From Nitrosopumilales archaeon (GTDB taxonomy: Archaea; Thermoproteota; Nitrososphaeria; Nitrososphaerales; Nitrososphaeraceae), in contig JBIQJB010000041.1 of assembly GCA_044507735.1 (NCBI GenBank), positions 1-14,656 of the forward strand: a stretch of DNA of 14,656 nucleotides, given 5' to 3'. The notes beneath the pieces are model-generated. The model saw only the letters and a program-made list of their open reading frames with translations, was not told where the DNA came from and did not search any database. Position numbers and translations under genes: made by a program. Position 1 is the stretch's first letter; each line of letters starts with the position of its first letter. Positions 1 to 14,656 of the stretch are shown here, in pieces.

Positions 1-428
1 TTCTTGCAGTTGGGACACTTGAAGAACAATTCAACGGCTGCGTCGAACTTTATGCGGGGGCAATCGTGGTTGCCGCAATGGTAAAACTCGGTTGACTCTT
101 CGTGCTCAAGCCTCTTGTGAAGCCTGTCGAGAATCTTTTTCTTCTGATTTTCGATGAAATTGTCGACCTGATCCTGCTTTGCCCGCCAGCGATAAACAAA
201 CCAGCCCTTCTTTTCGTCCTTGACCCGTATGCCCGAGATCAGGGCCTTGCCAAACATGTCGTAGAGCACCTTGCGCACGATGTTTATCTTGAGCCCGGTT
301 GCGCTTGCAATCTCCTCGTCCGTAACGTCCTCTGTGTTAAGAAGTGCGCGTGCCACCTTGACGTACTCCTCACCGCCGATCAGTCCTGCAATCTTGACAA
401 AAGAATCCTCGTATTCAATCGAGCGCAA
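1..428 (-). CDS. tfe: Transcription factor E alpha (TFE/TFIIE-alpha), 3' end runs off the window
   Basis: Manual minus-strand translation from TTG at 428: MRSIEYEDSFVKIAGLIGGEEYVKVARALLNTEDVTDEEIASATGLKINIVRKVLYDMFGKALISGIRVKDEKKGWFVYRW...EFYHCGNHDCPRIKFDAAVELFFKCPNCK. It has the TFE winged helix (TDEEIA...NIVRKVLY...GWFVYRW) and the Zn ribbon (C-x4-C...FKCPNC). Absent from the ORF track because there is no stop codon in the window. Confidence 0.95.
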   Translation of the reverse strand, partial: MRSIEYEDSFVKIAGLIGGEEYVKVARALLNTEDVTDEEIASATGLKINIVRKVLYDMFGKALISGIRVKDEKKGWFVYRWRAKQDQVDNFIENQKKKILDRLHKRLEHEESTEFYHCGNHDCPRIKFDAAVELFFKCPNCK

Positions 429-452
429 TGGGAGTAATACCGCCTTTTTCTG

Positions 453-463
453 ATATATATTTA
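453..463 (-). promoter_or_regulatory. Probable TATA box for tfe
   Basis: TAAATATATAT on the minus strand, about 25-35 nt upstream of the tfe TTG. This is typical archaeal leaderless spacing, and it overlaps the cyclase stop codon. Confidence 0.55.
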
Positions 464-1393
464 CTGTCTTGCCCTCTCAGCGGTGCCGTATAACGGGTAA
501 ATTCCATGCGAATAATCGCTCACATAGCTCCACACTTCATGGCTTATCGAGAGCGGGTGGAAGGTAGCCTTTTGCCGGTCGTCAAGCACGTCATATACCA
601 TTTGGCCTATCACTATCTGGTCAGGCCGTGCAAGGGCGGTCATTTTCGTCGCAATGTTGATCGTGTAGCCGAGGATGTCATAGTGCGGCCTCTTTATCTT
701 CTCGCTGCCGACATTGAACGTGTCCCACCCGTACTGGACAACCACGTTCTCCCCAAGGTCGATCCCGATGCGCACGCTAATCTCGGGATAGTCGTACTGG
801 TTCAAGATGGGGTTGATGCCTTGGTGCACTATCTTGAGCATCGACCGGGCGCAGTTGACTGCATTGACGCAGGGAAGGTACTTGTCGTCAGTTGCAAGAA
901 AGAAGGCAAGTATCGCGTCGCCCACGTACTTTAACACATAGCCGCCGTATGCGGACACTATGATCGACATCTCTTGCGTAAAGGCCTGTATGATGGCGGC
1001 GAGCCTGTCTGCCGGCAGGTCAGATGACATCCGGGTAGACCCTACAAGATCGATGTGGAGTATTACCAGCATGGTCTTTGACTTGGCCAGCCTCGACAGC
1101 ACCTCGTTTGTCTCCTCTGTCGAGATGTCAAACGTGCTTGCCACCTTCAGTGCCCTCCAAACTCGCCTTTGCGCCGCTTGGATTGCCTTGTCAAGGTCGA
1201 CGACTGCGTCAAGGTAGAACGAAGCAAGCGAGGGTTGCGCGCTGGCGGCGGCAACGGCAGCAATCCTTTTTTCAGCCGACGCTATCACCCTTTGCACTTC
1301 GTCCAGGCTGACATCCAGCTGGAGCGCGATTGTCTCGGCTGGCACGCCGGAGTTGTGAAGGTTAATTATGGTCGCCTGCTGGCTTTCGGCCAT
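461..1393 (-). CDS. Class III adenylate/guanylate cyclase with N-terminal HTH-like domain
   Basis: Class III motifs HIDLVGST (metal Asp), GGYVLKYVGDAILAFF (adenine-specifying Lys, second Asp), VRIGIDLGE and YDILGYTINIATKM. The N-terminus IINLHNSGVPAETIALQLDVSLDEVQRVI fits an HTH pattern. Confidence 0.92.
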   Translation of the reverse strand: MAESQQATIINLHNSGVPAETIALQLDVSLDEVQRVIASAEKRIAAVAAASAQPSLASFYLDAVVDLDKAIQAAQRRVWRALKVASTFDISTEETNEVLSRLAKSKTMLVILHIDLVGSTRMSSDLPADRLAAIIQAFTQEMSIIVSAYGGYVLKYVGDAILAFFLATDDKYLPCVNAVNCARSMLKIVHQGINPILNQYDYPEISVRIGIDLGENVVVQYGWDTFNVGSEKIKRPHYDILGYTINIATKMTALARPDQIVIGQMVYDVLDDRQKATFHPLSISHEVWSYVSDYSHGIYPLYGTAERARQ

Positions 1394-1656
1394 ATATGCA
1401 GGCGGTGATGGGCGTTCGCCAAATATTACTATTTTCTGGCACTAGCAGGGCCCGTTAACCTGAGAATCGTATATTGACAGCAAATGCCTGAGTATTCGCG
1501 CTCGCCGCCTTTTTCACAGCACATAGGCCTTGCATATGGCCCGGCCTTGCTGCTTTGGCAACGGACTAGAATTCTCTTGCTAGCGCACATGCAGCCAGAT
1601 CGCTACCCATCCTCCTGTCATTCTTGATAGCAAAGCCGCTGCTGTTGATAGCGACC

Positions 1657-1678
1657 GCGCACGCCCTCTGGCGTGCGC
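1657..1678. repeat. Perfect 9-bp GC-rich inverted repeat (hairpin)
   Basis: GCGCACGCC-CTCT-GGCGTGCGC in the middle of a ~400 bp divergent intergenic region. Confidence 0.6.
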
Positions 1679-1795
1679 TGATAATATAGGGTGTTGACAG
1701 TTGATTGTTGTTGATGCACTAAGGTAACATAGACCCTACAAAACCTTCCAGCGCGATTATTAACAAGCAGTTCGTTATATACAGTAGTAGGGGCA

Positions 1796-1978
1796 ATGGC
1801 GAGCAAAAATCAGGAAGAGGAGAGGGCACTGCTGACTATGTCTAACATCAAGTATCTGGTCGAAGGTCTGGACGTCCTGCTCACGACTGATCTGGACGGC
1901 GAAAAGCGCCGCAGGGTCATTCAGTTGCGCAACGATCTGCTGTCGCACATCAACAGCATATTCAATGACTATTCATAA
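1796..1978 (+). CDS. Small hypothetical protein (60 aa, predicted helical hairpin)
   Basis: ATG start, protein-like amphipathic helical composition, AT-rich TATA-like tracts upstream (1757-1763, 1775-1781). Converges on the receiver-domain gene with a 17-bp overlap. Confidence 0.65.
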   Translation: MASKNQEEERALLTMSNIKYLVEGLDVLLTTDLDGEKRRRVIQLRNDLLSHINSIFNDYS

Positions 1979-2333
1979 GCACTGTCCGGACCTTGAAGAT
2001 GACCTCATTTATCGACAGCGGCTCTTTTTTTATTACATCTTTTCTGTCGAGCGATCCCATGAGCCTGAGCTCTTCACTCGAGATTGAAATTAGAAACATG
2101 AAGCGCACATCATCGTCGTACGATTTTATTTCGCGGTAGAGGTCAAGCCCCGTCATGCCAGGCATCACAAGGTCGGTGATGACGATCCTGTATTTCATCT
2201 GGCTGGCGAATTTTAGCGCCTCTGATGGGTCGGCAGTATGGTCGACAGAAAGACCATCGGCGCGTAAATAAGCTGACATGAGCGACGCTGTGGCTGGCTT
2301 TTGGTCAACAAGAAGAATTGTTTGCTGCTGCAA
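1962..2333 (-). CDS. Stand-alone response regulator receiver (CheY-like) domain protein
   Basis: ILLVD, IVITDLVMPGMTGLDL (phospho-acceptor Asp) and C-terminal KKEP-like motif; TTG start. Confidence 0.9.
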   Translation of the reverse strand: MQQQTILLVDQKPATASLMSAYLRADGLSVDHTADPSEALKFASQMKYRIVITDLVMPGMTGLDLYREIKSYDDDVRFMFLISISSEELRLMGSLDRKDVIKKEPLSINEVIFKVRTVLMNSH

Positions 2334-2387
2334 TCCGCCCCCGGTATTATTACGCGGATTTTCTTATTAAGCCCTGCGGGTCAACTG

Positions 2388-2855
2388 TTATAGAGTTGTT
2401 GATTGTTGGGACTTCTTTCTTGCATGCCTGTATAACGACAGGAATGTCATGAGAGTCATCGCAAACAGCAGTATGCCTGTCGATAGATGAGTGGCCACGA
2501 CAATGGGATGCAGTCCGGTGTCAATCACGAAATAGCCGATGGCTATCTGCACCGACATGACTGCCGCGGCTATTATTGCAGTTTTTCTGCCCGGCATGCC
2601 TTTCCTGAACGAATATGCAGCAGTGGCATAGATCAGGCCAGTCGTAATGAGCACCAGAACTCTATGGTAGTGCTCAAAGAAATGCCTCTCTGACGGCAGG
2701 TCAAAGCCGTTTGGGCAGAGCGGCCAGTCAGGGCAAGTCAACCCCAAGTTCGAGGAAGAAATGTAGACCCCCACCAGCATGACAGAATAGAGGACGGCCA
2801 TCGATGCAAATGAGAGGCCGACTCCCACTATGGAACTGGAACGCTGCACTTCCAA
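2388..2855 (-). CDS. ctaA: Heme A synthase, COX15/CtaA family, short four-TM (half-size) form
   Basis: GLTCPDWPLCPNG cysteine loop, EHYHR motif, Q-x3-G in TM3 (VQIAIG) and a second His in VATHL. Start is probably TTG 2855 or GTG 2849 rather than 2882. Confidence 0.88.
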   Translation of the reverse strand: MEVQRSSSIVGVGLSFASMAVLYSVMLVGVYISSSNLGLTCPDWPLCPNGFDLPSERHFFEHYHRVLVLITTGLIYATAAYSFRKGMPGRKTAIIAAAVMSVQIAIGYFVIDTGLHPIVVATHLSTGILLFAMTLMTFLSLYRHARKKSQQSTTL

Positions 2856-2961
2856 CTGGCAAAAAAATTGTACACACGCCAATTATAACCTTGGCATTGA
2901 ACTTTCTTCTTCTCTATTTCCTCATATCCGTTTTATGTGCTGGCGCGCAACTGAGTGTGCA

Positions 2962-4614
2962 ATGGAAAGTACAAGTGCAGATCTAGGGAGCTTTGAGGGC
3001 AAATATCCCAAGGATCTGTTTAACAAAAACGTGGTAGCAGCTGGTGGTCAGGCAATAGGCCACGTAGCAAAAGAGACTGATAATACCATCGTAGTTTTCA
3101 GCGATTCTGGCGATTTGCGCTATGATATCCCCAAGTCAAAGATAGAAGTGTCAGGCGGCTCGGTCGTGGTGAGCGAGCCCCTTGACCAGTATGCGGTGGA
3201 TAAGGACATGCAGATGCCGCCGGACAAGGCGCTCAGGCCGTCGGCCGAGGAGATAATCCAAAAGGCAGGGGAAATCCCGGAGCAACACTCTGCGCCACCA
3301 GAAGTTGAACGCACGTCATCACCGTCAGTGGTAGAAGAGAAGGCGGCCGAAGTGGCCGATGAGTTCAAGGGAGTTGGCCGTGAGTTGGAACAGGCTGCCA
3401 GGACAACCAAGGAAAAGATTGGAGATGTCGGGGCAGCAGCTGCGAACGACGTGGAAACGGCTGCGAAGCAGACCGCAGAACGAGCAGGCGACCTCGCGCG
3501 TTCTGGAGCCAGATCGGTGACTGAAAAAATTGCGGTATCCCAGAGCAACACAGAGGCTGGCTTGAGCGCGGACAATGTGCTCAAGATCGAAAAGGAATCG
3601 AGGCAGCCATCTACAGAGCTTGACCTTGGAAGCTACGAGGGAAAGTATCCAAAGGACCTCTTTAACAAGACCGTCTTGGTAAACGATCAGGTGATCGGCC
3701 GCGTTGCCAAGGAGACAGACGATGTAATAGTGGTGTTCAGCGATACTGACAGCACCATCAGGTTTGACATCCCCAAATCAGAGATCAGACTGGCCGGCAA
3801 CTCTGTCGTTGCCAGCGAGGACTTGCTGTTCAGATTCAGGACGCAGAGGGACGCGCCGATGCCGCCGGACAAGGCGCTCAGGCCATCAGGGGAAGAAATC
3901 CGCGCTGCGGCCGCAGAACAGCAGCAACAGCAGCAACTTGAACCACAGGACAAGAAACTCGCAACAACGCCTGACGCTGTGATGGAAGAGAGGAGTTATC
4001 TTGCGACGGCGCCGCGGCCAGAAACCACGCGCGTATCTGTACCTGAAGGCTACGTTGATACCGAATCGGAACTCTCCAAGAGGTTCAAGAGCGCGCTGTC
4101 CGAGCTAAGGGAGCTGATCGTTGCAGGTGGCAGGGTAGCCAAGAAGAAGGCCGAAGAGGCAAAGGTGCAGGCAGAAGAGAAGCAGATAGAGATGGACGCC
4201 GAATCCATCTCCAGAATGGGCGACCTTGCCACAAGATTTGCTGACTCATTTGAAGATGTGATCTCTGAGATTAGGACAAGGACGTATGCTGATCAAGTGC
4301 ATATCTACGACGGTTTCATAAAACTGATTGACCAGCAGCGCAACTTGGTGCAGGCGCAACGCGACCTTGCGCTTAGGCTCAAGGACTCTGTCCCTGACCC
4401 GGTGGTAGACAACCAGGAGGAGGTCCAGGCACCTCCGGAGCTGCCAGATGACATTGCCGAAAGCAGGACGCTAAGCGAGCGCACAGAGATCACCACCAGC
4501 CCTTCCTCATCTTCATCAGCATCATCAGCGTCATCACCACCGCCAAGAAGCAGGCGACGAACCGGTACTGCTGCTACCAGCAGCAAGGCGGCACGAAAAA
4601 GGAAGAGAACTTAG
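2962..4614 (+). CDS. Hypothetical protein with two PRC-barrel-like repeats, LEA-like linker, coiled coil and basic C-terminal tail
   Basis: Long ORF. Likely start is ATG 2962 (MESTSADLG), with TTTTAT at 2931-2936; the 2830 start overlaps the divergent ctaA. Internal ~92-aa duplication (DLGS[FY]EGKYPKDLFNK.V....IG.VAKETD..IVVFSD...R[YF]DIPKS.I...G.SVV...MPPDKALRPS.EEI). Confidence 0.85.
   Translation: MESTSADLGSFEGKYPKDLFNKNVVAAGGQAIGHVAKETDNTIVVFSDSGDLRYDIPKSKIEVSGGSVVVSEPLDQYAVDKDMQMPPDKALRPSAEEIIQKAGEIPEQHSAPPEVERTSSPSVVEEKAAEVADEFKGVGRELEQAARTTKEKIGDVGAAAANDVETAAKQTAERAGDLARSGARSVTEKIAVSQSNTEAGLSADNVLKIEKESRQPSTELDLGSYEGKYPKDLFNKTVLVNDQVIGRVAKETDDVIVVFSDTDSTIRFDIPKSEIRLAGNSVVASEDLLFRFRTQRDAPMPPDKALRPSGEEIRAAAAEQQQQQQLEPQDKKLATTPDAVMEERSYLATAPRPETTRVSVPEGYVDTESELSKRFKSALSELRELIVAGGRVAKKKAEEAKVQAEEKQIEMDAESISRMGDLATRFADSFEDVISEIRTRTYADQVHIYDGFIKLIDQQRNLVQAQRDLALRLKDSVPDPVVDNQEEVQAPPELPDDIAESRTLSERTEITTSPSSSSSASSASSPPPRSRRRTGTAATSSKAARKRKRT
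2980..3900 (+). repeat. Intragenic domain duplication (copies 2980-3255 and 3622-3900)
   Basis: Two homologous ~92-aa units. They include a 27-nt identical stretch GATGCCGCCGGACAAGGCGCTCAGGCC at 3213-3239 and 3858-3884. Confidence 0.9.
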
Positions 4615-4621
4615 GCTAATA

Positions 4622-4771
4622 CTAGTAATGAAGGCGCGAGTTTTCGTAAAATTCGCGGTCGTCCTCTGCCATGACGACGCGTTTGTGACACTCCTGGCAG
4701 AGCAAGTATTTTGAATCGGCCGGCAGCTCTTTCTTGCACTTGCCGCAGAATTTTTTCAATACCCATTTCAT
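4622..4771 (-). CDS. Small C4 zinc-finger microprotein (45-49 aa)
   Basis: Manual translation: MKWVLKKFCGKCKKELPADSKYLLCQECHKRVVMAEDDREFYENSRLHY*, with CxxC-x12-CxxC. An alternative TTG start at 4759 has TTTTAT (4790-4785) at TATA distance. Below the 60-aa ORF cutoff. Confidence 0.72.
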   Translation of the reverse strand: MKWVLKKFCGKCKKELPADSKYLLCQECHKRVVMAEDDREFYENSRLHY

Positions 4772-4932
4772 GAGGCATTCTCGGATAAAACCCTGACTGT
4801 TGCGGGCTCTGCTAACTGCCGGGTCATTGACCTTTTGATAGAGTTCTTCTCAAAGTAGCACAAGGGTTCACAAAACATTATCTTTGTGCCATAGCCATAA
4901 AGAGTTGAATTGACTGTCCGCAAGAGCGGCCC

Positions 4933-5367
4933 TTGTTCCTGCGGATATTTCCGCTGTGGCTTATCCTGTCGAGCTTGCCCATGCTAGCCTATGGAATTGG
5001 TCTTGCGTCTACTACTTCTACAATTAACAATCCGGGCTATGTTGTGCCTCAGCAATTGGTGTATGCGGCATGGTATTTGAGCGCACCTGTCGGTTCGGCA
5101 TATTTTTCTCTCGATGGAACTGCAGAAATAGGAGCGTCTGCCGGCGTAATCCTAATTGGCTATTTCTTTGCGCAAGGCTATCGCGCAGCCTACTGGGCAT
5201 CGATATGTCTACTTGTCCTTGCCATTATCCTGAGCATCTGGGCCTTTTCCACCTTCGGATTTGTCTATGCGGTGCCAGCCAATTTGGCTTGGATTTGGTT
5301 TTTGCGCAGAGACAGAAAGACGCGCAATTTGTACAGGGATAGACAGGTCCATGACGCTTCTTCCTAG
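4933..5367 (+). CDS. Hypothetical integral membrane protein (~4 TM)
   Basis: 144-aa hydrophobic ORF with several TM-like segments and a basic C-terminal tail; fills the gap before DP1. Confidence 0.65.
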   Translation: MFLRIFPLWLILSSLPMLAYGIGLASTTSTINNPGYVVPQQLVYAAWYLSAPVGSAYFSLDGTAEIGASAGVILIGYFFAQGYRAAYWASICLLVLAIILSIWAFSTFGFVYAVPANLAWIWFLRRDRKTRNLYRDRQVHDASS

Positions 5368-5499
5368 TTCTGGCCTATCCAGCTGTGATGGACGACAACA
5401 GCAGTAGTTAGTGGCGGTGTGAATCAAAATTGGAGAATCCTTCACAGAAATCTAATTAAGCATGGAATCCAACATCAAGTCGACCGGCAACAATTGGCT

Positions 5500-6993
5500 T
5501 TGCAGAATGAAGTTTTCAACGCATTATCATACGCCACCAACAAGGGCTTTCAGATCCACCCGGATGCTTTTGCAATGCTAAAGGGCCTTGACGTTGACGT
5601 GCTCAAGACAGTTCAGGAAATCATCAAGTCCAAAAAGCCATCCAAGAACGCGGTCATTTTGGTCGATGACATCAAGAACCTGCTCAACCCCAAAAAGGAA
5701 GGCGGGGATGGGGCAGGGCAAGCAGAGCAGCAGGTTTGCAATGTGTTGATGGACCCGACTCCCAAGGTCACTACGGGCGAAGGGGTTGACGGCTATGCAG
5801 CTCTTTTCAGGAGCAGGTTTGAAAAGTCGATGCGGATCTTGGCTCAGAGGCCGGACAGCAAGCGCATCTCAAAGGTTGCATCAGTAAAGCAGGCATCGAG
5901 AAACACCAGGTTTGTCGAGAGAGGAGAAAAAAGCCTGCATGGCAGTGCCGGCACCACGGTTGTGGCCGGCCTCCTGATGTCGAGGCGAACCAAGAAGAAC
6001 GGTGTTGAGCTTGCGGTCGATGATTATACCGGGATATTATCTGTGATGGCCGTGTCAGAAGAGGCGAAAAAGCAGGCGGCCACGCTTGCGCTTGACCAGA
6101 TGGTGATGCTCGAGCTGGAAAACGGCAAGGGCGCGCCGGGGCTGACCGTCAAGAGCATCATCACTCCAGACATTCCGGATCATTTGCCCAACAAGAGCAA
6201 GTCGGAGACGTATGCGGTGTTGATCTCTGATCTGCATGTAGGCAGCAAGTATTTCATGGAAAAAGAGTTCCTCCGGTTTCTAGATTGGCTATCGTCGTCT
6301 GAGGACGATGACATTGTGCGCAAGATCAAGTTCCTCTGCGTCGGGGGCGATCTTATCGACGGCATCGGCATATTTCCAAATCAGGACAAAGAGTTGTTGA
6401 TGATGGACGCAGGAAAGCAGATGAGCCATGCGGCACAGCTGCTTGCAAAAGTTCCCAAGCACATCAAAGTGCTGGTGATTCCAGGCAACCATGACCCAGG
6501 AAGGCGTGCACTTCCGCAGCCTGCCATCCCCGGCAAGGATCCCAGCGACCACCTCTATGGACTGGAGAACTGCACGATGCTTGGCAACCCTGCGTTTGTG
6601 GAGTTGAACGGCGTGAAATTATTGATGTATCACGGCCAGAGCCTTGACGACGTGATTGCCACGACGCCGGGCCTCAGCTACCAAAGGCCGGCCGAGGCGA
6701 TGAAGGTCCTTCTCAAGGCCCGCCACCTGGCTCCTACATACGGCGAGCGAACGCCCATAGCGCCGGAGCAGGAGGATATGATGGTTATCACCGAGGTGCC
6801 GGACATTTTCCACTCCGGACATGTTCACGTGACGGATGTGCAGAGCTACCGCGGTACGCTTGTGGTCAACTCAGGCGCGTGGCAGAGTCAGACAAAATTC
6901 CAGCAGACCATGGGGATAACGCCGTCGCCGGGGCTGGCAATACTTGTTAACTTGGCAACCCTGCAGCCGTCGATCCAAGACTTTAATCAATGA
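5500..6993 (+). CDS. polB: DNA polymerase D small subunit DP1 (3'-5' proofreading exonuclease)
   Basis: OB-fold region followed by calcineurin-like phosphoesterase motifs ISDLHVGS, GGDLIDG, PGNHD, YHG and HSGHVH. Start is probably TTG 5494/5500 rather than GTG 5419. Confidence 0.96.
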   Translation: MQNEVFNALSYATNKGFQIHPDAFAMLKGLDVDVLKTVQEIIKSKKPSKNAVILVDDIKNLLNPKKEGGDGAGQAEQQVCNVLMDPTPKVTTGEGVDGYAALFRSRFEKSMRILAQRPDSKRISKVASVKQASRNTRFVERGEKSLHGSAGTTVVAGLLMSRRTKKNGVELAVDDYTGILSVMAVSEEAKKQAATLALDQMVMLELENGKGAPGLTVKSIITPDIPDHLPNKSKSETYAVLISDLHVGSKYFMEKEFLRFLDWLSSSEDDDIVRKIKFLCVGGDLIDGIGIFPNQDKELLMMDAGKQMSHAAQLLAKVPKHIKVLVIPGNHDPGRRALPQPAIPGKDPSDHLYGLENCTMLGNPAFVELNGVKLLMYHGQSLDDVIATTPGLSYQRPAEAMKVLLKARHLAPTYGERTPIAPEQEDMMVITEVPDIFHSGHVHVTDVQSYRGTLVVNSGAWQSQTKFQQTMGITPSPGLAILVNLATLQPSIQDFNQ

Positions 6994-8182
6994 GTGACGA
7001 AAAATCTTCCTTGAGTGCTTCCTTGACGGTTGTCAGGGGGACTGTTATCTTGATCTTTTGCGACCGGCCGTAGCGGCCCTGGTTGACAATGTCGGTAGAC
7101 AAGAGACCCTGCAGTTCCAAGTCACTTATGATCTGAGTCATTCGCCGCTGGGTGAGCGGCTTTTGCTCGGTCTCTTTGCACATGGAAAGATAGGTGTCAT
7201 ACACGTCTCCAGTGGTCCCGCTCTTTGACTTCATTACAGCGAGAATCACGAGTTTGTTATGTGTCGTCGCGTTCTTGAGCGCAATGAACGGCGCGTCCCT
7301 TTCCATCCTGTCCTCGCCGGCCCGAACGTGTTTTTCATCAACACGGGTCGCACCTTCTCTCTCTGCAAGCTCGGCAGAAACCCTGAGTAGATCGATGGCC
7401 TTCCTTGCGTCGCCGTGCTCTCTGCCCGCAATTGCTGCGCAGAGGTTGACTGCAGCGTCGGAAATGGCGCCTTCATTAAACGACACTTTGGCACGGTCGT
7501 GGAGGATCTGTCTCAGCTGGTCCACGGTGTAGGGGTTGAACACAAGCTCTTCCTCGCTGAGGCTGCTCCTCACGCGGGGGTCGAGCTTGTCTTTGAAGGT
7601 GAGGCTGTTTGAGATGCCGATCAGCGTGATGAATCCTCCCGTCATTTTCTGGTTGGCCCGTGTAAAGTTGTAGAGGATATCGTCGCCGCTCTTGTCCACC
7701 AGCGAATCGATTTCGTCGATGGCCATAACAACGCTGAGCTTCTTCTTCTGGATATACTGGAGGATTCTGTCGGTCGCCTCGCCCATCGACAGCCCGGTGA
7801 AATGCACCTGCTTTTCGTGCTGCCTGTTTATGCCGAGCTCTTGGGCAATTTCGAACAGGACCTTGTATGCGCTGCCCGCGGTCTTGGCATTGATAAATAA
7901 CACCTTTACCTCCATTTTCAACTCCGCAGCTTTCTTCTCCAGCCTCTCCAAGACATTCCTTGCCGCAGCGGTTTTTCCAGTCCCGGGCTTGCCAAACAAA
8001 AGCAAGTTTGACGGCCGGGCGTTTTTGAAAATTGTCGATAACACCTGTGCAAGGGCCCTTGTTTCTTCATCTCTGAACGGAAGTCTTTCCGGCACGTAAT
8101 CGATATTGAGATACTGCCATGATTTTACCAGCGACTTGCCGCTAGCAGCCCTTGCAAAGATGTTGTCGATATCAGAGCTCAA
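6983..8182 (-). CDS. cdc6: Orc1/Cdc6 replication initiator
   Basis: YVPERLPFRD, Walker A GKPGTGKT, Walker B IDEID, LDPRVRSSL, sensor-2 GDARKAIDLLR and C-terminal winged helix (LTQRRMTQIISDLELQGLL...GRYGRS). Confidence 0.97.
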   Translation of the reverse strand: MSSDIDNIFARAASGKSLVKSWQYLNIDYVPERLPFRDEETRALAQVLSTIFKNARPSNLLLFGKPGTGKTAAARNVLERLEKKAAELKMEVKVLFINAKTAGSAYKVLFEIAQELGINRQHEKQVHFTGLSMGEATDRILQYIQKKKLSVVMAIDEIDSLVDKSGDDILYNFTRANQKMTGGFITLIGISNSLTFKDKLDPRVRSSLSEEELVFNPYTVDQLRQILHDRAKVSFNEGAISDAAVNLCAAIAGREHGDARKAIDLLRVSAELAEREGATRVDEKHVRAGEDRMERDAPFIALKNATTHNKLVILAVMKSKSGTTGDVYDTYLSMCKETEQKPLTQRRMTQIISDLELQGLLSTDIVNQGRYGRSQKIKITVPLTTVKEALKEDFSSLID

Positions 8183-8220
8183 TTATTATTATTCACCATT
8201 GACGGCGCACCAATTTTAAC

Positions 8221-8248
8221 CCGCCGCCCCCTCTTTTTCTTTTGCAGA
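8221..8248 (-). promoter_or_regulatory. Variant ORB-like element adjacent to the cdc6 promoter
   Basis: Minus strand TCTGCAAAAGAAAAAGAGGGGGCGGCGG is an inverted near-copy of 8372-8398. It has a G-string and abuts the putative cdc6 TATA (TTAAAA 8219-8214). Confidence 0.55.
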
Positions 8249-8371
8249 CCATTAATTTGTTAACGTTACCTTAACAGTTATGTTAACAGGTCGTTTTTAA
8301 CCGGCCAAATCAATCATAGCTGATTTTGGTATCAGCTTTATGACGCTTGTTATCAGGAGCTATGAGAAGGC

Positions 8372-8398
8372 TCTGCACAAGAAAACAAGGGGTGGCGG
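8372..8398 (+). promoter_or_regulatory. Variant ORB-like element, inverted relative to the consensus ORBs
   Basis: TCTGCACAAGAAAACAAGGGGTGGCGG aligns ungapped to GTTCCAGTGGAAACAAAGGGG (13/21 positions including the G-string). Its G-string faces ORB 8475-8495. Confidence 0.6.
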
Positions 8399-8474
8399 CA
8401 TGGCCATGATCTGTCTTTTGATTAACAGTGATTAACAGGATGTTAGCCTTGGTTGTCGAAAAGCCCGAAAATGA

Positions 8475-8495
8475 CCCCTTTGTTTCCACTGGAAC
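8475..8495 (-). promoter_or_regulatory. Origin recognition box (ORB)
   Basis: Reverse complement reads GTTCCAGTGGAAACAAAGGGG, the archaeal ORB consensus with G-string. Confidence 0.95.
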
Positions 8496-8536
8496 GTTAA
8501 GGATCGCCCGGCCGCTGTTAACAAGCCCTTGGCAGA

Positions 8537-8557
8537 CCCCTCCATTTCCACTGGAAC
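8537..8557 (-). promoter_or_regulatory. Origin recognition box (ORB)
   Basis: Reverse complement reads GTTCCAGTGGAAATGGAGGGG, a direct repeat of the 8475-8495 ORB 62 bp away. Confidence 0.93.
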
Positions 8558-8724
8558 AGGATCTGGGTAGTTTCCAACCAAAAATTTGGTTAACTAATGG
8601 CAATTGTTAACCAAAATGGCTTCCCTCTCATGCTTGGTTAACAACAGCTAAGCTCTTTGTTATCAACAATGGCAGAGCTCATGTTAAGTGTTAACACGTT
8701 AACAGGAGTAGCTACCTTTAGGAC

Positions 8725-9189
8725 ATGAGCCTTGGAAGGAAGAAGTTCCGAATAGAACTTGAAGATGCCGAGGGGAGCAAGTATAACCTCTCTCTAGAGG
8801 GCAACGTGTCCAAGGAAAAGATAATGAAGATAGTCGAGTTCATGGAGCTTCTCAACATAGAGTCTGGTGGCCCCAATAACGCTGGTGAGAGCGAGATGGC
8901 CTCCTCCATCCGCAGGCAATCGTCGCCGGTCTCTGTTGGCGAAAGGATCTGGAGTTTGGTTGAGGGCAAGTTCCCCTATGGAAGCTTTACCTCGACAGAC
9001 ATCCTCGAATTATACGAGGACCAGTTCAACGAGCCGATCAAGTTGAGCATAATCTCCACATATCTTTCACGATATTCTGACCGCGGAAGGCTGATAAGGA
9101 CACGCCAGGGCAAGGAGTGGGTCTACAAGATAGCTAGACAGCAGCAGGTGCAACCCTCTCCTTCAGCCTCTCCCGACCTGCGTCCGTAA
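8725..9189 (+). CDS. Origin-adjacent protein with C-terminal winged-helix DNA-binding domain
   Basis: C-terminal FTSTDILELYEDQFNEPIKLSIISTYLSRYSDRGRLIRTRQGKEWVYKI is a BlaI/MecI-like wHTH pattern. It follows a small N-terminal beta-beta-alpha domain and a linker. Divergent from cdc6. Confidence 0.85.
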   Translation: MSLGRKKFRIELEDAEGSKYNLSLEGNVSKEKIMKIVEFMELLNIESGGPNNAGESEMASSIRRQSSPVSVGERIWSLVEGKFPYGSFTSTDILELYEDQFNEPIKLSIISTYLSRYSDRGRLIRTRQGKEWVYKIARQQQVQPSPSASPDLRP

Positions 9190-9790
9190 TGTTGTATCTG
9201 AAGGGCTTGGTGTTGACGTCCCTGCTTACCAGCCCAGCGTCATGAAGCTTTTTCATGAGACGGGCCGTGTGCTCACGGGTCCTGCCAACCGCCAGCTGCA
9301 CCTCTCTTGAGGTGCGAGGCTTCTCAGCAAGCAGCTTTAAGATATAGTCGGTCGTTCCGTTGTTGCCCTCCTTTCCATCAGCAACTGCCATTGATGCTGT
9401 GGTAGCATGCACGTGCTGTTGCTGCTGCGTGACTGCTACAGGCTCACTCACGGCCGCTACATGATTTTGCGGCTGCTGTGATGCAGGCCCAGGCTGTGAC
9501 ATAGCCGTCACAGGCTGAGGAGGCGCGGACTGTGACGATCTTGCTTCCATAATATCGATCTTGGCCCTAAGATCTGCAATCATTTTGTCATAATCACGAA
9601 GCCTCCTGGTGTATTCGAGCACGACCGCTTCGACCACTGTCCCGTCCTCTTTGTAATGGCGACCTGCCAGTGCGCTCTTGACCCTTCCGTACACCATCAC
9701 GCTTACCATGCCGGTCACAAACGCAAGCACGCCTGATATCACAAGGTCGTTGGTCAAAAACGTGATAAGTGGCACCAGATCGACGATCAT
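9134..9790 (-). CDS. Membrane-anchored coiled-coil protein with C-terminal MarR/ArsR-like winged helix
   Basis: N-terminal TM (LVISGVLAFVTGMVSVMVY then GRVK), coiled coil (EYTRRLRDYDKMIADLRAKIDIMEAR), S/Q/P/V-rich linker and wHTH (ILKLLAEKPRTSREVQLAVGRTREHTARLMKKLHDAGLVSRD...FRYNITDAG). Confidence 0.88.
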   Translation of the reverse strand: MIVDLVPLITFLTNDLVISGVLAFVTGMVSVMVYGRVKSALAGRHYKEDGTVVEAVVLEYTRRLRDYDKMIADLRAKIDIMEARSSQSAPPQPVTAMSQPGPASQQPQNHVAAVSEPVAVTQQQQHVHATTASMAVADGKEGNNGTTDYILKLLAEKPRTSREVQLAVGRTREHTARLMKKLHDAGLVSRDVNTKPFRYNITDAGRERLKERVAPAAV

Positions 9791-9946
9791 GTCACGGAAA
9801 AACGGCGCAACACCGTGATATAATGCTACGGAACAAGATTATTTTACAATCTAGACATTCTTTTTATCAGCGCATCAATCACAGATATCACGTCATTCAC
9901 GTTCAGTTTACCGTCAACATCACTACCTTCAGAAGCAAATATCACG
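9428..9946. repeat. Array of RTCACR/YGTGAY hexamers spanning two HTH genes
   Basis: 15 copies at 9428, 9477, 9495, 9507, 9531, 9593, 9696, 9714, 9738, 9761, 9791, 9814, 9878, 9887 and 9941. About 1 would be expected per 512 bp at uniform base composition. Confidence 0.7.
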
Positions 9947-10215
9947 CCTATCTGCTCCGCCAGCCTGCCAATAGCATCCAGGGTTTCGGGCTGGATGATC
10001 CCCGTCGATTGCAGAAGGATCATGCTGTACAGGACCGCGCTTACCTTGTCCCGGCACTGCTTTACCTGCCTGTAATAGGCACCTGAACTGATGTTTTGCG
10101 CTCGCCCGCCCCCCTGCAGCCTTTTAGAAATTATGTCAAGTTGACGGGGAGTAAATAAAGAATTTGCAACAATATGCGCATAAAGATTGTTAGAATTGGA
10201 TTTCGAATCGGCCAT
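9844..10215 (-). CDS. Hypothetical protein with HTH-like N-terminal region
   Basis: SLFTPRQLDII...ISSGAYYRQVKQCRDKV resembles a sigma70-r4/Tfx-like HTH, followed by a helical C-terminus. ATG start, TTTTTATT at 10255-10248 upstream, and co-oriented with 9134-9790. Confidence 0.8.
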   Translation of the reverse strand: MADSKSNSNNLYAHIVANSLFTPRQLDIISKRLQGGGRAQNISSGAYYRQVKQCRDKVSAVLYSMILLQSTGIIQPETLDAIGRLAEQIGVIFASEGSDVDGKLNVNDVISVIDALIKRMSRL

Positions 10216-10220
10216 TGGTA

Positions 10221-10238
10221 CTATACAGATTTGTATAG
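10221..10238. promoter_or_regulatory. Palindromic candidate operator
   Basis: CTATACA-GATT-TGTATAG (7-bp inverted repeat) between the TATA-like box and the start codon of 9844-10215. Confidence 0.45.
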
Positions 10239-10422
10239 CGTGTGCAGAATAAAAAGATTGGCTGGGTGTACCTTCCTGTGCGAATCTGAAATGGGCAAGA
10301 GTCGACGTTCGAAAACATGCATGAGAATGAGCCCAATTCGCAAATTTCCCTGCGGTTTTAGGGACAAAGGCCTGCAGAAATGGCGATTCCTTCTAGATCA
10401 TGCAACAAAGCAAAGCATCAAA

Positions 10423-10430
10423 CTTTAAAA
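10423..10430 (+). promoter_or_regulatory. Probable TATA box for the GGGPS-DP2 operon
   Basis: CTTTAAAA about 28-35 nt upstream of GTG 10458, preceded by an A-rich BRE-like tract. Confidence 0.5.
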
Positions 10431-10457
10431 TGACCACTCCATTTCAACAAGGGAGAA

Positions 10458-11204
10458 GTGGCACTGGGAAAGGTCGAGCAGCATTTACTGGACGAGATCA
10501 AGAAATACGGCACTATATGCCTCCCGCTAATAGATTCTGAAAACTCTACCGACGCGGCTACTATTGCCAAGAAGGTAGAGGAGAAAGGGGCCTCCGGGAT
10601 CCTAGTAGGCGGTTCGTCAGCCATCGACCAGCTGGAACTGGCCAACGTTGTTGCGGAGATAAAATCCAAGGTCACGATACCCGTGATATTGTTCCCCGGG
10701 AACGTCACAGGAGTATCACCAAAGGCTGACGCGATATTGTTCAGCTCACTTCTCAATTCAGAGAGCCCCTATTTCATAACCGAAGCGCAGGCCCTTGGTG
10801 CGATCGCGGTCAAAAAGTATGGGATCGAGCCCCTCCCGACTGCATACATCATCATAGGCGAGGGCACCGCTGCATGGTTCGTGGGCCGAGCAAGGGGGAT
10901 ACCGTTCCACAAGCCCAACCTGGCAGTGATGTATTCGCTTGCGGCGCAGTACATGGGCATGCGCTTTGTCTACCTCGAAGCCGGCTCGGGCGCATCCCAG
11001 AACGTTTCCCCAGAGATGGTGGCGGCAGTCAGAAAGAACTATGAAGGCACTCTCATTGTAGGTGGGGGCATAAAGTCCCCCGAGACCGCCGGGCACATAG
11101 CAAGAGCAGGAGCGGACATCATCGTCATCGGCACAATGATAGAAAAGGACGGAAACTGGGAAGACAAGTTTTCGTCGATTGTGAAAGCCATCAGGTCGCG
11201 ATAG
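10458..11204 (+). CDS. Geranylgeranylglyceryl phosphate (GGGP) synthase, PcrB family
   Basis: LIDSE, ILVGGS, VILFPGN, DAILFSSLLNS, YLEAGSGA, IVGGGI and ADIIVIGT motifs of the TIM-barrel prenyltransferase for archaeal ether lipids. Confidence 0.95.
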   Translation: MALGKVEQHLLDEIKKYGTICLPLIDSENSTDAATIAKKVEEKGASGILVGGSSAIDQLELANVVAEIKSKVTIPVILFPGNVTGVSPKADAILFSSLLNSESPYFITEAQALGAIAVKKYGIEPLPTAYIIIGEGTAAWFVGRARGIPFHKPNLAVMYSLAAQYMGMRFVYLEAGSGASQNVSPEMVAAVRKNYEGTLIVGGGIKSPETAGHIARAGADIIVIGTMIEKDGNWEDKFSSIVKAIRSR

Positions 11205-11206
11205 CC

Positions 11207-14200
11207 ATGATGTTGGAAGAGGCCGAGGCACGTCTCAAGGATGTGAGAATGCCTGCATATTACAGAAGCTACCAGCACGACATCTTGAGGAACGTCTATC
11301 AAAATTACCAGCATGCGCTCAAGGCCAGAAGGCGGGGGATCGACGTGGCCGATATTGTGGAGCCCAAAATAGCCTACGATCTGGCGGACAGGGTCGCCAA
11401 GATGCACGAAATTGACATTGCGGATCGTCTGCGCGCCCTTCTGGCGGCGACAACGAAGGAAAAGGCCGCATTAAAGATAGCCGAAGAAATCGCTGCGGGA
11501 GAATACGGCTCGGGCGATCTGGAGACCCGGCTTGAAAATGCAGTCAGGGTGTCGCTTGCAGTGGTCACCGAAGGCGTCACGGTTGCACCGCTGCAGGGCA
11601 TCTCAGACGTCACAATAAAGAGCAATGCAGATGGCTCGCAGTACCTGTCGGTATCATTCGCCGGGCCGATCAGGTCGGCAGGCGGAACAGAAGCCGCTCT
11701 GACCATGCTGATCGCGGACCATGCAAGGAAGGTCGCAGGCCTTGGCCGGTACATCGCAAATTCGTTTGACGACGAGACCGGCAGGTTCGTCGAAGAGCTG
11801 CGCATATACGAGCGGGAAGTCATGGGCTTCCAGTTCAAGGTCCTCGACGAAGACGTGGTAAAGTGCATTTCAAGCGTCCCAGTCGAGCTGGACGGGGTCG
11901 ACACCGATCCGGTAGAGGTAGTGGGCCACAAGGGCATGCGCCGCATAGCGACTGACAGGGTGCGCGGGGGAACCCTCCGTGTCATGAACGACGGGCTTAT
12001 CGGCAGGAGCCGAAAGCTGTTAAAGCTCGTCGAGACGCTGAAACTGGACGGCTGGGACTGGCTCAAGGACCTGAAAGGAGCCATCCAGACAGGCGACGAC
12101 GATGCGGCCCACCACAGGATGTCGGAGGTTATTACTGGCAGGCCAGTGCTCTCCATGGCCAAAAAGATAGGCGGGTTCCGCCTGCGCTATGGCCGCTGCT
12201 ACAATACCGGTTTTGCCACCGTTGGAATCCACCCCGCGGTGCCAGCCCTGCTCAACTATGCTATCGTCGCCGGCACGCAGATCAAGATGGACATACCTGG
12301 CAAGGCTTCGACCATCGCGCTCGTCGACACCCTTGAAGCTCCGATAGTGAGGATGGACGATGGCCGGGTGATGCCCGTTCATACAGTCGAGCAGGCGGAA
12401 AAGATCCGCACGCGGGTCAGCAAGATCCTGTACATCGGCGACATGCTGATCAGCTACGGCGACTTTCTTGAAAATAACGCGCAGCTTTTGCCTGCAAGCT
12501 ATGTGGAAGAAGCATGGGCGCAGCAGCTCAAGTCAAAGCTGATTTCTCTTCCCGCTGATTCTGGCAATAATGGCTGCAGCACCAACAGAGAGCGGCTGAT
12601 CCAGCTGGCAGAAAACCCGCTGATTATCCCGACTGTAGAGGAAGCATTTGAAATATGCAAGCTTGAAATGCCACTGCATCCAAAATATTCGTTCTACTGG
12701 GACACAGTTGCTCTTGACGACCTCATTTATCTGAAAGACAGGCTCGCTGCTGCAGCAGTAGCAGTAGATGATGATGGTAGTGGTAGTGGCAGTGGTACTA
12801 GCAGCATACCAGCCGACGCAAGGCTGAAGGACATTCTTGAAAAGCTTGGAGTCACTCATTCCATTGCAAAAGACAGGATCTTGCTTGACGACAAGACACA
12901 GGCCCTCTCGCTGATGCGACTGCTCTCCGGGCCGGTGGTGGAAGCCAAGGATTCGATCGAGTTTGTAACAAAATCATCCGGCATCAAGGTGATGCCCAAG
13001 TTCGCCTCCACCATCGCGGTGCGGGTCGGCAGGCCGGAAAAGGCCGCGGAGCGCAAGATGAAGCCGCCAGTGCACGCCCTCTTTCCAATCGGCACGAAAG
13101 GCGGCGCGACCCGCGACATTCTGAAGGCGGCCAAGGAGGACTCGTTCTACACCGAAATAGCCAATCGCTACTGCGACGCCTGCAGATTGCCGTCAGTTGG
13201 AACCCACTGCCGCGTATGCGGCGCATCGACGATGATCCGGAATCTCTGCATCGTTTGCAGGGGACAGGTCGAAGAGGGTGAAAAATGCGAGCGCTGCGGC
13301 AAGGAAGGGCGGACGTATTCGTCTGTCAACTTTCCGCTCAAGGACGCGTTGGACAATGCCAAGAAAAAACTTGGCGTGGCGCCGGAAGAGCCGTTCAAGG
13401 GCGTCAAGTCCCTAATGAGCCGGCACAGGTCTGCAGAGCCTCTTGAAAAGGGGATACTGCGGCAAAAGCACAATTTGTACGCATTCAAGGACGGCACTGT
13501 CAGGTTCGACGCTACCAACGAACCCCTGACCCATTTCAAACCGGCATGGATAGGGGTGAGCGTACAGAAGCTGAAGGAACTTGGGTACACCCGCGACTAC
13601 CTTGGCAAGGAGCTCACGTCGCCGGACCAGATAGTGGAGCTGCTCATGCAGGACGTGATAATCCCCCGCGACTCTGCAAAGCACCTTCTCAACACCGCGA
13701 AATTCATCGACGAGGAGCTGGAAAAGCTGTATGATCTCGAGCCGTTCTATAACGTGTCTTCCATCGACGACCTCGTAGGGCACCTGGTAGTTGGATTGGC
13801 TCCCCATACGTCGGTAGGCATCATGGGCAGGATAATTGGCTTTACAGATTCGCAGGTCTGCCTCGCTTCGCCTGTTTGGCACTCGGCCAAGCGCAGAGAC
13901 TGCGACGGAGACGCCGACTCGGTCATGATGCTGATGGACGCTTTCTTGAATTTCTCATTTGACTTCTTGCCGGATAAGATAGGTGGGCTCATGGACGCGC
14001 CGCTGCTGATACAGCCCGTGGTGCTGCCGCACGAAGTGCAGCGTCAGGCGCACAACGTGGACATTGCAAGTTCATATCCGATTGAATTCTACGAAGCCAC
14101 CTGGAAGCAGGCCAAAGCGGCCGACGCAGCCGGCATGATCGAAACGATCAAGAACAGGATAGGCGACGAGAACCAGTTCTTTGGCTACGGCTTTACTCAC

Positions 14201-14653
14201 TTCACCGACGCCCTGGTCACAAAGGCACAGAGGAGCGCCTATTCTACCCTCAACACCATGGAGGAAAAGCTCAAGATGCAGTTTGATACCGCGAAGCTGA
14301 TCAATGCGGTAGACGCTGACGAGGTGGCCGCGATGGTTCTCACGACGCACATACTGCCGGACATCATGGGCAACATGCGGTCGTACTCCTCACAATCATT
14401 CCGCTGCACTGCGTGCGGAGCCAAGTTCCGAAGGATGCCCCTTCTGGGCAAGTGCACCGAGTGCCAGAGCGATCTGATTCAGACCGTGACGAGGGGCGCT
14501 GTGGAAAAGTACCTCGGCATCGCAACCGGCATGTGCCAAGAGTACAAGATAAACGACTATTTGCGCAGCAGGGTAGAATCTATATCAACAGAACTGAAGT
14601 TGATCTTCAAGGAAGAGAAAAAGTTGCAGTCAACGCTCACCGATTTCATCTAG
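11207..14653 (+). CDS. polC: DNA polymerase D large subunit DP2 (no intein)
   Basis: TEGVTVAPLQGI, FAGPIRSAGGT, GGFRLRYGR, RVGRPEKA, central Zn-finger cluster, FKDGTVRFD, LAPHTSVG, catalytic KRRDCDGDAD, GGLMDAPL, C-terminal CTAC...CTEC and PIP box QSTLTDFI. Confidence 0.98.
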   Translation: MMLEEAEARLKDVRMPAYYRSYQHDILRNVYQNYQHALKARRRGIDVADIVEPKIAYDLADRVAKMHEIDIADRLRALLAATTKEKAALKIAEEIAAGEYGSGDLETRLENAVRVSLAVVTEGVTVAPLQGISDVTIKSNADGSQYLSVSFAGPIRSAGGTEAALTMLIADHARKVAGLGRYIANSFDDETGRFVEELRIYEREVMGFQFKVLDEDVVKCISSVPVELDGVDTDPVEVVGHKGMRRIATDRVRGGTLRVMNDGLIGRSRKLLKLVETLKLDGWDWLKDLKGAIQTGDDDAAHHRMSEVITGRPVLSMAKKIGGFRLRYGRCYNTGFATVGIHPAVPALLNYAIVAGTQIKMDIPGKASTIALVDTLEAPIVRMDDGRVMPVHTVEQAEKIRTRVSKILYIGDMLISYGDFLENNAQLLPASYVEEAWAQQLKSKLISLPADSGNNGCSTNRERLIQLAENPLIIPTVEEAFEICKLEMPLHPKYSFYWDTVALDDLIYLKDRLAAAAVAVDDDGSGSGSGTSSIPADARLKDILEKLGVTHSIAKDRILLDDKTQALSLMRLLSGPVVEAKDSIEFVTKSSGIKVMPKFASTIAVRVGRPEKAAERKMKPPVHALFPIGTKGGATRDILKAAKEDSFYTEIANRYCDACRLPSVGTHCRVCGASTMIRNLCIVCRGQVEEGEKCERCGKEGRTYSSVNFPLKDALDNAKKKLGVAPEEPFKGVKSLMSRHRSAEPLEKGILRQKHNLYAFKDGTVRFDATNEPLTHFKPAWIGVSVQKLKELGYTRDYLGKELTSPDQIVELLMQDVIIPRDSAKHLLNTAKFIDEELEKLYDLEPFYNVSSIDDLVGHLVVGLAPHTSVGIMGRIIGFTDSQVCLASPVWHSAKRRDCDGDADSVMMLMDAFLNFSFDFLPDKIGGLMDAPLLIQPVVLPHEVQRQAHNVDIASSYPIEFYEATWKQAKAADAAGMIETIKNRIGDENQFFGYGFTHFTDALVTKAQRSAYSTLNTMEEKLKMQFDTAKLINAVDADEVAAMVLTTHILPDIMGNMRSYSSQSFRCTACGAKFRRMPLLGKCTECQSDLIQTVTRGAVEKYLGIATGMCQEYKINDYLRSRVESISTELKLIFKEEKKLQSTLTDFI

Positions 14654-14656
14654 CCA

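Follow-up and report, generated by a model that had tools for sequence, protein, structure and literature searches.

Arrays of short repeats that serve both as operator and as platform for a higher-order complex are familiar from plasmid R1, whose parC-ParR locus, like iteron-type arrays, holds about ten or more of them; repeats of the parC-ParR type lie upstream of the genes, outside coding sequence, and they are the targets of ribbon-helix-helix proteins that act together with an actin-like motor. A cytoplasmic winged helix on a single membrane helix is known from ToxR and CadC, in which the DNA-binding domain is N-terminal and a sensor domain lies in the periplasm. In S. aureus, the RicO/ricS system is reported to anchor origins through a protein that joins a DNA-binding domain to a coiled coil and to a membrane helix (10.64898/2026.03.06.710092). 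For archaea, the available text of a cell-cycle review names only SegAB for DNA segregation (PMC7617429). Chromosome positioning, segregation and re-licensing in archaea outside the Sulfolobales are largely obscure, and the locus described here bears on this gap.

Archaeal ORB origins (Sulfolobus oriC1, Pyrococcus, N. maritimus) occupy the cdc6-side gap and carry ORBs with a dyad and a G/C string, with replication genes alongside; N. maritimus is cited as having a single, cdc6-adjacent origin (PMC4010727, PMC5797428). The locus analysed here is laid out likewise. The TGTTAAC boxes, the three genes (A, B and C) and the ATCACA array that accompany it appear in none of the descriptions that our literature search found. 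We propose that A, B and C together with the two arrays probably have a role in organising or anchoring the origin region.

Results

A predicted origin within a conserved replication block

The window, i.e. the whole stretch of 14,656 nucleotides that was analysed, belongs to the 2.33-Mb genome of a soil ammonia-oxidising archaeon (contig C39 in genome-wide counts) and contains a conserved block in the order DP1-cdc6-oriC-A-B-C-GGGPS-DP2. Its left end is the gene for the PolD small subunit DP1 (5419–6993, plus strand; DNA_pol_E_B 2.9e-17 and Metallophos in Pfam), whose position is kept in relatives, followed by the orc1/cdc6 initiator gene (6983–8182, minus strand; TIGR02928 363.6 bits versus a cut-off of 181.3, with Cdc6_lid and Cdc6_C), which has no other close copy in the genome, the second copy on C24 being 27% identical. 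On the other side lie the GGGP synthase gene (GGGPS, 10458–11204, plus strand; PcrB 1e-52, NF003198 314 bits), a block member in conserved position, and the gene for the PolD large subunit DP2 (11207–14653, plus strand; tblastn to relatives), which forms the right end and runs off the window. The three genes that the initial annotation had placed beside oriC coincide exactly with open reading frames, namely A of 154 aa (8725–9189, plus strand), B of 218 aa (9134–9790, minus strand) and C of 123 aa (9844–10215, minus strand). The window also proved free of a ParA/SegA-type ATPase, as had been noted: whole-genome matches to PF13614 and PF01656 fell on C20, C22, C40, C24, C6 and C17, and none on C39. 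ParB-type Pfam domains gave no match in A, B or C at E ≤ 0.1, and Rfam and tRNA scans of the window gave no matches. Of the sequencing runs found, the one on record as RNA (X20) yielded four short contigs on A (8752–9102) and B (9349–9605), at most a hint of expression because DNA carry-over is possible; uncovered stretches carry no information.

The 542-bp gap between cdc6 and A (8183–8724) carries divergent promoters, ORBs and TGTTAAC boxes, and it shows phylogenetic footprints in an eight-sequence genus alignment. Two exact copies of TTTCCACTGGAAC (8483–8495 and 8545–8557) are each preceded by a C-string; the first, a CCCC string plus the TTTCCACTGGAAC dyad, forms ORB 1 (8475–8495), an invariant block of the alignment, and ORB 2 (8537–8557; repeat family D1) follows in the same orientation 62 bp away. 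The sequence TTTCCACTGGA has 3 copies in the whole 2.33-Mb genome, 2 of them in this gap. A degenerate ORB-like box beside the cdc6 start (8227–8247) is a conserved block as well, its likeness being judged by eye and unscored, and an inverted ORB-like half (GAAAACAAGGGGTGG, 8381–8395), also recognised by eye, retains an invariant GAAA..AGGGG.G. The gap adjacent to orc1/cdc6 thus holds the dyad and G-string ORBs of an ORB/Orc1-Cdc6-type oriC, and these ORBs are conserved in relatives; from them, cdc6 and the N. maritimus precedent, an origin is predicted here.

Origin boxes and their candidate reader, A

GTTAAC was reported to be over-represented at oriC and the A promoter, and this proved correct: the window holds 10 copies versus 1.74 expected (0/200 shuffles reach 10), 8 of them within 8259–8703. 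These make up array 1 (8258–8704; 14 TGTTAA/TTAACA words), which is interleaved with the ORBs and overlaps the A core promoter. Among 228 GTTAAC copies genome-wide, no cluster is denser than the 8 at oriC, and the runner-up has 2; for the TGTTAA/TTAACA words, the runner-up has 3. The boxes gather at both ends of the gap, by cdc6 (8259–8287) and over the A core promoter (8589–8703), and TGTTAAC boxes at 8497 and 8517 separate ORB 1 from ORB 2. A restriction-modification origin of the pattern was dropped, since GTTAAC shows no special avoidance genome-wide (O/E 0.91).

Protein A consists of a β-hairpin/helix N-domain, a linker and a C-terminal BlaI/MecI/Fur-like winged helix (residues ~70–137). 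Its annotation as a winged helix-turn-helix (wHTH) protein was borne out by an AF2 pLDDT >90 over residues 70–137, by Foldseek and by weak Penicillinase_R matches in 20 of 31 orthologues (best E 2.3e-6); the window's own A gave no Pfam match at E ≤ 0.1 and so stays below the Penicillinase_R cut-off. The A profile matched only CopR/BlaI among PDB sequences, and weakly (E 0.026–0.14), the homologue search returned close relatives only among the matches listed, and hhalign gave A and B a generic winged-helix likeness (probability 57%). The nearest class is that of the BlaI/MecI/CopY repressors (Pfam Penicillinase_R), whose operators are built on TGT/ACA cores; TGTTAACA, a candidate A site, shares this core. 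A differs from them in that the C-terminal dimerisation helices are absent, the AF2 model ending at the wing, and the N-terminal β-hairpin/helix domain stands in their place.

The recognition helix of A co-varies with the boxes. With Thr in the helix (K.ST[IL]STYL), GTGAA exceeded GTTAA in 13/14 loci, and without Thr, GTTAA exceeded GTGAA in all 24. The independent events behind this are few: supported branches force at least 2 changes and contain 1 independent pair. Outside the class Nitrososphaeria the correspondence is looser, an Ala helix going with TGTGAA in L058 and with GTTAAC in L062. The helix offers a prediction of specificity: TGTGAA for Thr and TGTTAA for Ile/Val.

A candidate membrane-anchored wHTH protein and the array through its gene

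Protein B has a single N-out membrane helix (residues 16–34), a helical stretch, a variable Q/P-rich linker and a likely C-terminal winged helix with an invariant REH..R..K, and its gene is single-copy in the genome. Hydropathy upheld the annotated transmembrane helix, with one N-terminal segment of KD19 ≥ 1.6 in 26/28 orthologues. It begins at residues 1–18 in 28/28, which leaves no more than about 16 residues beyond the membrane, and in the majority of orthologues the net charge is negative on the N-flank and positive on the C-flank. The wHTH assigned to B stands as a conserved C-terminal region, but every Pfam match is sub-threshold (bits, with cut-offs in brackets: TrmB 22.5 (25.6), HVO_A0261_N 23.7 (35), HTH_27 16.2 (22.2)); a winged helix is the likely fold class, with scores below the TrmB/MarR family cut-offs.

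Array 2 (9428–9946) comprises 15 RTCACR sites, effectively ATCACA, with the consensus a[T/C]ATCAC[A/G], and runs through B codons ~9–121 and the B promoter gap into C, of which it covers the last ~34 codons. Nine sites lie on the plus and six on the minus strand, which argues for duplex DNA over RNA. The enrichment of RTCACR claimed for the B and C genes holds locally and not for the whole window (35 versus 28.1 expected, 25/200 shuffles reaching 35): the maximum per 520 bp is 15, whereas in shuffles this maximum averages 4.0 and never exceeds 7, and the clustering ranks 2nd of 528 same-shape patterns, behind a GTTAAC-derived one. Genome-wide, array 2 is the maximum and the runner-up has 6 sites; this uniqueness, which array 1 shares, counts for an origin module, because a general regulator would have many targets. 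The array is origin-proximal as had been proposed, although it starts about 0.7 kb rather than 1 kb from the last origin box (span 0.7–1.2 kb). Within it, the gap 9791–9843 (minus strand) is a putative B promoter, with a TATA-like CATTATAT followed by ATCACG and with CGTGAC abutting the B start codon (minus-strand sites 9813–9825 and 9788–9796). TGTGATATCACA is a candidate target of the B winged helix.

B contains 12 sites versus 4.3 ± 1.7 in within-gene synonymous shuffles (0/300), and of the 18 loci tested, 6 others likewise had a B count above all 300 shuffles. Control genes A and cdc6 were flat except for A in L029 (29/300) and cdc6 in L015 (13/300). A minor cluster of 3 RTCACR inside GGGPS (10671–10709) was not above the synonymous null in the window (31/300) and was above it in L015, L028, L031 and L039. 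Site spacing peaks at 9, 18, 12 and 23 bp; no phasing is claimed, because these peaks are dominated by related genus-level loci and codon periodicity. Of 30 loci scored, 24 had an array at least 3-fold denser than its flanks and six were under 3-fold. In other classes, the array was found at B in L058 (10.3 versus 1.7 per kb), L062 (8.5 versus 0.6), L065 and L068, and B there has the identical recognition helix SREHTARLMKKLY. The array was weak or absent despite the same B helix in families f18, f20 and f21 (L029–L031, L034–L036, L042) and in L060, L064 and L072–L075. It is a clear example of a putative protein-binding array maintained within coding sequence.

Gene C encodes a five-helix protein (AF2 pLDDT 85.2, pTM 0.73). 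Its earlier description as HTH-like found no support in Pfam, Foldseek or orthologue Pfam scans: the best Foldseek match in the PDB had E 2.1, a PDB-sequence profile search gave nothing meaningful, and no Pfam family was shared by 28 orthologues and 40 of the 150 relatives listed. Relatives of C number 436 cluster representatives at E ≤ 0.001. A Sigma70_r4 relationship through a Hadarchaeota cluster (14% of members Sigma70_r4, score 0.81) was too weak and was rejected.

Conservation and natural rearrangements of the locus

The initial annotation had made its proposal depend on the gene cluster and motif arrays being conserved next to oriC in relatives, and synteny and both arrays were found beside oriC well past the Nitrososphaerota level. 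A is present in 146/151 genomes of the class Nitrososphaeria (a tally that includes the unpublished genomes G009, G022 and G147); of the 42 class loci that hold A, 39 have cdc6 as a neighbour and 37 have B plus C as neighbours. The A profile matches 134/201 phylum genomes, and 20 loci from other Thermoproteota classes have cdc6 adjacent in 11, B in 13 and C in 10. Thus the two arrays travel with three single-copy genes by cdc6 across Nitrososphaeria and other Thermoproteota classes, and this broad spread tied to cdc6 suggests a core function rather than a lineage quirk.

Rearranged loci separate the parts. In G086 and G057, B and C lie 6–9 kb from A and array 2 has moved along with them (15 sites versus 6 elsewhere, and 11 versus 3). 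In G153, the A gene sits on a separate contig without an array, and the ORBs and 7 TGTTAA/TTAACA words remain between cdc6 and B. In family f22, B, C and array 2 were not found, and A retains upstream ORBs and GTGAA boxes. Selection on the DNA as such maintains both arrays.

Discussion

The locus is best read as an ancient origin-side nucleoprotein module. The initial annotation had one protein on the origin boxes and a membrane wHTH protein on the second array; the array following B and C, the boxes staying at oriC without the A gene and the box variant co-varying with the A helix all favour this, whereas the binding itself, membrane attachment and a segregation role are what we infer from them. 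Our tentative proposal, which falls just short of an even chance, is that A reads the origin boxes and that B, bound to its own array, keeps DNA near the origin at the membrane. Against it count the weak or missing array 2 in lineages whose B has the same helix, the small number of independent box changes and the looser covariation outside the class, and the lack of a motor protein in the locus. Under this proposal, A, whose winged helix is of the BlaI/MecI type and whose N-domain is peculiar to it, would read TGTTAAC boxes, or TGTGAA elsewhere, that are interspersed with the Orc1/Cdc6 boxes and extend over both divergent promoters, so that A on the origin would set expression of cdc6 and of A. 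B, tied by a single membrane helix at its N-terminus and exposing its winged helix to the cytoplasm, would bind ATCACA half-sites through its own gene, its own promoter and the end of C; this would keep roughly 0.5 kb of DNA near the origin at the cytoplasmic membrane and repress the B promoter; C, encoded upstream of B on the same strand, would be a small helical partner. The newly replicated origin region would end up membrane-attached and positioned by a locus that encodes no ParA motor of its own.

A and B could instead be local transcription factors, A repressing or activating the divergent cdc6/A promoters (cell-cycle control of the initiator) and B autoregulating the C-B unit, with its anchor serving to release or sequester the factor in a regulated way rather than to tether DNA. 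The array 1 boxes do concentrate near the promoters at either end of the gap, two array 2 sites flank the putative promoter and the start codon of B, both domains are of repressor-type winged-helix classes, and an array centred on B's promoter is equally predicted by plain autorepression. Yet 15 half-sites over 520 bp of coding sequence, resisting synonymous drift, exceed the needs of an operator, and the origin boxes persist at oriC after the A gene has left. B has no extracytoplasmic sensing domain, given an N-flank of at most about 16 residues, and it is hard to see what purpose a regulator would serve with its own gene as the sole dense target; we regard this explanation as rather unlikely. 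An explanation without any DNA-level function, in which codon usage, low-complexity peptides (VT, SQ, VI) or chance produced the arrays, is close to refuted. Several sites do fall in B's Q/P/V/T-rich linker and in C's VISVI peptide, and the B protein sequence alone predicts 3.0–4.3 sites, but the observed count was reached in 0/300 synonymous shuffles at 7 loci and in 0/500 window shuffles, the cluster is unique in the genome, the hexamer is enriched although B proteins across those families are only 18–39% identical, and the array enters non-coding DNA.

The module might also control initiation rather than segregation, A modulating Orc1/Cdc6 loading or unwinding at the ORBs and B preventing re-initiation by retaining an origin that has just fired at the membrane, in functional likeness to the way SeqA sequesters oriC in E. 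coli. TGTTAAC boxes that abut and part the ORBs, the flanking of the block by DP1, cdc6 and DP2 throughout the class and the phylum-wide cdc6 linkage all agree with it. However, array 2 is kept even 6–9 kb from oriC, and f22, without B and C, has a normal-looking ORB origin, which makes this improbable in our view.

Extending the anchoring proposal, most PolD-replicating Thermoproteota (Nitrososphaeria and several sister classes) might share an ancient ParA-independent origin–membrane attachment, in which a membrane wHTH protein is clamped to a centromere-like ATCACA array in its own gene and an origin-coating wHTH protein has a box specificity co-evolved with oriC. This we consider doubtful; if true, it would give a molecular form to the membrane attachment of the replicon model and a first chromosome-positioning machinery for ammonia-oxidising archaea. 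The locus offers three proteins and two short, genome-unique candidate DNA targets, all open to direct testing in cultures of Nitrososphaera and Nitrosopumilus.

Among known systems, B shares the wHTH and single membrane helix of ToxR and CadC, without their extracytoplasmic sensor domain. As in ParB-parS and the archaeal SegAB, a centromere-like cluster lies near the origin and the binder's own gene, but the locus has no gene for a ParA/SegA Walker ATPase and uses short half-sites instead of 16-bp palindromes. Array 2 resembles parC-ParR arrays of plasmid R1 in its number of short repeats, and differs in running through coding sequence and in having a membrane-anchored winged helix as its candidate binder. 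RicO, as far as its description goes, joins a site-specific DNA-binding domain and a membrane element in one protein as B does, and anchors without ParA through a motif confined to the origin-proximal region, where the array 2 cluster likewise lies. It comes from a bacterium, has its DNA-binding domain at the N-terminus and an amphipathic helix at the C-terminus, and has nine 18-bp sites over ~700 kb; compared by description, B reverses the domain order (N-terminal TM helix, C-terminal wHTH) and has one dense array of 6-bp half-sites in its own gene.

Gene order at the predicted origin and its conservation

Contig C39, which is the window itself, belongs to a 97%-complete genome of 2.33 Mb, whose close relatives carry the name Nitrososphaera. 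It encodes the PolD small subunit DP1 (5419–6993, +) and orc1/cdc6 (6983–8182, −), then, after a gap of 542 bp, three uncharacterised genes, i.e. A (winged helix-turn-helix, wHTH; 8725–9189, +), B (predicted membrane helix and wHTH; 9134–9790, −) and C (small, all-helical; 9844–10215, −), followed by GGGP synthase (GGGPS; 10458–11204, +) and the PolD large subunit DP2 (11207 to the window end, +). The cdc6-A gap contains two perfect Orc1/Cdc6 origin boxes (ORBs, 8475–8495 and 8537–8557), 62 bp apart in the same orientation, the word of which is essentially unique across the 2.33-Mb genome, and two degenerate blocks (8227–8247 and, inverted, 8381–8395) that were judged ORB-like by eye and are both kept in the genus alignment. 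Pelve et al. 2013 is reportedly the primary paper on the origin of Nitrosopumilus maritimus. According to the available parts of PMC4010727 and PMC5797428, the accepted arrangement in that species is one origin, with ORBs, next to cdc6.

Two convergent pairs overlap in the window: the stop-codon ends of DP1 and cdc6 share 11 nt (6983–6993), and the 3′-ends of A and B share 56 nt (9134–9189); the latter overlap is conserved in the genus (e.g. 3826–3881 of locus L020) and spans only 0–11 nt in other families. Throughout the class, the replication block also includes a gene of lipid synthesis, GGGPS, placed between C and DP2.

The initial annotation proposed an origin-linked tethering module of oriC with these genes, and the predicted synteny was recovered: cdc6-oriC-A-B-C is kept across the class Nitrososphaeria and recurs in other classes. 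A is present in 146 of 151 Nitrososphaeria genomes with completeness of at least 85% (unpublished G147 included) and B in 38 of 41 relatives (unpublished G009 and G022 included); all five genomes from other families have cdc6, A, B and C together in a stretch of ∼5 kb. Among 42 fetched class loci with A, the window counted in, most retain the full order DP1-cdc6-gap-A-B-C-GGGPS-DP2; cdc6 adjoins A in 39, the exceptions being a contig end (L027), a 3.5-kb contig (L054) and a moved A (L045), and B and C adjoin A in 37 (exceptions L027, L032, L033, L038 and L045). At the phylum level, the A profile had matches in 134 of 201 Thermoproteota genomes. Twenty matching genomes of other classes contributed one locus each; cdc6 is no more than 5 kb from A in 11 of these 20 loci, B is present in 13 (one weak, E 9.9e-6) and C in 10. 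Loci from within the genus are closely related to one another, so the weight rests on ∼22 sampled class families and the 20 genomes from outside the class.

The three encoded proteins

A has no Pfam family, and all 120 named relatives among the matches listed are 'hypothetical'. In its AF2 model, built on 31 aligned sequences (mean pLDDT 73), residues 70–137 form a confidently predicted winged helix, and the N-domain, a β-hairpin plus helix, is less certain; Foldseek matched the model to DNA-binding domains of the MecI/BlaI, Fur and ArsR types (E 4.5e-3 to 4e-2), and 20 of 31 orthologues gave a weak Penicillinase_R match. B, single-copy in the genome, has sub-threshold TrmB/MarR-type matches at residues 149–211, and its recognition helix REH..R..K is invariant in 28/28 class orthologues and also found in other classes as SREHTARLMKKLY. 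A single N-terminal hydrophobic helix, found in 26 of 28 orthologues and followed by a variable, Q/P-rich linker, is flanked in most by net negative charge before and net positive after, which would place the predicted winged helix in the cytoplasm. C is modelled confidently as five helices (pLDDT 85, pTM 0.73), with no structural neighbour among PDB structures (best E 2.1) and no Pfam family for it, nor one shared by 28 orthologues or by 40 of the 150 listed relatives; it has 436 cluster representatives in a 1.84-billion-protein library, small stand-alone proteins throughout the 150 listed. As initially noted, no ParA/SegA-type ATPase is encoded in the window; several ParA-type genes occur elsewhere in the genome, on other contigs only.

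Further ORFs lie left of DP1 in the window. In a 594-aa ORF (2830–4614) without a Pfam match, a ∼90-residue unit occurs twice (GS[FY]EGKYPKDLFNK ... VVFSD ... DIPKS ... PPDKALRPS.EEI), followed by a stretch of helix and a tail rich in Ser, Arg and Lys; 461–1393 encodes an adenylate/guanylate-cyclase catalytic domain (1.4e-14) with a weak resolvase-type HTH N-terminal to it, and 1962–2333 a response-regulator-like ORF.

Two motif arrays, one with oriC and one with B-C

The suspected over-representation of GTTAAC over oriC and the A promoter (array 1) was borne out by shuffling and by genome-wide cluster rank. The window holds 10 copies versus 1.74 expected (at least 10 in 0/200 shuffles), eight of them within 8259–8703, and an unbiased 6-mer screen ranked TGTTAA and GTTAAC top in the cdc6-A gap. 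The full box, TGTTAACA, is palindromic, half-boxes are many (14 TGTTAA/TTAACA words), and this is the densest GTTAAC cluster of the genome (8 versus 2 for the next best), with no avoidance of the word seen elsewhere in it.

RTCACR (array 2) had likewise been described as over-represented over B and C, which holds as a local cluster of 15 copies in 9428–9946; over the whole window no enrichment was found. Per 520 bp, 500 dinucleotide shuffles gave at most 7, and among 528 same-shape patterns RTCACR ranked second, the sole better one being GTTAAC-derived. This is the densest such cluster genome-wide (15 versus 6); its aligned-site consensus is a[T/C]ATCAC[A/G], and the sites of relatives are often TGTGAT-ATCACA palindromes.

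Both motifs recur in orthologous loci. TGTTAA or GTTAAC is within the top four enriched 6-mers in 19 of 29 scored cdc6-A gaps, ATTCAC/TGTGAA/AGTGAA takes that place in five (L028, L037, L039, L040 and L041), and L014 and L015 have GTGAAC/GTTCAC repeats by count; in other classes the top words of 6 of 11 gaps again include TGTGAA or ATTCAC. Array 2 is at least 3-fold denser across B-C than in the flanks in 24 of 30 scored loci (below 3-fold in L015, L049, L050, L053, L054 and L055), a table that leaves out L029–L031, L034–L036 and L042 (families f18, f20 and f21), where 6-mer and synonymous-null analyses found it weak or missing. Beyond the class, it is present at B in L058, L062, L065 and L068, weaker in L069 and L056, and absent in L060, L064 and L072–L075.

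In many lineages (L014, L015, L028, L037–L041, L047–L055, L058 and others) the origin boxes are TGTGAA(C/T), often direct repeats spaced by 10–11 bp (e.g. L015), and differ by one base from the array-2 word TGTGAT; both kinds of motif may descend from a common one. In L018/L019 of genome G032, the cdc6-A gap is ∼2.9 kb with extra ORFs (HEAT-repeat-like and others), and ORBs and TGTTAAC boxes remain beside A despite this.

In rearranged genomes, array 2 keeps to B-C, and array 1 keeps to oriC, not to the A promoter. In G086 and G057, where B-C lies 6–9 kb away from A and cdc6, RTCACR clusters with B-C (15 sites versus 6 elsewhere in 11 kb, and 11 versus 3 in 10.5 kb, respectively). In G153, A is on a separate contig with no array nearby, and B, C and array 2 (11 sites) remain beside cdc6, two ORBs and 7 TGTTAA/TTAACA words. 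Profiles recovered neither B nor C in family f22, and array 2 was not seen there; ORBs interleaved with GTGAA boxes still precede A. The array-1 variant also tracks one residue of the A recognition helix: GTGAA exceeds GTTAA in 13 of 14 gaps where the helix has Thr (K.ST[IL]STYL; exception L053, 4 versus 6), and GTTAA exceeds GTGAA in 24/24 where it has not. On the Cdc6 tree the Thr state changed at least twice by supported branches (six times on the best tree), and because supported branches hold only one independent Thr/variant pair, the link is suggestive and statistically not established. Beyond the class, Ala is found with either variant; the B helix correlates with the gap motif more poorly than the A helix.

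Selection on array 2 at the DNA level

Selection acts on array 2 at the DNA level. With the protein sequence fixed and synonymous codons shuffled (300 shuffles, 18 loci), B of the window has 12 sites versus 4.3±1.7 expected (0/300 reach 12; 3.0±1.4 with codons drawn as in the flanking genes). In seven loci no shuffle reached the B count (window, L013, L015, L016, L020, L022 and L024); the count was reached by 1–8 of 300 in five (L046, L029, L018, L026 and L039) and by 24–44 in three (L014, L043 and L028), and showed no enrichment in three (L031, L035 and L040); the controls A and cdc6 were flat, except A in L029 (29/300) and cdc6 in L015 (13/300). Amino-acid choice (VT and SQ codons) in the variable B linker accounts for part of the excess, which suggests that the linker peptide is shaped by the DNA motif. 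The sites are on both strands, and the array runs on through a 53-bp non-coding gap, flanking the start codon of B and its presumed promoter.

GGGPS of the window has its own small RTCACR cluster (10671–10709), accounted for by a conserved VTIPVILFPGNVTG peptide (31/300 shuffles); RTCACR in this gene is above the synonymous null in L015, L028, L031 and L039 (e.g. 9 versus 2.0 in L028). Elsewhere in the genome (contig C24, 90627–92865), a second, divergent cdc6-like gene (27% identity) adjoins an ORF that weakly matches the CbiA/ParA type (E 7.4e-4); its region, possibly an integrated element, has a 6-site RTCACR cluster that may be chance, since it ties with other second-rank clusters.

A possible origin-tethering system

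This predicted origin carries two dedicated cis-elements and three dedicated proteins, long kept together. The reading that we favour, tentatively and at slightly under an even chance, is that A would read the origin boxes, that B, presumably fixed in the membrane, would bind the ATCACA array, attaching origin-proximal DNA to the membrane and also shutting off its own promoter, and that C would assist in some manner. That A and B are local regulators only appears less likely to us: array 2 over B's own promoter and array-1 boxes over both gap promoters are also expected of regulators, but array 2 is large, lies in coding sequence and is unique genome-wide, B has no sensor domain, and array 1 stays at oriC where the A gene has left, all of which speaks for more than regulation. 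Control of initiation through origin sequestration is given a still smaller chance.

In the available parts of the literature, including PMC4104785, PMC4010727, PMC5797428 and PMC7617429, these genes and motifs are undescribed; supplementary tables may hold arCOG neighbourhood lists. For the tethering proposal, the nearest functional precedent in the available part of a preprint (10.64898/2026.03.06.710092) is the bacterial RicO/ricS, which anchors origins in a coccus and combines in one protein the three elements proposed for B, a DNA-binding domain, a coiled coil and a membrane-binding element.
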